A stretch of DNA of 64,000 nucleotides from an uncultured Phycisphaeraceae bacterium. GTDB lineage: Bacteria > Planctomycetota > Phycisphaerae > Phycisphaerales > UBA1924. The stretch's first letter is position 1; each line of letters starts with the position of its first letter. A program made the position numbers and the translations under genes. The notes beneath the pieces were generated by a model. It saw nothing but the letters and a program-made list of their open reading frames with translations. It ran no database searches and was not told the DNA's origin. Of this stretch, positions 1 to 64,000 are shown one piece after another. The stretch is from NCBI GenBank assembly GCA_964630785.1, contig CAZVZG010000001.1, forward strand, positions 207,427 to 271,426. Direction: 5' to 3'.

Positions 1-34
1 GAGGGGTGAGGGGGCGGGGGAAGCGGAATGAAAT

Positions 35-682
35 GTGGCGACGATCCGCTTGGCCCTTTGGGCCAACATGGGCTGGAAGCCCATGCCACGGTGGGGCGCT
101 GTTGGTAGACTCGGTCGGCAGGTGCATCCGGCCACGCCCGAACAATCTTCGCCGCACACGGCCATGAACAGAGTGGCGCGGGTGTTGTGGTGCGTGGGCT
201 ACACCCTGCTGGTGCGGCCGTCGCCGCGGTTCGCGCACCGATGGCGCAACCTCGTGTACCGAGCGTTCGGGGCCAGGCTCCATCCCACGGCCCGCATCTA
301 CCCCAGCGCCCGCGTCTGGCTCCCCGCCAACCTCACCATGCACGAGCACGCCTGCGTCGGCGACCTCACCGACATCTACGACGTGGCCCCCATCACCCTC
401 GGCGCCCGCTCGACCGTCAGCCACTACTCGTTCCTGTGCGCCGCGAGCCACGACTTCGAGGACCCGGCCCAGCCGCTCACGGTCGCGCCCATCACGCTGG
501 GTCAAAACGTCTGGCTCGCCGCCGACGTCTTCGTCGCCCCCGGCGTCGCCATCCCCGACGGCGTGGTCGTCGGCGCCCGCTCCAGCGTCTTCACCAGCGA
601 CCTGCCCGCGTGGCACCTGTGCGCGGGGAGCCCGGCCAAGCCCATCCGCAAGCGCGAGTTCAAGGGCGAAGCACGGGGGTGA
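35..682 (+). CDS. Hexapeptide-repeat acetyltransferase, WcaF-like (colanic-acid-type O-acetyltransferase); true start may be an internal ATG (e.g. nt 164)
   Basis: Left-handed beta-helix hexapeptide repeats; C-terminal 'DVFVAPGVAIPDGVVVGARSSVF' and the 'RWRNLVYRAFGARL' block align closely with E. coli WcaF from memory. Confidence 0.75.
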   Translation: MATIRLALWANMGWKPMPRWGAVGRLGRQVHPATPEQSSPHTAMNRVARVLWCVGYTLLVRPSPRFAHRWRNLVYRAFGARLHPTARIYPSARVWLPANLTMHEHACVGDLTDIYDVAPITLGARSTVSHYSFLCAASHDFEDPAQPLTVAPITLGQNVWLAADVFVAPGVAIPDGVVVGARSSVFTSDLPAWHLCAGSPAKPIRKREFKGEARG

Positions 683-716
683 CTCCGTGGTTGGCACGTA
701 CTAACGTTGCCTCCCT

Positions 717-1748
717 GTGCCCGTCATCCGGTCCTCCATCCTCGCCGCCCCCGTCACCGTTTCCGGGGTCGGGCTCTTCACCGGCGCCTCCGTGCGCGTG
801 ACCATCCGGCCCAGCGCGCCGGGGGCAGGGGGGGAGGGGGGGGGGATCGCCTTCCGGCGCACCGACCTGCCCACTCCCGAACGCGAACGGCTCATCCCTG
901 CCCTGGCGACGCACGTCGTGCCCGAGTCGCGGCGGACGGTGCTCGCGGCCGATCCGGACGCGGTCCGGGGCGCGATCAACGCATCCGGGCCCGGGGCCGC
1001 GGCGACGATGGCCACGGTGCAGACCGTCGAGCACCTGCTTTCGGCTCTGGCAGGGTTGAGCATCCGTCACGCGCTCATCGACGTGGATGGGCCGGAGATC
1101 CCCATCGGTGACGGTTCGGCGAACCTGTTCGTCGAGGCGTTGATGCCGGTGATTTCGGACAAGGTGCCGGCGGCGGCGAGCGCACCCGTGGTCCCCATCA
1201 CCGTGGCCGCGCCGATCAGGCTCGTGGGCGACGGGTGCGTGATCGAAGCGTTGCCGCTGAGCCCGAGCGAGCGGGGCGCGGCTGAGTCGGGCGCGGGTCC
1301 GGCGACATTGTTCTCCTACCACCTGGATTTCTCGAACTTCCCGATCGCGGCGCTCGCGCCCGCGGCGTGCCGTCGCGTGCCTGCGCAAGTGGCGTCGATC
1401 GCTCTGCCTCTGATCGGCACGGGCGCGAGCCGCGACGAGTACGCGCGGCTCGTCGCGCCTGCTCGCACGTTCTGCCTGGTCGAGGAGGCCGAGGCGATGC
1501 GACGCACCGGGCTCTTCGCGCACCTGACGGCGCGCGACATGCTTGTGATCGGCGACGGCGGGCCGATCGACAACGCCTACCGCTTCGTCGGCCCCGACGG
1601 AGGGTCGGACGAGCCCGCTCGCCACAAACTGCTCGACCTCATCGGCGACCTCTCGCTCGCGGGCCGGCCCGTCATCGGGCGCATCGTCGCGACGCGCACC
1701 GGCCACGCCCAGAACCACGAGTTGGCGCGGCGGCTGATGGCGCTGTGA
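717..1748 (+). CDS. lpxC: UDP-3-O-acyl-N-acetylglucosamine deacetylase
   Basis: Motifs 'TVEHLLSAL', 'HKLLDLIGDL' and 'GHAQNHELARRL'; carries a Gly-rich insertion encoded by a G10 homopolymer. Confidence 0.9.
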   Translation: MPVIRSSILAAPVTVSGVGLFTGASVRVTIRPSAPGAGGEGGGIAFRRTDLPTPERERLIPALATHVVPESRRTVLAADPDAVRGAINASGPGAAATMATVQTVEHLLSALAGLSIRHALIDVDGPEIPIGDGSANLFVEALMPVISDKVPAAASAPVVPITVAAPIRLVGDGCVIEALPLSPSERGAAESGAGPATLFSYHLDFSNFPIAALAPAACRRVPAQVASIALPLIGTGASRDEYARLVAPARTFCLVEEAEAMRRTGLFAHLTARDMLVIGDGGPIDNAYRFVGPDGGSDEPARHKLLDLIGDLSLAGRPVIGRIVATRTGHAQNHELARRLMAL

Positions 1749-1975
1749 ACTTGGGCGGCCTCCCTCCGTCCCCCCCCACCCCCTCCCCCGCGTGCCCGCG
1801 GCCGGCTCTGCCGCAACCCGGCTGCAACCACGGCTGATGGCCCGACTACAACCGTTGGCGGCCGCGGAACTCACCCGACACCCGAACTTCGTCCGATCAA
1901 TGTTGTCGGAGTGGGGAGCGGCGAGCGGAACGGCCGCCAACCCTCTCGGGGATGGGGCGTGGCTCGGGAGCAGGC

Positions 1976-2785
1976 ATGACGGGCATTGCGGGGCAATCAG
2001 GCGGCGTGCGCACGCGGCGGTTCATCCGGCCCGCGTTCACGCTCATCGAACTGCTCGTGGTCGTGGCCATCATCGCCATTCTCGTGGGCATCACGATGCC
2101 CGCCCTCGGCAACGCCCGCGAGACGGCCCGGCGCGTCAAGTGCGCGGCCAACCTGCGCAGCCAGGGCCTGGCCCTGCAACTCTACATGGACGATTCCAAG
2201 GGCGTGCTGCCGGCGACACAGCCGCTCTACGACCCCAACTACGACATCGACCACCCGCCGCAGAACACGACCCAGACCGCCCACATCATCCACGTCCTCG
2301 CCAAGTACATGAACCTCGCCCTCCCCACGCCGGAGGACCCCTCGCGAACGCCCCCGCTCTACACCAACGTCTCCGACGTGCTGATCTGCCCGTCCGACCG
2401 CTCCAGCAAGGACGCCGAGACCGGCTACCAGCCCGTTTGGCGGGGCAACGGCTGGAGCTACTCCTACTTCGCCGGCGAACTCATGCTCGCGGGCGACTTC
2501 CTGACCATCCCGCCCGCCGTGCTCGCGCCCGCCGTGACCAAGACGTACGAGCAGATGCGCTGGAAGGACCTGCCGGTCATCTTCGACTTCGACGATTGGC
2601 ACAAGCTGCGCAAGGGCAAGAACCAGCCGCCGCGGAACTGCGTGTACTTCGGCGACTGGCGGGCCGATTGGGCCACCGACCTCACCAAGTATCAGAACCA
2701 GGCCCTCCGGGCCGACCAGTTGTGGGCCGAGCTGGTGTGCGACATCGGGCGGTTCGGCGGCCTGCACCTGCCGGGGTGCAACTGA
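1976..2785 (+). CDS. Prepilin-type N-terminal cleavage/methylation pseudopilin, DUF1559-like (Planctomycete type)
   Basis: '[26 protein letters not shown]' class-III signal; body resembles the DUF1559 family; start chosen at an internal ATG with a short leader. Confidence 0.75.
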
Positions 2786-2818
2786 TCCGTACCCCTTTCC
2801 TCTGACGATGGGCCGAGC

Positions 2819-3676
2819 ATGAGCGCCTCTTCCAACCCACTCCACGCCGGTTCGCTGCTCGAAGGCATCGAGGTTCCGCCGCCCCCGACCTCATCGGGCG
2901 GCGGGTCGCGCGGGACGAAGGCCGCGCGGGCCGATCGACCGTTCCTCCCGCCCATCCTCCGGGACAACCGCGTCAACCGCTGGGTGAAGCGGCACATGCG
3001 GATCTCGATCGCGTTGCTCGCCCTGATCGTGCTGGGCGCGGGGCTGTGGACGTGGGACCGCTTCCGCTTCCACGAGCCGCCCGACTACGCCACGGCCGAC
3101 ATGGAGGACCTGCTCGACTACACCTTCATCACCGACGACTTCAACAAGCTGCCCATCGAGCGACGCCTGGAGCTCATCCGCGAGCTGGTGCGACGCTTCA
3201 GCAACATGGAGAGCTCCGAATCGGTCGCCATGGCCCAGTTCGCCGCCATGATCGAGGGCGACCTGCGAAGGCAGATGATGAAGAACGCCTCGCTGCTGGC
3301 GATCGACATGTGGGACGGCTACGCGGCCAAGTACACCACCGTGCCGCCGGAAGATCGCGGCAAGTTCCTCGACGACACCGTGGTCAACTTCCTCAAGACC
3401 ATGGAGAGCTTCAACCCCAACGGCCCGCGCGACATTTCCGACGAGCAGCGCCTCGCCGAGGCCCGCAAGCAGGCCCAGCGCGACAAAGGCGCGATCCGCT
3501 CGGGCCAGATGTCCAGCGGCGAGCTCGGCCAGATGGCCGACTTCATGCGCAACGGCATGGGCCAGTTCGCCGCGCCGCAGACCCAGACCCGCGCCGCCCA
3601 GCTCATGCGCGACATGACCCGCCATCTCCGCGGCCAGGACGGCTCGGGGCCCGCGCCGACCACCGGCGGCAAATAA
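2819..3676 (+). CDS. Hypothetical membrane-anchored protein
   Basis: Single TM segment 'ISIALLALIVLGAGLW'; balanced composition; no recognised domain. Confidence 0.45.
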   Translation: MSASSNPLHAGSLLEGIEVPPPPTSSGGGSRGTKAARADRPFLPPILRDNRVNRWVKRHMRISIALLALIVLGAGLWTWDRFRFHEPPDYATADMEDLLDYTFITDDFNKLPIERRLELIRELVRRFSNMESSESVAMAQFAAMIEGDLRRQMMKNASLLAIDMWDGYAAKYTTVPPEDRGKFLDDTVVNFLKTMESFNPNGPRDISDEQRLAEARKQAQRDKGAIRSGQMSSGELGQMADFMRNGMGQFAAPQTQTRAAQLMRDMTRHLRGQDGSGPAPTTGGK

Positions 3677-3818
3677 CTCCGCCTCTGGGCCGCCGCGGGC
3701 CGACCCGCATCGGACGGCAATACGCCCGCCCCCGCGGCGTTCAGCCCCGGAACTCACCCGGCCGATGTCGGTCGGGGTTGGGGGGTGGGGGGTGGGGGGG
3801 GGCAAGGAGTCTGCTCGC

Positions 3819-5045
3819 ATGAGCCGCAAGTCCGTGACCCGCGTGCTGGCGATCGTCCTGGCGGCCGGTACGCTCGGCCCCGCGACGGCGTGGGCCCGGT
3901 CCGACGCCACGCCGCCCGCCGATCCGATGGGCTCGCCCCTGGGCGGACCGGAGGTGAAGGACCGTGACGTGCCCGGCGTGGCCGGCTCGTTTGGGAATGA
4001 TGCAGAGGGTCAGCGGCGAAAGTTCGCCGACCGGGTCCCGGCTCGGGCGATGCGCGAGGCCATCGGCGTGGTCATGAGCGAAAACGCGCCTGAGAACATC
4101 CGCGCCACGCCAGAGCAGCGCGAGAAGATCCGCGCCTGCTACGAGGAGTTCCAGAAGAGCCTGCGCGACTTTGTTCGCGACCACCGCGAAGAGCTCGAAG
4201 ACTTGCGTGCGAAGATGCCGCGCGGTGGAGCGGGTGGATGGGGCGCGGGGGGTGGGCCCGCGGGCGAGTTGTTCCGGATGCTCGACCGACCGGGCGATCG
4301 GCGCCGCGGGGGTGATGAACCCCGGAGCGATCGCGCGCCCCTGGCTCAACCCGCCGACTCCGCGGCCCCTCTCGCCGAAGCCAAAAAGGATCAGCCCGCG
4401 CCGCGCGACGATCAGCCCCGCCGTCGCGGCGAGGGCGTGCCCGTCGAGGTGCGCGAGCAGTTGCGAGCCCTGGCCGAGCAGATGCCCAAGGCCGACGACG
4501 TCTACACGAAGATCTGGGCCGAGCTCACGCCCGAGCAGCGGAAGGCCGTCGACGGCCGGCTCGACGAGTTCCGCCAGAAGCAGGCCCGCGAGCGTGAGGA
4601 CGAGTACGTGCAGCGTCGCGTGAAGACCAAGGGTGGCGGGCCGGCGGATGGGAAGCCGGACGGACCGCCGCCGCCCCGCCGTCGCCCGGCCGACGGCGCC
4701 CGCATCGGACCCGGCGGGCCACCTCCTCCTCCGGCCCCCAACGCGAACATCAGCCCCGAGCGTCGCGAACGGCTCATGCGAATCTTCGGGCGGATGACGC
4801 CCGAACAGCAGGATCAACTGCTCTCGAGGCTGGAAGCTCGCCTGCGAGGGGGGGGTGGGGGGGACGGGGGAGCGGGCGTCCCGCCGCCCCCGCCGTCCTC
4901 CCTGCGCAGGCGGGCGGGCCGGCCCGGGCCGAGCGAGCCACCCCCGGTTCCTGACGTCGAGCACATGCCCGTCCCCCCGCCGCCGCCCCCGGCTGCTCCT
5001 CCGTCCCCGCCCCAGCCGGACGAGATGAACGCGCCGCCCCGGTAG
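3819..5045 (+). CDS. Periplasmic LTXXQ-motif protein (Spy/CpxP-like) with Pro-rich tail
   Basis: Signal peptide 'VLAIVLAAGTLGPATAWA'; three 'LTPEQR/MTPEQQ' motifs; 'aaggag' RBS 9 nt upstream of the ATG at 3819; poly-G tract immediately upstream. Confidence 0.6.
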   Translation: MSRKSVTRVLAIVLAAGTLGPATAWARSDATPPADPMGSPLGGPEVKDRDVPGVAGSFGNDAEGQRRKFADRVPARAMREAIGVVMSENAPENIRATPEQREKIRACYEEFQKSLRDFVRDHREELEDLRAKMPRGGAGGWGAGGGPAGELFRMLDRPGDRRRGGDEPRSDRAPLAQPADSAAPLAEAKKDQPAPRDDQPRRRGEGVPVEVREQLRALAEQMPKADDVYTKIWAELTPEQRKAVDGRLDEFRQKQAREREDEYVQRRVKTKGGGPADGKPDGPPPPRRRPADGARIGPGGPPPPPAPNANISPERRERLMRIFGRMTPEQQDQLLSRLEARLRGGGGGDGGAGVPPPPPSSLRRRAGRPGPSEPPPVPDVEHMPVPPPPPPAAPPSPPQPDEMNAPPR

Positions 5046-5084
5046 CCGCAGAGTCACAAACCGCACGTGTTGAGAAGCGGGCGT

Positions 5085-6263
5085 TTACTGGCCGCGACCG
5101 GCCACCTGCTCGTGCACGCCCCAGAAGTGCGTGAACGAGTGCGCGATGGACATGGGCTGGACCTTCTCGTGCGCGGCCCGTCCCATCTCGCGCCGAAGTT
5201 CCGGATTCTCGATCAGCCGGACCAGCGCCTGGGTCCATCGGTCGGTCGCTGCGGGATCGGCCGGGAGCACGAAGCCCGTGCGCCCGTCGTCCACGACCTC
5301 GGCCGGCCCGCCCCGATCGGTGACGAGCACGGGCAGGCCGGCGGACTGGGCCTCCATCACGACCTGGCCGAGCGTGTCGGTAGTTGATGGGAAGACGAAC
5401 AGGTCGCAGGAGGCGTAGATCGTCGAGAGTTCCCGCCCGTGCCGGAAGCCGAGGAAGCGGGCGTCGGCGCCGGCGGCCGCGAGAGCACACTGCATCTGCT
5501 CGCGGTACGGGCCGTCCCCAACGACGAGCAGTTGGGTGTCGAGCCCGCGCCCGCGCGCCTCATCTTGGGCGCGAGGCCAGACGCGGGTGAGCATCGGCAG
5601 GTTCTTCTCGACGCTCACGCGCCCGACGTAGAGCACCTTGACGCTCGACGGGCGCACGCCGGGGCACTGCGCCCACACCGCGCCCGTTTCATCGCGGAAT
5701 CGGGCATGGAACGCGCCGGTATCGATCCCGGGGAGCAGGCGGACGACGCGGTCCTCGCCGATGCCCATGCGCCCCAGGGCCCGGCCGTACTCGGCCGATC
5801 GCGTGAAAATGCGAGAGAACGGCCGGTAGAACCAGCGCATGGCGAGCGAGCAGGCCCAGGTGAGCGTGGGGTCGTCGAACAGGTGGTCGATGTACGCGGG
5901 GAAGTCGGTGTGGTAGGTGCCCACGAGCGGTACTCCGCGTTTGCGGGCCCAGCGCCGACCGGCGAGACCCACCGGCCCCGGCGTAGAGACGTGCACGACG
6001 TCGGGCCGGAGCCGGTCGGCCAAATCGTGCAGGCGACGGGTGGGCGGAGCGACGATCTCGAGTTGCGGGTAGCCGGGCATCGGTCGCGACAGCGCCGGGC
6101 GCGGGTTGTGGATGTTGGGGCGGCTCGGACAATCCAGTCGCGTGGACGTGATGGCGTGCAGATCGATGTCCCGCGCCAGCGCCTGCTCCGCGACGCTGCG
6201 GATGAACCGCGATACGCCGTTGACGTCGGCGAGCGTGTCGGTGAAAAGGCAGACGCGGGTCAT
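5085..6263 (-). CDS. Glycosyltransferase family 4 (GT4)
   Basis: GT-B fold; 'EKNLPMLTRVW...GDGPYREQM' in the C-terminal domain; start trimmed to 'MTRVCLFTD' (upstream part of the ORF is R/P-rich junk). Confidence 0.8.
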   Translation of the reverse strand: MTRVCLFTDTLADVNGVSRFIRSVAEQALARDIDLHAITSTRLDCPSRPNIHNPRPALSRPMPGYPQLEIVAPPTRRLHDLADRLRPDVVHVSTPGPVGLAGRRWARKRGVPLVGTYHTDFPAYIDHLFDDPTLTWACSLAMRWFYRPFSRIFTRSAEYGRALGRMGIGEDRVVRLLPGIDTGAFHARFRDETGAVWAQCPGVRPSSVKVLYVGRVSVEKNLPMLTRVWPRAQDEARGRGLDTQLLVVGDGPYREQMQCALAAAGADARFLGFRHGRELSTIYASCDLFVFPSTTDTLGQVVMEAQSAGLPVLVTDRGGPAEVVDDGRTGFVLPADPAATDRWTQALVRLIENPELRREMGRAAHEKVQPMSIAHSFTHFWGVHEQVAGRGQ

Positions 6264-6680
6264 GAGCGCGGCGGAGAGACGAGCGGCAAGGGCGAAGTTT
6301 ACGGCGTTGCAACACCGGGGAAAACGGGTGCCACCGTATGACGCCGCTCGGGACCACTTGCGGTACGAGTTGCGCACCGCCTCGCCCGCACGGCTTGGCC
6401 GGACAGGGCTCCGTCCAAGCCGTGGCACCCCGTTCGTGACTTGCGCGACGCAAAAACGAAAGACCGCGCCGGGGAGGCAAGCCGGCGCGGTGCTTTCGAC
6501 AAACGTGTGGACCGGCGGTGGGTTGGGCCGCCGGTCCCGCGGCCTGGTCCGAAGGCCGCATACGGAAAAGGTGCCATTCACGGACGGTCGGGGCCAGCGC
6601 GGGGCGGCCGGGGGCGTTGGTTGAGCGCTCGGTGTGAGGGTTGTGCCGGTTGTGCGGCCCGGCGGCGTAAACTCCCGCCC

Positions 6681-7292
6681 ATGCCCGCCGACCGTGAGCC
6701 ACGAACCGCCCGAGGTCCAGCCCGCCGCACGGTTGGCCCGCGCCACGTCGCGATGTTCCCCGGCTCGTTCGACCCGGTAAGTTATGGGCACCTCGACGTC
6801 ATCCGGCGCGGGCGGCGGCTGTTCGATCGCGTCGTGGTGGCGGTCGGGCGCAACCCCGGCAAGGACCCGCTCTTCAGCCCCGACGAGCGCGTCGACATGC
6901 TGCGCCGGCTGATCGACCAGATCGTGCGCGAAGAGCCGGGCGAGGCCGAGGTCAGCGTCGAATCGTTCTCAGGGCTGACGGTCGATTTTGCCAAGGCCAT
7001 CGGCGCGACGGTGCTGCTCCGCGGCATCCGCAACCTCTCCGACCTGCAGAGCGAGGTCCAGCAGGCGCTCACCAACCGGCAGGTGGCGGGGCTGGAGACG
7101 GCGTTCGTCGTCGCGGGCCAGGACTTCGCGTACACCTCGTCGAGCCTGATCAAGCAGGTCACGGCGATGGGCGAGGACCTCTCGGCGCTCAAGTCGATGG
7201 TGCCGCCGCTGGTGGTCGGCCTGCTGCGCCGCAAGAAGAACCAGGGCCACCCCGCGCTCGCGAGATTGATCGACAAGGACGGCGAGCAGTAG
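6681..7292 (+). CDS. coaD: Phosphopantetheine adenylyltransferase
   Basis: 'AMFPGSFDPVSYGHLDVIRRG' (T/HxGH nucleotidyltransferase motif); start could also be the ATG at 6753. Confidence 0.8.
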   Translation: MPADREPRTARGPARRTVGPRHVAMFPGSFDPVSYGHLDVIRRGRRLFDRVVVAVGRNPGKDPLFSPDERVDMLRRLIDQIVREEPGEAEVSVESFSGLTVDFAKAIGATVLLRGIRNLSDLQSEVQQALTNRQVAGLETAFVVAGQDFAYTSSSLIKQVTAMGEDLSALKSMVPPLVVGLLRRKKNQGHPALARLIDKDGEQ

Positions 7293-7330
7293 AGTCTGTC
7301 CACGCCGGCCGCGTCGATCGGAAACCAACC

Positions 7331-8011
7331 ATGGACTTCCGCGTCATCAGCATCGGGACACTCGCGGCCCACCCCCTGTGGGAGGAGCGCTCGCCCGTGC
7401 GCACGGGCCACTCGACCACGACGCTCATCCGCTCGGGCAAGCGGACGATCATCGTCGACCCCGGCCTGCCGGCGCAGGCGCTCGTCGCGAGGCTGAACGA
7501 GCGCGCCGGCATGGGCCCGGAGGCGATCACGCACGTGTTCCTCACGAGTTTCAAGCCCGAGACCACCCGCGGCATCCTCGCCTTCGAGCGGGCCACATGG
7601 TGGGTGAGCGGGCCGGAGCGCGAGGGCGTCGGCGTGCCGCTGGTGGGCGAGCTTCAGGCCGCCGCCGCCGCGGGCGATGAGGAACTCAAGAGCCGGCTGG
7701 AGCTCGACGTCGCCGTGCTCCGCCGGTGCGAGCCCGCGCCCGAACGCGTGGCCGACGGCGTGGACCTCTTCCCGCTCGTCGGCGTGACGCCGGGGCTGAC
7801 GGGTCTGCTGCTGCCGGGGCGCGTGAGCACCACGCTCATCTGCGGCGACGCGGTGCCGACGATCGAGCACCTTGAACGCGGCATGGTGCTGCAGAACGCC
7901 GCGGACGTGGGCCGAGCCCGTGAGAGCCTCGCGGAGGCGGTCGAGATCGCGGACTTCCTGATCCCCGGGCGGGACAACATGGTGCCGAACCCGATCAGGA
8001 AGCCGTTTTAG
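7331..8011 (+). CDS. MBL-fold metallo-hydrolase
   Basis: 'RTIIVDPGLP...HVFLTSFKPETTRG' pattern; its TAG stop codon lies inside the left inverted repeat of the adjacent transposon. Confidence 0.65.
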   Translation: MDFRVISIGTLAAHPLWEERSPVRTGHSTTTLIRSGKRTIIVDPGLPAQALVARLNERAGMGPEAITHVFLTSFKPETTRGILAFERATWWVSGPEREGVGVPLVGELQAAAAAGDEELKSRLELDVAVLRRCEPAPERVADGVDLFPLVGVTPGLTGLLLPGRVSTTLICGDAVPTIEHLERGMVLQNAADVGRARESLAEAVEIADFLIPGRDNMVPNPIRKPF

Positions 8012-8670
8012 GAGCCGATCGCGCAAGCGATCGAGCCCGCTTGCAATCAATCTCGCGTGCGAGCGACACGCGGGTTCGTTATCCTGGCGCCGTGTACTCC
8101 CAACCGCTCGGCTACCTGCTCACCTGGACAACTTTCGGCACGCACCTCCCCGGCGACGATCGCGGCTGGGTCCACCCCGCGATGAACGAATACGGCACGC
8201 CGACCGGACGACCCGACTCCGTGTTGCTCGAAACCTGCGAAGGAGTCATGGGCGGCTCGGCGTATCGGCTGGGCGAGCGCTCGCGGCCGGTCGTCATGCG
8301 GGCGATCCTGGACCATTGCACGCACCGGGCGTGGCGGGCGCGCGCGATCAACGTGCGGACGGACCATGTGCACATGGTCGTGAGCAAGACCGATCGACCG
8401 CCTGAAAGACTCCTGGGTGAGCTCAAGTCTTGGGCGACGCGCCGGCTGCGCGCGGCGGGGTTGGCCCCGACCGACTCGCGCCTGTGGACACGGGAAGGGA
8501 GCACGCGGTACCTGTTCGACGAAGATTCCGTGTTTGACTCCATCGATTATGTGCTTTTTCGGCAGGGGGTGGATTTGGGCGGGGTTTGGGGAGGGGAGAG
8601 GGGATCGGGGGTGGCGTGACAATGGAGTGATGCGGGATCAGGTCTCGATCGCTTGCGCGATCGGCTCCTA
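8009..8670 (+). mobile_element. IS200/IS605-RAYT-like element: Y1 (HUH) transposase flanked by perfect 27-bp inverted repeats
   Basis: 8009..8035 'taggagccgatcgcgcaagcgatcgag' is the exact reverse complement of 8644..8670; each arm contains a hairpin (cgatcgc-gcaa-gcgatcg). Confidence 0.6.
8041..8619 (+). CDS. tnpA: IS200-like / REP-associated tyrosine (Y1, HUH) transposase
   Basis: 'YLLTWTTFGTHLPGDDRGWV'; HUH motif 'TDHVHMVV'; C-terminal 'LWTREGSTRYLF' with the catalytic Tyr. Confidence 0.7.
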   Translation: MQSISRASDTRVRYPGAVYSQPLGYLLTWTTFGTHLPGDDRGWVHPAMNEYGTPTGRPDSVLLETCEGVMGGSAYRLGERSRPVVMRAILDHCTHRAWRARAINVRTDHVHMVVSKTDRPPERLLGELKSWATRRLRAAGLAPTDSRLWTREGSTRYLFDEDSVFDSIDYVLFRQGVDLGGVWGGERGSGVA

Positions 8671-8679
8671 CAGTCCGGC

Positions 8680-9225
8680 ATGGCCTGGATCACGAAGAAC
8701 TACGAGGGCGCCCAAACCGAAAAGCGGGCGGAGCCCTACCTGACCGACGCGATGAAGAAGGACCTCAACGAGCGGGTCCTGCCGCGGTACGCGAACAAGC
8801 AGGCCGCGGTGCTGCCCGCGCTGCACATGGTGCAGCACCAGTACGGCTGGGTCCCCGCGCAGGCCATGAAGGAGATCGGCGACCTGCTCGGGCTCGCGCC
8901 CGCGGTCGTGCTCGACACGGCCAGTTTCTACGAGGAGTACTGGCTCAAGCCCAAGGGCCAGCGGCTGATCCAGGTCTGCCGCTCGATCGCGTGCGAGTTC
9001 TGCGGCCAGAAGGCCATCACCGAGGCCTGCAAGCGGAAGCTCGGGATCGACGTGGGCGAGACCACCGACGACGGGAAGTTCACGCTCATCGAGCTCGAGT
9101 GCCTGGGCTCGTGCGGCAGCGCGCCGGCCGCGCTGATCGACGAGACCTTGCACGAGAACCTCACGCCGGAACGGATGGAACAGGCCATCGATGAGGCGGC
9201 CGGGGCGTCGGGGCACGGGCACTGA
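8680..9225 (+). CDS. nuoE: NADH-quinone oxidoreductase subunit E (2Fe-2S)
   Basis: 'CRSIACEFCG...CLGSCGSAPAALIDE' four-Cys thioredoxin-like ferredoxin motif. Confidence 0.85.
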   Translation: MAWITKNYEGAQTEKRAEPYLTDAMKKDLNERVLPRYANKQAAVLPALHMVQHQYGWVPAQAMKEIGDLLGLAPAVVLDTASFYEEYWLKPKGQRLIQVCRSIACEFCGQKAITEACKRKLGIDVGETTDDGKFTLIELECLGSCGSAPAALIDETLHENLTPERMEQAIDEAAGASGHGH

Positions 9226-9233
9226 CGGGCTTC

Positions 9234-9911
9234 GTGGGTGGATGGGATCTCGGGTGCGATGCGGATGCCTCAGGCACGGACAGACTGTCCAAACAGCGGC
9301 CGTGGGGTTTCGCCCGCACGTGGCTCAGCGGCGTGTACACTGCCCTCGTGCGAACGCCCTTCACTTTCATCGCTCTGCTGGCGCTCGGGCTAACGCTGCC
9401 GCTTGTCGCCGGCTGCGCGTCGCAGCGCCGCGCCGACTATCAGGCGGCGCTCGCTTCCTCGCGCCCGCCTGAGGACTTCTGGCTCGGCGTGACCGTGTTC
9501 AAGGCGCCCGCCGACACGGCCTCGCGTGCCGCGGCGTACCTCAAGCTGCCCATCCCGATCCGTCCGGCGCGGTACGTCATCGAGGCGGACCGCGTGCTTC
9601 GTGCGGCCGTCGGTTCGGGCGCGACGGTTGAGACCTTTCCCGACCAGACCCGCCAGCTCTCCGAAGCCGAGTTCGATCGGCTGTGGGAGACGCTGCGCTC
9701 CTCGCCGCTGGTGAGCGACGACCAGCCCGGTCTGGTCGGCGCGCCGCCCGGGCTCGGCACGCTCGGCGATCGGACGCTCTACATCGTCGAGTTCAGCGCG
9801 GGCGGGACCCGTCGGATGCTGGCGATCGAGGCGGCCCCGACGCCCGGGCCGGGCGCGGACGACGCGAAGAAGATCGTTGAAGAACTGGCCGCGCTGGCGT
9901 GGATGAAGTAG
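9234..9911 (+). CDS. Hypothetical lipoprotein
   Basis: 'FIALLALGLTLPLVAGCAS' lipobox; start uncertain. Confidence 0.4.
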   Translation: MGGWDLGCDADASGTDRLSKQRPWGFARTWLSGVYTALVRTPFTFIALLALGLTLPLVAGCASQRRADYQAALASSRPPEDFWLGVTVFKAPADTASRAAAYLKLPIPIRPARYVIEADRVLRAAVGSGATVETFPDQTRQLSEAEFDRLWETLRSSPLVSDDQPGLVGAPPGLGTLGDRTLYIVEFSAGGTRRMLAIEAAPTPGPGADDAKKIVEELAALAWMK

Positions 9912-9995
9912 GGACTGCACGTGCCCGTGGTGGATGGTGCACGTCCTGCACGTCGGCAAAGGCACGCCGCAGAGCCGGCGTACCCGTGGCACACT

Positions 9996-11495
9996 TCACC
10001 CCTTCGCGATCACGCCCGCCGCATCGTCGAGGATCTCGTTGGCGATCGCCCCCGTGGGCGCCTCGGCGATGAGGCGCATGATCGGCTCGGTGTTGCTGGC
10101 CCGCACGTGCAGCCACGCCCGCCGGGTCTCGAAGTCCACGCGCACGCCGTCCTGCGTGTCGAGCTTTTCGCCCGCGTAGGCCCGGCGCACGGCCTCGACC
10201 GCCACGCCGGCGCGTGAGGCGTCACCGCCCGCGAGATCGACCTTGCGCTTGACGATCGCGTACGCCGGGATGTCGGCGACGAGCACGCTGACGGGCTTCT
10301 GCGTCCGCGCCATGAGCGCGAGGATCAGGCCCATGCCGCTCAAGCTGTCGCGGATGTAGGTGACCCCGGGCCAGATCACGCCGCCGTTGCCCTCGCCGCC
10401 GAAGGCCGCGTTGTGTTGTTTCATCGCCTCGACGACGTTGGCCTCGCCGACGGCGGTGCGGACGACGCGCACGCCGTGGCGGGCGCACACGTCGTCGATC
10501 ATGCGGCTGGTGGAGAGGTTCACGCACACCGCGCCGCCGCGGAACCTGTCGGGCTGGGCCCCGAGCACGGCCTCGGCGCAGAGCGCGAGCGTGTACTCCT
10601 CGCCGATGTACTCGCCGCGTTCATCGACGATGGCGAGGCGGTCGGCGTCTGGGTCCTGGGCGAAACCGACGTCGGCCCGCTTCTCCTTGACGAAGCGGCA
10701 CAGGGCCCCGAGGTTCTCGCGGGTCGGCTCGGGCGTGTGCGGGAAGACGCCGCTCTCGCCCGCGCCCAGGTGGTGCACCAGCCGGCGGCCGAGCAGTTCC
10801 TTGCCCGCGACCCGCCCCGAGGCGTTCACCGAGTCGAGCACGCACCGGATGCCCATCGAGCGGCGGTCGTCGTGCGCGCCGATGCCGACGAGGGCCTCTC
10901 TGACCACGGTCAGGTGCGTCTGCGCGGCCTCGTCGGGCAGCCCCAGGCCGCCGCGGGCGGTGCTGGTGATCGCGCCGACTTCGGCGGGTCCGGGGAGGTC
11001 GGCCGGCTCGGCGCGCCCGCTGCGCGCGACCGCGGCGTGATAGTCCGCGATGATCGCGTCGGCGAAGGCCCTGTTGGGGGCCGACGCGGCGGCGTGGCCC
11101 GGCTTGGCCGCGCTGTCGCGCAGCATCGGCTTGAGCCCGTTCCATTCCTGCGGGTTGTGGCTGGCGGTGACGACCAGCCCGCCGGCCGCGGCGCAGGCGT
11201 CCACCATCACGCCGATGGTCGGCGTCATGGCGACGCCGGCGTCAAGCACGTCGCACCCTGCACCCGCGAGCCCGGCCGCGGCCGCGCGGGCGAGCACGTC
11301 GCCGGCGAGCCGCCCGTCACGCCCCAGAACAACGAGCGGTCGGGCGGCGGGTTGGCCGGTCGCGCGCCGGCGGAGGTAAGTTCCGTACACCGCGCCGAAC
11401 CGGGCCGCGACCTCGGGGGTCATGGTGCGCCCGAAGATGCCGCGACAACCGCTGACGCTGAGCATAAAGGGGACGTGCGGGTCAGTCGGTGTCAT
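9996..11495 (-). CDS. Phosphomannomutase / phosphoglucomutase (alpha-D-phosphohexomutase)
   Basis: Active-site 'TASHNPQEWNGLK'; four-domain PGM/PMM architecture; start trimmed to 'MTPTDPHVPF'. Confidence 0.8.
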   Translation of the reverse strand: MTPTDPHVPFMLSVSGCRGIFGRTMTPEVAARFGAVYGTYLRRRATGQPAARPLVVLGRDGRLAGDVLARAAAAGLAGAGCDVLDAGVAMTPTIGVMVDACAAAGGLVVTASHNPQEWNGLKPMLRDSAAKPGHAAASAPNRAFADAIIADYHAAVARSGRAEPADLPGPAEVGAITSTARGGLGLPDEAAQTHLTVVREALVGIGAHDDRRSMGIRCVLDSVNASGRVAGKELLGRRLVHHLGAGESGVFPHTPEPTRENLGALCRFVKEKRADVGFAQDPDADRLAIVDERGEYIGEEYTLALCAEAVLGAQPDRFRGGAVCVNLSTSRMIDDVCARHGVRVVRTAVGEANVVEAMKQHNAAFGGEGNGGVIWPGVTYIRDSLSGMGLILALMARTQKPVSVLVADIPAYAIVKRKVDLAGGDASRAGVAVEAVRRAYAGEKLDTQDGVRVDFETRRAWLHVRASNTEPIMRLIAEAPTGAIANEILDDAAGVIAKG

Positions 11496-11772
11496 GGGCG
11501 GCGGTCCTCGTCGGATGGGGTACGGGGTAGGTGGATTGGGAGGGTGAAAGGGATGTTGCGGCTGGGAACGAGGGATGAGGGAGTGGTGGGGAACGAAGGC
11601 TATTCCGGCGGGGAGTGATCGCGTCGGCGTGCGAGAAGCGGTCGCGCCCACGAACTCTTCCGGCACATTTCATCCACCGAGCCGCCGGCGGGTCCGGAAA
11701 GCGGTGGTGCCCGCCGTGCGTGGAATGTAAGTTATGTCTGCGGGCGCACGCGGGACGCGCAGGGAGGCTGTC

Positions 11773-12423
11773 ATGTCGCGGACGGTTCGATGGGGAGCGG
11801 GCGTGGTCGCGCTGGCCTTCGCGGCGACGGGGGCCTCTGCCCAGTTCGCGCAGTTCACGATCGACGCCGAGCACGCCTCCGGCCAGGCTGGTGGGGCGGC
11901 GTTTTCCAACGAGCCCGTCCGCTTCACCTTCCTGATGAACACTCAGACGGGTACGGCGGAGTTCGGCGGCGGCGGGGGCAGCACGATCTACGAGGACGTG
12001 GCCACGTCGGCCTGGCTGGATATCGGCGGCGATCGGTACGAGCGGCAGGGGCTCGGGCGGCTGTTCCTCACCGAGGACGAGGGCTTCGACTACCTCGTCG
12101 CCGATGTGTTCGGTCTGCACGCCACCTTCTGGCGGAACTGGACCGACGGTCCGTTCACAGACCCGTCGTTCGAGGCCCCGCTGAACACGGTGCTCCTGCC
12201 CGGCACGTACGAGCCGTTGCTGCTCGACCCGCGCTTCGGCGACGTGCTGCCCAACCGGCTGAGCGGCGTGTTTGACTCGCCGGGCGGGCAGGTCGGCGTC
12301 ACCGGCGCGGACATCCACCGCCTCACGCTGACGATCGTGCCCTCGCCCGGCTGCATGGGCGCGGCGGGGCTCGCGGGGTTGGGCTGGTGGGCGGGGCGGC
12401 GCCGGCGTTCGCGCCCGGCCTAG
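11773..12423 (+). CDS. Secreted protein with PEP-CTERM-like sorting tail
   Basis: Signal peptide 'VVALAFAATGASAQ'; C-terminus 'VPSPGCMGAAGLAGLGWWAGRRRRS' (PEP-like motif, TM helix, Arg cluster); 'agggagg' RBS. Confidence 0.6.
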   Translation: MSRTVRWGAGVVALAFAATGASAQFAQFTIDAEHASGQAGGAAFSNEPVRFTFLMNTQTGTAEFGGGGGSTIYEDVATSAWLDIGGDRYERQGLGRLFLTEDEGFDYLVADVFGLHATFWRNWTDGPFTDPSFEAPLNTVLLPGTYEPLLLDPRFGDVLPNRLSGVFDSPGGQVGVTGADIHRLTLTIVPSPGCMGAAGLAGLGWWAGRRRRSRPA

Positions 12424-13760
12424 GGCGCCCGCACGGCCTCGACCACGCGCAGTTGTTCCGGTTCGATCCGCGAGAGGTCGATGGCGCATCCGTAAGGGCT
12501 CGCTGAGCCCTCGGGCTGAACGACGTGGACGGTGGGCCGGTCGGGCGTGCCCGGCTTGGCACCCGCGCTCACGACGGCGACGTGCCCGCTGCTGAGTTTC
12601 ACGAACGATCCCGCGGGGTAAAGCCCCAGCGCATCGAGCAGGGCGCGCACGGCGGAAGCGTCGAACGCGCCGGCCGCGGCGAGATGGGCCAGTTCGCTTA
12701 TGGCCGCTTGGGCCGTGAGCGCGGGCCGGTGGGCGCGCGGGGCGGTCATCCCGGCGAAGGCGCCGGCCGCGGCCACCAGCCGCGCGTAGTCGTGCATCTG
12801 TTCGGCGTGCAGCCCGGTCGGATAGCCCGACCCGTCGCACCGCTCGTGGTGCTGATAGACGCTCAGCACGACGCTCTCGGGCAGGCCGCGAACGTTCCGC
12901 AGGAGCGCAACGGCGTGCTCGGGGTGCCGGCGCACCGCGTTGAGCTCGATCTCGGTCAGCGGCCGTCCGGCCTGGCGCACGGGGTGCGGCACAAGGCCCA
13001 TACCCACGTCGCAGAGGAAGCCGGTGACCGCGACGGCGCGGGCATCGCTCCGCGCCCAGCCCAGCCGGGCCGCCATGCCCAGAGCCAGCGCGCCCACCGT
13101 GAAGGCGTGGTCTGGCAGTGAGTCGGCCGGCCGCGGCAAGCCCATCGCGATGATCGCGTACATCGTCGGGTGGCGAGAGACGGCATCGGCGAGGTCGTCG
13201 GCGATCTCGGCCAGCGCCTCGACCCCGATCCGCTCGCCGTCGAGCAGCCGGGCCAGCAGTGATCGCAGGGCGAGCACGCCCGCGTCGCGCCGGACACGCA
13301 GCAGTCGCTCGATCGGGCTGGGGACCGCGCCCGGGCCGGGTTCGGAGTCGTCGATCGGGATCGGGTCGAGCCCGACGGTCACGCCCCGCGGCAGGTTCTC
13401 CCAGCGCTGGCGAGAGCCCTGCACGATTGCCGCCCCGGCACGGCGCAGGTCGGCACGCAAGTGCGCCAGCCGGCGCTCGTTTGCCCGGGCGTCCAGTTCT
13501 TCGATCCGCACGCCCACGACCGGGAGCACCGCGCCGACTACGCCCTCCCTGGCGTCCCCCGTCCAAACGTCCACCCGTGTGTCAAAGATCAACTCCGGAG
13601 GGCTGTCGGGGTCGCCGGAGGCCAGCGCGCCCGCCATCGCTTCGGTCAGCACTGTGCCCCCGTGTGCCAGCAACCGACCGGCGCGCGTGCGCAGCGTGTG
13701 CGGCAGGGGCGCGCCCACGTTCAGTTCGTCGGGCCGGACTTTGCGGGCCGCGGTTCGCAT
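12420..13760 (-). CDS. HD-GYP domain c-di-GMP phosphodiesterase-like protein
   Basis: 'YQHHERCDGSGYPTGL' HD-GYP signature; HD residues upstream. Confidence 0.75.
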   Translation of the reverse strand: MRTAARKVRPDELNVGAPLPHTLRTRAGRLLAHGGTVLTEAMAGALASGDPDSPPELIFDTRVDVWTGDAREGVVGAVLPVVGVRIEELDARANERRLAHLRADLRRAGAAIVQGSRQRWENLPRGVTVGLDPIPIDDSEPGPGAVPSPIERLLRVRRDAGVLALRSLLARLLDGERIGVEALAEIADDLADAVSRHPTMYAIIAMGLPRPADSLPDHAFTVGALALGMAARLGWARSDARAVAVTGFLCDVGMGLVPHPVRQAGRPLTEIELNAVRRHPEHAVALLRNVRGLPESVVLSVYQHHERCDGSGYPTGLHAEQMHDYARLVAAAGAFAGMTAPRAHRPALTAQAAISELAHLAAAGAFDASAVRALLDALGLYPAGSFVKLSSGHVAVVSAGAKPGTPDRPTVHVVQPEGSASPYGCAIDLSRIEPEQLRVVEAVRAP

Positions 13761-13845
13761 GGCTCGCCTTGGTTATCGGCAATCAGCCCCGCGGTGGTGA
13801 GGGGTTAGGATCGGCGCACATTCCTCCCAGCCCTACAGTGCCCCG

Positions 13846-14232
13846 ATGTACCAGGTCAGCGTCGAGACCGAGTTCTGCGCCGCACACGCGATCGTGCTGG
13901 GCGGCGAGCGCGAGCCCGTGCACGGTCACAACTGGCGCGTGACCGTGACGGTGGCGGGCGAAGAGCTGGACTCCGACGGCCTGCTGCTCGATTTCCACGC
14001 TCTGGAGCGATTGGTCGGTGAGATTATCGGACCTTTCGAGAACCGTGATCTGAACACCACGCCGCCGTTCGACCGGGTGAACCCAACAGCCGAACATGTC
14101 GCCCGTCACATCGCGGAAGGTGTTTCGGGCGGACTGGGGGCTTTGCGAACTGGGGCAGAACACCCCCGATTGAGGGTAGATTCCGTCCGTGTGACGGAGG
14201 CTCCGGGATGCGCGGTGGTCTATCGTCCCTGA
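13846..14232 (+). CDS. queD: 6-carboxy-5,6,7,8-tetrahydropterin synthase
   Basis: 'CAAHAIVLGGEREPVHGHNWRVTVTV' PTPS fold with Zn-binding His. Confidence 0.85.
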   Translation: MYQVSVETEFCAAHAIVLGGEREPVHGHNWRVTVTVAGEELDSDGLLLDFHALERLVGEIIGPFENRDLNTTPPFDRVNPTAEHVARHIAEGVSGGLGALRTGAEHPRLRVDSVRVTEAPGCAVVYRP

Positions 14233-14347
14233 CCGCCCGAGCCAGCGCGATCGGGCGAACCGGCGGGGGCTTTGGGTCGATTATGAGGGGTTCAGGAACG
14301 AGGGCGTCGGCCGCGCCCGCGACGGATCGGCCGCGCGCGGTGGCAGC

Positions 14348-16738
14348 ATGAACACGACAGACCCGCACCACTCACCCACAACCGACGCCGCCGCGAGTGC
14401 GCCGGCGGGGAGTGCTCGCCCGAGCACGCCCGCGTCCAGCGGCCCCACGCTCAGGTTGGCCGGCGAAGCCCCGCCGGCGCTGGTGAGCACGCCGGGAGAT
14501 GTGCTGCGGCCGGACGTGACCGAGGGCGCGACGACATTCAATCGCGACCTTTCGTGGCTGGAGTTCAACCGGCGCGTGCTCGCGCTGGCGATCGACGAGC
14601 GGACACCGCTGCTGGAGCGGGTGCGCTTCCTGGGGATCTTCAACTCCAACCTCGACGAGTTTGTGATGAAGCGGCTGGGCCTGCTGCACCGCCGGGTGAC
14701 CAGCGGGCAGATCGGCCCGGACCAGGACGGCGTGCCCGCGTCCGCGCTGCTCGCGGCCATGCGGGGGACCATCCGCGACTTGCAGCAGCGGCAGTTCGTG
14801 TGCTACGAGGACTCGATCCGGCCTGCTCTGGCGCAGGAGGGGATCGAACTGCTCGACTACACGTCGCTCGTGCCCGAGGAGCGGCGCTGGCTGCGCACGT
14901 GGTACCGCAAAAACGTGTTCCCGGTGCTTACTCCGCTGGCTGTGGACCCGGGACACCGGTTCCCGTTCATCTCGAACCTGTCGCGGAACCTGGGCGTGCT
15001 GCTGAGCGAGCCGGGCAGGCGCGACGATGAACCGCTCTTTGCGCGGGTGAAGGTGCCGAGCGTGCTCCCGCAGTGGGTGCGGCTGCCGGACCATCCCGAC
15101 GGGTCGAGCCGCGTGGCGTCGCCCGCGCCGGCGGCAGCCGGATCGGCCGGCGCGCACGGGCGGGTGGTCGGCGTGACGCAGGGACGTTTCGTCTCGATCC
15201 GCGACATCATCCAGAACAACCTCGACGACCTGTTCCCCGGGATGAACCTGGTCGAGATCACGCCGTTCCGAGTGACGCGCGACAGCGAGCAGGTGTCGGA
15301 GGCCGAGGCTGACGACGACGCGGACAACCTGCTGGAGCTGGTTGAGCAGCAGCTCAAGCAACGCCGCTTTGCGCACCCGGTGCGGGTGGAGATCGGGCCG
15401 AGCGCCTCGCCCAAGATCGTCGGTCACCTGGTCCAGGAGTTGGGCCTGACCACGGCCGAAGTGGACGAGCGGAACGGCCCGCTCGACTACACCACGATGC
15501 ACGAGATCGCGGAGCTGGACCGGCCCGACCTGAAGTGGAGCCCGTGGCGCCCCGTGACGCCCCCGCGCCTGTCCGACCGTCGTGAAGACATCTTCAGCGT
15601 GATCCGACAGGACGACCTGCTGGTGCACCACCCGTTCGAGAGCTTCCAGGAGAGCGCCGAGCGGTTCATCACCGAGGCGTCGCGCGACCCGGACGTGCTG
15701 TGCATCAAGCAGACGATCTACCGCACGAGCAAGGACTCGCCATTCGTGCACGCGCTCATCCGCGCGGCCGAGCAGGGCAAGCAGGTCGCGGTGCTGGTCG
15801 AGCTGCGGGCCCGCTTCGACGAACAGTCGAACGTGCGCTGGGCACGGCTGCTGGAGAAGGCCGGCGCCCACGTGGCGTACGGCGTCGTGGGATACAAGAC
15901 GCACTGCAAGGCGTCGATGGTGGTGCGGCGCGAGAGCGACGGGCTGCGCACGTACGTGCACATGGGCACGGGCAACTACAACACCCGCACGGCCATGATG
16001 TACACCGACCTGGGGTTCTTTACGTGCGAGCCGGGCGTCGCCGACGACGTCACGGAACTCTTCAACTTCCTCACGGGTCGCTCGCGCCTGGATACCTACG
16101 AGACGATCCTGGTCGCGCCGGTGAACATGAAGCGGCGGTTCGTCGAGATGATCCGGCGCGAGGCCGAGATCGCGCGGGCGCACGCGCGGGGCGAATCGCC
16201 CGTGGGCGGGCGCATCGTCGCCAAGATGAACGCGATGGCCGACAGCGAGGTGGCCGAGGAGCTCTACGCCGCCAGCCGCGCGGGCGTGGAGGTCACGCTG
16301 TTCATCCGTGGATTCTGCTGCCTGCGCCCCGGTGCGCCGGGGCTGAGCGAGAACATCCGTGTGATCAGCGTGCTCGGGCGGTTCCTCGAGCACTCGCGCA
16401 TTTTCTACTTCGGCGCGGGCAAGGCCGACCCGCTCGACGGAGAGTGGTTCATCGCCAGCGCCGATTGGATGTACCGCAACCTGAACAACCGCGTTGAGGC
16501 GGCCTGCCCGGTGCGCGGGCGGGCCTCGCGGGCCAAACTGCTGAACATCGTGCGCGTGATGGCCTCGGACAGGCGCGGCGCGTGGGAGCTGATGCCCGAC
16601 GGCTCGTACGCCCAGCGCACGCCCGAGCCCGGCGCCGCTTCCTCCCCCGATTCACCCGCGCTCATGGGTACCTTCGAGACGCTCATGCAGGACGCCATCG
16701 GCGCGGCACCGGGGCACGGGGCGGCGTCAAAGCCGTAG
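14348..16738 (+). CDS. ppk: Polyphosphate kinase 1
   Basis: 'RFLGIFNSNLDEFVMKR' N-domain; two PLD-like HKD domains; ~795 aa is typical. Confidence 0.9.
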   Translation: MNTTDPHHSPTTDAAASAPAGSARPSTPASSGPTLRLAGEAPPALVSTPGDVLRPDVTEGATTFNRDLSWLEFNRRVLALAIDERTPLLERVRFLGIFNSNLDEFVMKRLGLLHRRVTSGQIGPDQDGVPASALLAAMRGTIRDLQQRQFVCYEDSIRPALAQEGIELLDYTSLVPEERRWLRTWYRKNVFPVLTPLAVDPGHRFPFISNLSRNLGVLLSEPGRRDDEPLFARVKVPSVLPQWVRLPDHPDGSSRVASPAPAAAGSAGAHGRVVGVTQGRFVSIRDIIQNNLDDLFPGMNLVEITPFRVTRDSEQVSEAEADDDADNLLELVEQQLKQRRFAHPVRVEIGPSASPKIVGHLVQELGLTTAEVDERNGPLDYTTMHEIAELDRPDLKWSPWRPVTPPRLSDRREDIFSVIRQDDLLVHHPFESFQESAERFITEASRDPDVLCIKQTIYRTSKDSPFVHALIRAAEQGKQVAVLVELRARFDEQSNVRWARLLEKAGAHVAYGVVGYKTHCKASMVVRRESDGLRTYVHMGTGNYNTRTAMMYTDLGFFTCEPGVADDVTELFNFLTGRSRLDTYETILVAPVNMKRRFVEMIRREAEIARAHARGESPVGGRIVAKMNAMADSEVAEELYAASRAGVEVTLFIRGFCCLRPGAPGLSENIRVISVLGRFLEHSRIFYFGAGKADPLDGEWFIASADWMYRNLNNRVEAACPVRGRASRAKLLNIVRVMASDRRGAWELMPDGSYAQRTPEPGAASSPDSPALMGTFETLMQDAIGAAPGHGAASKP

Positions 16739-16753
16739 CCGCGCGGCCCGACC

Positions 16754-17743
16754 TCAGCGCACCCGCTTGTTCCGGTATTTCGCGTGACAGTCCTCGCACG
16801 ACGCGGCCACGAGCTTGTGGTTCGCCTCGATCCGATCCGCCGGCGCGTGCTCAACGATCGAGGTTTCCAGTTGGCTCGACACGTCGATCGCGTGCTTGAG
16901 CTTGGACATGAAGTCGGGTCCCAACGCCTGCGCACGGGGGTCCTCACCGGCGATCCGGAACAGGTCCACCAGCCTTCCCGCCTCGGCCGCGGGAACCAGG
17001 TCGGGGTGGTTCTTCGGCACCGTCCATCCCGCGCCGCGGACCGCACTCAGGTGCTCGAAGACCTCATCGGTCTCCACCATCGCGCCGGTGATCCCCCGGG
17101 CCTTCTGCACGGGCTTGAAGTCGTCGGGCGTCGCCGCGAGTTCCTCGGGGGTCGCCCGCTGGGCCGTCGCCACGCAGTGGTACAGCCCCGTGTAGTTCGG
17201 CGAAGTCCCCGCCGTCTTCATGTATGAAACACCCTGATCCGGCGTGATGAAGCCGAGGGTGACGCCCACCGCCGCGGCGGCCGCGGCCGCCCGGTGCTTG
17301 CCGTGGTGGCAATGGATGTAGATCGGCCCGGGCAGTTCCTCGATCGCCTTGGCGATCTCCATCCGCTGCGGGTCGGGGACGTCGGCGTAGGTCACGGGGA
17401 TGTGGATGTACCTCATGCCGTGGGCCGCGGCCCGTGCGACGTCCGGGCTGGCGCCATCGACCGAGATGATCGTCCTGATCCCCATTCGCCGGAGCTCTTC
17501 AAATCCCGCGTCGCCCTCGGGGACGCCCCCGCTGATGATCCGGCCGTCCGACCCTTCCATGCGGTAGACGTTGGCGAGCGCGTCGTCGTGCGGCACGGGC
17601 ACGGCCACGCCCGAGGCGGCTGCCGCGGCGGGCGCCGTGGCCTGGGGGGGAGTAGAGACTGATTTGGCGGTCTGTGTGTGAGAGCAGGACGCCGCCGACA
17701 CGCAGAGGCCGGCGATGGCGAGACCGAGGGCGGGACGGCGCAT
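16754..17743 (-). CDS. Lipoprotein with PTP-like (CX5R, DUF442-like) phosphatase domain fused to a cytochrome c'-like C-terminal CxxCH domain
   Basis: Lipobox 'AASCS'; 'IYIHCHHGKHR' CX5R P-loop; C-terminal 'ASCEDCHAKYRNKR' typical of class II c-type cytochromes. Confidence 0.6.
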   Translation of the reverse strand: MRRPALGLAIAGLCVSAASCSHTQTAKSVSTPPQATAPAAAAASGVAVPVPHDDALANVYRMEGSDGRIISGGVPEGDAGFEELRRMGIRTIISVDGASPDVARAAAHGMRYIHIPVTYADVPDPQRMEIAKAIEELPGPIYIHCHHGKHRAAAAAAAVGVTLGFITPDQGVSYMKTAGTSPNYTGLYHCVATAQRATPEELAATPDDFKPVQKARGITGAMVETDEVFEHLSAVRGAGWTVPKNHPDLVPAAEAGRLVDLFRIAGEDPRAQALGPDFMSKLKHAIDVSSQLETSIVEHAPADRIEANHKLVAASCEDCHAKYRNKRVR

Positions 17744-17911
17744 CAACGAGGTCTCCGGTCGCGGGCTCGGGGCGCGCCGGGGCGGCGCGCTCGACCGATC
17801 CTCGCTGGTCACGGAGTCTACCCAGCCGTCGCACCCGTGTTGCACCCCGTGCACACCCTCGATTCATTTTCAGTGCGAAGATTTGATCCACGATCTCGAC
17901 GCGGGCGACGT

Positions 17912-19105
17912 TCACGCCCGGAACACCAGCCCCGGCTCCAGGCGCAACACGGCCCGGGTGCTGAGCAAGGCCGCGGCCGCGCACACGAACAGCACGGTGA
18001 TCGCGCTCAGGCCCAGCGTCGGCCACATGAGCAGGTAAGGCATCACCTTGGTGCTCATCATGTGCGAGAGCGTGGTCGAGAGACCCAGGCCCAGCCCGTA
18101 GCCGAGGGCTCCGCACACGGCGGCCTGCACGCTCACCATTCGGACGATCGTCCGGTCGGTGGCGCCCAGAGCCTTGAGCGTCGCGTAGTACCGCAGGTTG
18201 TCGGAAGTGAAGAGGTACAGCAGCAGCCCGCTCACCAGCCCGCCGACGACCACGGCGAGGGTGACCATGAACGCGATCCGGCCGACCACGCCCGTGGTCC
18301 GCACGAAGTACCAGAACGTGTCGGTCTCGAACTCGAGTCTGGTGCGGGCGCGGAGCCCCGTCCGCTCCTGGATCCTCAGGGCCAGCGCGTGGTGGTCGTC
18401 TCCCGGCGCGGCCTTCACCAGCACGAACGAGAGCAGGTTGCGTTCCGAGGGGGCGATCGAAAGTGCCCGCGTGTAGGTGGTGTACAGCACCGGCTTGGAA
18501 ATGAGCCGGGTGCCCAGCTCCGCCTCGCCTACGACCTTGAGGCGGTGGTCGTTGACCAGCAACTCGTCGCCGACCTCCAGCGGGCGCGTGGGCACGGTGA
18601 AATCGGGGATGTTCCAGCCCGGGTTCTTGAGGCGAGGCTCCACGGGCATGCGCAGCAGAGTGCGGGCTCCCTCGGTGTCCACGATCACGGTGTCCGCGGC
18701 CCGGAGCGATTCAACGCTTCCCTTCACCATCGTCGCCGGCGCGCCCACCAGCGTCGCGTCGTCCACGCCGATGAGAAGCACGGCCCGCACCTGCCCGCTG
18801 GGCAGGCGGGCCCGCAGCGTGCCGGTGTAGAGGGGCACGGCCCAGCGCACGCCGCGAACGCTCTGCACCCGGCGAAGGGCCGTCGAGGGCAGCCCGGCCG
18901 GCTCGTCGCAGTATTCGACGGCGGGGTCCATCACCCAGATGTCGGCCTCGGGGATGTCGGCGACCAGCGCGAAGGAGCGCTCCATCATCCCCGCGAACAT
19001 CGCCAGCAAGTGCGTGGTGAGGAAGGTGCAGAACATCACCCCAAGCACCACGCCCAGGAGCTTGGCCGCGTCACCAAAGAGCATCTGGATCGCGATGCGG
19101 ATCAC
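17912..19105 (-). CDS. ABC transporter permease, FtsX/MacB/DevC family
   Basis: N-terminal TM, large periplasmic domain and C-terminal three-TM FtsX-like bundle; no ATPase gene adjacent. Confidence 0.8.
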   Translation of the reverse strand: MIRIAIQMLFGDAAKLLGVVLGVMFCTFLTTHLLAMFAGMMERSFALVADIPEADIWVMDPAVEYCDEPAGLPSTALRRVQSVRGVRWAVPLYTGTLRARLPSGQVRAVLLIGVDDATLVGAPATMVKGSVESLRAADTVIVDTEGARTLLRMPVEPRLKNPGWNIPDFTVPTRPLEVGDELLVNDHRLKVVGEAELGTRLISKPVLYTTYTRALSIAPSERNLLSFVLVKAAPGDDHHALALRIQERTGLRARTRLEFETDTFWYFVRTTGVVGRIAFMVTLAVVVGGLVSGLLLYLFTSDNLRYYATLKALGATDRTIVRMVSVQAAVCGALGYGLGLGLSTTLSHMMSTKVMPYLLMWPTLGLSAITVLFVCAAAALLSTRAVLRLEPGLVFRA

Positions 19106-19246
19106 TCGTGCTCATCGTACCGCGCGCCGCGGCAGCCAAGGCGGGCCACGGATTGCACGGATTGGCACGGATTGTGACTTTGGCCGCGGATGAACGCGGA
19201 TTGACGCGGATCAGGAATGGATACAGTGGTGGCACCGACCAAGACA

Positions 19247-19509
19247 GGCCGCAGATTGCGCAGATGGGCGCAGATCAGGGATCGAATCTGCGTCAATCTG
19301 CGCGATCTGCGGCTGTTCTCCGCACCGTTCAAATCCGTGTTCATCGGTGTTCATCCGTGGCCGAGTCTCGGCCTTCGGAGTGGAGAGCAAAGGCCGGCCG
19401 CAGATTGCGCAGATGAGCGCAGATCAGGAATCAAATCTGCGCATATCTGCGAGATCTGCGGCGGCATCTGATCCAAAGATCCGTGCCCATCGGTGCAATC
19501 CGTGGCCGG
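19247..19509. repeat. Two tandem ~149-bp repeat units, each with a 28-bp-arm imperfect hairpin (CGCAGAT x3 / ATCTGCG x3) plus CACGGAT(T) direct repeats
   Basis: 19247..19365 aligns with 19396..19509 by eye; lies between the 3' end of topA and the 5' end of the FtsX permease gene. Confidence 0.7.
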
Positions 19510-19519
19510 TTCCGGCCTG

Positions 19520-22408
19520 CTACGCGGCCCCTTCCAGCGGCTGGTCGTCGCGGTCGAGGTCTTCCTCGCGCGAGCGACCGTTGATCGCCTCGCCCTCGGT
19601 CAGGCCGTCCACGCGGGGCGCCTCCGGCAGCGGCTTGCCCTTGGCGTCGGTCAGCGGCTTGCCGTCGAGCGTCCGCACGATCGGGACCGGGTTGGCCTTG
19701 TCGTGAGCGGCGAGCGCGGCCTCGAGCTCGCGACGCTGGGTCTCGGGCACGTCGGTCCACTTGCCGCGTCCGCGGCACTTGGGGAAGCGCGAGCAGCCCA
19801 ACCACGGGCCGCGGATGCCGTTGCGCAGGTTCATCGGGCTCTGACACTTGGGGCACGGCAGGTCGGTGAGCAGCGGGGGCTGGCTCGGCGCCACCACGTG
19901 CCCGTTCTTGTCGATGTTGAGGATCCCGTCGCACGGGTCCTTGTCGTCGTTGTACTTCGCGCACCCCAGGAACGGTCCGAACCGGCCGTTTCGCTTGATC
20001 ATCGGCCCGCCGCACTTCACGCACGCGACGTTCACGTGCTCGGCCGGACGCGGGCGTCCCTCGCGATCGACCGGGCAGGCGTACGTGCACTCGGGGTAGT
20101 TGCTGCACGAAAGGAACCGCCCGTTCTTGCCGAAGCGGTACACCAGGTCGCTCCCGCACACGGCGCAGCGGTATTCCTTCGGCGCGGGCGTCACCTCGGC
20201 CTTGGCGTGCGTCATGCCCTCGTGGGCCTCGTCGAGAGCGCGGCTGAACGGCCCGTAGAACCGGCGTAGCATGTCGATCCAGTCGAGGTGGTCGTCCTCG
20301 ACCTTGTCCAGCTCGCCCTCCATGTCGCGCGTGTAGCCCACGTCCATGATCTTGGGGAAGCCCTCGACGAGCTTGTCCGTCACCACCTCGCCCAGGTCGG
20401 TCGCGTAGAACCGGCGCTCGATCTGCTCGGCGTACTTGCGGTCCTGGATGACCTGGATGATCGACGCGTACGTCGACGGGCGGCCGATGCCCTCGGATTC
20501 GAGCGTCTTGATGAGCGAAGCTTCGCTGTACCGCGCCGGCGGGCTGGTGAACTTCTGCTCCGCGTCGATCGCGAAGGGGTGCACGCGCTGTTGCTCGGCG
20601 AGCTTGGGCAGCGTCGCGGTATCGGCCGCGGGGGGCACGCCCGTGACCTTGTAGAACCCGTCGAACACGAGCGTCCGTCCCGTGGCCTTGAAGGTGCACC
20701 GGGCATTCCGCCGGTCCTCGGCGGACCCGCCGCGGAGCGCCGGGGTACCCAACGGCCCTTCGATCAGCACCGTCGCCACGTCCCACTGCGCGTGCGCCAT
20801 CTGGCACGCGACAAACCGCTCCCAGATGAGCTGGTAGAGCCGGAACTGGTCCGGCTTGAGCACGTTCCGCAGTTTGTTCGGCGTGTGCTCCAGGCTCGTG
20901 GGGCGAATTGCCTCGTGCGCCTCCTGCGCGGCCTTGTTCGAGCTGGCGAAGAAGTTGGGCTTCTCGGGCAGGTACTTCTCGCCGTAGTGCTTGAGGATGA
21001 AACCCCGCGCCATCTCCAGCGCCTGGCCGGAGAGGTGCGTCGAGTCGGTTCGCATGTACGTGATCAGACCCACCGGGCCTTCGCCGGGGACGTCCACGCC
21101 CTCGTACAACTGCTGCGCGGCCCGCATCGTCCGCTGGGCGCCGAAGCCCAGCCTGCTGCTCGCCGCCTGCTGCATCGTGCTCGTGATGAACGGCGCGGCC
21201 GGGCGCACGCCCGAGCGCTTGGTCTCGATCGACTTGATCGCGTAGTCCACGTCCGGCTCGACCGTGCCCGTGATCGTGCGAACGAAGCGCGCCGGGCCGC
21301 GGCCGTCGGTGTTCTCGCGCACGTCCACTTTGACGGCGCTCAGGCCCGCGAGGCGGGCCAACTCGGCCGCACGCTTGGCGAAGCGGTCGCTCGCCTCGCC
21401 GTTCTGACCGCGGATCTCAAGCCGCTCGCCGTCGATCTCGATGAGCTCGGCGCGGATCGCGCCGTGCTCGCCCAGCCAGGCGGTCTGGGCCTTCTGCGTC
21501 GGCGGGTTGCCCTTCTCGTCCCGGGTCGCCATCAGACCGGCCCACGTGCCGCGGAGTTGGCGGGCCTCAGTCTGGCTGAGCGCAAAGAGGCCCTCGATCT
21601 GCCAGTGCTCGTCGGGGACGAAGTTGCGGATCTCCCGCTCGCGCTCGACGACCAGTCGCACGGCCACGCTCTGCACGCGCCCCGCGCTCAGGCCGCGCGC
21701 CACCTTCTTCCACAAGAGCGGCGAGACCTGGTACCCCACCACGCGGTCGAGGATGCGCCGGGCCTGCTGCGCGTTCACGCGGTCCATATCGATCGGGTGC
21801 GGGTTGCCGAACGCGCGCTTGATCTCGTCCTTGGTGATGGCCGCGAACATCACTCGCTTGGCCTCGCGCGGGTTGATCCCCAGCTCCTCGGCCAGGTGCC
21901 ACGCGATGGCCTCGCCCTCGCGATCCAAGTCGGTTGCGAACCAGACCTGGGCGGCGTGCTTGGCGGCCTTGCGGAGTTCGCTCACGGTCCGCGTCTTGCC
22001 GGGCAGCACCTCGTAGTGCGGGCGGAAGTCGTGGTTGAGGTCCACGCCCGGCACGGGCGACTTGTCGCCCTTGGGCGCCTTGCTCGGCAAGTCGCGCACA
22101 TGCCCCACGCTCGCGAGCACGACGTACTCCGGCCCGAGGTACTTGTTGATCGTCTTGGCCTTGCTGGGCGACTCGACGATCACCAGTTGCTTGCCGCTCA
22201 CCGCCGTGGGCGAGATGCCGATCCCGCGGTCCTCGCGCACGAACCGCCCGGCACGCTTGCCGCCGGATGTCTTGGCCTTGCCGCTGCGGGCGGCCGCCGG
22301 GGCCTTTGCGCCCGCTTCCACGCCATCGTCAAAGGGTGCCGCCTCCGTCTTGGACGGGCCGGTCTTGCGGCGTGGGCGGGGCGGGGCGGGCGTGCGGGTC
22401 TTGGCCAT
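19520..22408 (-). CDS. topA: DNA topoisomerase I with C-terminal zinc-ribbon repeats
   Basis: Toprim 'SVGHVRDLP'; active-site Tyr region; several C4 Zn-fingers; start trimmed to 'MAKTRTPAP'. Confidence 0.9.
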   Translation of the reverse strand: MAKTRTPAPPRPRRKTGPSKTEAAPFDDGVEAGAKAPAAARSGKAKTSGGKRAGRFVREDRGIGISPTAVSGKQLVIVESPSKAKTINKYLGPEYVVLASVGHVRDLPSKAPKGDKSPVPGVDLNHDFRPHYEVLPGKTRTVSELRKAAKHAAQVWFATDLDREGEAIAWHLAEELGINPREAKRVMFAAITKDEIKRAFGNPHPIDMDRVNAQQARRILDRVVGYQVSPLLWKKVARGLSAGRVQSVAVRLVVEREREIRNFVPDEHWQIEGLFALSQTEARQLRGTWAGLMATRDEKGNPPTQKAQTAWLGEHGAIRAELIEIDGERLEIRGQNGEASDRFAKRAAELARLAGLSAVKVDVRENTDGRGPARFVRTITGTVEPDVDYAIKSIETKRSGVRPAAPFITSTMQQAASSRLGFGAQRTMRAAQQLYEGVDVPGEGPVGLITYMRTDSTHLSGQALEMARGFILKHYGEKYLPEKPNFFASSNKAAQEAHEAIRPTSLEHTPNKLRNVLKPDQFRLYQLIWERFVACQMAHAQWDVATVLIEGPLGTPALRGGSAEDRRNARCTFKATGRTLVFDGFYKVTGVPPAADTATLPKLAEQQRVHPFAIDAEQKFTSPPARYSEASLIKTLESEGIGRPSTYASIIQVIQDRKYAEQIERRFYATDLGEVVTDKLVEGFPKIMDVGYTRDMEGELDKVEDDHLDWIDMLRRFYGPFSRALDEAHEGMTHAKAEVTPAPKEYRCAVCGSDLVYRFGKNGRFLSCSNYPECTYACPVDREGRPRPAEHVNVACVKCGGPMIKRNGRFGPFLGCAKYNDDKDPCDGILNIDKNGHVVAPSQPPLLTDLPCPKCQSPMNLRNGIRGPWLGCSRFPKCRGRGKWTDVPETQRRELEAALAAHDKANPVPIVRTLDGKPLTDAKGKPLPEAPRVDGLTEGEAINGRSREEDLDRDDQPLEGAA

Positions 22409-22656
22409 GGTGTTCGTGAGGACGGAAGTGAGGGGAAGCGGAAGATCAGGGGTGGGGGGGTACCGATATCTATCGGAACCAGTCCTCAATCACCCCTGAT
22501 CGGCACTCGGACCGGGGGCTCTGAGAAGGTCCGTGCCGGAAACCGACCCGGTTGTTACGAACGTCCAACGCGGAATGTCAAGCGAAAGTTCCGCGATTGT
22601 GCCAAACACAATCCGATCATCTGTCCGGTGATGCACGATTGCAGGCGTTGATACCC

Positions 22657-23697
22657 CTAAACAGGGCAAATGTTAGCCCAGATTCTGGCTGCTGCTTCGG
22701 GGCCCGGAACAGGTGGGCACGCGATCGTCAAGGCTCCCGGCGTGGATCGGAGCCGGCGCAACCACGTCCGCTGGTTCTTTCCGAATCGGCGGGTCTCGAC
22801 CTTGATCTTCTCGACCGCCGCGGCCAACTCCGCGTCCGGTGGCGGCCACGCCCGCGCCGCTCCCCCTGCTTCGGGCGCGAGCAGCGGTAGCAACTGCTTA
22901 TATCCGAGTGCCTCGGCCGCCTGGGGGCGCAACGGCCCGCGCTCGACCAGGGCCCGGACCTCGGCGAGCAGCCCCTCCCCCTCCCCCGTCCCCCCCCCCC
23001 GGTCCATCATCTGTTTCACGCGGGCGTTGATCCGCTGGTTGAGCGCCTCCGTCGGCCAATCGAGGATCACCAGGCGGAGTGTCAGATGTCGGATGTCGGA
23101 TGCCGGATGTGTGCGGTCCCACTGACGCTGGTGGGCGGAGATCGGCCGGCCGGTCTGGCGGAACACCTCCAGCGCCCGCACCGTCCGCCGGGTGTCGTTG
23201 GGGTGGATTCGAGCGGCCGCGGCGGGGTCGAACCGCTCCAGTTCCTCGCGCCGTGCGTCCGGGTCCATCGCGTTGAGTTCGGCCCGCAGGGCCGGGTCGG
23301 GCTCGGGCCCCTGAAAGAGCCCGTCGAGCAGGGCTTTGATGTAGAGGTGCGTCCCCCCGACCACGATCGGCAAACGCCCCGCGTTGCGCGCGTCCGCGAT
23401 CTTCGCCGTCGCCAGCCCCAGCCAGTCCTCGACCGTGAACGACCGGGCGGCGAGCCCGCCTCCGCCGTCGTCGTGTGCGGGCACAAGGTCGATCAGGTGG
23501 TGCGGCACGCCCCGACGTTCCGCCACGGACGGCTTGGCCGTGCCGATGTCCATGCCGCGGTAAACCTGGAACGCATCGGCGGTGATGACCTCGGCCTCGA
23601 CGCCGTGGCGCGCTCGGGCGAACTTGGCGAGCGCGATGGCGAGGTCCGACTTGCCGCCGGCGGTGGGGCCCGCGATCACGGGCGTGAGGGGCGTCAC
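22657..23697 (-). CDS. miaA: tRNA dimethylallyltransferase
   Basis: P-loop 'GPTAGGKSDLAIALA'; contains a C13 homopolymer encoding a Gly-rich insertion. Confidence 0.9.
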   Translation of the reverse strand: MTPLTPVIAGPTAGGKSDLAIALAKFARARHGVEAEVITADAFQVYRGMDIGTAKPSVAERRGVPHHLIDLVPAHDDGGGGLAARSFTVEDWLGLATAKIADARNAGRLPIVVGGTHLYIKALLDGLFQGPEPDPALRAELNAMDPDARREELERFDPAAAARIHPNDTRRTVRALEVFRQTGRPISAHQRQWDRTHPASDIRHLTLRLVILDWPTEALNQRINARVKQMMDRGGGTGEGEGLLAEVRALVERGPLRPQAAEALGYKQLLPLLAPEAGGAARAWPPPDAELAAAVEKIKVETRRFGKNQRTWLRRLRSTPGALTIACPPVPGPEAAARIWANICPV

Positions 23698-26438
23698 TTG
23701 GCGGCTCCGCTCAGGACCCGCCAGCGGTCCGCGTCATCCTTCTTGCCGGACTTGTCGTAGAGCAGCGCCAGCGATTTGGCGCACGAGCGCGTGCGCTGGT
23801 GGTCGGTCCCGAGCACACGCTTGAGGTTGTCGTACGCGTCGGTGAGCATGGGCTCGGCCTCGCCCGTCTTGCCCAGTTCGACCAGGCAGTTGGCCAGGTT
23901 CATCCTTCCCGCGAAGCGCATCCAGTGGTCCGGCGGCAGGGCGATGTCCACGCCTTCGACCACGCGTCGGAACATCGGTTCGGCCTCGGCGAAGCGTCCT
24001 CGGTTCTCTAACAGCAGGGCCAGGTTGTTCACAAGCGTGAGCGTGTCGACCGAGTTGGGGCCGTCGATCCGCTCGCGCTGGGCCATCGTCTCGCGGAAGA
24101 GTGATTCCGCCTCGTCGAGCCGGGACGCGCGCCGGGGATCGTCGGGTTTGTCGCCCTGGGCTCGGCGGTTGAGGAAGTTCGCCAGGTTGTTCGCGTAGGT
24201 GAGCGCCGAAGGGTGGACGGTCCCGCGCGTGCCCCGTCCGCCCGCGAGCAGCAGGCGATACGCTGCTTCCGCCTCGTCCATGTGCCCCAGCGACTCCTCG
24301 TTGAGCGCGAGCGTGTTGAGCGTCGTGAGCGTGTCGGGGTGGTCGGCGCCCAGCACCGCGACGCGCGTGTCGTACACGTCCTTGAGCATGGGCGCGGCCT
24401 CGGCGAACCGCCCGGCGTCGTGCAGCGCCGAGGCGAGGATGGAGCGGGCGGTCAGCGTGGTCGGGTGACGCGGGCCGAGCGCCCGCTCGCAACCGGCCGC
24501 GCTGTCGCGGGCGACCTTGATCGCCTCGTCGACTTTGCCCTGGCTTTGAAGGAGGTCCGAGAGCTGCATCAGGCTCACCAGCGTCTCCTGGTGGGCCGGG
24601 CCGAGCACACGGGTCTTGATCTCCAGGGCCTTGCGCTGCAGGCTCTCCGACTCTTCGAGCCGCCCCTGGTCCTGCACGGCCAACGCGAGGTTGGCCATCG
24701 TCGCGAGCGTGTCCTCGTGCGCCTCGCCGACGGCCGCCGTCTGCCGGGCGAGCGCGTCGCGGAAGATCGCCTCCGCCTCGGCCGCCTTGCCGTCCATCAT
24801 CACGGGTACGCCCGAGAGCGCCAGCGCGTTGATCGTCTCGGGGTCGTTCTCGCCGCGGCTGGCGGCCCACCGATCGTGCGCCGAACGGAACATCGCCAGC
24901 GCCTTCACGTTATCGCCCAGGTGAAAATACGCCTTGCCGAGTTTGACCCGCAGCTCGCCGTCCACGTCCGGATCGTCCTTGAACGCCTCGCCCAGCCGGC
25001 CCGCGGCGACGTCGAGCAGTTCGCGCACCGTCCGGTCGCGGCTCTGCCCGCTGTGCGGATCGGCGGTCGAGAGCATGTCCCCGAGAAACTCGGTGACCCG
25101 GCGCGCCCGCGCCGTCTCGGACTGGGCCTGATCGCGGGCCGCCACCGCCTCGCGGCGCTGGACCGCTTCGCGGTACGCGAAGTTCGCGCTCACGACGGCC
25201 GCCGCGACCAGCGCCAGCGCGGCGACGGCGATGCCCGCGGCCAGGGCCCGGTTCCGCCGGGCCATCACGCGCAGTTGATAGCCCACGCTCGGCGGGCGCG
25301 CCGCGATCGGCTCGTTGTTCAGATACCGCCGGATGTCGGCGGCGAAGTCCGCGGCCGACTGGTAGCGACGAGCACGGTCCTTCTCCAGGGCCTTGAAAAC
25401 GATGGTCTCGACGTCGCCGGCGCGGCTGCCGCTTCCCCCGCCGCTCCCGCCTCCCCCTCGTCGCGAGCCCGTCAGCCCGGAGAGTCGTCTGGGGGGTTCC
25501 TGGCGGATGATCCGCGTGATGTCGCCGAGGCCCGACTCACCCAGGTCGTAGGGCAACTGGCCCGAGAGCAGTTCGTAGAGCACCACCCCCAACGCGTACA
25601 CGTCCGATCGCGTGTCGATGTCGCCCGAGGCGTCGACCTGCTCCGGGCTCATGTAGTGCGGCGTGCCGACCAGCGCGCCCGGCTGCGTGTGCATGGTGTG
25701 GTCGGTGGCCTCGTGCTCGATGGCGCGGGCCACGCCGAAGTCGATGACCTTCGGCTCGCCGGATGAGTCGACGAGAATGTTCGCGGGCTTGAGGTCGCGG
25801 TGGATGACGCCCTTGGTGTGCCCGTGGTGCACGGCATCGCACACCCGGGCGAAGAGCGTGAGCCTGTCGGCGAGAGACAGGTTGTGCGCCTGGGCGTGCG
25901 CCGTGATGGAGCGAGCACCGGGGATGTACTCCATCGCGTAGTACGGGATCACCTCCGGCCGGAGCCCCGGCGGGAGCTCGGCGCCGGGGGGTGGAGAGGG
26001 GGGCGTGTGCGTGCCCGCCTCGTAGACCTGCGCGATGCCGGGGTGGCGAAGGCGAGCAAGCAGTTGCGACTCGTACTCGAACCGCCTCTGCGCGCCGGCG
26101 GAAGCGATGCCCGTGCGCAGCACCTTGAGCGCCACGATGCGCCGCGGGTTGTCCTGCTCGGCCTCGTACACAGCGCCCATGCCGCCGGTGCCGATGAGCC
26201 GGCGCAGCGTGTAACTCCCCACGCGGTGCACCCCGGGCGCGACCTCCCCGACCGCTCCGGCATCCTCCTTACCGCGAGACTGATGGCCAGCCGGGGGTTG
26301 AGGGGGCGGCACGGTCGTGCGAGCGGCGAAGTCGTCGGTGGGGTTCGGCGACACATGAGGCTCCAGTACGGGTCGGAATGCTAGATCGAGCAAGCCGTTG
26401 GGCGGCCCCGGGTCTTTGCCCGGTGTCGTAGACCGCAT
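23694..26438 (-). CDS. Ser/Thr protein kinase with TM segment and C-terminal TPR repeats
   Basis: 'HRDLKPANILVD', 'DFG' and 'SPEQ' kinase motifs; >10 TPR-like repeats; stop overlaps the miaA start by 4 nt. Confidence 0.8.
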   Translation of the reverse strand: MRSTTPGKDPGPPNGLLDLAFRPVLEPHVSPNPTDDFAARTTVPPPQPPAGHQSRGKEDAGAVGEVAPGVHRVGSYTLRRLIGTGGMGAVYEAEQDNPRRIVALKVLRTGIASAGAQRRFEYESQLLARLRHPGIAQVYEAGTHTPPSPPPGAELPPGLRPEVIPYYAMEYIPGARSITAHAQAHNLSLADRLTLFARVCDAVHHGHTKGVIHRDLKPANILVDSSGEPKVIDFGVARAIEHEATDHTMHTQPGALVGTPHYMSPEQVDASGDIDTRSDVYALGVVLYELLSGQLPYDLGESGLGDITRIIRQEPPRRLSGLTGSRRGGGGSGGGSGSRAGDVETIVFKALEKDRARRYQSAADFAADIRRYLNNEPIAARPPSVGYQLRVMARRNRALAAGIAVAALALVAAAVVSANFAYREAVQRREAVAARDQAQSETARARRVTEFLGDMLSTADPHSGQSRDRTVRELLDVAAGRLGEAFKDDPDVDGELRVKLGKAYFHLGDNVKALAMFRSAHDRWAASRGENDPETINALALSGVPVMMDGKAAEAEAIFRDALARQTAAVGEAHEDTLATMANLALAVQDQGRLEESESLQRKALEIKTRVLGPAHQETLVSLMQLSDLLQSQGKVDEAIKVARDSAAGCERALGPRHPTTLTARSILASALHDAGRFAEAAPMLKDVYDTRVAVLGADHPDTLTTLNTLALNEESLGHMDEAEAAYRLLLAGGRGTRGTVHPSALTYANNLANFLNRRAQGDKPDDPRRASRLDEAESLFRETMAQRERIDGPNSVDTLTLVNNLALLLENRGRFAEAEPMFRRVVEGVDIALPPDHWMRFAGRMNLANCLVELGKTGEAEPMLTDAYDNLKRVLGTDHQRTRSCAKSLALLYDKSGKKDDADRWRVLSGAAK

Positions 26439-26485
26439 ACCGCCCGGAAGGGCGGCGGCACGTGCGGCCCTATCCTTGATTCGCC

Positions 26486-27367
26486 ATGACCCTCATCCGT
26501 CTCGGCTGCGTCAAGTACCTCAACACCCTGCCCCTGATCGAGGGCTTGCAGGTCTGGAAGGACGCCGAACTGGTGGCCGCGGTGCCCAGCCGCCTGATCG
26601 ACATGCTTCTCGGCGGGCGCGTGGACGTCGCCCTCGCGAGCGTCATTGACGGCGCCCGCCACGCCGATCGCGTGCGCCTGCTCCCCGTCGGCATGATCGG
26701 CTGCGACGGACCCACGCTCACGGTGCGGCTTTTCAGCCGCGTGCCGTTCGATCGCATCCGCACCGTCGGCGCCGACACCGACAGCCACACCTCCGTCGCT
26801 CTGCTGCGGGTGATCCTCTCGCGACGGTTCGGCATCCGCCCCGACGTGTTCGACTTCGACGCCCGCGAGCACATGCTGCTCGCCGGCGCTCCGTCATCGC
26901 CCGCGCCCGCCCGGGCCGACGCCGTCCTCCTCATCGGCGACAAGGTCGTGACCGATCCGCCCGAGCACGGCGAGTATCCCCACGAGCTCGACCTCGGCCA
27001 AGCGTGGAAGGACCTCACCGGCCTCCCCTTCGTCTACGCCGTGTGGATGTGCCGCGCGGGCGAGGAGGACTCGCTCGCGGTCGGCACCGCCGCGGCCATG
27101 CTCGACCGTCAGCGCCGCCACAACGCCACACGGCTCGGCTGGATCGTGCAGGCCCGCGCCGCCGAGCGTCACTGGCCCGAGGACACCGCGGCCCGCTACG
27201 TCGGCAGCTACCTCAAGTACGCCATCGACGAGCGCGAGCGCGAGGCCGTGGCCCGATTCCTCCCGTGGGCGTACGGGCTCGGCCTCAGCCCCGGGCCCGA
27301 CGCGCACTGGGCCGAGTTCGCGCACACCGACCTTGACGCAGCGCATCACGCGCACGCCACCGCCTGA
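26486..27367 (+). CDS. MqnA/MqnD-family menaquinone (futalosine pathway) biosynthesis protein
   Basis: 'IRLGCVKYLNTLPLIEGL' N-terminus typical of chorismate dehydratase MqnA. Confidence 0.6.
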   Translation: MTLIRLGCVKYLNTLPLIEGLQVWKDAELVAAVPSRLIDMLLGGRVDVALASVIDGARHADRVRLLPVGMIGCDGPTLTVRLFSRVPFDRIRTVGADTDSHTSVALLRVILSRRFGIRPDVFDFDAREHMLLAGAPSSPAPARADAVLLIGDKVVTDPPEHGEYPHELDLGQAWKDLTGLPFVYAVWMCRAGEEDSLAVGTAAAMLDRQRRHNATRLGWIVQARAAERHWPEDTAARYVGSYLKYAIDEREREAVARFLPWAYGLGLSPGPDAHWAEFAHTDLDAAHHAHATA

Positions 27368-29360
27368 CCGCCCCGGCCTCATGCCCCCCCTCCCCAAGCT
27401 CAAGATCGACGCGCTGGCCGAGCTGGCGAGGCAACTGCGGTTCGAGTCACCCGAGGCGGCCCGGCGTCAGTTGGAGCGGGCCGAGGCGCTCACGCTCGAA
27501 ATCCTCGCCGAATGCGCTCGCCACGGAGCCGGCGACAAGCCCGCCGCCCGAACCTACCCGCTCGACTACATCGTCTTCCGTGTCACCGGCCTCCGTCCCG
27601 ACACCCGCGCCGGCGAGAGCCACACACCGACCGTCCTCATCGGTGAGGCCCTGCTCGCCGATCTGCCCGCGCTGATCGAGCGTCTCAGCGCCGCGGCCAG
27701 ACTTCAACTGAGCGACCTCGAACCGCCCGGCGTGGGCACGAGCGGCCGGCGGGCCAGAACCGCGCGCGAGCGGGCGACGCGATCGAACACAAAGCCGATC
27801 GCGCCCGCCCTTCGCGGCCCGTGGCTCGACCTGAACGACCTTGCCCGCCGATGGTCCATCGGCACCAAGACCATCGAGCGATCGCGCCGGCGGGGGCTGC
27901 TGTCACGGCGCGTGCGCACCGGCGGCGCGGGGCGGGGCGCGGCCGCACGCGAGAAGATCGTCTTCGCCGAGTCCGCCGTTCTCGCATTCGAGGCCGCCGG
28001 AGGTTGGAAACGCATGACGGCCGCCGGCGACCACACCCCGCGGGTCGCCGCCGCCCGGGCCCCGCGCCTCTCCGCCCGCGAGCGCGAGCGCATCGTCAAC
28101 CGCGCGGCCCGATACCGCCGTCACTTCGGCTGGTCGCTCAACCGCTGCGCCCTGCGCATCGCCCGCTCCATCGACCGCTCGCACGAATCGGTGCGCCGGG
28201 CCCTCCGCAGGCACGACGCCGCGTCGGCCACGCCGATCTTCGACGAGCGGCCGCCGCTTTCGGACCACGAGCGCGCCCTCGTCGAGCGCCACCGTCGCGC
28301 CGGCGGGTCGCCCGCAGAACTCGCCGAGCGCCTGTCGCGGTCGCGAGGCTCGATGCACCGCGTCGCGGCCGACCGGCGCGCCGAGCGCCTGCGCGTGCTT
28401 GCGCTCGACGGGCCGGCCGGGCCGCTGTTCCACCGGACCGACGCGGCCGACGTGTTGCTCGCGCCCGCGTCGGTGCGCCGCGGGCTCGGCTCGGCGGCCC
28501 CCGCGACCATCGGCGATTTCGTCGCCATCGGCGAGAGCATGAGCCCGCCCGCGCTCGCCGTCGAGAGCGCCCGGGCCGTCGCGTACGCCTTCCTCCGTTA
28601 CCGCGCCCTCGCGGCGATCCGCGCGCTGCCGCGACACGGCGTCTCCGTCGCCGTGATCGACGCCATCGAAACCGACCTGCGCTGGGCCAGCCGCGTGAAG
28701 GTCGAACTGGTGCGATCGCAACTGCCCACGGCCCTGCGATCCATCCGCGCCAGGCTCGGGGGGCGCGGGCCAGACGCGATCTCACCCCGCGGCCCGGCCG
28801 GCGGCCCCGCGCTGATCGACGCCTGCATCGACGCGCTCGTGGAGGCCGTCGATCGTTTCGACCCGTTCAAGGCGATCGCCGGCGGCGGTCGGCTGGCCGC
28901 GCCGGCGGCCATCGCCGTCAACCGAGCGCTCACGCGCTGGCTCCAAGCGGCGGAGTCGTCCGGTCGGGGGCTTGTGGGCGCCGGCACGGGCGATGGGAAG
29001 GGCGGGGGACTGGCCGCGCACAAGAGCGACACCGTTCCGATCGGCGACTGGACACTCCGCGTCGATCCCTGGCAGGCCTGGCTCGAACTGCCGGAGAGCC
29101 TGGCCCGCGTCGCGCGCGCTGTCGCTGCTGAGTCTGGCCCGGCGAAGGCAAAGGCCGCTCGTCGCGAGCACGACGACCTTCGGCTCATCCGCGTGCGCGC
29201 CGGGTTCATGCCCGAGGGCGACCCACCCCGCACGCTGCAAGAGGCCGCCACGATCCTCGGCCTGACCGCGCAGGGCGTCGCCGCCCGAGAGCGCCGCATC
29301 ATCGGGGCCGCAGTTTCGGCGGGACGCCCGCCCAAGCGTTCGGGGCGTGCACGTGGGTAG
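27333..29360 (+). CDS. Hypothetical sigma-70-like regulator with multiple HTH segments
   Basis: Region-2-like 'LIDACIDALVEAVDRFDPFK'; region-4-like 'TLQEAATILGLTAQGVAARERRI'; very Arg/Ala-rich; boundaries uncertain. Confidence 0.4.
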   Translation: MTQRITRTPPPDRPGLMPPLPKLKIDALAELARQLRFESPEAARRQLERAEALTLEILAECARHGAGDKPAARTYPLDYIVFRVTGLRPDTRAGESHTPTVLIGEALLADLPALIERLSAAARLQLSDLEPPGVGTSGRRARTARERATRSNTKPIAPALRGPWLDLNDLARRWSIGTKTIERSRRRGLLSRRVRTGGAGRGAAAREKIVFAESAVLAFEAAGGWKRMTAAGDHTPRVAAARAPRLSARERERIVNRAARYRRHFGWSLNRCALRIARSIDRSHESVRRALRRHDAASATPIFDERPPLSDHERALVERHRRAGGSPAELAERLSRSRGSMHRVAADRRAERLRVLALDGPAGPLFHRTDAADVLLAPASVRRGLGSAAPATIGDFVAIGESMSPPALAVESARAVAYAFLRYRALAAIRALPRHGVSVAVIDAIETDLRWASRVKVELVRSQLPTALRSIRARLGGRGPDAISPRGPAGGPALIDACIDALVEAVDRFDPFKAIAGGGRLAAPAAIAVNRALTRWLQAAESSGRGLVGAGTGDGKGGGLAAHKSDTVPIGDWTLRVDPWQAWLELPESLARVARAVAAESGPAKAKAARREHDDLRLIRVRAGFMPEGDPPRTLQEAATILGLTAQGVAARERRIIGAAVSAGRPPKRSGRARG

Positions 29361-30306
29361 CGATGCCGCGCCCATCGCGATGGTTTTCCACGCCGGCGCG
29401 CTCGGCGATTTCGTGCTCACGTGGCCGCTCCTCCGTGCGCTCCGGGCGCCGGGGCCGGCGCCGATCGTCGTCGCGGCCGACGGGCAGGCGGCCCTTGCCC
29501 GCCGATGTCTCGGCATCCGCGCCATCTCGGCCGAACGCCGCGAGGTCACCGCGCTGTGGCGCGAGCAAACCGACGCCGCGGAACTGGCCGGCGCGTGGGA
29601 TCGCCTGCTGCTCGTACAGCCGCCCGCGGGCAGCATCACAACGCGAAGCGTGGCCCTGGTGGTCACGTTCACCGCCGACGATCGCACCGCCGCCGGGCGC
29701 TGCTGGCTCGCCGCGGCGCGGCACGCGTTTCCGAACGCCGAGGTGCTCGCGCTCGGCCCGCCGGGAACGCCCGCGCGTGCCGGCGCGTGGAGCCGCTTCG
29801 ATGCCGCCCGTGCCGGCGCGGCCGTGGCTCGTGTCAACGCCGGTGGCCCTGTCGTCCTGCACGTCGGCGCCGGCTCCGAGGAGAAGCGCTGGCCGCTGGA
29901 GCGTTGGGTTGCGGTCGCCCACGCGCTGCGAGGTGACGGACGCGACGTTGGCCTCCTCGCCGGAGAGGTCGAACGCGAGCGGATGAGCGCGGGCGAGCGG
30001 GCTTCATTCGAGCAAGCCGGCGGGCGCACGCTCGACACCCTCACCGAACTCGCCGACGTGCTCGAACCCTGCGGAGCGTTCATCGGCGCCGACACCGGCC
30101 CGACCCACCTCGCGGCCCAGCTCGGCCTGCCCACGCTCACCCTCTTCGGCCCGACCGATCCGCGCCTGTGGGCCCCCATTGGCCCGCGCGTGCGAGTGCT
30201 CGCACCCGCGTCGGCGTGCCCCATGACCTGGATCAATGCCGAGATGGTGCGACTGAGTCTCAACAACCTGCTCACCCCACCCGATGGCGCCCAAGAACAT
30301 AAATAA
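29347..30306 (+). CDS. Glycosyltransferase family 9 (ADP-heptose:LPS heptosyltransferase-like)
   Basis: 'GADTGPTHLAAQLGLPTLTLFGPTDPRLW' GT9 C-terminal motif. Confidence 0.75.
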   Translation: MHVGSDAAPIAMVFHAGALGDFVLTWPLLRALRAPGPAPIVVAADGQAALARRCLGIRAISAERREVTALWREQTDAAELAGAWDRLLLVQPPAGSITTRSVALVVTFTADDRTAAGRCWLAAARHAFPNAEVLALGPPGTPARAGAWSRFDAARAGAAVARVNAGGPVVLHVGAGSEEKRWPLERWVAVAHALRGDGRDVGLLAGEVERERMSAGERASFEQAGGRTLDTLTELADVLEPCGAFIGADTGPTHLAAQLGLPTLTLFGPTDPRLWAPIGPRVRVLAPASACPMTWINAEMVRLSLNNLLTPPDGAQEHK

Positions 30307-30327
30307 CAAAAATCTGCAATCTTCCAC

Positions 30328-30355
30328 TTGACTGGCTCGTTCGGCGCTGTAATGT
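30328..30355 (+). promoter_or_regulatory. Near-consensus sigma70 promoter in an AT-rich island: TTGACT-16 nt-TAATGT
   Basis: TTGACT at 30328..30333; TAATGT at 30350..30355; preceded by an A/T-rich UP-like stretch in a ~70% GC genome. Confidence 0.5.
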
Positions 30356-30616
30356 CTCCACCACGCGCGGGCCCGTGCCCGCGCAACCCGTCCGACCTGT
30401 GTCTGTTTATCGAGGTTCTCCCTTTGCCGTACGCTCACTCGACATCCTCGCAGCAGCCCGCCGCTCTCGCGGCCGCTGGGTGCGCGATGCCGTGCGATCT
30501 GGACGGCACCGCGGCCCTCTCGGCCCTGAAAACCGGCCAAGAGTCCGGCGAGTTCGGCCGTACCGACAACCGAACCATACCTCTGAGGTAAGCGTTCGTT
30601 CCATCACGGAACCATC

Positions 30617-30658
30617 GCAGCCCCGGAGGTCCGAACCTCCGGGGCTGCTCTCGTTTCC
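30617..30658 (+). terminator. Intrinsic terminator-like hairpin (14-bp GC stem, CCGA loop) followed by TCTCGTTTCC
   Basis: 'gcagccccggaggt-ccga-acctccggggctgc'. Confidence 0.5.
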
Positions 30659-30816
30659 ACTCGATTCTTTCCATGCACCGCAAGGAGTGCCGCGATGTCT
30701 CCATGTTCTTAGTGTTTCTTGCTTCCTGTTCACCGCTTGGCTGCCGGCGCGGCTGGAGCCCATACCGGGTCCTCTTCGCCCGTTCCGACGACAGCATCGA
30801 GCGGTGGTGAATGGGT

Positions 30817-30889
30817 CGGCGAATAGCTCAACTGGTAGAGCACCGAACTGATAATTCGGCTGTCGCGGGTTCGACTCCCGCTTCGTCAC
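30817..30889 (+). tRNA. tRNA-Ile (anticodon GAU); 1:72 C-A mismatch, CCA not encoded
   Basis: D-arm 'GCTCAACTGGTAGAGC'; anticodon loop 'CTGATAA'; T-arm 'GCGGGTTCGACTCCCGC'; manual fold. Confidence 0.55.
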
Positions 30890-31412
30890 CACTGGCAGAG
30901 CCGAAAGGCTCGGGGTTCGACTCCCCTCTGGCCCGGATATAGGGCGTGAAGTGGGTCGATGGCCCTGTCCGGCCGCGCGGCCGGTCGCGTGAGGCAAACC
31001 GAGCGCCACGGCGGGCAACCGCCCGGGCGCAAGGCGAGCCGATCGCGGCGACGCGGCCGCGGCCTGAGCCCGCGCACCACGCGGGCGCCGATGGCGCATC
31101 CCGCGCCGCCGATGGTCGGGCAAGCACCGGTGTGGAGCCGGCCTCGTCCGCCCCGACGCGGCGACGGGCACGCCGGGCGCGCCCGCGAAAGGCGCGGGCC
31201 CGCCGCGGGCGCGGGCTCAAGCGCGGTCGGGCTGGTTGTCGGCCCGCATTGATGGTTTCCGCCGCCTCGGTCGAGGCGGCTTGTCGATCGCCCGCTTCAA
31301 CGCGAAGCGGGCTCCGGAAAGGTCGCGTCGGATCGGGCCGCGTAACGCCCGCTCGGCGCGCCCTTCCCCCGGCCCCCTCCCTCCGGGAGGGGGAGTGAAA
31401 GGCAGGTGTTTC

Positions 31413-32588
31413 ATGGCTCTGAGTGTCCGAATCCGTAAGTTCGAGCGCGGCCTGCGGTTCCGCCACGGCGACTTCGCCGGTCTGGTCATGCCCGGCCGGC
31501 GCTGGCTGTGGAGCCGGCTGTTCACGCAGCGGCGCGACAGCATCGCCGTCGTCAACACGCTCGTGCCGCAACTGGAAGTGCCCATGCTCGACGTGATCGT
31601 GCGCCACCCCTCGATGGCCGAGGCCGTCGAGGTCGTGGACCTCACCGAGTCGCAGCGCGCCCTGGTCTGGGTCGACGGCCGTTTGTTCGGCCTGTTCGGC
31701 CCCGGCAAGTACGCGTTCTGGAAGCAGCCGCGTCGGCTCGAGGTCGAGGTGTTCGACGTGAGCACGCTGCGCTTCGAGCACCCGTTCATCGAGGCGGTCA
31801 TGGCTCACCCGGACGCGCCCAAGCACCTCCAGGAGATCGAGGTGGCGGCCGACCACGACGTGCTGCTGTTCCGCAACGGCGTGCTTGTGGGCAAGATGAC
31901 GCCCGGCAAGCACGTGTTCTGGAAGGGCGCGGGCCGCCTGCTCGTCAAGGCGATCGACCGGCGCGAGCAGACCGCCGACGTCGCCGGCCAGGAGATCATG
32001 ACGGCGGACAAGGTCACGCTCCGCGTGAATCTCGTCGTCACCTGGCAGGTGATCGACGCGGTCAAGTCGGCGACCGTCGTGGCCGACGCGGCCCAGTCGC
32101 TCTACCGCGAGGCGCAGCTCGCGCTGCGCGCCGCGGTCGGCACCCGCACGCTCGACCAGCTCCTGGCCGACAAGGAGTCGATCGGCGGCGAGGTGCGCAG
32201 CTCGCTGATGGCTCGCGCCGACGAGTTCGGCGTCAGCGTCCGCAGCGTCGGCCTGCGCGACATCATCCTCCCGGGCGAGATGAAGACCATCCTCAACCGG
32301 GTCATCGAGGCGGAGAAGCAGGCTCAGGCCGACCTGATCCGCCGTCGAGAGGAGACCGCCGCGGCCCGCAGCCAGGCCAACACCGCCCGGCTGCTGGCCG
32401 AGAACCCCACGCTGGCCCGCATGAAGGAGCTGGAGCTCCTTCAGAGCGTGCTCGCGGGCACGAAGGCGACCTTTGTGTTCGCGAGCGGTCAGGGCAAGGA
32501 ATCGGGCGACCTGCTCCAGCAGTTGCGCTCGCTGATCGCCCGCGAGGATGGGCCCGACTCCCCGTCAAGGGGAGAGTCAGGGGGCTGA
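31413..32588 (+). CDS. SPFH/Band-7 (stomatin/HflC-like) domain protein
   Basis: 'gggaggggga' RBS; SPFH core 'VTLRVNLVVTWQVID...DIILPGEMKTILNRVIEAEKQAQADLIRRREE'. Confidence 0.75.
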   Translation: MALSVRIRKFERGLRFRHGDFAGLVMPGRRWLWSRLFTQRRDSIAVVNTLVPQLEVPMLDVIVRHPSMAEAVEVVDLTESQRALVWVDGRLFGLFGPGKYAFWKQPRRLEVEVFDVSTLRFEHPFIEAVMAHPDAPKHLQEIEVAADHDVLLFRNGVLVGKMTPGKHVFWKGAGRLLVKAIDRREQTADVAGQEIMTADKVTLRVNLVVTWQVIDAVKSATVVADAAQSLYREAQLALRAAVGTRTLDQLLADKESIGGEVRSSLMARADEFGVSVRSVGLRDIILPGEMKTILNRVIEAEKQAQADLIRRREETAAARSQANTARLLAENPTLARMKELELLQSVLAGTKATFVFASGQGKESGDLLQQLRSLIAREDGPDSPSRGESGG

Positions 32589-32730
32589 TCGTTCCCGCAC
32601 GGGATGAGTCCTCGCTCGCGTCAGGGGCGTCCGCGTCCGGCCGACCACGGCCGGCGCGGGCGCCCCTTTGGCTGCGCGCGGGGCCTCTTCGCAGGCCAAT
32701 CAACACCGCCTCTCCCCGTTACGATCCCAC

Positions 32731-34422
32731 ATGCCCGAGATCGCCTCCGTTGAGCTCAAAGTCGGCCTCGAGGTCCATGTGGAGCTCGCGACGCGCACCA
32801 AGATGTTCAGCCGTGCGCCCAACCCCGCTGCGCCCGAGCAGGACCGCTCCGCCGGCGCGCCCGCGCCCAACACGCTCATCGATCCGGTCGTCCTCGGCCT
32901 GCCCGGCGCGCTGCCGGTGATGAACAAGGCCGCGGTCGAACTGAGCATGATGGTCGGCATGGCCCTGGGCTGCTCGGTCGCGCCGCTGAGCAAATGGGAC
33001 CGCAAGAGCTACTTCTACCCCGACCTGCCCAAGAACTACCAGATCAGCCAGTTCCAGCTCCCGCTCTGCTTCGACGGCAGCGTCGAGCTGCCCGTGATCG
33101 GAGACGACGGTCAGATCGACTGGGACCGGACGATCGCCGAGGAGACCGTCGGCAAGCGCATCGGCATCGTTCGCGCCCACCTCGAAGAGGACGCCGGCAA
33201 GCTCATCCACGAGGGCGCGGGTGCGGAGGAACGCTCGCTCGTCGATTGGAACCGCGCCGGCACGCCCCTGCTCGAGATCGTCACCCTGCCCGACTTCACC
33301 TCGGCCGATCAGACCGTCGTCTTCGCCCGGATGCTCCGCAACATCTGCCGATTCCTCGGCGCCAGCGAGGGCGTCATGCAACGCGGCCACATGCGCTTCG
33401 AGCCCAACATCAACTGCATCCTCACGCTCGACGACGGGCGCACGCTCGCCACGCCCATCGTTGAGGTCAAGAACCTCAACAGCTTCAAGTCCCTCCGCGG
33501 CGCGATCGAGCACGAGCTCCGCGAGCAGCCCGGGCGATGGAAGCGCGACGGCCTCGTCCACGGCCCCGGCGCCAAGTCCACCCGCGGCTGGGACGACGCA
33601 CGACAGGCCACCTTCCCTCAGCGCGGCAAGGAAGACGCCCACGACTACCGCTATTTCCCCGACCCCGACCTCGTGCCCGTCGCCGTCGATGAGCCCTGGC
33701 GCGAGCGCGTCCGCGCACGCGTCACCGAGCTCCCCCTCGCACGCACGCGCCGCTACATCCGCGACTACGGCCTCTCGCCCAAGGAGGCCGCGGCCATCAC
33801 CGACGAGCGCGACGTGTGTCGTCTGTATGAGGAGACCGTCCGCCTCGCCACCGACGCCGGGCTCGAAACCACCAACGCCGCACGCAAGGCCGCCAACGCC
33901 ATCCTCCAGAGCGGGGCCAAGCGCGCCAACGAACGCGGCGCGGCCGCCGCCCGCGCCGCGCGTGAATCCGGGCGCACGCCGTCGCCCCCCGAGCCCGTGC
34001 TCGTGAGCGATCTGGGCATCACCGCGAGCCAGATCGCCGGCATCATCAAGCTGCGCGAGGACGGCGCGATCGGCTCCAACGCCGCCGACGAGCTCTTCGG
34101 CATCCTCTGCTCACCCTTCGAGGTCCACACCGGCCCGGCCGCCGTCGAGGTGGACGACGGCGTGCGGCACGAGCCCGCCGGCGCCGACCCCGCCGAGGTC
34201 GCCGCCCGCCGCGGCATGATCACCGTGCGCGACGCGGGCGCCATCGCCAAGTGGTGTGAACAGGCCATCGCCGAAAACGTCAAGTCCGCCGACGACGTCC
34301 GGGCCGGCAAGCTCCAGGCCCTCGGCCGCCTTGTGGGCGCGGCCATGAAGAACTCCGCCGGCCAGGGCGACGCTCAGACCATCCGCAAGACGCTGCTGGA
34401 GATGCTCGGCGCGAGCGAGTGA
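32731..34422 (+). CDS. gatB: Asp-tRNA(Asn)/Glu-tRNA(Gln) amidotransferase subunit B
   Basis: 'VGLEVHVELATRTKMFS' N-terminus; GatB/YqeY C-terminal domain; Ala-rich insertion. Confidence 0.9.
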   Translation: MPEIASVELKVGLEVHVELATRTKMFSRAPNPAAPEQDRSAGAPAPNTLIDPVVLGLPGALPVMNKAAVELSMMVGMALGCSVAPLSKWDRKSYFYPDLPKNYQISQFQLPLCFDGSVELPVIGDDGQIDWDRTIAEETVGKRIGIVRAHLEEDAGKLIHEGAGAEERSLVDWNRAGTPLLEIVTLPDFTSADQTVVFARMLRNICRFLGASEGVMQRGHMRFEPNINCILTLDDGRTLATPIVEVKNLNSFKSLRGAIEHELREQPGRWKRDGLVHGPGAKSTRGWDDARQATFPQRGKEDAHDYRYFPDPDLVPVAVDEPWRERVRARVTELPLARTRRYIRDYGLSPKEAAAITDERDVCRLYEETVRLATDAGLETTNAARKAANAILQSGAKRANERGAAAARAARESGRTPSPPEPVLVSDLGITASQIAGIIKLREDGAIGSNAADELFGILCSPFEVHTGPAAVEVDDGVRHEPAGADPAEVAARRGMITVRDAGAIAKWCEQAIAENVKSADDVRAGKLQALGRLVGAAMKNSAGQGDAQTIRKTLLEMLGASE

Positions 34423-34567
34423 CTCGCGTCCGTGCCCTCCACCCCGTGTGTGACCGCGCCAGGTCGGAAACACCAGAACAAACCCAAACAAATAAACCAA
34501 CAAATGGTCGAAATTCAAGCAACAAATGGTTGATTTTCAACCAGCCACTGATCGAAAATGCACCACT

Positions 34568-35881
34568 ATGCACCGCCGCGTCGCTCAATCCGAGCTCCGT
34601 GCCGCGCTGGCCGACACGCCGGTGGTACTCATCCACGGCGCCCGTCAGACCGGCAAGTCCACCCTCGCCAAGGCCTTCGCCGACGAACCGCCCGGGCGGG
34701 CCTACCTCACGCTCGACGACGCCGTCGTCCTGGCCGCCGCCAAGCACGACCCCGACGGGTTCATCGCCGGCCTTCGCGGCCCGGTGGTCATCGACGAGGT
34801 GCAGCGCGTCCCGTCGCTCCTGCGGGCGATCAAGGCGTCCGTCGATCGCGATCGCACGCCCGGACGGTTCCTGCTCACCGGTTCGGCGAACGTGCTGCTC
34901 CTGCCGCGGCTGGCCGAGTCGCTCGCCGGGCGGATCGAGATCATCACGCTCTGGCCGCTCTCGCAGGGTGAGATCGCCGACGCGCCCGCGGGCTTCGTGG
35001 ACGCGATTTTCAACGGTGCTCCCGCGCCCGCCCCGCCCGCCCCGACCACCGCCGCGCACGGGCGCGAGCCATCGATGCTGGACGACCTGCTTGATCGCGT
35101 TCTCCGCGGCGGATTCCCGGAGCCCGTCGCCCGCCCCTCGGCCGATCGACGCGCCGCCTGGTTCCGGTCCTACCTCACCACGATCCTCGAACGTGACGTG
35201 CGCGACATGGCGAACATCGCCGACCTCGCCGACCTGCCCCGCCTGCTCGCGCTCGTCGCCTCGCGCGCCGGCGGCCTGCTCAACTACAGCGACCTCTCCC
35301 GCGGCCTCTCGATGCCGGTTTCCACGCTCAAGCGCTACTTCGCGCTGCTCGAAGCCACGTTCCTCGTTCAGACCATGCCCGCGTGGACGACCAACCTCGG
35401 ACTGCGCCTCACCAAATCCCCCAAAGTGCACCTCATCGACACCGGTCTGGCGTGCGAGCTACTCGGGGCCGATCGCGACCGCTTCGCCGCGGACGACCGC
35501 CTGCGTGGCGCAATGATCGAGAACTTCGTCTTCATGGAGATTGTGAAGCAGGCAGCGTGCGCGGCCGCTCGCCCTCGCATCCTGCACTTCCGCACCGTTT
35601 CGGGGCGGGAGGTGGACATCGTCCTCGAAACGGCCGCGGGCAAGGTCGTCGGCGTCGAGGTCAAGGCCACCGCCTCGCCATCGGGCGCGGACCTCGCCGG
35701 CCTTAGCGCGCTGGCCGAAGCGGCCGGCGACCGATTCGTCCGCGGCCTAGTGCTCTACCCCGGCTCACAGACGATCCCGTTCGGCGACCGCTTCTCCGCT
35801 GTCCCCATCTCAAGCCTCTGGACCCCGTCGTCCCCTCCCGCCCCGCCCCCACACTTGCCCCGTCCCCGGCGGGGCAAGTGA
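34568..35881 (+). CDS. AAA+ ATPase with DUF4143-like C-terminal domain
   Basis: Walker A 'GARQTGKST'; 'VVIDEVQRVP' Walker B; C-terminal 'GREVDIVLE' motif. Confidence 0.75.
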   Translation: MHRRVAQSELRAALADTPVVLIHGARQTGKSTLAKAFADEPPGRAYLTLDDAVVLAAAKHDPDGFIAGLRGPVVIDEVQRVPSLLRAIKASVDRDRTPGRFLLTGSANVLLLPRLAESLAGRIEIITLWPLSQGEIADAPAGFVDAIFNGAPAPAPPAPTTAAHGREPSMLDDLLDRVLRGGFPEPVARPSADRRAAWFRSYLTTILERDVRDMANIADLADLPRLLALVASRAGGLLNYSDLSRGLSMPVSTLKRYFALLEATFLVQTMPAWTTNLGLRLTKSPKVHLIDTGLACELLGADRDRFAADDRLRGAMIENFVFMEIVKQAACAAARPRILHFRTVSGREVDIVLETAAGKVVGVEVKATASPSGADLAGLSALAEAAGDRFVRGLVLYPGSQTIPFGDRFSAVPISSLWTPSSPPAPPPHLPRPRRGK

Positions 35882-35908
35882 CCTGAAGCTTGGCTTCCAA
35901 CTCCTCTG

Positions 35909-37987
35909 CTACTTCTTCTCTTTGAGCGCTTCAGCGATCCCCGGCACCTGGTCCGCGCCCCGCTCGATCTCGATGCTCGAACCCTTGAAGTCGCTGCCCA
36001 CGGGCTCGACGCGCCCGCCCAGGTGCGCCGCCAGGAACGCCTCGGCCACGGCGTAGAACGACTGCCGGTTCTCCGGGCGTGCAAAGCCGTGGCCCTCGTC
36101 CGGGTACACGACGTACGTCACCGGGATCTTCTTGTCGGTCATCGCCTTGACGATCTGGTCGCTCTCGGCCTTGTTCACACGCGGGTCGTGCGCGCCCTGC
36201 GCGATCAGCAGCGGGCGCACGATCTTGTCCGCGTGCGTCGCCGGCGAGCGCTCTAGCAGGAACTTGCGGCCCTCATCCGTCCTCGGGTCGCCCACCATCT
36301 TGTACATGTACTCCAGGAACGGCTTCCAGTACGGCGGGATCGTCTTCATGAACGTCGTCAGGTTCGACACGCCCACGATGTCCACGCCGCAAGCGAACTT
36401 CTCCGGCGTGAAAGTCATCCCCGCCAGCGCGGCGTACCCGCCGTAGCTGCCGCCGTAGATCGCCACCTTCGCCGGGTCGGCCACCTTTTCCTTGATCGCC
36501 CAATCCACGGCGTCGATCAGGTCGTCCTGCATCGTTCCGCCCCACTGGCGCTCGCTGGCGTTGAGGAACCGCTTGCCGAACCCGGTCGAGCCGCGGTAGT
36601 TCACGCTCAGCACGGCGTAGCCGCGGTTGGCCAGCCACTGGTGCTCGGGGTTATACCCCCACGAATCCCGCGCCCACGGCCCGCCGTGAACATCCAGGAC
36701 CATCGGCAACGGGCGATCGGGCACGCGGTCGTTGTCCGCGTCGCTCCCCGGCGGCAGCGAGAGGTAACACACCATCGTCAGCCCGTCCCGCGTCTTGACA
36801 AGTTCCGGCGTCATCGAGGCCAGCGTGTAGCCCTTGAGCCCGGGGCGCATGGCGTACAGCAGCGTCACCTTCGGCTCGCCGGTGGCCCCGCCGCCCGCGT
36901 GCGCGCCGCGGTCGTAGAGGTAGGTCTTGGAGGACGCGTCGTCCGGGGCCACGCCCACGATCCAGACCCGATCGTCGTGGCTGCGGCTGGCCACGATCAG
37001 GTTTCCGGGGCCCGTGTTCTTGCGGAGGAACTGCCAGTCCAGCTCCAGGTCGCGGTCGATGATCCCCCACGTGGGCTTCTCGTACTCATACTCGACCGCC
37101 TGGATCGTCTTCTTCGTCGGGTGGATCAGCACCGAGCCCGCATCGCACTTGTCGAACTGGAAGACGGTCTTCTTCTCGCCGGTCTTGAGGTCCACGGCAA
37201 AGATCGCCGACGTGTCACGCCCCCGCGTGTCGCGCACGTAGCGCACGTTCCCCGTCGCGTCGTACCCGACCTCGCCCCACCCGTCGAAGTCCTCGCGGGG
37301 GATCCGTTGGTACTCCTCGAACTCGACCTTGCCGTCCTTGTCCAACGCCTTGTACTCGACCACGTCCCCGCTCTCGACCATCTTCTGGCCGAACCGGACG
37401 CGGAAGTCGTCGTCCACGCTGTAGCTCATGAACCCGTCGTTCTGCAGCATCAGCGTCCGCTCACCCGTGCGGATGTTCACGCGGTACAGGTCGTGCAGCG
37501 ACGGGTCCCGGTCGTTGATCCCCAGCACCACCTCCTCGGGGAACTTGTCGCTCACCTGCTCCACCTGCACCGCCACCTTGTCGAACGGCGTGAGCGGGAT
37601 GGTCTTGCCCGTGGCCAGGTCGACGCTGAACGCCCGCCAGTTCTCGTCGCCGTTGCTGTCCTGCAGATAGATCACGTGCTGGCTGGTGTACGCCCAGAAG
37701 TACTGCCGGATGCCGCGCTTGGTGTCGTGCGTCACGGGCTTGGCGTCCTGCATCCGCCCGCTCGGGCCCACCCACACGTTGAGCACGCCGTCCACCGGGG
37801 CCAGGAACGACAGGCGCGCACCGTCCGGCGAGACCTGAGCCCCCGCCTTCTCCGGGTTGCCGAAGATCACCGACCGCGGGATCAGTCCGGCTCCCCCCTC
37901 CCCCCCGGCCTGCGCCAGCGCCGAAGCCGACACCGACACGCCCAGCGCCGCGATCAGCAGCGACACGATTCGCACTTGAACCTTCAT
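35909..37987 (-). CDS. S9 family serine peptidase (prolyl oligopeptidase / acylaminoacyl-peptidase type) with N-terminal beta-propeller
   Basis: Signal peptide; nucleophile elbow 'GGSYGGY'; 'DPRV' and 'DEGHGF' catalytic Asp/His region. Confidence 0.85.
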   Translation of the reverse strand: MKVQVRIVSLLIAALGVSVSASALAQAGGEGGAGLIPRSVIFGNPEKAGAQVSPDGARLSFLAPVDGVLNVWVGPSGRMQDAKPVTHDTKRGIRQYFWAYTSQHVIYLQDSNGDENWRAFSVDLATGKTIPLTPFDKVAVQVEQVSDKFPEEVVLGINDRDPSLHDLYRVNIRTGERTLMLQNDGFMSYSVDDDFRVRFGQKMVESGDVVEYKALDKDGKVEFEEYQRIPREDFDGWGEVGYDATGNVRYVRDTRGRDTSAIFAVDLKTGEKKTVFQFDKCDAGSVLIHPTKKTIQAVEYEYEKPTWGIIDRDLELDWQFLRKNTGPGNLIVASRSHDDRVWIVGVAPDDASSKTYLYDRGAHAGGGATGEPKVTLLYAMRPGLKGYTLASMTPELVKTRDGLTMVCYLSLPPGSDADNDRVPDRPLPMVLDVHGGPWARDSWGYNPEHQWLANRGYAVLSVNYRGSTGFGKRFLNASERQWGGTMQDDLIDAVDWAIKEKVADPAKVAIYGGSYGGYAALAGMTFTPEKFACGVDIVGVSNLTTFMKTIPPYWKPFLEYMYKMVGDPRTDEGRKFLLERSPATHADKIVRPLLIAQGAHDPRVNKAESDQIVKAMTDKKIPVTYVVYPDEGHGFARPENRQSFYAVAEAFLAAHLGGRVEPVGSDFKGSSIEIERGADQVPGIAEALKEKK

Positions 37988-38256
37988 GACTCGTTGTTTC
38001 CTGTTGATTCTGGGCCCACCCCGAGATTTTGAGCTTGGGTTCACCGCGGAGGCGCGGAGGGCGCGGAGGAACTCCATGAACGTTCACGACTCCTCCGCGT
38101 GCTCCGCGCCTCCGCGGTGAACCAGCCCTTGAACAGGCCCCAAGCGTACACATTCGCACCGCGTAGAGCGGCGCACCTCAAAAACGCCCAAGCGTTCCGG
38201 TTACAAACCGCCATCCCTCGCCGCGGCTGCGGCCGTGTGCCGAGCTCCCATCCCCC

Positions 38257-39069
38257 TCAACCGTTATCGGTCTGCGTTACCTGCGCCCGGCGCGCTCCGG
38301 CCATGTTCACCCCCGTCACCCGCCGGATCGCGTGATTCGCCACGATCCCGATCACGCCCAGCACCACCAGCATCAGCACCACCCCGGCCGCGAACATCCA
38401 CTTCGGCGTCGCGCTGGCGATGTCCTGTGCGCTGGTGAGCTCGTGCACCCGCGTGCCCACCCACACCGCCGCGACCGTGCGCGGCGCCATCCCGATCAGC
38501 GTCCCCAGCACATACGGCCCCCGCGGCACGCGCACCGACGCCATCACCAGGTTGGTGAGCGCAAACGGCGAGTTCGGCGGCAGCCTCAGCAGCGCGACCG
38601 TCCCCAGCGTCTTGAAGAACCCGCCCCCCGCACGTCCCGAGATGAACGCCTCGCGCACCGCCTTCCACTGCGGCTTGCCCTCGATCGCCTTGACCACCCG
38701 ATCGCCCGAGGCCCGTCGCGCGATCTCGTACCCGATCACCGCCCCGCCCGCAAACCCCGCGAGCGCGGCCGGCGCCCCGATCATCATCCCGAACGCAAAC
38801 CCCCCGAGCGCCGACTGCGCATACGTCGGCAACAACGCCATCCCGCTCAACGCCGCGAACCCCGCGACGTACACCGCCACCCCCGCGCCGCCGTGCGTGC
38901 GCAGAAAGTCCGCGGCCGTCTTCATATACCCGATGAGCAGCAACCCGCCCACCGCCGGCAGCACCGCCGCCGCCACCGCCAGCGGCCCCGCGGGCCCGAG
39001 CGTGCGCCAGATCGACGCCGCGGAAGGCTTTGCCGATCCATCATGCTCCTCCGCCTGCGGCTTGCTCAC
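38257..39069 (-). CDS. TVP38/TMEM64 (DedA-like) family membrane protein
   Basis: Polytopic membrane protein; 'RLPPNSPFALTNLVMASVRVP' re-entrant motif. Confidence 0.7.
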   Translation of the reverse strand: MSKPQAEEHDGSAKPSAASIWRTLGPAGPLAVAAAVLPAVGGLLLIGYMKTAADFLRTHGGAGVAVYVAGFAALSGMALLPTYAQSALGGFAFGMMIGAPAALAGFAGGAVIGYEIARRASGDRVVKAIEGKPQWKAVREAFISGRAGGGFFKTLGTVALLRLPPNSPFALTNLVMASVRVPRGPYVLGTLIGMAPRTVAAVWVGTRVHELTSAQDIASATPKWMFAAGVVLMLVVLGVIGIVANHAIRRVTGVNMAGARRAQVTQTDNG

Positions 39070-39097
39070 GACCGGACCTTAGGCGCACAGGTGCCCG

Positions 39098-40030
39098 CCT
39101 CCCCCGCCACCGGCGGGGGAGGACAGACTTGAGGCGCAGCCTCAAGTCAGGAGGGGGTGTGTGTCCCTCCCCGCATCCGAGCCCTCCTCCCCCGCGCCCC
39201 GCGGGGGAGGACGTTCGAGCGCAGCGAGAACCGGAGGGGGTGCGTCTCCGTCAGCTCACCCACACCTCCATCCGCCTTGAAATCGCGCTTCAAGTCTGTC
39301 CTCCCCCGCCGGTGGCGGGGGAGGGGGCTCTCACACTCCGGCTCGCCCCCGCCCGCGCGTGCAGCGTCTCCCGAATCAGCCGCACAACCGCGGCCCGGCG
39401 GAAGGTCACACCCCGCGCCGACACCCGCAACGTCTCGATGTTCCGGGCCCGCATCCACTCGTCGCGCCGCCGATCCGCGTCGCGCCGGCCGTCGTGCCAG
39501 TCGCTGTCGATCTCCACCACCAACGCGGCCTCGTGACCATAGAAATCAGCCACGTACGGCCCGAGCGGGTGCTGCCGCCGAAACCTGAACCCATCCAGCC
39601 GGTTGCCACGAAGCTCGGACCACAGAATCCGCTCGACCGTGGTCATCCTCTCGCGCAGCGCCCCCGCAAGTTCATCGGCCGCATCCGTAGGACGAGTCCC
39701 ACGCTGATAAGCCCGTGGCATCTTCTCAACATACCACAACCCCAAGCCCGCCTCCCCCGCGCCCCGCGGGGGAGGCAGATTCAAGCGCAGCGAGAATCGG
39801 AGGGGGTGTGTCTCCTCCCCACACCCCCTCCTGACTTGAAGCGGCGCTTCAAGTCTGTCCTCCCCCGCCGGTGGCGGGGGAGGCGGCTGCGAGAACCGGC
39901 GGGGGTGTGTCTCTCCGCATCTGAACCCCACCCCCTCGGTATCGCCCCCATGCCCAACCCCAAAGTGCCTCCTCCCCCGCGCCCCGCGGGGGAGGACGTT
40001 CGAGCGAAGAGAGAACCGGAGGGGGTGAGG
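39098..40030. repeat. Array of GC-rich 25-bp palindromic REP-like elements in two subtypes (cctcccccgcgccccgcgggggagg and cctcccccgccggtggcgggggagg) forming ~140-bp composite units
   Basis: Copies at 39098, 39186, 39300, 39752, 39859 and 39970; a further copy at 42001; composite units 39186..39324 and 39752..39883 flank the DUF559 gene. Confidence 0.75.
39290..39721 (-). CDS. DUF559 (Vsr-like) endonuclease domain protein
   Basis: 'FRFRRQHPLGPYVADFYGHEAALVVEIDSDWHDG...ETLRVSA' matches DUF559/very-short-patch-repair-like fold; 3' end runs into the REP array. Confidence 0.55.
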   Translation of the reverse strand: MPRAYQRGTRPTDAADELAGALRERMTTVERILWSELRGNRLDGFRFRRQHPLGPYVADFYGHEAALVVEIDSDWHDGRRDADRRRDEWMRARNIETLRVSARGVTFRRAAVVRLIRETLHARAGASRSVRAPSPATGGGGQT

Positions 40031-40158
40031 TAGAAGGTAAGAGGTAAGAGGTAAGAGATGAGCGGTGAGAGGGAAGAGGCAAGCGGCAAGGCGGGCTCGG
40101 ACAGCAGCCGTGGCCGATGCCCACCCACCCCCTCCCCCCGGCGCGTTACGCTCCCGTC

Positions 40159-41982
40159 ATGCCCTCGCTCAGGACCACCGTCGCCCTCGCGACCATCCTC
40201 CTCCTCGCGCCCGCCGCCGCGCGTGCCGACGATACCCACGCCTTCCACCACTACGCCGTCGCGGCCGATCATCCGCTCGCTTCGCGAGCCGGCGCCGAGA
40301 TCCTCGAACGCGGCGGCAACGCCGTCGACGCGGCTGTCGCCACCTCGTTCGCCCTCAGTGTCGTCCGCCCCTTCTCCTGCGGCCTCGGCGGCGGCGGGTT
40401 CATGGTGATCTACTCCGAGAAGAGCGACGACTCCGTGAAGGCGAGCGGGCCCCGCGCCATCGCCATCAACTACCGCGAGACCGCCCCGGCCTGCGCCGTC
40501 CCCGACTATTTCCAGAAACTCGATGACCCCCTCGCCAGCACCCGCGGCGGGAAGGCCTGCGCCGTCCCCGGCAGCGTCGCCGGCCTGCTCCACGCCCTTG
40601 ATCGCTACGGCACGCTCGATCGCGCCCGCGTGCTCGCGCCCGCCATCCGTCTAGCCAACGAGGGATTTCCCGCCGACGCCGCTTACGCCGCGGCCGCCGG
40701 CGGCCTCATCGCCCAGTTCGAAAAGCACCCCGATTGGAAGACCCGCTTCGCCTTCACGTGGGAGCGCTTCCTCGGCGCGGGCCAGGTGAAGGTCGGCGAC
40801 ATGATCCGACTCCCCGAGCAGGCCCGCGTGCTCGAAGCCGTCGCCGCCCGCGGGCGCGACGGCTTCTACACCGGCCAAGTCGCCCAAGACATCATCGACG
40901 CCGACCGCGCCGCCGGCGGTGGGCTCACGCTCGCCGACCTCGCGGGCTACAAGGTCGTCGAGACCGAGCCCCTCCGCGCCGGTTTCGACGGGCGCACGCT
41001 CATCACCATGCCCCCGCCCTCCAGCGGCGGCGTGGCCATGGCGGAGGTCTTCGGCCTTCTCGATCGCAAGCACCTCGCCGAGCAGGTGAAGAACCAAGCG
41101 TGGGCCGCGTACACGCAGATCATCGTCGAGAGCTTCAAGCACGCCTTCGCCGACCGCGCAACATGGCTGGCCGACCCCGCGTTCGCCGACGTGCCCGTGC
41201 GGCGTCTACTCAGCGGGCCGTACCTCGATCGGCTCGCGTCGTACATCGAGATCGGGCGCACCAACCCGCCCGAGCTCTACGGCTCGCGACCCGGCGACCC
41301 CATGATCGATCCCGGCCCGCCGCCCGAAGACGGCGGCACCAGCCACTTCAGCATCATCGACCTGCGCACCGACGGCGGGCGAGCGCCCATGGCCGTCGCC
41401 TGCACCGAGACGATCAACCTCCATTTCGGCTCGCTCGTCTCCAGCGACAAGCTCGGCTTCTGCCTCAACGACGAGATGGACGACTTCACCACGCGCTGGA
41501 ACGACGCGGCCAAGCCCGGCAAGCCGGAGCCTTCTCAACCCGCCAACGCCTTTCACCTCGTGCAGAGCGAGCGCAACCGCCCCCAGCCCGGCAAGCGCCC
41601 GCTCAGCAGCATGAGCCCGACCATCGTGATCGACGCCGACGGGCGCATCCGCGCCGTCGCGGGCGGCAGCGGCGGCCCGCGCATCATCACCGCGACCACG
41701 CAGGTCCTGCTCAACGCGCTCGTTCGCGGCGACGACGCCGCGCACGCCGTCGCGCGCAAACGGTTCCATCACCAGTGGAAGCCCAACCAACTGGAGTTCG
41801 AGCCCGGCTTCGACGAGCGCCAGGCCGGGCTCGGCGTGGAGACATGGATGCGCAAGCTCCACCACCACGTCGTCACCGCCCAGCCCGAGGAGACCGCCTG
41901 CGTCCAACTGATCCTGAGAAAAGCGGACACCCTCGACGCCGCGTCAGACCCCCGCAAAGGCGGAGCCCCCGCGGGCCACTAA
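40159..41982 (+). CDS. ggt: Gamma-glutamyltranspeptidase
   Basis: Signal peptide; autocleavage nucleophile 'GGTSHFS'; 'GGSGGPRIIT'. Confidence 0.85.
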   Translation: MPSLRTTVALATILLLAPAAARADDTHAFHHYAVAADHPLASRAGAEILERGGNAVDAAVATSFALSVVRPFSCGLGGGGFMVIYSEKSDDSVKASGPRAIAINYRETAPACAVPDYFQKLDDPLASTRGGKACAVPGSVAGLLHALDRYGTLDRARVLAPAIRLANEGFPADAAYAAAAGGLIAQFEKHPDWKTRFAFTWERFLGAGQVKVGDMIRLPEQARVLEAVAARGRDGFYTGQVAQDIIDADRAAGGGLTLADLAGYKVVETEPLRAGFDGRTLITMPPPSSGGVAMAEVFGLLDRKHLAEQVKNQAWAAYTQIIVESFKHAFADRATWLADPAFADVPVRRLLSGPYLDRLASYIEIGRTNPPELYGSRPGDPMIDPGPPPEDGGTSHFSIIDLRTDGGRAPMAVACTETINLHFGSLVSSDKLGFCLNDEMDDFTTRWNDAAKPGKPEPSQPANAFHLVQSERNRPQPGKRPLSSMSPTIVIDADGRIRAVAGGSGGPRIITATTQVLLNALVRGDDAAHAVARKRFHHQWKPNQLEFEPGFDERQAGLGVETWMRKLHHHVVTAQPEETACVQLILRKADTLDAASDPRKGGAPAGH

Positions 41983-42117
41983 CCACAACCCAAGCCCCCC
42001 CCTCCCCCGCGCCCCGCGGGGGAGGACGTTCGAGCGCAGCGAGAACCGGAGGGGGTGTGTCCTCGCACGCCCCCCCCACCAAATCCCAACACCCTTCTGG
42101 TAAGATGCCGCCCGCGC

Positions 42118-42177
42118 CCATTTGCCGCTTTGCCGCTTTGCCGCCTTTGCCCCCTTTGCCCCCTTTGCCCCATTTGG
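42118..42177. repeat. Tandem imperfect 8-9-bp repeats (TTTGCCGC / CTTTGCCCC, about six copies) immediately upstream of pspA
   Basis: 'tttgccgctttgccgctttgccgcctttgccccctttgccccctttgcccc'. Confidence 0.7.
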
Positions 42178-42186
42178 GAGCCCCCA

Positions 42187-42933
42187 GTGTTCCGACGCCT
42201 CTCCAACCTCATCCGCGGATTCTTCAGCCTCTTCGTCTCCGGCCTCGAAAAGGCCAACCCCGAGGCCCTGCTCGAGGTCGAGCAGGAGAACCTCCGCAAG
42301 CAGATCGGCAAGTACAACCAGGGCCTCGCCGGCCACGCCGGCCTCTGCGAGCGGCTCATGGGCCAGATCCGCTCCCAAGAGAAGGAAGAGCAGGACCTCC
42401 GCGCCCGCACCGCGGCCAACATCAAGGTCGGCAACCGCGACGCCGCCGGCCAGCTCGCACTCCGACTCCAGCAACTCCAGCGCGACCTTTCTGAGAATCG
42501 CACCCAGCTCGACCAGGCCGAGAAAACCTACAAGGACCTGCTCACCGCCCGCGACGTCGCCATCAACGCCGCACGCCAGAAGATCGAGTCGCTCAAGGCC
42601 GGCATCAACGACATGAAGATGAAGAAGGCCATGGCCGAGCTCAACGAGATGGCCGCGGGCATGGTCACCAGCATCGGCGGCAGCGGCGACACGCTCGACC
42701 GCCTCTCGCGCATGGTTGAGGAGGAACGCACCAAGGCCGCGGGCAAAGCCCGAGTCGCCCGCGATGCGCTCGACATGTCCGGCGTCATCGTCAAGGAAGC
42801 CGAGCAGAAGGCCCTGGCCGACCAGGCCCTGGCCGACTTTGCCGCGACCGAGGGCATCGTCCTCGAAGGCGGCCCCGCGGGCGGTGGAAGCGGGGGAGGC
42901 GGCGCGGCCGCCAAGAGCATGGGGCCGGGATGA
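42187..42933 (+). CDS. pspA: PspA/IM30 family protein (phage-shock protein A-like)
   Basis: GTG start after a 'gggag' RBS; coiled-coil PspA pattern 'FRRLSNLIRGFFSLFVSGLEKANPEALLEVEQENLRKQ'. Confidence 0.75.
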   Translation: MFRRLSNLIRGFFSLFVSGLEKANPEALLEVEQENLRKQIGKYNQGLAGHAGLCERLMGQIRSQEKEEQDLRARTAANIKVGNRDAAGQLALRLQQLQRDLSENRTQLDQAEKTYKDLLTARDVAINAARQKIESLKAGINDMKMKKAMAELNEMAAGMVTSIGGSGDTLDRLSRMVEEERTKAAGKARVARDALDMSGVIVKEAEQKALADQALADFAATEGIVLEGGPAGGGSGGGGAAAKSMGPG

Positions 42934-43022
42934 GCGCCGCGGGCGCGCAGGAGAGTGCGGCCTGCGCGAGAAGGTCGACCGTTCCGCGCCGCTGAGCGCG
43001 CACACTTCTGCTTCAGATCCAT

Positions 43023-43841
43023 TTGCTGCACGTCTCACACCCCGCCGCTTGCGCCGCCACCGTCCCGAGCGGCGAGCAGCTCCGCGTCACCCTCGCGACC
43101 CTCGCGCTCGGGTTCGTTTACGATCCCCCGGCCTTGTCTCCTCGACCAGCCCAACCCCGGCCGCTTTCGCCCGACGATGCCCGGGACCTCGCGCTCATCG
43201 AGCGCATCCGCGCCGGCGGTCCCGCCGATCGTGCGGCCTGGGGTGAGATGGTCCGCCTCTACCAAGACCGCATCTTCTCGGTCTGCATGAAGATGCTGCG
43301 CGACCGCGAGGCCGCGGCCGACCTCACCCAGGAGACCTTCGTCCGGCTCATCCAGGGGCTGGAGACGTACGACGGACGGTCCAAGCTCAGCACCTGGCTC
43401 ATCCGCGTGGCCATGAACGCCTGCCTGAGCTACCTGCGGGCCCAGAAACTGCGCAAGCACGCCAGCCTCGACGCCGGTCTGCCGCCATCACTTATTCGGG
43501 GGATTGGTGTTCGGGCTTCGGAAGGGGGATTGGGATCGGGCGGTCGAGCGCAAGGGGCGGGGCGGGAACAAACGCCCGGTCAGAGCGTCGAACTGCATGA
43601 GCAGCGGCGGCGTGTGGCCGCGGCACTCGCCGGCCTTGAGCCCGATCAGCGGGCGATCCTCATTCTAAGGGACGTGCAGGGCCTGGAGTACGAGCAGATC
43701 GCCGTCGTCCTTGAGATCGCCGGGGGCACGGTCAAGAGTCGGCTCTTCAGAGCCCGGATGGCCCTGAGAGAGGCACTCGAAAAACTGGAATCCCGCCCTC
43801 CCCCACCGTCCCCCCCTCCCCCCCAAGTCCCTCGTCCCTAG
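43023..43841 (+). CDS. ECF-type RNA polymerase sigma-70 factor (with N- and C-terminal extensions)
   Basis: Region 2 'DLTQETFVRLIQGLETYDGRSKLSTWLIRVAMNACLSYLR'; region 4 'LILRDVQGLEYEQIAVVLEIAGGTVKSRLFRAR'; start uncertain. Confidence 0.7.
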   Translation: MLHVSHPAACAATVPSGEQLRVTLATLALGFVYDPPALSPRPAQPRPLSPDDARDLALIERIRAGGPADRAAWGEMVRLYQDRIFSVCMKMLRDREAAADLTQETFVRLIQGLETYDGRSKLSTWLIRVAMNACLSYLRAQKLRKHASLDAGLPPSLIRGIGVRASEGGLGSGGRAQGAGREQTPGQSVELHEQRRRVAAALAGLEPDQRAILILRDVQGLEYEQIAVVLEIAGGTVKSRLFRARMALREALEKLESRPPPPSPPPPQVPRP

Positions 43842-43867
43842 TCCCCATTCCCCATTCCCTTCCGCAA

Positions 43868-45109
43868 GTGTTCCGCTACGACGACATCATCCGCGACCTG
43901 CCGGCCGGCCTCACCGAGACCGACCTGGTCGACATGGTCGACGGGACGGTGCCGGCCGAGCGGGAGTGGGTGGTGATCGACGCGCTTCAGGCCAACCCGC
44001 AACTGGGGCTGTTGGTGAAACAGCTTCGGATGGACCGCCTGGGCATGACGATGCTCGCCGACGACGTGGAAACGGCGCCCGCGAACATGAGGGAATCGAT
44101 CGAGGCTCGGCTGGATCGCCAAGCCCTGAACGAGCTGGTGCACGAGGCGGAAGAGGCATCCGCCCCGATCCCCATCAGCCGTGTTCAGCCGATCGGTTCG
44201 GGCGCCGGTCGCGGCCTGATCCGGGTCATCGCCGAGAGTGTGTGGGCGCGGCGAATGGCGACCGCCGCCTCCATCGCGATCGTCGGCGGCCTGGGCGTGC
44301 TGGGCGTCCGCGAGTTGCTGCGCAAGTGGCCGCGTCTGCCGGGGACTGTTCCGGTGGCTTCGACCGCGAGCGGAACTCAGGCCGCGCCGGGAGACGTGCC
44401 GGACGTGAAAATCGCCGGCGCGGGCGACGAGCCTGCTCCACCGGCCGAATCACAGTCGCCGACCGAGATTGCCGCAGGCCCCGCGCCGAACACACAGGCG
44501 CAGCCGGAGCAGGCGACCGAACGCCCGCTCACCGCGGCCGAGGCGGTCGCGCTGGCCCAGGAGGGTCGGCTCGTCATCACGGTGCGCACCTCGAAACTCG
44601 AAGGCACGCTTAAGCAGCTCGAGAGCATGTCGCGTGCGTCCGCCTCCACGGACATGCGCTGGCGCTCGCAGGACCTGGCCAACCTCCCCATCGAGATGGC
44701 GATGCTGGCCGTGCCGCTGCCCGACCCGACGCTGGACCCGCGCCCGCCGATGGACCCCGCGTTGGTCGGGCCGGTCCAGCCGCCGATCATGGCGTCGGAT
44801 GCGCACGCGGCCCCGGCCCCGGGCGTGCAGGCCCCGCGCCCGCAGCCCGCGGCGATCGGGTTCGCCCCGCCGCAGGTGCGCGTGCGGGCGATCCGCACGG
44901 TGCAGATGAGCGCGGACGTGCAGGAGCTCGAAGACCTGCTGAGCGACCTCAACGTATCCAAAGACGCGGTCGCGAGGTTCCGCGTGCTGCCCACGCCGAT
45001 CGAGGACCGCCCCTCGCTCGACCCCGAGAGCGTGCTGTGGTGGACCGCCGGATCGGACGGCTGGACGCACAGGGTCACGCTGCCGATTGTCGTGGAGACG
45101 GTCGAATAG
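43868..45109 (+). CDS. Putative anti-sigma factor (single-pass membrane protein)
   Basis: Immediately downstream of the ECF sigma gene; central TM 'AASIAIVGGLGVLGV'; Pro/Ala-rich periplasmic part. Confidence 0.45.
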   Translation: MFRYDDIIRDLPAGLTETDLVDMVDGTVPAEREWVVIDALQANPQLGLLVKQLRMDRLGMTMLADDVETAPANMRESIEARLDRQALNELVHEAEEASAPIPISRVQPIGSGAGRGLIRVIAESVWARRMATAASIAIVGGLGVLGVRELLRKWPRLPGTVPVASTASGTQAAPGDVPDVKIAGAGDEPAPPAESQSPTEIAAGPAPNTQAQPEQATERPLTAAEAVALAQEGRLVITVRTSKLEGTLKQLESMSRASASTDMRWRSQDLANLPIEMAMLAVPLPDPTLDPRPPMDPALVGPVQPPIMASDAHAAPAPGVQAPRPQPAAIGFAPPQVRVRAIRTVQMSADVQELEDLLSDLNVSKDAVARFRVLPTPIEDRPSLDPESVLWWTAGSDGWTHRVTLPIVVETVE

Positions 45110-45315
45110 CCGGCGCAGGCCCGCTGACTTGTGCGCGCACAAACAGCGCCGCCTACTCAGGCTCAGCATCGTCACCACAGAGTCACGCAGAGCACGAGGA
45201 ACGGCGCAGGCGTGACTGCGGGCGCGCATCGATTGCGGCCGCCTCCCGGCGTTCCTCCGTGATCTCTGTTTCTCCGTGGTGGCATCCCCGAGTCGCTGAA
45301 TGAACCGTGTTTCAA

Positions 45316-46395
45316 TCACGGACATCCGGCGAAGTACGCGGCCAGGAAATCGAAGATGTCCTGCACCGAGATGCCCCCGCTGTGGTTGAAGTCCGCCGTC
45401 GGGCTGTTGCCGAAGTACGCCGCCAGAAAATCGAAGATGTCCTGCACGGAGACGTCGCCGCTCTGGTTGAAATCGGCAGGGCAGGATTGATCGGGGACCA
45501 GGGCGATGTCGTTGACCGAGCCGAGCGAGGAAATGACGGTCTCCTGGTTGTTCCCGTCGAGGTCCATCCGTCGGATCTCGCCGTAGATGAACCCGTCGCT
45601 GTCGAAGTCGTTGACGTCTTGCCCCCAATAGAGCTTGCCGTTGGGCAGGTCGAGCACGATGCCCTTCGGCGGGCCGACGAACGTGCCGGTGAAGAGCGGC
45701 TCCATGTTGGAGCCGTCGAGATTCGATCGACGGATCGTGCGGGTCACGGCGTCGGTCCAGTAGATCTTTCCGGCCGCGGCGTCGAGCGCAAGGTTGCCCG
45801 GCTTGAAACTCGACCCGACCGTGGGCACCGCGACCTGCGGGTCGGACCCGTCGAGGTTGGAACGGTTGATGCGCCCGGTGGCGGCGGTGAGAGAGACGGT
45901 CCAATAGAGGCGGTTGCCGGCGTGGTCGATCGCCAGGCCGCGGAAGAACGACGTCGAAAACAGGGGAAGCCCGCCGCCCGCGAGCGGCGCGGACCCGACG
46001 ACCTCGTTGGTCTGATCGCCCCAGAAGAGCGCCCCCGCGGCGAGGTCGAGGCGAAGCGCCGAGGGGAACGCCAGGCCGGAGTTGACGACGTCCTGCTGGC
46101 CCGTGCCGTCGAGGTGGGCCCGCCGGATGACGAAGTTGTCCACGTCGGTCCAGTAGATGTAACCACCGGCGGCGTCGACGTCGAGACCGCGAACGCCGCC
46201 GCCGGTCGGGACAACCGTGTGCAGCCCGACCCCGTCCGTGCGGACGCGCCGGATCGAGTTGCCGTCCGGGTCCGCGGCGTTGAGCACGTCGGCGAAGATC
46301 AGGTCGTCAGCCATCGCGGGCAACGCCAGCGCGCCCAGCGCGAGCACGGCTATGAGGTGGAGGCGCATACAGGGCTCCCGGTGCAGGCCGCGCAC
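45316..46395 (-). CDS. Secreted YWTD-type beta-propeller protein with C-terminal tandem dockerin-like 'DIFDFLAAYF...GCP' modules
   Basis: Signal peptide 'LIAVLALGALALPAMA'; repeated 'YWTD/YWTV/YWGQ' blades; C-terminus 'ADFNQSGDVSVQDIFDFLAAYFGNSPTADFNHSGGISVQDIFDFLAAYFAGCP'. Confidence 0.7.
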   Translation of the reverse strand: MRGLHREPCMRLHLIAVLALGALALPAMADDLIFADVLNAADPDGNSIRRVRTDGVGLHTVVPTGGGVRGLDVDAAGGYIYWTDVDNFVIRRAHLDGTGQQDVVNSGLAFPSALRLDLAAGALFWGDQTNEVVGSAPLAGGGLPLFSTSFFRGLAIDHAGNRLYWTVSLTAATGRINRSNLDGSDPQVAVPTVGSSFKPGNLALDAAAGKIYWTDAVTRTIRRSNLDGSNMEPLFTGTFVGPPKGIVLDLPNGKLYWGQDVNDFDSDGFIYGEIRRMDLDGNNQETVISSLGSVNDIALVPDQSCPADFNQSGDVSVQDIFDFLAAYFGNSPTADFNHSGGISVQDIFDFLAAYFAGCP

Positions 46396-46523
46396 CCGCG
46401 TCGGATGCCCGCGGCTACAGGAGCCAATCTACCCCGGTGATCCACCGATTCCAGACGGGAACTTGCTCGCGGCGCTTGCGGAAGTGTGCTCGATGGGATG
46501 CGGAGCCTCGATCGGGCAGGGAC

Positions 46524-46607
46524 TGCGGGCGACAGGAATCGAACCTGCACGGCCTTGCGGCCACAAGATCCTAAGTCTTGCGCGTCTGCCAGTTCCGCCA
46601 CGCCCGC
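46524..46607 (-). tRNA. tRNA-Leu (anticodon UAG), type II with long variable arm
   Basis: Reverse complement reads 'GCGGGCGTGGCGGAACTGGCAGACGCGCAAGACTTAGGATCTTG...GCAGGTTCGATTCCTGTCGCCCGCA'; closely resembles canonical bacterial tRNA-Leu. Confidence 0.8.
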
Positions 46608-46772
46608 GGCGATAACGGCCAAATCCTAAGCGCGGCCGAAGGCTCTAGCGCCGGGTCGCTCCAGTCTTGGTCGCTACAGGAAAACAAACCGCGCGCCCGG
46701 AAATCGTCGGCAGCTTCTCGGCGCTGACTCGCCCCCCCCTCCCTCGCCCTCCTCCCTCTGGGAGGGGGAGGC

Positions 46773-49217
46773 TCAGTGCCTGAGCGTCACCTTCGTGGTG
46801 TTGTTGCTCATCCACGCGTCGCTCGCGTCGGTGACGGTCAACCGGATCTTGATCTGCTGATCGATCGTCCAGTTCAGCCGACTCGACCAACCGAACTTCA
46901 GCCGATGCACCGCGGCCGTCGCCTCCGACGGCAGGCCGATGAACTGGTACCGGCCGCGACGCAGGCGCTCAAAGCCGCTGGAGTTGATCGAGCTGGTGAT
47001 GAAGTCGCCCTTCCGCGGCAGATTGATCGTCACCGTCACCGTCACGGGCTGGGCCGGGTCAACGTCCGTGATCAGCACGCGCCGGAACGGCTTGACGTTC
47101 CTGTTGAATCTCATCGTGCTGTTGGTCAGGCGCGTGAACACGGGGGCGTCGTTCACCGAGTCGATGGTGATGTCCGCGGTCTGGGCCGCGACGGCCGGGC
47201 CCAGTCCGTCGCTCACGTACACGCCAAAAGAAAGGTTCGCGGCGTTCCCGACCGGCGCGATGTTCTCGCTCGGGCGGAAGACCAGTTGGCGGATGGCGGC
47301 CGTGGCCGCGCCGGCGTTGCCGGTGAAGCGGTACGTGCCCGTTGCGCCCATGACCAGCGCAAAGCCGCTGGCCGCGAGGCTCTCGGGCGTGAGCACGCCC
47401 ACACCGGCACCGAGCACGACGTCGACCGTCAGCGTTGGCGGCCCGAAGTCGACGGTGGTGATCGTGGTCTGCGTGAAGGGGGCGAGCGTGTCTTTGTCGG
47501 AGATGTGGAACGGCCCGCCCGCGACGGCGAGCACGGGCTCGTTGCGCACGGACCGCGACGCGATGAAGGGGCTGAACGCCTGGGCGCCAACGCCCAGCCC
47601 GTCGTTTGCGGTGATCGTAAAGAGCGTAACCGAGGACTGGCCGACGGGGGCGATGTTCTCGGCGGGCTTGAACACGAGCTGGCGGATCGCGGCCGTCGCG
47701 CTCGCCGCGGCGCCCGTGAAGCGGTACGCGCCGGTCGCCGCGTTCACGGCCGTGAACCCGGCCGCGTTGAGACTGGCGCTGGTGAGCACGCCGCGGGAAG
47801 CGTCGTTGATGGTCAGGTCGATGGTCAGCGCCCGCGACGCGCTGTCGATGTAGCCGATCGTCACCGCCTGGAAGGGCGTGACGGTCTGATTGTCGTTGAG
47901 GGTGAACGAGCCGCCGGTGGGCTGGGGGCTGGAGACGGTCGGCGCATCGCGCACCGGCAGCACCGACAGCGCCGACCACACGCTCTGGTCGCTCACCGTG
48001 CCCTGCAAGAGCGGTGAGCCGATATCGGCGTGCGTGCCGGCATCGCCGGCGATCCGGTCCCAGGCGCGGAAGCGGAGCGCCTGGCCGATCGAGCCGTTGA
48101 AGTTCGCGCCGGGGACGAAGCGGACTCGGGTCGTGGCGTCGGCCGCGAGCAGCAGGGCCGACCCGTCGGAGACCGCCCCGACGGCGTTCCACGTGGAACC
48201 GTTGAGCGAGTATTGCCACACGCCGGCGGCCGCGTCCAGACCGGTGATCGCGATCCCGCTGAGGGCGCCCGGGCTGGGGTCGGTGACGAGGCCCGCGGTG
48301 AGGCTGCTCACGAGCGAGCCGGCGTTGTTCGCGTCGTCCTCGTTGATCGCGCCGAGCGCGGGCGTGGGACCGGGAGCGATTGCCGGAGCGCGCCGGGCCG
48401 GCTCCATCGCCATGCCGCGGATGGTGTACTGCGAGCCATCGCCGATCGTGCCGATCTCGACAAAGCTGTGGCCGTCTTCGCCGATCGTGCCGAACTTCTG
48501 CACGCCCGCGACCCGCAGGGAGAGGTACGGCGTGCCGTCGGCGGCGTAGTCCAGGCCGACGAAGCGGTCGGTGTCGACGCCCAGCGACCCGCCGCCGAGG
48601 ACGGTCATGCGCTCGGGGTCGAGGTCCATGAACTCGTCGGTGATGTAGTTGACCCCACTGAAGCCGAAGTTGTCCGGGTCGCCGTTGAGCGGCCGGTACG
48701 CGATCTCGGCCAACCCCTCCTGGCCGGCGTCGTTACGGAGCTGGAGGCCGGTCGCGGGGTCGAGGCGGTAGTTGCCGAAGGTCTCGTCGATGTACCGGAG
48801 ATAGCCGTGCAGCTCGTCGTACGCGAGCCCGGTCGCCTGGCTGGTGGGGAAGCCGAAGGGCACGCCGGGCCCGACGCGCGTGGCGACGCCGGTGAGCCGG
48901 TCGATGGTGTACACCGGCGTGCGCGTGCCGCTGGGGATGCCGTAGAGCCGCTCGCCGACGGTGTCGAAGTCGAGCGCGCTCATGACCTCGCCCGCACCCA
49001 GGCCCGTGATCGGCAGCGAGCGAACGATGGCCGCGGGGTTGGCCGAATCGAACTCGAGCAGCGTGTTGTTGTCGGTGACGGCGAAGACGCTGGAGAGGAA
49101 CTGGCGCGATTCGAGCGCCTCGACGGCCTCGCCCGCGCTGGCGGTCAGCGCGTGCGACAGCCCGGCCGAACCCCTCTTCCCCCTCCTGAGGGACGATTGC
49201 GAACCGTGGGAACGCAT
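46773..49217 (-). CDS. Large secreted adhesin-like protein with N-terminal DUF4394-like region and Ig-like/VCBS-type repeats
   Basis: 'SVNDAPVFT' cadherin/VCBS-type motif; repeated ~100-aa beta-sandwich-like segments; N-terminal region resembles DUF4394. Confidence 0.6.
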   Translation of the reverse strand: MRSHGSQSSLRRGKRGSAGLSHALTASAGEAVEALESRQFLSSVFAVTDNNTLLEFDSANPAAIVRSLPITGLGAGEVMSALDFDTVGERLYGIPSGTRTPVYTIDRLTGVATRVGPGVPFGFPTSQATGLAYDELHGYLRYIDETFGNYRLDPATGLQLRNDAGQEGLAEIAYRPLNGDPDNFGFSGVNYITDEFMDLDPERMTVLGGGSLGVDTDRFVGLDYAADGTPYLSLRVAGVQKFGTIGEDGHSFVEIGTIGDGSQYTIRGMAMEPARRAPAIAPGPTPALGAINEDDANNAGSLVSSLTAGLVTDPSPGALSGIAITGLDAAAGVWQYSLNGSTWNAVGAVSDGSALLLAADATTRVRFVPGANFNGSIGQALRFRAWDRIAGDAGTHADIGSPLLQGTVSDQSVWSALSVLPVRDAPTVSSPQPTGGSFTLNDNQTVTPFQAVTIGYIDSASRALTIDLTINDASRGVLTSASLNAAGFTAVNAATGAYRFTGAAASATAAIRQLVFKPAENIAPVGQSSVTLFTITANDGLGVGAQAFSPFIASRSVRNEPVLAVAGGPFHISDKDTLAPFTQTTITTVDFGPPTLTVDVVLGAGVGVLTPESLAASGFALVMGATGTYRFTGNAGAATAAIRQLVFRPSENIAPVGNAANLSFGVYVSDGLGPAVAAQTADITIDSVNDAPVFTRLTNSTMRFNRNVKPFRRVLITDVDPAQPVTVTVTINLPRKGDFITSSINSSGFERLRRGRYQFIGLPSEATAAVHRLKFGWSSRLNWTIDQQIKIRLTVTDASDAWMSNNTTKVTLRH

Positions 49218-49338
49218 GGTTGATCACCGATCTGTCAGATACCGGTCGAGAGAGCCAGACCCAACTCTAACCCACGAACCGGGGAATCCCAAGCGCGATA
49301 TTCAAAAACGGGGTGGGGGAAGGGGCGATAACTGGTGA

Positions 49339-49483
49339 GGGATCAAGGGAAGAGGGATCACGGGAACAAGGGATGGGGGGTTTGATGATGCGAACCCGGT
49401 CGCCCTCACCGAATCGCTCCACTTCGACTCGCTCGATCCCTCTTGCCTCGATCCCCAGATCCCCTGATCCCCTGATCCCTCGG
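49339..49483. repeat. Imperfect inverted repeat with GGGATC(A) x3 facing GATCCC(CT) x4 direct repeats in a divergent promoter region
   Basis: 'gggatcaagggaagagggatcacgggaacaagggatgggg' is roughly the reverse complement of 'gatccctcttgcctcgatccccagatcccctgatcccctgatccctc'. Confidence 0.55.
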
Positions 49484-49514
49484 CCCTTCCTGCCCCGAAT
49501 AATGCCCACACCCC

Positions 49515-50648
49515 ATGCCCACCGATCGCAAGCAACTCGCGGCCGAGTTGGCCGGCCCGGCCGGGCCGGACGAGAGTCCGGGTGCGCGTCGTCCGCGCCG
49601 GGGCGCGACGGGCGTACTTTCGGCGACCGGCTCGCTGGTGGTGCACGGGCTGCTGCTGATCGTGCTGGGCGCGGTGGTGTGGCGGAGCGCGTCGGGGCAC
49701 GCGTCGCGCGGGCCCGAGGTCAAGATCGCCTTCGACATGCCCGCGCTGGGCGACGCGTCGGCCCCGCTCGCGGGTTCAGCGGCACCCGACTCGCCGTCTC
49801 GCCCGCATGAGGTGGGGCTGATCGTTGAATTGGATCGCGCGGTGAACGCCGACGCGTCGTTGCCGGAAACTGTTCCGCCGATGGCGAGCATGGCGACGGC
49901 CCCGGCGCCGAGTGTGACGCCCCAAGGCGAAGGCCCGCCGGCGTTGGGCGGCATGAGCGACGCGGCCTTCGGCGCGGGCTCGACGTTCTCGGGCGCCGCC
50001 GCGGCCGACCGAGCCGCGGCCGGCGAGAGCGGCGTGAGTTTCGCCGGCCTTGGCGCGTCCAACGCGCGCTCGGTCGTGTATGTGATGGACGCCTCCGGCT
50101 CGATGGTCACCAGCCTCCCGTTCGTGATCGCGGAGGTGGAGCGTTCCGTGTCGCGCCTGGCGGCCACGCAGAAGTTCGGCGTGGTGTTGTTCCGGCGCTT
50201 GCCGGACGGGCGCAGCGGGCTGGAAGTGTTCTCGCCGGTGCTGGTGCGGGCCACGGCCAGCGCCCAGGAGCGCCTGCGCGACTGGCTCTCGTCGGTCGAG
50301 CCGATCGGCCGCTCGGTGCCGCTGAGCGGGCTGGAGCGGGCGATCGCGTACCGGCCCGACGCGGTGTTCCTGCTCTCGCGGGCGATCGAGCGCTCCGGCG
50401 GCGACGCGTGGGACACCGGCGGCGGGCGCGGCGTCGCCGGCACGCTCGCCAGGATCGACGCGCTCAACCCCGAGGTCAACGGCCGGCGCCCCGTCGTCAT
50501 CCAGACCATCCAGTTCCTCGACGACGATCCGACGGGGATCATGCAGGAGATCGGGCGCGTGCACGGCTCGCGGACCGACGCGAGCGGACACGTGATCGCC
50601 GGCTACCGCGTCATCCGGCGCGGCGAAGACTTGGGAGAGGGCCGATGA
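49515..50648 (+). CDS. von Willebrand factor type A (VWA) domain membrane protein
   Basis: N-terminal TM 'LVVHGLLLIVLGAVVW'; MIDAS 'VVYVMDASGSM'. Confidence 0.7.
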   Translation: MPTDRKQLAAELAGPAGPDESPGARRPRRGATGVLSATGSLVVHGLLLIVLGAVVWRSASGHASRGPEVKIAFDMPALGDASAPLAGSAAPDSPSRPHEVGLIVELDRAVNADASLPETVPPMASMATAPAPSVTPQGEGPPALGGMSDAAFGAGSTFSGAAAADRAAAGESGVSFAGLGASNARSVVYVMDASGSMVTSLPFVIAEVERSVSRLAATQKFGVVLFRRLPDGRSGLEVFSPVLVRATASAQERLRDWLSSVEPIGRSVPLSGLERAIAYRPDAVFLLSRAIERSGGDAWDTGGGRGVAGTLARIDALNPEVNGRRPVVIQTIQFLDDDPTGIMQEIGRVHGSRTDASGHVIAGYRVIRRGEDLGEGR

Positions 50649-52732
50649 CCGCTCGTCGCATCGTGTGGCTCGCGGGCGCGAGCGGCGCGCTGGCCTGTAC
50701 CGCTTGGACGCAGTCGGCCTCGCCGCCCGCTCACGGGTCGGATGGTCCGTCGCTCGCCGAGCTCATCAAGCAGCACCCCAATGACGACCGCGTCGCGACG
50801 TGGCAGGTCGATCAGGCCGCCGCGGCCCTCGCGTCGCTCTCGGCCGACGGCGCGGACACGTCGCTGCTCTTCGGTGTGCCGACGGCCGAGCAGCGGCAGC
50901 GCGGGGCCGAGGCCTCGCGCCGGGCCATGGCCTTGCTCGAAGCCGCCGGCGTGAGCGCGGCCGCCTCCGTGCGCCGGCTGGAGGACGGGATGATGGGCCA
51001 GGCGGGGAGCGAACCCGGCGCCGCGCAGCGGGCCGCGGCATCCGAGGCCGCGCTCGCGCGGTTGGTGGACGTGGAGCAGGCGCAGCGGGTCCCGTACTTC
51101 CGGGCGGTGGCGCAGACGCTGCTCGCGGCTTCGTCGAGCGGCGCCTCGCGGGTGCAAGCCGCAAAGAACGGCGCCGCGACACTGGCCCGTCTGCGACTGG
51201 CGACGCCGGAGGCTGAGGCGGCGCGTCGGATGATGCTCGTGGGCGCGATCGTGAACGGGACGGTCATCGGTGATGAGGCGCGACGGGCCGCACGGACCAC
51301 GCTCGACGAGATCGCCGCCGCGGGCGACGCTCTGGACGCCACGACTCGCCAGCGGCTCGCGATGGCGCGGGTGCTGTTGAGTGACGACCGGGGCGCGGGT
51401 CTGGGCGAAACCGCCACCGCGCAGGAGCGAGAGGCCGGGGCGCGCAGGCTGATGGAGCGTGCCCGTCTCGATCCCGCGTCGCGGACCTCGCTCACGGCGG
51501 AGGCCTGCCGCGTGCTGCTCGAGAGCGCCGGCCTGGGGCCGCTGCACGCGGGCGGTGCGGACGCCGATCGCTTGCGGGTGTACGCGCGCGTCTCCGAAGT
51601 GATCGGCGCGGACGCCGACACCGCGTCGCTCCCGCCGGAGGCGATCCTGGCGCGGGCGGTCACGCTGCTCCGGCACGACGGGCAATCGCAGGAGGCACGG
51701 GCCCTTCTCTCTCGCCTAGCGGCCCGATCTGACATTCCTTCCGACGTGAGGGCCGCGACGTTGTGGGAGGCCGGCGCGGCGTTCTCACGCGACCACGGGG
51801 GGAGCGCGCAAGAGCTCGCCGTCGAGTGCTTGGACCGTTTCATCAGTGAGTTCGCGACGGACGAGCGGGCGCCGGCCGCGGCCAGGACGCTCGAAGCGCT
51901 CGCGGCCCGCGCCCTGCTCGCGCCGGGCCTGAGTGATTCGAGCCGGGCCGCGCTGGAAGACACCCAACTGCGCGCCCTGGACCTGCTCATCGCACACCCC
52001 AAGGACCACCCGGACGAGATCGACGCGTGGAAAGCCGGGGCGATCACGATCCGCACAGGGCGGTTGGACCCCGCCACGGTCACCGCCGCGAAGTTGGAGC
52101 CCTTGGTGATGCAGGCGACGACGATCGGCGGCGCGGCCGCGGCAAGTGCCGCGTCGGCGATCGACGGCCTGGCCCGACGCGTGTTCGATGACTCCTCGTG
52201 GTCCGCCCGCCCGGCGAAGGAGCGCGTCGCGTTGATCCAGACCGTCCGATCGATGTCGGGCTTCGTCGGCGGCGATCGCGTGGCCCTGCTGGCTGGCGAG
52301 GCCAAGCTCGCGGCCGGACGCGACGACGCATCCGCGGAGTTGCGCCCGCTCATCGGCGGCGCGCTCGACGCGCCGGACCAGCCGACGCGGGTGCGCGTGC
52401 GACTGGCGCTGGCCGAAGCGCTCGGTGACACGCCCGCGGGCCGGGCCGAGGCGATCACGCTTCTGCGTGAACTGGTCGCGCCGCTCGACGGCGCGCCCTC
52501 GTCGGCCAAGCGACCCGCGTACTACTGGCGCGCGTGGGCCACCGTGCTTGAATATCTTCGGGCCGACGGCGCGGACGGTAAGAACGACGTAGCCGTCCGC
52601 GCCCAGGCACGCCGCCTCGAACTGCTCGACCCGGCGATGGGCGGGCCGGCAACCGCCGAGCGGATCCGGCGGGCCCGGGACGACGCCCAAAACGGTGACC
52701 GCCCGGCGAGCGGCGGTGCCGGGCCGGGGTGA
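50645..52732 (+). CDS. Hypothetical Ala-rich secreted protein (possibly TPR-like alpha-solenoid), translationally coupled to the VWA gene
   Basis: ATGA start/stop overlap with the upstream gene; signal peptide 'LAGASGALACTAWTQSAS'; highly helical Ala/Leu/Arg-rich. Confidence 0.45.
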   Translation: MTARRIVWLAGASGALACTAWTQSASPPAHGSDGPSLAELIKQHPNDDRVATWQVDQAAAALASLSADGADTSLLFGVPTAEQRQRGAEASRRAMALLEAAGVSAAASVRRLEDGMMGQAGSEPGAAQRAAASEAALARLVDVEQAQRVPYFRAVAQTLLAASSSGASRVQAAKNGAATLARLRLATPEAEAARRMMLVGAIVNGTVIGDEARRAARTTLDEIAAAGDALDATTRQRLAMARVLLSDDRGAGLGETATAQEREAGARRLMERARLDPASRTSLTAEACRVLLESAGLGPLHAGGADADRLRVYARVSEVIGADADTASLPPEAILARAVTLLRHDGQSQEARALLSRLAARSDIPSDVRAATLWEAGAAFSRDHGGSAQELAVECLDRFISEFATDERAPAAARTLEALAARALLAPGLSDSSRAALEDTQLRALDLLIAHPKDHPDEIDAWKAGAITIRTGRLDPATVTAAKLEPLVMQATTIGGAAAASAASAIDGLARRVFDDSSWSARPAKERVALIQTVRSMSGFVGGDRVALLAGEAKLAAGRDDASAELRPLIGGALDAPDQPTRVRVRLALAEALGDTPAGRAEAITLLRELVAPLDGAPSSAKRPAYYWRAWATVLEYLRADGADGKNDVAVRAQARRLELLDPAMGGPATAERIRRARDDAQNGDRPASGGAGPG

Positions 52733-52817
52733 GAACTCGTTGACTTTGCCGCGATCGATCTGGCCCCTCCGGCCCCCTCCCTCTGGGAGAGCGAGTGGCG
52801 CTCTCCTAGAATCAGAC

Positions 52818-54017
52818 ATGAAGGTGGACAAGGAATCGATCCGTGTCGCCTTGACGCGGGTGCCGCACCCGAGCGTCAAGACGGACATCGTGTCGGCGGG
52901 GGCGGTCGGGAAGATCGCCTACTGCGACGGGTATGTTTCGGTGCGTCTGGCGGGGGCCAACCTGCACGACGACCAGCGCCGCGGGCTGATGCAGCAGGCG
53001 TCGGCCGCGATCCGCCTGCACGCGCAGCAGGCCGGCGTCGAGCTCGCCGATGTTCACATCGAGGTCACCGACGAGAAACCCACAAACTCCGGTGCGCCCG
53101 TCGCCCCGGTGCAGCGGGCCGACGCCGGCGGCGGCCACCGACCCATCCCGATCAAGCCGCGGGGCGGTGGGGGTGGAGGTGGGGGGGAGGCGAGCAACCC
53201 CATCCCGGGGGTGAAGCACTGCATCGCCGTGGGCGCCGGCAAGGGCGGCGTGGGCAAGTCCACCGTGGCCGTCAACCTGGCCGTGGGATTGGCGCGACGG
53301 GGGCACAGCGTCGGGCTGATGGACGGCGACATTTACGGCCCGTCGATGCCGACGATGCTGGGGCTGGGCTCGCTCGAAGTGGTGGTGCGCGAGGAGAAGT
53401 GGATCCAGCCGTTCCTCGTACACGGCATCAAGACCATGACGATCGGCAAGCTGACCGAGCCGGAGAAGCCGCTGATCTGGCGCGGGCCCATGGCGCACGG
53501 CGCGTTCAAACAGCTCGTCGAGCAGACCGCCTGGGGGGAGCTCGACTACCTCATCATCGATCTGCCGCCGGGCACCGGCGACGTGGCGTTGACGATGGCG
53601 CAGATGCTCAAGCTCGCGGGCGCGGTCGTGGTGTGTACGCCGCAGAAGGTGGCGCAGGACGACGCCGTGCGCGCCGCCAGGATGTTCCAGCAGTTGCAGA
53701 TCGAGGTGCTGGGCGTCGTCGAGAACATGAGCTTTTTCGTGGGCGACGACGGAAAGGAGTACGACCTGTTCGGCCGCGGCGGCGCGCAGATGATGGCGCA
53801 GCGGCTGGGCGTGCCCTTCCTGGGCGCGGTGCCGATCAACACCGCCCTGCGTGAAAACAGCGACCAGGGCGACCCCGTGGCCAACTTCACCGACACCTCG
53901 CCCCGCAACCGCCCGCTGGTGCAGGCCCTGGAGCAGATGGTCACCAACGTGGAGAACCAGGTGGCGCTCGCGTCGTTCCGCACGGGGCAGAGCGCGCCCT
54001 CACTCTCGATCAGTTGA
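52818..54017 (+). CDS. apbC: Mrp/NBP35 family Fe-S cluster carrier ATPase (ApbC)
   Basis: N-terminal MIP18-like domain; deviant Walker A 'GKGGVGKST'; 'CxxC' region; poly-Gly insertion 'GGGGGGGGEAS'. Confidence 0.85.
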   Translation: MKVDKESIRVALTRVPHPSVKTDIVSAGAVGKIAYCDGYVSVRLAGANLHDDQRRGLMQQASAAIRLHAQQAGVELADVHIEVTDEKPTNSGAPVAPVQRADAGGGHRPIPIKPRGGGGGGGGEASNPIPGVKHCIAVGAGKGGVGKSTVAVNLAVGLARRGHSVGLMDGDIYGPSMPTMLGLGSLEVVVREEKWIQPFLVHGIKTMTIGKLTEPEKPLIWRGPMAHGAFKQLVEQTAWGELDYLIIDLPPGTGDVALTMAQMLKLAGAVVVCTPQKVAQDDAVRAARMFQQLQIEVLGVVENMSFFVGDDGKEYDLFGRGGAQMMAQRLGVPFLGAVPINTALRENSDQGDPVANFTDTSPRNRPLVQALEQMVTNVENQVALASFRTGQSAPSLSIS

Positions 54018-54189
54018 GCGGCGCGTGGGGACGCTTACCCCCGCCGAGTCGGATAACACGGTCGGTGGGTGTGAGGACGTTCCGAACACACCGTTCAGGG
54101 CGGATGTGACGCGCCAAGCGTCAGAAACTGCCCATCTGTGCGTCAAGTGACGTTGCCCTGCGCCGGTCTTCGGCTATACCAAGTACAGC

Positions 54190-55446
54190 ATGTCCGAACA
54201 CGACCTGATGCGAATTCAGCGACTGGGGGACCGGCTTCGGGCGGGCCTGCGCACCCTGGTGGACGGGTTCCCGCCCAACGCCCGGAACATCTCCGGCATG
54301 TCGCGTTGGCTGGGCGTGCACAAGGCGACCTGCCAGCGGATCGTCGAGGGGCTCGACCCAGGGCGTGACGGCCTGGCCGCGTTCGCCCGCCTGCCGGGCA
54401 CCGAGGGCATGCGCACGCACATCGCCGCGGCCCGCGAGAAGGGCGTTTCCGCCGACCGTGTCGAGGCCGCCAGCGCGGCCGTCGCCGAGTACGAATCGCT
54501 GCTGGGCGCTCTCGGGCACACGCAGCGCGGGCTGGTGCGGCTTATCGAGCGGCTGAGGATCGAGGCCGCGGGGCCCGGGGGCCAGCCCGACCGCGAGCTG
54601 GCCGAGGATCAGCGGAAGCACCTTTTCGACGGGGCCCGCCGCGTCACCGGCGAGGAGATGCGGGGCAAGGGCCTGGTCGCGATCATCCGCCCGCGTGCCG
54701 ACCAGCTCACGCGGCTCGACGGGACGTTCTACACGCACCTGGTCGGCGCTCGTCGTCACAGTTTCTCCCGTCCGATCGTGAGTTTCATCTACAGCGGCTA
54801 CTGGTCGCACGGCGACGAGGCACGCCCGCCGAACATCCCGGAAGAGCGGCTGCCTTGCACGCTGGTGGAGGAGTTCAGCACCGCGGGCCTCAAGACCGTC
54901 AAGATCGATGCGCGCGACGCGCGCACGCTTGCCGTTGTGGACTTTGACAGCGTGCCCGGCGACGGCGAGGGCATGGGCCCCGCCGACGCGTGCGTGAAGT
55001 TCTCGTCGGTCGCGATGCCCAACCCGCTGTGGGAGGGCGGATCGCGTCTCAACGTCGCGATGCGGATCGCCAGCCCTTCGCGGGCCATGGTGCTGGACGT
55101 GTTCCTGCACCACAGCATCGCCGCGAGCGTGGTGCCATCGGTCGCGTGCTACTCGCTCGCGGCCCCGCCGGGCGATCTGCCCGAGGGTGCGCCCGACCAG
55201 TGCTGGTACGAGCGATTCCCAGAGAGCCTGGAACTCGTGCAACTCGGGCGGGCAGCGGTGGGCGGCGGCCTGCGCCCGCGATCGCTCCTGCCGCGACAGG
55301 AAGAGCTCGTGCGTCATGCCCTGGGCGAAGCGGCGATCGATCCCGCCGAGTACGTCGGGTATCGGTGCGAAACCACCTACCCGATCTGGCAGAGCGAGTA
55401 CCGGATGTACTTCGAGCTGCCTCACCCGACCGACGCGAACGATTGA
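54190..55446 (+). CDS. Hypothetical protein
   Basis: Balanced amino-acid composition, unlike the Arg-rich antisense ORF 54121..55665; no recognised domain. Confidence 0.4.
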   Translation: MSEHDLMRIQRLGDRLRAGLRTLVDGFPPNARNISGMSRWLGVHKATCQRIVEGLDPGRDGLAAFARLPGTEGMRTHIAAAREKGVSADRVEAASAAVAEYESLLGALGHTQRGLVRLIERLRIEAAGPGGQPDRELAEDQRKHLFDGARRVTGEEMRGKGLVAIIRPRADQLTRLDGTFYTHLVGARRHSFSRPIVSFIYSGYWSHGDEARPPNIPEERLPCTLVEEFSTAGLKTVKIDARDARTLAVVDFDSVPGDGEGMGPADACVKFSSVAMPNPLWEGGSRLNVAMRIASPSRAMVLDVFLHHSIAASVVPSVACYSLAAPPGDLPEGAPDQCWYERFPESLELVQLGRAAVGGGLRPRSLLPRQEELVRHALGEAAIDPAEYVGYRCETTYPIWQSEYRMYFELPHPTDAND

Positions 55447-55543
55447 ACCGAGCGGCCGAGCGGCGTGCCCACAATCCGTGAAAGAGAAACGGGGCGGCCC
55501 GCATGAGCCGCCCCGTGTCGTTGCGCGTGATGCCGGAATCGGA

Positions 55544-58500
55544 TCAGCCCGGGCAGCCGGTGAAGTATGCGCCCAGGAAGTCGAAGATGTCCTGCACGGT
55601 GATGCCGCCTGAACTGTTGAAGTCCGCGCCGGGCTGCCCGCCAAAGTAAGCCGCGAGGAAATCAAAGATGTCCTGCACGGTCACGCCGCCCTGCTGGTTG
55701 AAGTTGGCCGGGCAGCATGCGACCGGGTTGCCGGCGCCGCCGCAGGCCGAGCCTGCGCCCACGAACGCGCCCGAGCAGTCGGCGGCGGTCGCGACGGTGC
55801 AAGTCGTCCCGTTGCAGCAGGCCCCCGTGGGCTGCGGGCAGGGGTTGGGGCTGCACGCCGAGCCGACCCCCATGAAGCTGTCGGAACACCCGGCCGTGGT
55901 GGCGATGTTGCAGGCGCCATCGGTCGCGCAGCAGGCGCCCGTGGGTTGCGGGCATTGGTTGGGGCTGCACGTTGAGCCCGCACCCAGGAAGTTGTCGGAG
56001 CATCCGGCCGCGGTCGTGGCGATGCACGTGCCGTCTGTGGCGCAGCAGGCGCCGGTGGGCTCGGGGCAGGGGTTGGGATCGCAGACCCCGCCGCTCGTCC
56101 AGGCACGTCCCGCGTCGCAGTCGGCTTGCTCGCTCATGACGCACCCGCCCAAGGCCGAGCAGCAGGCGCCGGTGGGCTGCGGGCATGGGTTGGGGTTGCA
56201 CACGGCGTCGCCGGGCGCGAACGTGCCGGTGGAGCAGCCCGACTGGTCGGACACCGTGCAGCCGCCGTCGGCGGCGCAGCAGGTGCCCAGCGGCTGCTCG
56301 CAACCGGGCACCTCGCACGTGGTGCCGTTGCCGCTGAACGTGCTCGTGCCCAGGCACTCGCTGGAGGCGGTGATCGTGCACCCGCCCGAGGAGTCGCAGC
56401 AGGCGCCCACGACCGGCGTGAACGTCAGGATGACGTCGGCGGTGCCCGTCTGCCCCACGATGATGCTGCCGATCTGGAAGAGGTAGGTGTGCCCGTCCTG
56501 CACAAAGACGTTGAAGGACGAGCCGAAGTCGTCGCAGCCGACGGCTGCGCCGGGCGGGCAGTTGCCGCCGTGGTAGACCGCGACGCGGCTGCTGAACGGC
56601 GTGGGCGACCCGGCGGTGGCGCTGTCGGTCGTCACGTTGAGGTTGCCGTTGGCGGGCGCGACCCACGTGTACCAGACGTCCTGGTTGATCGGTCCGGCCG
56701 CGGGGCAGCCCGTGCCGGGAAAGCTCTGAATCAAGCCGGTCGTGGCGTTGGTGTTGGTGAACGGGCGCGGCCCGGCGACGCTGCCCCACGAGATCGGCGC
56801 CGCGCAATCGTCGTTGGCGGGCGGGGTGTTGGTGACGCTGAAGACACCGTTGGCCGTGGCCACCTGGCCGGTGCCGTCGGCGTTGCTGATCGTGACGTTT
56901 CGCGAGCCGACCGCGGCGCCGGCGCCGATGACGAACGACAGGCCGTTGACGGTCGAGCCGCCGCCGGAGATCACGGGCGTTCCGGTGACCGTGACCCCGC
57001 CGCCGGAGACCGTGACCTGCGAAGCGCTGCTCACGCCCGCGAGATTGACGCCGGTGATGGTGACCGGGATCGTCGCGCCGGACTGGCCCGTGTTGGGGGT
57101 GACTGACGAGATGCTGCTCACCGCGCCCACCACCGCCACGCTTATCGTGTCCGTCGCGGACATGCCGTTGGAGTCGGTGACGCGCAGCGTGACGTTGAAC
57201 AGGCCGTTGGAGTTGTACGTGAACGTGGGCTGGGGGTTATCGAGCGTCTCGAAAACGCCGTTGCCGTCCAAGTCCCAGTCGTAGCTGGCGTTGTTCAGGA
57301 TCGCGCCGCTCTCGTTGGTGCGCGAGTTGAGGTTGCCCATGAAGTAGCAGACCTGCCCGGCCGCAACGCGCTTGTTCACGCCGGCGATCGCCGTCGGCGG
57401 GGCCTTGGAGTTGCCCACGCGGATGGTCAGGTCGTAGAGCTGCACGATCTGGTCGTTCGGACCGTCGGGCCCCGAGTCGATGACACGCACCGTGTACGTC
57501 CCCGCGCTCAGGCTGCCGGCCGGGATGCTCTCGGTGGCGCCCGCCGCGGCGCTGTTGGCCTGGAGCAGGACGGTGCTCCCGTTCGAGTCCCGCAGCTCGA
57601 CGTCCAGGTTCCCCGCCGCCGAGGCGTTGACGGCGGGCGGGCTGGTCGGGTTGCACCCGCCCGACTGCTGACCGTTGGCGTAACTGCCGCCCGTTGGTAC
57701 CACCGTGATGGTGACGTTCTGGGCCGACGAGAGCGTGAACTTGAACCAGTCCTGGTTGGTGTTGTTGATGCCCGCGGCGCCGTTGGTCGAGAGGCTCCGC
57801 TCGATGATCGACTTGAGCACGGGCGAGGTCAGGTCGCCGAAGTCCTTGGCCGAACCGGCGGAGTTGTTGCCGGCGAACCGGTCGCCGTAGTTGCGCTGAG
57901 CGCCGCGCAGCTCGTCGACCTGCGTCATCTCGAAGTTGGTGTTGGCGAACGGCTCCATGAGCTTGGTGCCGTTGCAGGGCGTGGTGTGGATGAACCCCAG
58001 CCCGTGCCCGTGCTCGTGGGCCACCACGTTGCGGAAGTACCGGAAGTTGCTCGACCCCCCGAACATGCTGCCGGTGTTCAACTCGTCGGAGTTGATCACC
58101 ATGTCCGAGCCGCCGTTGGGGAAGTAGTTGTACGCCAGCACGCCCGTGTTGCCCTGCGGACGCGAGCCGATGCGCACTTCACCCCCGCCGGCCGCCCCGG
58201 CCGAGCCGGTGAACGGCGAGTTGTTGTCGGCGACCTCGGTGTAGCTCAGACCGCTGTAGCGTCGCCACGACGCCAGCGCCTGTCGGACGTACTCGCGCCC
58301 CCGGTCGATGTTGGCCGTCCCGAACTGCGCGTTGAACTTCGAGTTGAGGTTGTTCGACCCGCCGTCCCACGACACGCCGTCGTTGGGGAACGAGAACCGC
58401 AGGCTCGCCGGCGTGGCCCGGCCCGAGGCGCCCTGACCGCCGTTACCGGTCCACACCAGGTTGCTCGTGAAGAACCGGTTGTTCAGCCCATCTTGCAACA

Positions 58501-58828
58501 CACCGCCCACGGGCAGGGCGTTGAAATGCTGCATGATGTACTCCATCTGCTCGGGCGTCGGGTTGGCCACGAAGCAGCGGGGGGCCTGCGCCACCATGTC
58601 CAGGAGCAGCGTCCGTCGTTCTCGGGCCTGCGAGGCCGTCTCTCCCATGGGCGCGGCCGCATCGCTGCGCTCCACCAGGGCGTCCAGACGCTCGCCCAGG
58701 CCGTCGTGGGGCTTGGCGGTCGCCGCCGTGGTCTCCGCGGCCGCCCGGCCGAGGCACGTGCCCGCCGCCATCAGGGTGACGAGAAACACCGTGGCCACGT
58801 GGCCCGTACAAAACCCATTCGACTTCAT
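55544..58828 (-). CDS. Giant secreted multidomain protein: metzincin-like Zn protease, PPC, PKD, IPT/TIG and 7 six-Cys repeats, ending in tandem dockerin-like GCP tail
   Basis: Signal peptide 'VATVFLVTLMAAGTCLG'; 'VVAHEHGHGLGFIH' HExxHxxGxxH; PKD 'YDWDLDGNGVFE...FNVTLRVTDSNG'; repeats 'NPCPQPTGACCxxDGxC...'; C-terminus 'VQDIFDFLAAYFGGQPGADFNSSGGITVQDIFDFLGAYFTGCPG'. Confidence 0.75.
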   Translation of the reverse strand: MKSNGFCTGHVATVFLVTLMAAGTCLGRAAAETTAATAKPHDGLGERLDALVERSDAAAPMGETASQARERRTLLLDMVAQAPRCFVANPTPEQMEYIMQHFNALPVGGVLQDGLNNRFFTSNLVWTGNGGQGASGRATPASLRFSFPNDGVSWDGGSNNLNSKFNAQFGTANIDRGREYVRQALASWRRYSGLSYTEVADNNSPFTGSAGAAGGGEVRIGSRPQGNTGVLAYNYFPNGGSDMVINSDELNTGSMFGGSSNFRYFRNVVAHEHGHGLGFIHTTPCNGTKLMEPFANTNFEMTQVDELRGAQRNYGDRFAGNNSAGSAKDFGDLTSPVLKSIIERSLSTNGAAGINNTNQDWFKFTLSSAQNVTITVVPTGGSYANGQQSGGCNPTSPPAVNASAAGNLDVELRDSNGSTVLLQANSAAAGATESIPAGSLSAGTYTVRVIDSGPDGPNDQIVQLYDLTIRVGNSKAPPTAIAGVNKRVAAGQVCYFMGNLNSRTNESGAILNNASYDWDLDGNGVFETLDNPQPTFTYNSNGLFNVTLRVTDSNGMSATDTISVAVVGAVSSISSVTPNTGQSGATIPVTITGVNLAGVSSASQVTVSGGGVTVTGTPVISGGGSTVNGLSFVIGAGAAVGSRNVTISNADGTGQVATANGVFSVTNTPPANDDCAAPISWGSVAGPRPFTNTNATTGLIQSFPGTGCPAAGPINQDVWYTWVAPANGNLNVTTDSATAGSPTPFSSRVAVYHGGNCPPGAAVGCDDFGSSFNVFVQDGHTYLFQIGSIIVGQTGTADVILTFTPVVGACCDSSGGCTITASSECLGTSTFSGNGTTCEVPGCEQPLGTCCAADGGCTVSDQSGCSTGTFAPGDAVCNPNPCPQPTGACCSALGGCVMSEQADCDAGRAWTSGGVCDPNPCPEPTGACCATDGTCIATTAAGCSDNFLGAGSTCSPNQCPQPTGACCATDGACNIATTAGCSDSFMGVGSACSPNPCPQPTGACCNGTTCTVATAADCSGAFVGAGSACGGAGNPVACCPANFNQQGGVTVQDIFDFLAAYFGGQPGADFNSSGGITVQDIFDFLGAYFTGCPG

Positions 58829-59135
58829 CGCTACCTCCGCTATTTCCGATCGAGGGCTGAAAAGCCCCGGGCGAACGGCCCGAGAATCGCGGACACGGCT
58901 CCGCAGTCCAACCGGCGCCGGCCCGTCGAGCACGATCCCATACGCCGAGGGCCAGTCATCGGCTCCATCCTACCCGCAAGTCAGTCCACAACACGCCATA
59001 TCTCGGAAACGCGCGCACGATAGAGCAGGACCACGCCACCGAGCGAGGGCAAGCCACCGGCTGGATTCGGTGATCTTGCGGCCTTTCCACGCCATTGCCG
59101 GGGGGCCCCGAACCGAGCCCTTCACCCCCAGAACG

Positions 59136-62100
59136 TCAGCCGGGGCAGCCCTGGAAGTACGCCCGCAGGTAGGCGAACAGGTCTTCGAGCGTTACGGCAC
59201 TGTCTCCGTTGAAATCCGCGGCTAGCGACTGCAACTGCCACGCGGCAAGGTAGTCGAACAGGTCCTGAACACCCACGCCGTTCACGCCGTTGAAGTTGGC
59301 CGGGCAGCAGGTGGTCGGGTTGCCGGTCGGGCCGCACGCGACCCCATCGCCCTGGTACGCGCCGCCGCTGCACGAGCCCGCATCGGTCACCACGGTGCAG
59401 GTGGTCCCGGCGCAGCACGCACCGCCCGAACTCGGGCAGCCAGCGAAGTACGCCGCGAGGAAGTCGAAGATGTCCTGCACGCTCACGGCGCCCGAACCGT
59501 TGAAATCAGCGCTGGGGTCCACCGCGAAGTACGCGCCCAGGAAATCGAAGATGTCCTGCACACTCACGCCGTCCATGCCGTTGAAGTTGGCCGGGCAGCA
59601 GGTCGTCGGGTTGCCCGGCGTGCCGCACACGGTGCCCGCGCCCTTGAACACCGCCGGCGCGACGCAGCCGGCCGCGGCCAGGAGGGTGCACGTCGTCCCG
59701 TCGCAGCAGGCGCCGGTGGGCTGCGCGCACGGGTCGGGCGTGCAGGTCTGGGCCGGCAGGAACGTCCCGCCCAGGCACGCGGACTGCAGCACGACCGAGC
59801 ACGCGCCGCCCGCGCCGCAGCACGCGCCGGGCTGAGCGCACGGGCTGGGCGAGCAGGTCTGGCCCGGCACGAACGCGCCGCCCTGACCGTTGCACGCAGC
59901 CGGGGTGAGCCCGGAGACGCACGCCCCCGTGGAGACGATGCAGCACACCCCGCTGGGTGGCGGGCACAGCGTCGGCGAGCAGGCCGCGCTGGCGTGCCAC
60001 GCGCCCGAGGTGCAGTCGGCCTGAAGCACGAACGCGCTGCACAGGCCGCTCGCCGTGTCGCAGCACGCCCCGCGCGGCGGGGGGCAAACGCCCGGGTCGC
60101 ATACGGTGACCGACGAACTGAACGTGCCGGTGCACTCGCCCGGCGTATTGACAACCGAGCAATCGCCGGTCGGCGAGCAGCAGACGCCCGGCGTCGGCTG
60201 GGCGCACGGGTCGGGCGTGCAGACCGCCCCGACCGTCCACCCGCCGGCGCACGCGGAGTGGGTAGTCACGGCGCAGCCGGATACGGTGCAGCAGGCGCCG
60301 GTCATCTGCGCGCAGGGGTCCGGGTCGCACACGCCGTCGGCCGTCCACGCGCCGGGGCAGTCGGCCTGGAGCGTGATCTCGCACGCCAGGTCGGGCACGC
60401 AGCAACTCCCGGTCGAGGTCTGGCAGCTCGCGGGCGTGCACGCCGCGCCGGGCGAGAACACGCCGTTGGAGCACTCGGCGAGCGTGGCGTTCACGCACTG
60501 CCCGTCGGGCAGGCAGCACGCCCCGGGCGGCGGCGGCGGGCAGGGGTTCGGGGCGCACGCGCCGCCGGGGGCCCATGAGCCCGAGCAACCGGTCTGCGGG
60601 CTGAGCGTGCACGAGCCGTCGGCGTGGCAGCACGAACCGACGGGCTGCGGGCACGGGTTGCCCGCGCAGGTCAGCCCGAGCGGGTTCCAGTCGCCGCCGA
60701 TACAGTCGGCCTGGGTGATGATCGAGCACTGACCGCTGGGATAGCAGCAGCGTCGCAGCGGCTGCGGGCAGGGGTTGGGCGAGCAAACGTTGGCCGCGTT
60801 GAACAGCCCATCGCACGACACCGGCGCGACGTTCATCGTGCACGCGCCAGTGTTCGCGTTGCAGCACGAGCCGACCAGGTCGGCAAAGGCCAGGTCCACG
60901 CAGGCCGACCCGACGTGGCCCTCGTTCACGCCCCCGACGCGGAACAGCAGGCGGTCGCCGATCTGCACGTTCAGCGTGAACATCTCGCCGCAGGCCAGCA
61001 GGTTGACCGACGCGGGCGGGCACGCGATCGGGCCCGCGGGCAGTCGGTACGCGGCCACGACGCTCGGGAACGGCGCGGGCGTCGCGCCGGCCTCGTTGCT
61101 CCGCGAATGAACGCTCAACATCCCCGTCTGCGAGGCGGTCCAGACGTACCACACGTCGTTGTGCAGCGTCGAGCCCTCGCAACCCGAGCCGGTGTAGTCT
61201 TGCTCTTCGCCGGTGGTCGCGCCGCGGCTGTCAAAGGGCTTGCACCCCGGCCCGGCCGTCCAGATGTCGGGCGCGGAGCACCCGTCGTTCGGGGGAGCGG
61301 GAACGGCGTCCAGCACCGTGATCGCGCTGTCAAGGAACCCGGCGGTGCACCCGTCGGTGATGCGCACGTCGCGAGCGCTCAGCTCCGCATCGGCGGCCAC
61401 GGTAATCGTCAGCCCGGTGATGGAAGTCCCGGCTCCGCCGACCACGGGCACGCCGCCGAGCGTCACGCCTGTGCCCGACACCGTGATCTGGTTGAGCGCC
61501 ATGACCGCGCCCAGGCCGGTGCCGGTGATCGTGATCGGGATCGTCGTGCCGCGGTACGCAAACGCGGGCGTGACCGATGTCACGGAGATCGGCGCGCCGG
61601 TTACCGTAACGAAGATCGTGTCCGTGGCCTGAAGCCCCGCGGCCGGGTCGGTCACGCGCAGCGTGACGGGAATGATCCGGTTCTGATCGGTGTAAAGGGC
61701 GAAGGGAAATCGCGGGTTGTTGGGAAACTGACCCTCGGGCGGGTTGTCGAGGCTGTCGATGTTGATCTCGAACGTGCCGTCGCCGTCGAGGTCCCACTCG
61801 AAGTTGGCCGTGCGCGAGCTCAGCGGTTCGCTGTTGGGGTCCTGCGAGCGGGACAGCAGGTCGCCGATGAACTGCACGTACTGCCCCAGCGGGGCGTACT
61901 TGTCCACGCCGGCGACGGCGTAGGGCGAGTACTTCACCGGGTTCTCGTCGGGGCCGAGGCGGACGGACAGGTCGTAGAGCTGCGTGGGCTGGTCGGCCAG
62001 GTAGCTCGCGCTCCCGCCCGAATCGAACACGCGGATGTAGTAGGTGCCCGCGGGCTGCACGCCGGCGTCGATCGTCTCGACCGCGCCGGCCGCGTTGGTG

Positions 62101-63593
62101 TTGGCCTCGCGGAACGGCGTGCCCTCGCCGTCGCGGAAGAACTGGATGTCGAGGTTGCCGATGGCGACGGCGTTGACCGAGGTTGCCGGGCCGGAGCACG
62201 GCGCGGGGCTGCCATCGACCTGCTGGCCGTTGACGTAAGCGTCGCCCGTCGGCGTCACCTTGATCACGATCCGCTGCGGGTTCTCGATCGTGAACCTGAA
62301 CCAGTCCTCCCCGGAGGGGTTGGGCAACATCGTGCCCGGGTTGATGACCGGCCCGTTGGTCGAGAGGTCTCGCTCCAGCACCGAGTGCGGGTGCAGGCCC
62401 AGCGCCGGCTCGTTGTGGTCGAGCGCGACCGACACCGGGTCGTTGGCGTTGCCCAGGCTCGGGTACCGGGCCGAGTCGGTCGGCGGGTTGCCGGGCGTGA
62501 TGATCCATTGACGCCCCAGGTCCCGCGCCGCCTCGCGCGTCTGGTTGCCCGCGAAGCGATCGCCGTAGTTGTGCTGCGCGCCCCGCTTCTCGTCGATCTG
62601 CACCATGTCGTACACGGTCGACGAGAACGGCTCCATCAGCTTGGTCTGGCTGCACGGGATCACGTGCCGAAAGCCCAGGCCGTGTCCGTGCTCGTGCGCG
62701 ATCACGTTGCGCAGGTAGCGGTACCCGTTGCTGGCCGAGAAGTACGGGGGCGGCGCCGTGTCACCCGGCTCGACGAAGTAGCTCGAGTTGAGCACCATGT
62801 CGCCGCCGAACTCGGGGAAATAGTTGAACGCCAGCACGCCGAACCCCTCGCCCTGGGCGTAGGAGCCGAAGCGGATGTCGCCGTGCGTGCCCGGACCGGC
62901 CGGTGGGAACGGGTCCCACGGCGCGTCGTCGTCGCACACCTCCATGTACCGCACCGAGCACGCGCGTTCCCAGCCGGCAAGCACCTGGCGGAACAGCTCG
63001 CGACCGTACGCGACGCCCGGCCCCGGCAGCGCCGGCAGCGGCGGATCGACCGACGTGTCCGGCATGGTCCGACCGATGAGGTCGGCGCTCAGGCGGTTGA
63101 GCTGGCCCTCCGGCCCCCACACCACGCCGTCATTCGGGAACGAGTACGTCAGCAGCGAAATCGGCTTGGCCTGGCCGATCTGCGTTGTGAACGCCGCGCC
63201 GCTCCCGTCCCACGCGCTCACGTCCAGGAAGAACCGGTTGTTGAGGCGGGTGATCCGCTCGGCGGGGTTGCGCCCGCCGTAGTACGCCGCGATCGCTTCG
63301 AGCTGCGCCGGCGTCGGGTTGCCGATGAAGCAGCCCTCCGCGTTGCGGATTCGTTCCAGCAGCCTCGTGCGCCGCGCGCCCGGCGCTTCGCCGGCGCGCT
63401 CGGCATCGCGCGTCGCCAGGTCGAGCAGCGTCTGCAACGTGCCGTCGGCCGCCGGCGCGGCCGAATCTCTCAAGCGCGCACCGACCCCATCGGGCGCGAA
63501 CGCGCCGTGCGCGACCGAGCCCGCGAGGAGCGCCGCAGCCGCACATCCCGCGGCCGCAGCCGCCCGAGCCGATCTCTTCGCCATGCTCGCCAT
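59136..63593 (-). CDS. Paralogous giant secreted protein: metzincin-like Zn protease, PPC, PKD, IPT/TIG and 15 six-Cys repeats, with two pairs of dockerin-like GCP modules
   Basis: 'VIAHEHGHGLGFRHVIPCSQTKLMEP'; same domain order as 55544..58828; C-terminus has 2 dockerin-like modules, one extra Cys repeat, then 2 more modules ending 'AYFQGCPG'. Confidence 0.75.
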   Translation of the reverse strand: MASMAKRSARAAAAAGCAAAALLAGSVAHGAFAPDGVGARLRDSAAPAADGTLQTLLDLATRDAERAGEAPGARRTRLLERIRNAEGCFIGNPTPAQLEAIAAYYGGRNPAERITRLNNRFFLDVSAWDGSGAAFTTQIGQAKPISLLTYSFPNDGVVWGPEGQLNRLSADLIGRTMPDTSVDPPLPALPGPGVAYGRELFRQVLAGWERACSVRYMEVCDDDAPWDPFPPAGPGTHGDIRFGSYAQGEGFGVLAFNYFPEFGGDMVLNSSYFVEPGDTAPPPYFSASNGYRYLRNVIAHEHGHGLGFRHVIPCSQTKLMEPFSSTVYDMVQIDEKRGAQHNYGDRFAGNQTREAARDLGRQWIITPGNPPTDSARYPSLGNANDPVSVALDHNEPALGLHPHSVLERDLSTNGPVINPGTMLPNPSGEDWFRFTIENPQRIVIKVTPTGDAYVNGQQVDGSPAPCSGPATSVNAVAIGNLDIQFFRDGEGTPFREANTNAAGAVETIDAGVQPAGTYYIRVFDSGGSASYLADQPTQLYDLSVRLGPDENPVKYSPYAVAGVDKYAPLGQYVQFIGDLLSRSQDPNSEPLSSRTANFEWDLDGDGTFEINIDSLDNPPEGQFPNNPRFPFALYTDQNRIIPVTLRVTDPAAGLQATDTIFVTVTGAPISVTSVTPAFAYRGTTIPITITGTGLGAVMALNQITVSGTGVTLGGVPVVGGAGTSITGLTITVAADAELSARDVRITDGCTAGFLDSAITVLDAVPAPPNDGCSAPDIWTAGPGCKPFDSRGATTGEEQDYTGSGCEGSTLHNDVWYVWTASQTGMLSVHSRSNEAGATPAPFPSVVAAYRLPAGPIACPPASVNLLACGEMFTLNVQIGDRLLFRVGGVNEGHVGSACVDLAFADLVGSCCNANTGACTMNVAPVSCDGLFNAANVCSPNPCPQPLRRCCYPSGQCSIITQADCIGGDWNPLGLTCAGNPCPQPVGSCCHADGSCTLSPQTGCSGSWAPGGACAPNPCPPPPPGACCLPDGQCVNATLAECSNGVFSPGAACTPASCQTSTGSCCVPDLACEITLQADCPGAWTADGVCDPDPCAQMTGACCTVSGCAVTTHSACAGGWTVGAVCTPDPCAQPTPGVCCSPTGDCSVVNTPGECTGTFSSSVTVCDPGVCPPPRGACCDTASGLCSAFVLQADCTSGAWHASAACSPTLCPPPSGVCCIVSTGACVSGLTPAACNGQGGAFVPGQTCSPSPCAQPGACCGAGGACSVVLQSACLGGTFLPAQTCTPDPCAQPTGACCDGTTCTLLAAAGCVAPAVFKGAGTVCGTPGNPTTCCPANFNGMDGVSVQDIFDFLGAYFAVDPSADFNGSGAVSVQDIFDFLAAYFAGCPSSGGACCAGTTCTVVTDAGSCSGGAYQGDGVACGPTGNPTTCCPANFNGVNGVGVQDLFDYLAAWQLQSLAADFNGDSAVTLEDLFAYLRAYFQGCPG

Positions 63594-64000
63594 GGTTTCC
63601 GGTCACTCCCGTCGCTGTCGGCGTCGTCCCTGCCGCGTGTCGGATGGTCCGCGCCCAAAGGCCGATACGAACGCCCGGGACCGTTCCCGGCGCGCCGCAT
63701 CCGCTTTGGCCCTTCACCAGACCACCGCTTCACCACCGGGGCCACACACACCGGCGGGTTTTTGGGCCGCCAACGTTATGTGGCCCGCGCCGGCCCGACC
63801 CCTTACCCAAACCGCCACCGCCCCAATCCGAAGACCTGTTCGCTCAAACCCCCGCAGGGGATCCCCATCCCCTCCGTGGCATCGGCGCCCAGCCGATGTT
63901 CCACCCCGCACCCACGCATCTGCAACTCCCGTCCGAAAACGCCGTCACACCACCCCTGCGCCAACGCTCTGACCCCCACCGATCCACACCGCACAAGCCC

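Follow-up and report, generated by a model that had tools for sequence, protein, structure and literature searches.

Genes and modules at the locus

Translations and a six-frame pattern scan of the 64-kb window (the whole stretch of DNA analysed here, 64,000 nucleotides) show four copies of a double module, or eight half-repeats, confined to three minus-strand genes (Table 1). The shared C-terminal tail described in a first-pass annotation is thus real and lies where that annotation placed it. Its description as a tail on three unrelated proteins holds for the number of proteins but not for their unrelatedness: the two M10 and PPC proteases are paralogues, which share domains and fall into one cargo cluster, so that the module is found on two unrelated types of cargo rather than three. 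Across the three translated open reading frames, the consensus reads CPA[DN]FN-x5-V-x-VQDIFDFLxAYF-x5-ADFN-x5-[VI]-x-VQDIFDFLxAYF-x-GC and measures 54 residues from Cys to Cys, and all three proteins end in ...GCP or ...GCPG. The invariant N-terminal Cys codon of the module in the YWTD protein (45481-45483) lies just beyond the range first assigned to it, which begins at the Pro codon. Two of the genes are shorter than their open reading frames if alternative starts are used: the YWTD propeller gene spans 45316-46368 with a start at MRLHLIAV, and the M10/PPC/PKD/TIG metalloprotease gene spans 55544-58828 with a start at MKSNG, an NCBI record existing for the resulting 1094-aa product.

In addition to the double modules, both proteases contain a tandem repeat of about 31-37 residues with six cysteines, (PQPTG)ACC-x-DG-x-C-x7-C-x-F-x-G-x-G-x-x-C-x-PNPC (spacing CC-C-C-C-C), which is present in 6 copies in the 1129-aa protease and 12 copies in the 1485-aa protease and gives no Pfam match at E<=1. 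In the 1129-aa protease, the final repeat overlaps the 'CC' that precedes PANFN: its last Cys is also the first C of that pair. In the 1485-aa protease, the Gly-Cys end of the internal double module is followed by PSSGGA, a further six-Cys unit and then the second double module. This association extends to the family at large, as a six-Cys unit directly precedes the module in 117 of 161 members. The repeat could form a rigid, disulfide-rich stalk.

Table 1. Features of the window discussed in the text.
Feature	Position	Strand	Description
ORF	45316-46395	-	YWTD / LDL-receptor class B propeller protein; Ldl_recept_b E=7.5e-13
GC-type dockerin double module	45322-45483	-	C-terminus of YWTD propeller protein; NF041540 37.3 bits
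Protein X, 418 aa	54190-55446	+	No Pfam or NCBIfam match
ORF	55544-58933	-	1129-aa protease; M10 matrixin, PPC, PKD, TIG domains
GC-type dockerin double module	55553-55714	-	C-terminus of M10/PPC/PKD/TIG metalloprotease; NF041540 33.4 bits
Six tandem six-Cys repeats	55715-56401	-	Directly upstream of dockerin, 1129-aa protease; about 32-35 aa each
ORF	59136-63593	-	1485-aa protease; M10 + PPC domains; two double modules, one internal
GC-type dockerin double module	59145-59306	-	C-terminus of 1485-aa protease; more divergent
Single six-Cys repeat	59307-59417	-	Between the two dockerins of 1485-aa protease
Internal GC-type dockerin double module	59436-59597	-	1485-aa M10 protease; NF041540 62.7 bits, 2 stretches (whole protein)
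Eleven tandem six-Cys repeats	59598-60866	-	Upstream of internal dockerin, 1485-aa protease

The window has a G+C content of 70%, and its remainder is ordinary chromosome, with genes for topoisomerase I, polyphosphate kinase, phosphoglucomutase, gamma-glutamyltranspeptidase and an Mrp/ApbC ATPase. The neighbour of the YWTD gene encodes an 814-aa protein (46773-49217, minus strand) with an N-terminal DUF4394 domain, several repeated units of ~110 residues and a weak tandem-95 repeat match; the 'LESRQFLS' in its N-terminus resembles the LExRxLLS-type N-terminal motif of large planctomycete secreted proteins. On the plus strand, an ECF sigma factor gene (43023-43841) is followed by a gene for a 413-aa protein with no family match (43868-45109), possibly an anti-sigma factor. 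This pair is convergent with the dockerin-bearing YWTD gene, and ECF sigma factors recur near dockerin genes elsewhere (5 members in 5 loci). Further away, a 229-aa protein (11734-12423, plus strand) with a signal-peptide-like N-terminus and no Pfam match ends in PGCMGAAGLAGLGWWAGRRRRSRPA, where an Arg cluster comes after a hydrophobic span in the manner of a PEP-CTERM-type sorting tail, which suggests that a second, different C-terminal sorting system operates in the same genome.

The modules also resemble one another in their DNA. The 15-mer GAAGATGTCCTGCAC occurs six times in the window (positions 45352, 45433, 55583, 55664, 59466 and 59547; five copies are exact and the sixth has one mismatch), where 0.05 occurrences are expected, which confirms the six sites first reported, at positions that differ slightly from those then quoted. 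The first-pass annotation read this conservation as a sign of recent domain shuffling or gene conversion within the genome. Besides the excess of the 15-mer over chance, such an origin is favoured by the use of GTG for Val at all six VQDIF sites, although GTG accounts for 51% of Val codons, and by identical codons being slightly more numerous than expected between the paralogous proteases (30 against 25.7, and 24 against 19.3). However, at residues that the YWTD module shares with the protease modules, the number of identical codons is just what codon usage in the window predicts (observed and expected, 29 and 27.7, 25 and 25.8, 17 and 17.0). Moreover, nucleotide identity between modules (57-79%) tracks amino-acid identity (50-80%), and in other species of Phycisphaerales, 70 of 166 VQDIF sites (42%) are encoded by the same 15-mer. 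Codon identity and the count in other species thus lead us to reject gene conversion, which is extremely improbable as the source of the similarity; a conserved peptide encoded under strong codon bias is enough to account for the repeat.

Family membership and predicted fold

All three window proteins match the NCBIfam model NF041540 (dockerin_GC; scores in Table 1, curated cut-off 29 bits) over its full length (model positions 1-67) at their C-termini, and NCBI names their homologues 'GC-type dockerin domain-anchored protein [Phycisphaerales bacterium]'. The module is a GC-type dockerin domain, a family already catalogued, and the window proteins are ordinary members that share with NF041540 the Gly-Cys ending and the lineage, with no difference at family level. 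With a curated model in place and homologues named accordingly, the proposal that the module marks a new cargo class finds no support, and the annotation value of the locus is routine. To what is known of NF041540, the present analysis adds a putative disulfide staple, the coupling to six-Cys units, the family size and a census of cargo. The literature searched contains no paper that names 'GC-type dockerin' or NF041540, and no experimental paper, structure or binding partner for the domain.

Kinship with canonical dockerins is not demonstrable at sequence level. Pfam Dockerin_1 (PF00404) gives no match at E<=10 with isolated modules or at E<=0.01 with full proteins, and EF-hand models (PF13405 and PF00036) stay below their gathering scores (EF-hand_6, 20.7 against 25 bits; EF-hand_1, 18.3 against 25.4 bits), for which reasons membership of either family was rejected; precomputed EF-hand matches are present on a few homologues. 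Alignment with hhalign to two PDB-verified type I dockerins yields a probability of 11% over 15 Ca-loop columns only, with a template profile built from two sequences. In a profile search of the PDB, the top-ranked sequence match is a dockerin, but with an E-value of 0.28. Structure prediction, proposed as a check when the module was first noticed, gives two helices: the AlphaFold model of the module at 55553-55714 has a pLDDT of 90.3, with helices at residues 14-26 and 41-53. The module is predicted to adopt a dockerin fold, that is, a duplicated F-hand in which a loop-helix unit occurs twice and the helices run antiparallel.

An alignment of 195 modules shows how both halves are built. In the loop of the first and second repeats, respectively, position 1 is Asp in 61% and 95% (Asn in 39% and 5%), position 3 is Asn in 96% and 97%, position 6 is Gly in 78% and 74%, position 9 is Thr or Ser in 92% and 87%, and position 12 is Asp in all modules. 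Of the loop positions that bind Ca2+ in canonical dockerins (1, 3, 5, 9 and 12), four are conserved, but position 5 is Val or Ala in 32% and 35%, leaving one Ca2+ ligand often absent, and Ca2+ binding is for this reason not assured. The helix residues V10, Q11, D12, I13, F14, D15, F16 and L17 are conserved at 85-100% in both halves, and the linker that joins the halves is 5 residues long in every one of the 195 modules. Such conservation of the helices suggests a constraint beyond the usual need of fold stability, and it is equally compatible with a protein and a glycan ligand.

The ending described as an invariant Gly-Cys-Pro is so only in the window. Among 261 relatives, the last Cys is followed by nothing (100), Pro (59), Ala (30) or Ser (20), and what the family keeps is Gly-Cys followed by just 0-2 residues, as seen in 260 of the 261. 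In an alignment of 46 sequences, two cysteines are invariant, one ahead of [P/R/K]-A-D-F-N, where it precedes by three residues the Asp/Asn that opens the first loop, and the other in the terminal Gly-Cys. Where the module start reads 'CC', the preceding 45 residues mostly hold 6 Cys, equal to one complete six-Cys unit, and where it reads a single C they mostly hold none. The mature proteins of the window contain 2 (YWTD protein, both within the module), 46 and 88 (proteases) Cys residues, all even numbers. The antiparallel course of helices 1 and 3 in a dockerin fold brings both ends of the chain together. Taking into account the paired invariant cysteines, their parity and the adjacent chain ends of this fold, the ends of the module are most likely clamped by a disulfide bond between the two invariant cysteines.

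Distribution and cargo

A profile search over 1.84 billion cluster representatives (50% identity) returns 12,985 matching representatives at E<=1e-3 and 4,405 at E<=1e-10. The domain ends no more than 2 residues from the C-terminus in 138 of the 139 top representatives, and 19 of these 139 contain two or more copies. When one genome of each GTDB species is scanned, at least 467 matches are confirmed, the best 80 of which all fall in Phycisphaerales or Phycisphaeraceae metagenome-assembled genomes (MAGs), except for one on a 2.7-kb contig labelled Verrucomicrobiota. Judged by these best matches, the family is restricted to one clade, the Phycisphaerales. Single MAGs carry at least 34, at least 31 and at least 22 distinct copies. 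The source genome of the window, too, probably encodes one or more members elsewhere: the three window proteins are NCBI records on a contig of 304,252 bp, and a 76-aa GC-type dockerin ORF is listed for a contig of equal length. In 78 loci together with the window, 143 of 859 called genes bear the domain, always at the C-terminus, and these genes often stand in tandem arrays of four to six.

The proteins to which the domain is attached are diverse, as 139 cargo regions fall into 87 clusters, chiefly of peptidases, glycosidases and adhesin repeats. Pfam domains of the cargo include peptidases (S8, M36, C25, M12A, M1 and M12B), glycoside hydrolases (GH81 and GH13), other enzymes (BD-FAE esterase and multicopper oxidase) and adhesin-like or repeat domains (FG-GAP, Ig, PKD, beta-helix and TSP1). 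Among the dockerin-bearing proteins, 77% have a hydrophobic segment at the N-terminus; among the others, 39% do. The copy numbers per MAG, the number of clusters and the range of Pfam domains bear out the early suggestion that the module tags a large and varied set of secreted proteins in one clade. Much of the predicted secretome carries the domain in this planctomycete order, which is widespread in the environment.

Proposed docking function and comparison with known systems

The dockerin fold, the symmetric conservation of the helices, the C-terminal placement on exported enzymes and the occasional double dockerins together argue for a role in docking. We consider it likely that the GC-type dockerin, as a duplicated, disulfide-clamped F-hand at the C-terminus of exported Phycisphaerales cargo, docks non-covalently to a common partner. 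Helix faces that are near-invariant and equally conserved in both halves fit a single shared partner, possibly with a symmetric dual binding mode. The two units, each consisting of a 12-residue Ca2+-type loop and an amphipathic helix, would form a compact 54-residue domain; the cargo would be exported via Sec, after which the domain would fold oxidatively and dock its cargo non-covalently, probably in a Ca2+-dependent manner, onto the common partner at the cell surface or on a scaffold. By analogy with cohesin-dockerin systems, exoenzymes would thereby stay cell-associated.

The partners first envisaged, a cohesin, a sortase or a peptidase, are identified neither in the window nor among recurrent neighbours or cargo-scan families. 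No cohesin was found in the scanned window proteins, the recurrent neighbours or the listed cargo-scan families, and neighbour clustering over 78 loci reveals no peptidase or transpeptidase family that recurs beside dockerin genes. The neighbours that do recur in these 78 loci are generic, namely ABC ATPases, Ser/Thr kinase-WD40 proteins, a T2SS ATPase, DUF1559 pseudopilins and ECF sigma factors.

Family X (420-450 aa), represented in the window by protein X (Table 1), is the only recurrent neighbour of unknown kind. In dockerin-centred loci it adjoins a dockerin gene in 9 of 10 cases, and in the three X-centred loci whose DNA was scanned no dockerin gene adjoins the X homologue. Protein X has 38 homologues, of which the source-named ones are labelled hypothetical and the few organism-named ones are Phycisphaerales. 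It apparently has no signal peptide, as judged by eye, and its AlphaFold model (pLDDT 86) combines a beta-sandwich with a helical N-terminal domain that may be HTH-like, with weak fold matches (TM 0.2-0.28). The lack of adjacency in these X-centred loci, the apparent lack of a signal peptide and the weak fold matches led us to reject family X as the docking partner; it may be a regulator.

Components of a secretion apparatus are also seen close to the family. A T2SSE ATPase gene (locus L048, 3440-5593) and DUF1559/N-methyl pseudopilin genes (locus L059, 15590-16822; locus L020, 2-1819) recur near GC-type dockerin genes, and a pseudopilin gene is present in the window as well (1952-2785, plus strand). 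These neighbours may hint at the export route, or merely reflect their abundance in Planctomycetota.

That no cohesin was detected in the sets scanned would also suit a dockerin fold with no protein partner, acting as a Ca2+-dependent stabilising or solubility module or binding an envelope polymer such as polysaccharide or peptidoglycan. Many non-cellulosomal dockerins have no known cohesins, and some of the cargo described above acts on polymers. Against this stands the extreme and symmetric conservation of the helices across hundreds of paralogues on unrelated cargo, which suggests one shared ligand, and we regard a partnerless module as rather unlikely.

The first-pass annotation took the C-terminal tripeptide as characteristic of a sorting or processing signal of the T9SS CTD, PEP-CTERM/exosortase or LPXTG/sortase type, in which case a dedicated machine would recognise the domain and afterwards either remove it or use the terminal Cys for covalent attachment of the cargo. 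Folded C-terminal domains, for example the T9SS CTD, can serve as sorting signals, and the GC-type dockerin has in common with them a strictly C-terminal position, with 0-2 residues after Gly-Cys in nearly all relatives, and an occurrence on dozens of diverse cargo proteins per genome, the pattern that marks sorting tags in genomes. Nevertheless, only Gly-Cys is conserved, the residue after it being variable or absent, and the terminal Cys has an invariant partner at the module start, with a parity that fits a disulfide bond. The unit also occurs internally, being duplicated in the 1485-aa protein as in the 19 top representatives with several copies. The tails of the three window proteins contain no transmembrane helix, hydrophobic span or basic cluster; no sorting-domain model reaches its cut-off (TIGR04183 scores 16.4 against 23, at internal residues 435-487); and no enzyme is conserved in the neighbourhood across the 78 loci. 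A role as sorting signal is consequently unlikely. Compared with established C-terminal sorting domains (TIGR04183, PEP-CTERM and LPXTG), which likewise place one tag on dozens of unrelated secreted proteins per clade, the module is predicted to be a helical F-hand pair rather than a beta-sandwich or transmembrane tail, it tolerates internal placement, and no processing enzyme is identified among its recurrent neighbours.

Returning to the proposed docking function, the closest structural parallel is with type I and type II cellulosomal dockerins (PF00404; Clostridium cellulolyticum Cel5A, 2VN5; C. thermocellum, 2CCL and 4FL4), whose fold is the one predicted for the module. Both have a duplicated 12-residue D-x-N-x-x-G-x-[VIL]-x-x-x-D loop followed by a helix, both are internally two-fold symmetric and stand at the C-terminus of secreted enzymes, and double dockerins occur occasionally in each. 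However, despite this common architecture, the GC-type domain does not match Pfam Dockerin_1, aligns with type I dockerin profiles at low probability and over the Ca loop only, and has no known cohesin. It is also shorter, a linker of invariably 5 residues standing where the others have a middle helix, and carries helices of the type VQDIFDFLxAYF instead of the S-T/K-R recognition pairs, a Cys at both termini and an often non-liganding loop position 5. It occurs in diderm Planctomycetota, on cargo that is mostly proteolytic or adhesin.

The nearest idea in the literature searched concerns other Phycisphaerae (Nemodlikiaceae), in which, according to the 'planctosome' hypothesis (Andrei et al. 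2019, ISME J, PMC6461901), cohesin and dockerin modules assemble surface Zn-dependent peptidases. That proposal, itself hypothetical, rests on canonical cohesin and dockerin matches in another family of the class, whereas no cohesin was found here in the scanned window proteins, recurrent neighbours or listed cargo-scan families; the likeness lies in the two Zn-metalloproteases of the window, which bear a dockerin-like tail. It is conceivable, though doubtful, that GC-type dockerins form the cargo side of a Phycisphaerales-specific surface assembly with a non-cohesin receptor, either a novel scaffold or even the tandem six-Cys repeats of giant cargo proteins. The identity of the receptor would explain how these bacteria hold proteases and glycosidases on the cell, and receptor and module together could yield a small disulfide-locked docking pair for protein engineering. 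If such an assembly exists, each cell would hold proteases, glycosidases and adhesins on the receptor by means of dozens of minimal, disulfide-stapled dockerins, in a real 'planctosome' distinct from the cellulosome.

Follow-up and report, generated by a model that had tools for sequence, protein, structure and literature searches.

Genes A and B, two neighbours on the minus strand of a 64-kb stretch of DNA from a Phycisphaerales bacterium (the window), form an old tandem pair; their products are predicted to be secreted zinc endopeptidases of matrixin (M10A-like) type. Gene A (55544..58828) encodes a protein of 1094 aa with a stalk of six-cysteine modules and one GC-type dockerin, and gene B (59136..63593; both spans include the stop codon) a paralogue of 1485 aa whose stalk comprises 12 modules and which carries two GC-type dockerins. 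On balance, we favour the reading that both products are made as zymogens and that a calcium dockerin, carried on a disulfide-rich stalk, retains these proteases at the cell surface. A surface-displayed or docked protease, as the initial annotation suggested, is the best supported of the readings weighed below.

Organization of the gene pair

Both open reading frames are intact, with a GC3 of 0.93, and their products are identical to database proteins P0001 (A) and P0009 (B). The start of gene A is ATG 58828, the 102 bases upstream having a GC3 of only 0.65; its product is one residue shorter than the 1095 aa first assigned to it, while the length given for B stands, and the two are large rather than giant proteins. 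The proteins are collinear, with 38% identity in an alignment of about 1,190 columns, in keeping with the original description of two adjacent same-strand genes of common architecture. From the N- to the C-terminus they have a predicted signal peptide and a propeptide, followed by a zinc protease of matrixin type, PPC (pre-peptidase C-terminal), PKD, TIG-like and galactose-binding-like domains, then six or 12 copies of the six-cysteine module and finally one or two dockerins. The signal peptide of A (58736..58828; like all features below, on the minus strand), read from the sequence as a hydrophobic core followed by AxA (MKSNG...LGRAAA/E), is predicted to direct Sec export. Directly 3' of gene A (55489..55516) lies a GC-rich hairpin that resembles a terminator and is followed by a T-rich tail; the stretch separating B from A yielded no such hairpin.

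The tandem arrangement of a long and a short gene is also present in GCA_020846975.1, and orthologues of both forms in other MAGs are similar in length (P0002, 1079 aa; P0012, 1486 aa; also locus L001). Nearly all named homologues come from Phycisphaerales MAGs, and those in GenBank already carry the names 'matrixin family metalloprotease' or 'GC-type dockerin domain-anchored protein'.

Protease, propeptide and accessory domains

The matrixin assignment is supported by both Pfam and PDB matches. The catalytic domain of A (57884..58327) scores 33.4 bits with Pfam Peptidase_M10 (cut-off 24), and its PDB matches are MMP-11, MMP-16 and karilysin. The corresponding domain of B (62562..63146, limits approximate and set by the alignment to A) scores 19.8 bits, below the same cut-off, and aligns to A over the whole domain. 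The zinc sites, HEHGHGLGFIH in A (57950..58018) and HEHGHGLGFRH in B (62628..62696), come with an invariant PC and a KLMEP Met-turn in the same spans; the Met-turn lies 7 residues past the zinc motif in 97 of 106 homologues, and all 106 keep a cysteine at the fourth residue past the third zinc histidine. Both proteins are presumed to be active proteases. The propeptide of ~150 residues may keep them latent, and the candidate latency residue in A is a conserved cysteine (PRCFVANPTPEQ, 58574..58576). All 101 full-length homologues have the dipeptide C[FYW] 154-223 aa ahead of the zinc motif, and this cysteine could either ligand the catalytic zinc or pair with the invariant cysteine past the third histidine.

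Karilysin from Tannerella forsythia, a bacterial MMP-like enzyme with a C-terminal surface or secretion domain, and the animal MMPs (MEROPS M10A) share with A and B the HExxHxxGxxH motif, the short spacing to the Met-turn and the Peptidase_M10 domain. However, A and B lack the PRCGxPD cysteine switch and have their propeptide cysteine in the context P-x-C-[FYW], ~185 residues upstream of the zinc motif; they also carry the additional invariant cysteine past the third histidine and have much longer C-terminal extensions.

Downstream of the protease, A has a PPC domain (57482..57751; Pfam 32.1 bits, cut-off 25.9), a PKD domain (57131..57403; PKD_4, 41.3 bits) whose PDB matches are the PKD domains of the collagenases ColH and ColG, and a weak IPT/TIG-like domain (56837..57115; 18.8 bits, cut-off 20.9) for which PF01833 is recorded in some homologues. 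The HMM searches bear out the domain order proposed initially: in A, the scores of Peptidase_M10, PPC and PKD_4 exceed their thresholds, and that of TIG falls just short. The next module, NDDC...DVWYxW (56414..56815), had been taken for a second PPC-like domain and is instead galactose-binding-like: the isolated domain matches PF23759 (GBD_T9SS_assoc-like) with an E-value of 9.6e-5, below threshold, and the match is clear in homologues. The same family occurs in 11 of 95 other GC-dockerin proteins. In B, the PPC-like domain (62025..62309) reaches 24.7 bits against the cut-off of 25.9, and the PKD-like, TIG-like and galactose-binding-like domains (60879..61928) are recognized by collinear alignment to A, the Pfam search of B having found no match of its own in this region. 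Judging from the known functions of these families, the four domains may bind substrate or space the catalytic domain. Clostridial ColG and ColH likewise carry PKD and PPC-type accessory domains after a zinc protease, but their catalytic domain belongs to family M9 rather than being M10-like, and they have neither dockerin nor cysteine stalk.

With all N-terminal domains of B scoring below Pfam thresholds, the pair might be regarded as remnants of a protease family that are decaying or have become adhesin-like and non-catalytic. This is most improbable, as every catalytic motif is intact in A and B, orthologues of both forms are similarly long in other MAGs, and the frames, with their high GC3, show none of the interruptions that the initial annotation had considered.

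The six-cysteine modules and the dockerin tail

The stalk consists of six tandem modules in A (55715..56407) and of eleven in B (59598..60872), with a twelfth (59307..59423) between the two dockerins of B. The modules are 37-41 aa long, six cysteine columns are invariant across 15 aligned copies, and individual copies have HMM E-values of 1e-5 to 1e-16. The arrays described at the outset are thus real, although the consensus proposed for them is a circular permutation of the natural unit, GxCC-x5-C-x7-C-x9-12-C-x4-C followed by a PQPT linker. The AF2 model predicts a confident fold of small three-stranded units (pLDDT 95.5). The module, suspected at first to be a lineage-specific domain, gave no match in Pfam, NCBIfam or the PDB. 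Its presence upstream of other C-terminal tags in proteins from a Candidatus Eisenbacteria MAG and from Thermodesulfovibrionales shows, however, that it is not lineage-specific.

In orthologues the copy number ranges from 0 to 15, and in some of them Ig domains occupy the position of the stalk, so that the two are interchangeable. Together with the confident fold, these observations suggest that the modules build a stalk that is stiff, resists proteases and varies in length. During oxidative folding in the periplasm, each module would form three disulfides and each dockerin one, linking its first and last residues. This pairing is suggested by the invariant cysteine pattern and by the product of a third gene in the window, C (45316..46368), outside the range first described, which encodes a secreted YWTD/LDL-receptor-B beta-propeller (Ldl_recept_b) of 350 aa. 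Protein C has no cysteine stalk, and its only cysteines are the two in its C-terminal GC-type dockerin (45319-45483; local HMM E-value 4e-30; NF041540 37.4 bits).

The tails of A and B are dockerins, in agreement with the initial view of the GCP terminus. The dockerin of A (55547..55714; CPANFN...AYFTGCPG) matches NF041540 with 33.5 bits against a cut-off of 29, and B, with an internal copy (59430..59597, ending ...AYFAGCPS) and a terminal one (59139..59306, ending ...AYFQGCPG), matches with 62.7 bits in two stretches. Each dockerin contains two EF-hand-like calcium-loop/helix segments; these are the paired modules noted originally, so that A has one dockerin and only B has two. NF041540 is the NCBIfam model for "GC-type dockerin domain-anchored protein", a group of Phycisphaerales surface proteins; A, B and C all exceed its curated cut-off and, like its other members, bear the module at the C-terminus and end in GC, GCP or GCPG. 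The model spans only the tail of ~55 aa and says nothing about protease, stalk or receptor. Since it exists, the six-cysteine module is the sole undescribed part, and the statement that the proteins represent no described family holds only in part. An annotated C-terminal dockerin was among the findings that, by the initial annotation, would speak against a new family, and the tail does so in part; our literature search found no publication or experiment on the GC-type dockerin.

The AF2 model of the dockerin (pLDDT 88.9) has a loop-helix-loop-helix topology, and its best Foldseek matches in the PDB are the cohesin-bound dockerins 5lxv_B, 2vn5 and 4fl4_J (TM 0.57-0.64), with E-values >2 that are not significant because the domain is tiny; a PDB profile match to a dockerin has an E-value of 0.38. 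A and B gave no match to Pfam Dockerin_1 (PF00404) even at E <= 10, and six short orthologues that share the M10-PPC-PKD(-TIG) architecture pass it with 28-31 bits (cut-off 22.9). In four of these (P0069, P0087, P0103 and P0108), whose sequences end in ...GC, the match coincides exactly with that of the GC-dockerin HMM. Calcium binding is suggested by loop positions D/N1, N3, G6 and D12, which are conserved in 101 sequences, D12 being invariant in both loops. Type I cellulosome dockerins have the same two segments of ~22 residues and a predicted fold in common with this domain, but the GC type would be clamped by its two invariant cysteines, has nearly invariant helices (VQDIFDFLxAYF), and is found on proteases, lectins and propellers instead of glycoside hydrolases, in a Gram-negative-type host without known cohesin.

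Proposed docking at the cell surface

The dockerin profile matches 8,723 cluster representatives and in nearly every case does so at the very end of the protein; each of the 134 tails examined has its cysteine 0-3 residues from the C-terminus. The cargo is very diverse (Ig domains, beta-propellers, lectins, M23 and C25 peptidases). Such placement in thousands of otherwise unrelated secreted proteins might indicate a C-terminal export or sorting signal with a role like that of the T9SS CTD or PEP-CTERM, recognized by a dedicated Phycisphaerales machinery that would possibly remove the tail or attach the protein covalently. The tail also fills the slot taken by the T9SS CTD after GBD_T9SS_assoc domains in other phyla, and the word 'anchored' in the NCBIfam name points the same way, as does the fact that no cohesin was found in the window. 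We nevertheless judge this unlikely. B and its orthologues retain a complete internal dockerin with both cysteines, followed by a cysteine module and a second dockerin, so that a free C-terminus is not required. The predicted dockerin fold and EF-hand-like loops also argue against a signal; the tail lacks the hydrophobic helix or basic tail of exosortase and sortase signals, and TIGR04183 and Por_Secre_tail match only weakly, within the PPC domain instead of at the tail.

The search for partners and for proteins with the same tail revealed no cohesin or other candidate receptor within the 64-kb window, and protein C as a third GC-dockerin protein. The proteases might accordingly be released freely, their cysteine modules and calcium-binding tail stabilizing the enzyme or binding a substrate (polysaccharide or protein particles) instead of the cell that makes the enzyme. 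PPC, PKD and galactose-binding-like domains are a typical feature of collagenases and proteases that bacteria release, and non-cellulosomal dockerins with unknown partners are common according to Peer et al. (2009), as cited in PMC6461901. But the dockerin helices hardly vary over thousands of cargo types, which points to a single conserved partner and not to a range of substrates, and the varying length of the stalk is best understood as a means of display at a distance from a surface. We consider free release improbable, and prefer a dockerin that would hold the enzyme non-covalently on a conserved cell-surface receptor; the two dockerins of B may provide higher avidity or bridge two receptors.

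A comparable arrangement, the 'planctosome', was proposed in 2019 for Nemodlikiaceae (Phycisphaerae) as a dockerin-borne complex of zinc peptidases (Andrei et al., ISME J, PMC6461901), with M12B and M14 peptidases, classical cohesin and dockerin Pfam matches and a lamin-tail-domain anchor. The pair described here differs in its M10-type enzymes, GC-type dockerin and cysteine-module stalk. Both models are hypotheses, and in both, dockerin-bearing zinc peptidases of Phycisphaerae would dock to the cell surface and degrade protein there. The function of A and B would then be the breakdown of extracellular protein near the cell.

The tandem matrixin-family metalloproteases

On the minus strand of the window, two unbroken open reading frames, 55544-58933 and 59136-63593, encode A and B, paralogous proteins predicted to be secreted metalloproteases. 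GC3 is 0.93 in both genes and drops to only 0.65 in the 102-base stretch from the first possible GTG to the ATG at 58828, which places the start of gene A at 58828 and gives it (55544-58828) a product of 1094 aa, identical to the database protein P0001. The 1485-aa product of gene B is identical to the database protein P0009. With both frames uninterrupted at this GC3, the frame disruption that the initial annotation had named as a way for its claim to fail is not seen, and a pseudogene reading is rejected. Pfam recognizes Peptidase_M10 (33.4 bits, cut-off 24), PPC (32.1 bits, cut-off 25.9) and PKD_4 (41.3 bits, cut-off 27) in A, together with a sub-threshold TIG domain (18.8 bits, cut-off 20.9) and, in an isolated segment, a weak GBD_T9SS_assoc match (E 9.6e-5). 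B on its own gives PPC and M10 only, both below threshold (19.8 bits against 24 for M10, PF00413). Despite these scores B shares the architecture of A, since the two proteins can be aligned from end to end, with insertions, at 38% identity. The anatomy first proposed for the pair, with metzincin, PKD and TIG domains, Cys repeats and dockerin-like ends, proved accurate.

The zinc-binding motif HExxHxxGxxH reads HEHGHGLGFIH in A and HEHGHGLGFRH in B and is found in 106 of the best 120 among 458 homologues retrieved with A. In 97 of these 106 it is followed by a Met-turn, KLMEP, with the Met 10 residues past the third His. All 106 have a Cys 4 residues past the third zinc His, within HxxPC[ND]xTKLMEP (window 57950-58018 in A). 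A second Cys, in the propeptide 154-223 residues upstream and in the context P-x-C-[FYW], is likewise invariant (101/101 homologues); its surroundings are PRCFVANP in A, where the Cys is encoded at 58574-58576, and EGCFIGNP in B. The canonical cysteine switch of matrixins, PRCGxPD, is absent from the propeptides of A and B. In contrast to the classical matrixins (MEROPS M10A), the family has a signature of its own, a propeptide Cys and a post-His Cys (C85 and C285 in A), which could act as a disulfide tether or as a non-canonical cysteine switch; the propeptide Cys may ligate the zinc or pair with the Cys of the catalytic domain.

The named homologues come almost entirely from Phycisphaerales or Phycisphaeraceae MAGs, as do all ten loci from species-representative genomes, and carry names such as 'matrixin family metalloprotease', 'GC-type dockerin domain-anchored protein' and 'immunoglobulin domain-containing protein'. 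The label of P0100, a close homologue with a GC-type dockerin, gives a Pyrinomonadaceae (Acidobacteriota) MAG as its source, which could reflect a binning error or transfer outside Phycisphaerales. Among the best 120 homologues, 95 end in a GC-type dockerin and 56 have between 1 and 15 Cys modules, 55 of the latter also ending in the dockerin; the other 40 dockerin-bearing proteins have no Cys module, and many of them have recorded Ig-domain matches instead. Among the long homologues of the B type (1381-1750 aa), two dockerins together with 9-15 modules are the regular pattern. The tandem arrangement of a long and a short protein recurs in GCA_020846975.1 with other flanking genes, indicating that the duplication is old and has been retained.

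A GC-rich hairpin with a T-rich tail lies 3' of gene A (55489-55516), and a scan of the intergenic stretch between B and A found no such hairpin. This placement is compatible with co-transcription of B and A. A scan for sigma-70-like promoters gave no site, a result that is uninformative for this lineage. The neighbouring genes are ordinary and include those for an Mrp/NUBPL ATPase, an ECF sigma factor, a gamma-glutamyltranspeptidase, an S9 peptidase, topA, ppk1, gatB, a phosphoglucomutase, a Ser/Thr kinase and several proteins without a family match. Elsewhere in the window, GC-rich palindromic intergenic repeats with the core CCTCCCCCGCGCCCCGCGGGGGAGGAC are found within 39084-40046 and 41987-42076. 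The family comprises 4-5 copies in direct orientation plus several inverted pairs, whose complementarity reaches 96%; the repeats resemble REP-like elements and flank a short ORF (39290-39931) that by eye appears to encode a DUF559-type endonuclease.

The GC-type dockerin and its cargo

The C-terminal tails of A and B and that of a third protein of the window, encoded by gene C, belong to the curated NCBIfam model NF041540 ('GC-type dockerin domain-anchored protein', cut-off 29 bits), with 33.5 bits for A, 62.7 bits for the two copies of B and 37.4 bits for C. A and B end in GCPG and C in GCP, and B has a further internal copy. The product of gene C (45316-46368, minus strand) begins with a signal peptide, continues with a YWTD/LDL-receptor-B beta-propeller and ends in a dockerin (SCPADFN...AYFAGCP), with no Cys stalk. 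The gene is neighboured by one for an ECF sigma factor (43023-43841) and by one without a family match that may encode an anti-sigma factor (43868-45109). Directly beside gene C, at 46773-49217 on the minus strand, is encoded a protein of 814 aa with DUF4394 at its N-terminus, weak similarity to tandem-95 repeats and no GC-type dockerin.

Each dockerin consists of two segments of the form (D/N)-F-N-x-x-G-x-V-x-V-Q-D-I-F-D-F-L-x-A-Y-F, in which an EF-hand-like loop of 12 residues (positions 1, 3, 6 and 12 conserved, D12 invariant) is followed by a helix. An AlphaFold2 model from a 101-sequence alignment (pLDDT 88.9) has a loop-helix-loop-helix fold with helices at 18-30 and 45-57. Its best PDB matches in Foldseek are cohesin-bound dockerins of Ruminococcus flavefaciens, Clostridium cellulolyticum and C. 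thermocellum, at TM 0.57-0.64, rmsd 2.2-3.2 and E > 2, the high E value being due to the small size of the domain. The tails of A and B give no match to Pfam Dockerin_1 (PF00404, cut-off 22.9 bits) at E <= 10. Six shorter orthologues of the M10-PPC-PKD(-TIG) layout (P0069, P0087, P0103, P0108, P0037 and P0110) pass PF00404 with 28-31 bits, and in the first four, which end in GC, this match coincides exactly with that of the GC-type dockerin HMM, so that homology to the classical dockerins is supported transitively.

Readings of the protein termini as a T9SS C-terminal domain, a PEP-CTERM-like signal or a lipoprotein were rejected. The sole match to a T9SS C-terminal domain (TIGR04183 / PF18962) is sub-threshold (16.6 bits, cut-off 23) and lies inside the PPC domain (residues 401-453), not at the C-terminus. 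The tail has no hydrophobic helix, and the N-terminal Cys residues, as read from the sequence, are outside canonical lipoboxes.

A profile built from the four dockerins of the window and searched against 1.84 billion cluster representatives (clusters at 50% identity) matches 8,723 representatives at E <= 1e-3, of which 2,947 reach E <= 1e-10. In every one of the 134 representatives retrieved, 0-3 residues follow the last Cys; most end in GCP (46) or GC (39), followed by GCA, GCS and others. The search with the dockerin alone gave short fragments that say little on cargo, which was taken instead from a Pfam scan of 95 representatives and is very diverse: galactose-binding-like and Ig domains, several beta-propellers, DUF11, beta-helix and C-type lectin domains, M23 and C25 peptidases and a sugar dehydrogenase. 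Genes for such proteins also cluster elsewhere, with four consecutive on the same strand in one Phycisphaerales MAG (L011 3397-14562) and three in another (L006 8546-18149). The database protein P0360 (609 aa) has seven separate stretches that match the GC-type dockerin profile and may be a poly-dockerin protein.

The six-cysteine module of the stalk

When the arrays are split at their CC dipeptides, A has 6 units while B has 11 units, a dockerin, one more unit and the second dockerin. In an alignment of 15 units, six Cys columns are invariant, and the consensus reads GACC-x3-G-x-C-x7-C-x2-G-x4-G-x2-C-xPxPC-PQPT. Searched against the window translated in six frames, an HMM of the units recovers every copy, with E from 1e-5 to 1e-16, and matches nothing outside the two arrays. 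The only tandem repeat at the DNA level in A and B, 114 bp x 2.3 copies with 80% identity (55814-56077), corresponds to modules 4-5 of A and indicates a relatively recent duplication of these modules. As DNA similarity is confined to them, recent expansion of the whole arrays is rejected, and the arrays of A and B are taken to be old.

GNPxxC closes the unit that precedes each dockerin, and the very next residue is the first Cys of the dockerin itself (CPANFN). Together with the single Cys at the dockerin start of the stalkless protein C, this junction assigns six Cys to each module and two to each dockerin. The assignment suggests a putative pairing of three disulfides within each module and one bond that would clamp both ends of the dockerin. 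AlphaFold2 predicts three tandem modules with a pLDDT of 95.5, each composed of three short strands. The module has no match in Pfam at E <= 10, in a PDB sequence-profile search, or in Pfam and NCBIfam for ten proteins made mostly of such modules, and its model gives only TM <= 0.2 in Foldseek.

In other phyla the module was traced with a di-repeat profile, whose matches are only short fragments. They include small proteins in which a signal peptide is followed by two modules, a Pro-rich linker and TWGxIKxxYR at the C-terminus, one such protein being from a Candidatus Eisenbacteria MAG, as well as Thermodesulfovibrionales proteins in which the module is placed before an IPTL-CTERM sorting signal (proteins P0242-P0262, e.g. 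L012 4001-4429 in GCA_030431975.1, and P0261 and P0263). The TWGxIKxxYR tail, for which Pfam and NCBIfam have no model, could represent a new kind of C-terminal anchor or sorting motif. The occurrence of the module before such different tails points to a widespread spacer in front of differing C-terminal anchors.

Proposed surface display in Phycisphaerales

A and B belong to a kind of protein that annotation pipelines already recognise. The initial annotation had not recognised a described family in them and had taken the tail and the Cys repeat as possibly lineage-specific; the tail is the curated NF041540, whereas the six-cysteine module is indeed undescribed. The module has no counterpart in Pfam, NCBIfam or the PDB, but its presence in Eisenbacteria and Thermodesulfovibrionales proteins shows that it is not restricted to one lineage. 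A literature search found no paper on the GC-type dockerin, NF041540 or the module.

We favour, with moderate confidence, a reading of A and B as zymogen metalloproteases exported by the Sec route; the GC-type dockerin, dependent on Ca, would tether them to the cell surface, and a disulfide-rich stalk that differs in length would hold them away from it. It is improbable, in our estimate, that they are free exoenzymes. A cohesin-like partner, for which a search had been proposed at the outset, was not found: neither a cohesin nor an obvious receptor is present among the window proteins scanned with Pfam and NCBIfam, the 24 further proteins being products of housekeeping genes, one DUF4394 repeat protein and several proteins without a family match. 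Alternatively, the GC-type dockerin could be a sorting or export signal that is cleaved, as we consider unlikely. The complete internal dockerin of B and its orthologues shows that the module needs no free C-terminus, the helices hardly vary among thousands of cargo types, as expected for one conserved partner, and the predicted fold resembles that of a dockerin; all three speak for docking rather than for a cleaved export signal.

The wider proposal, which we put forward tentatively and hold to be possible rather than probable, combines two parts. In the first, Phycisphaerales would have a surface display system of phylum scale, in which thousands of unrelated exoproteins, A and B included, share one conserved receptor and dock to it via a disulfide-clamped GC-type dockerin. 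Such a system would do for protein degradation what the cellulosome does for cellulose, and would be a 'planctosome'. In the second, the six-cysteine module would be a new disulfide-rich fold that serves in several phyla as a rigid stalk before a GC-type dockerin, an IPTL-CTERM or a TWGxIKxxYR tail. The closest published idea is the 'planctosome' hypothesis for Nemodlikiaceae (PMC6461901), itself a proposal.

For routine annotation, 'matrixin-family metalloproteases anchored by GC-type dockerin' is adequate for A and B, which are clear and intact examples of a very large class (8,723 clusters at 50% identity) with a curated HMM. A family definition and an experimental structure would be worthwhile for the module, a compact domain that is folded with confidence, has three predicted disulfides and is covered by no database model. 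The receptor of the GC-type dockerins, once found, could also supply protein engineers with an orthogonal docking pair that depends on Ca. Phycisphaerales are abundant heterotrophs of aquatic and soil environments, and identification of this receptor would be a direct test of the 'planctosome' idea.
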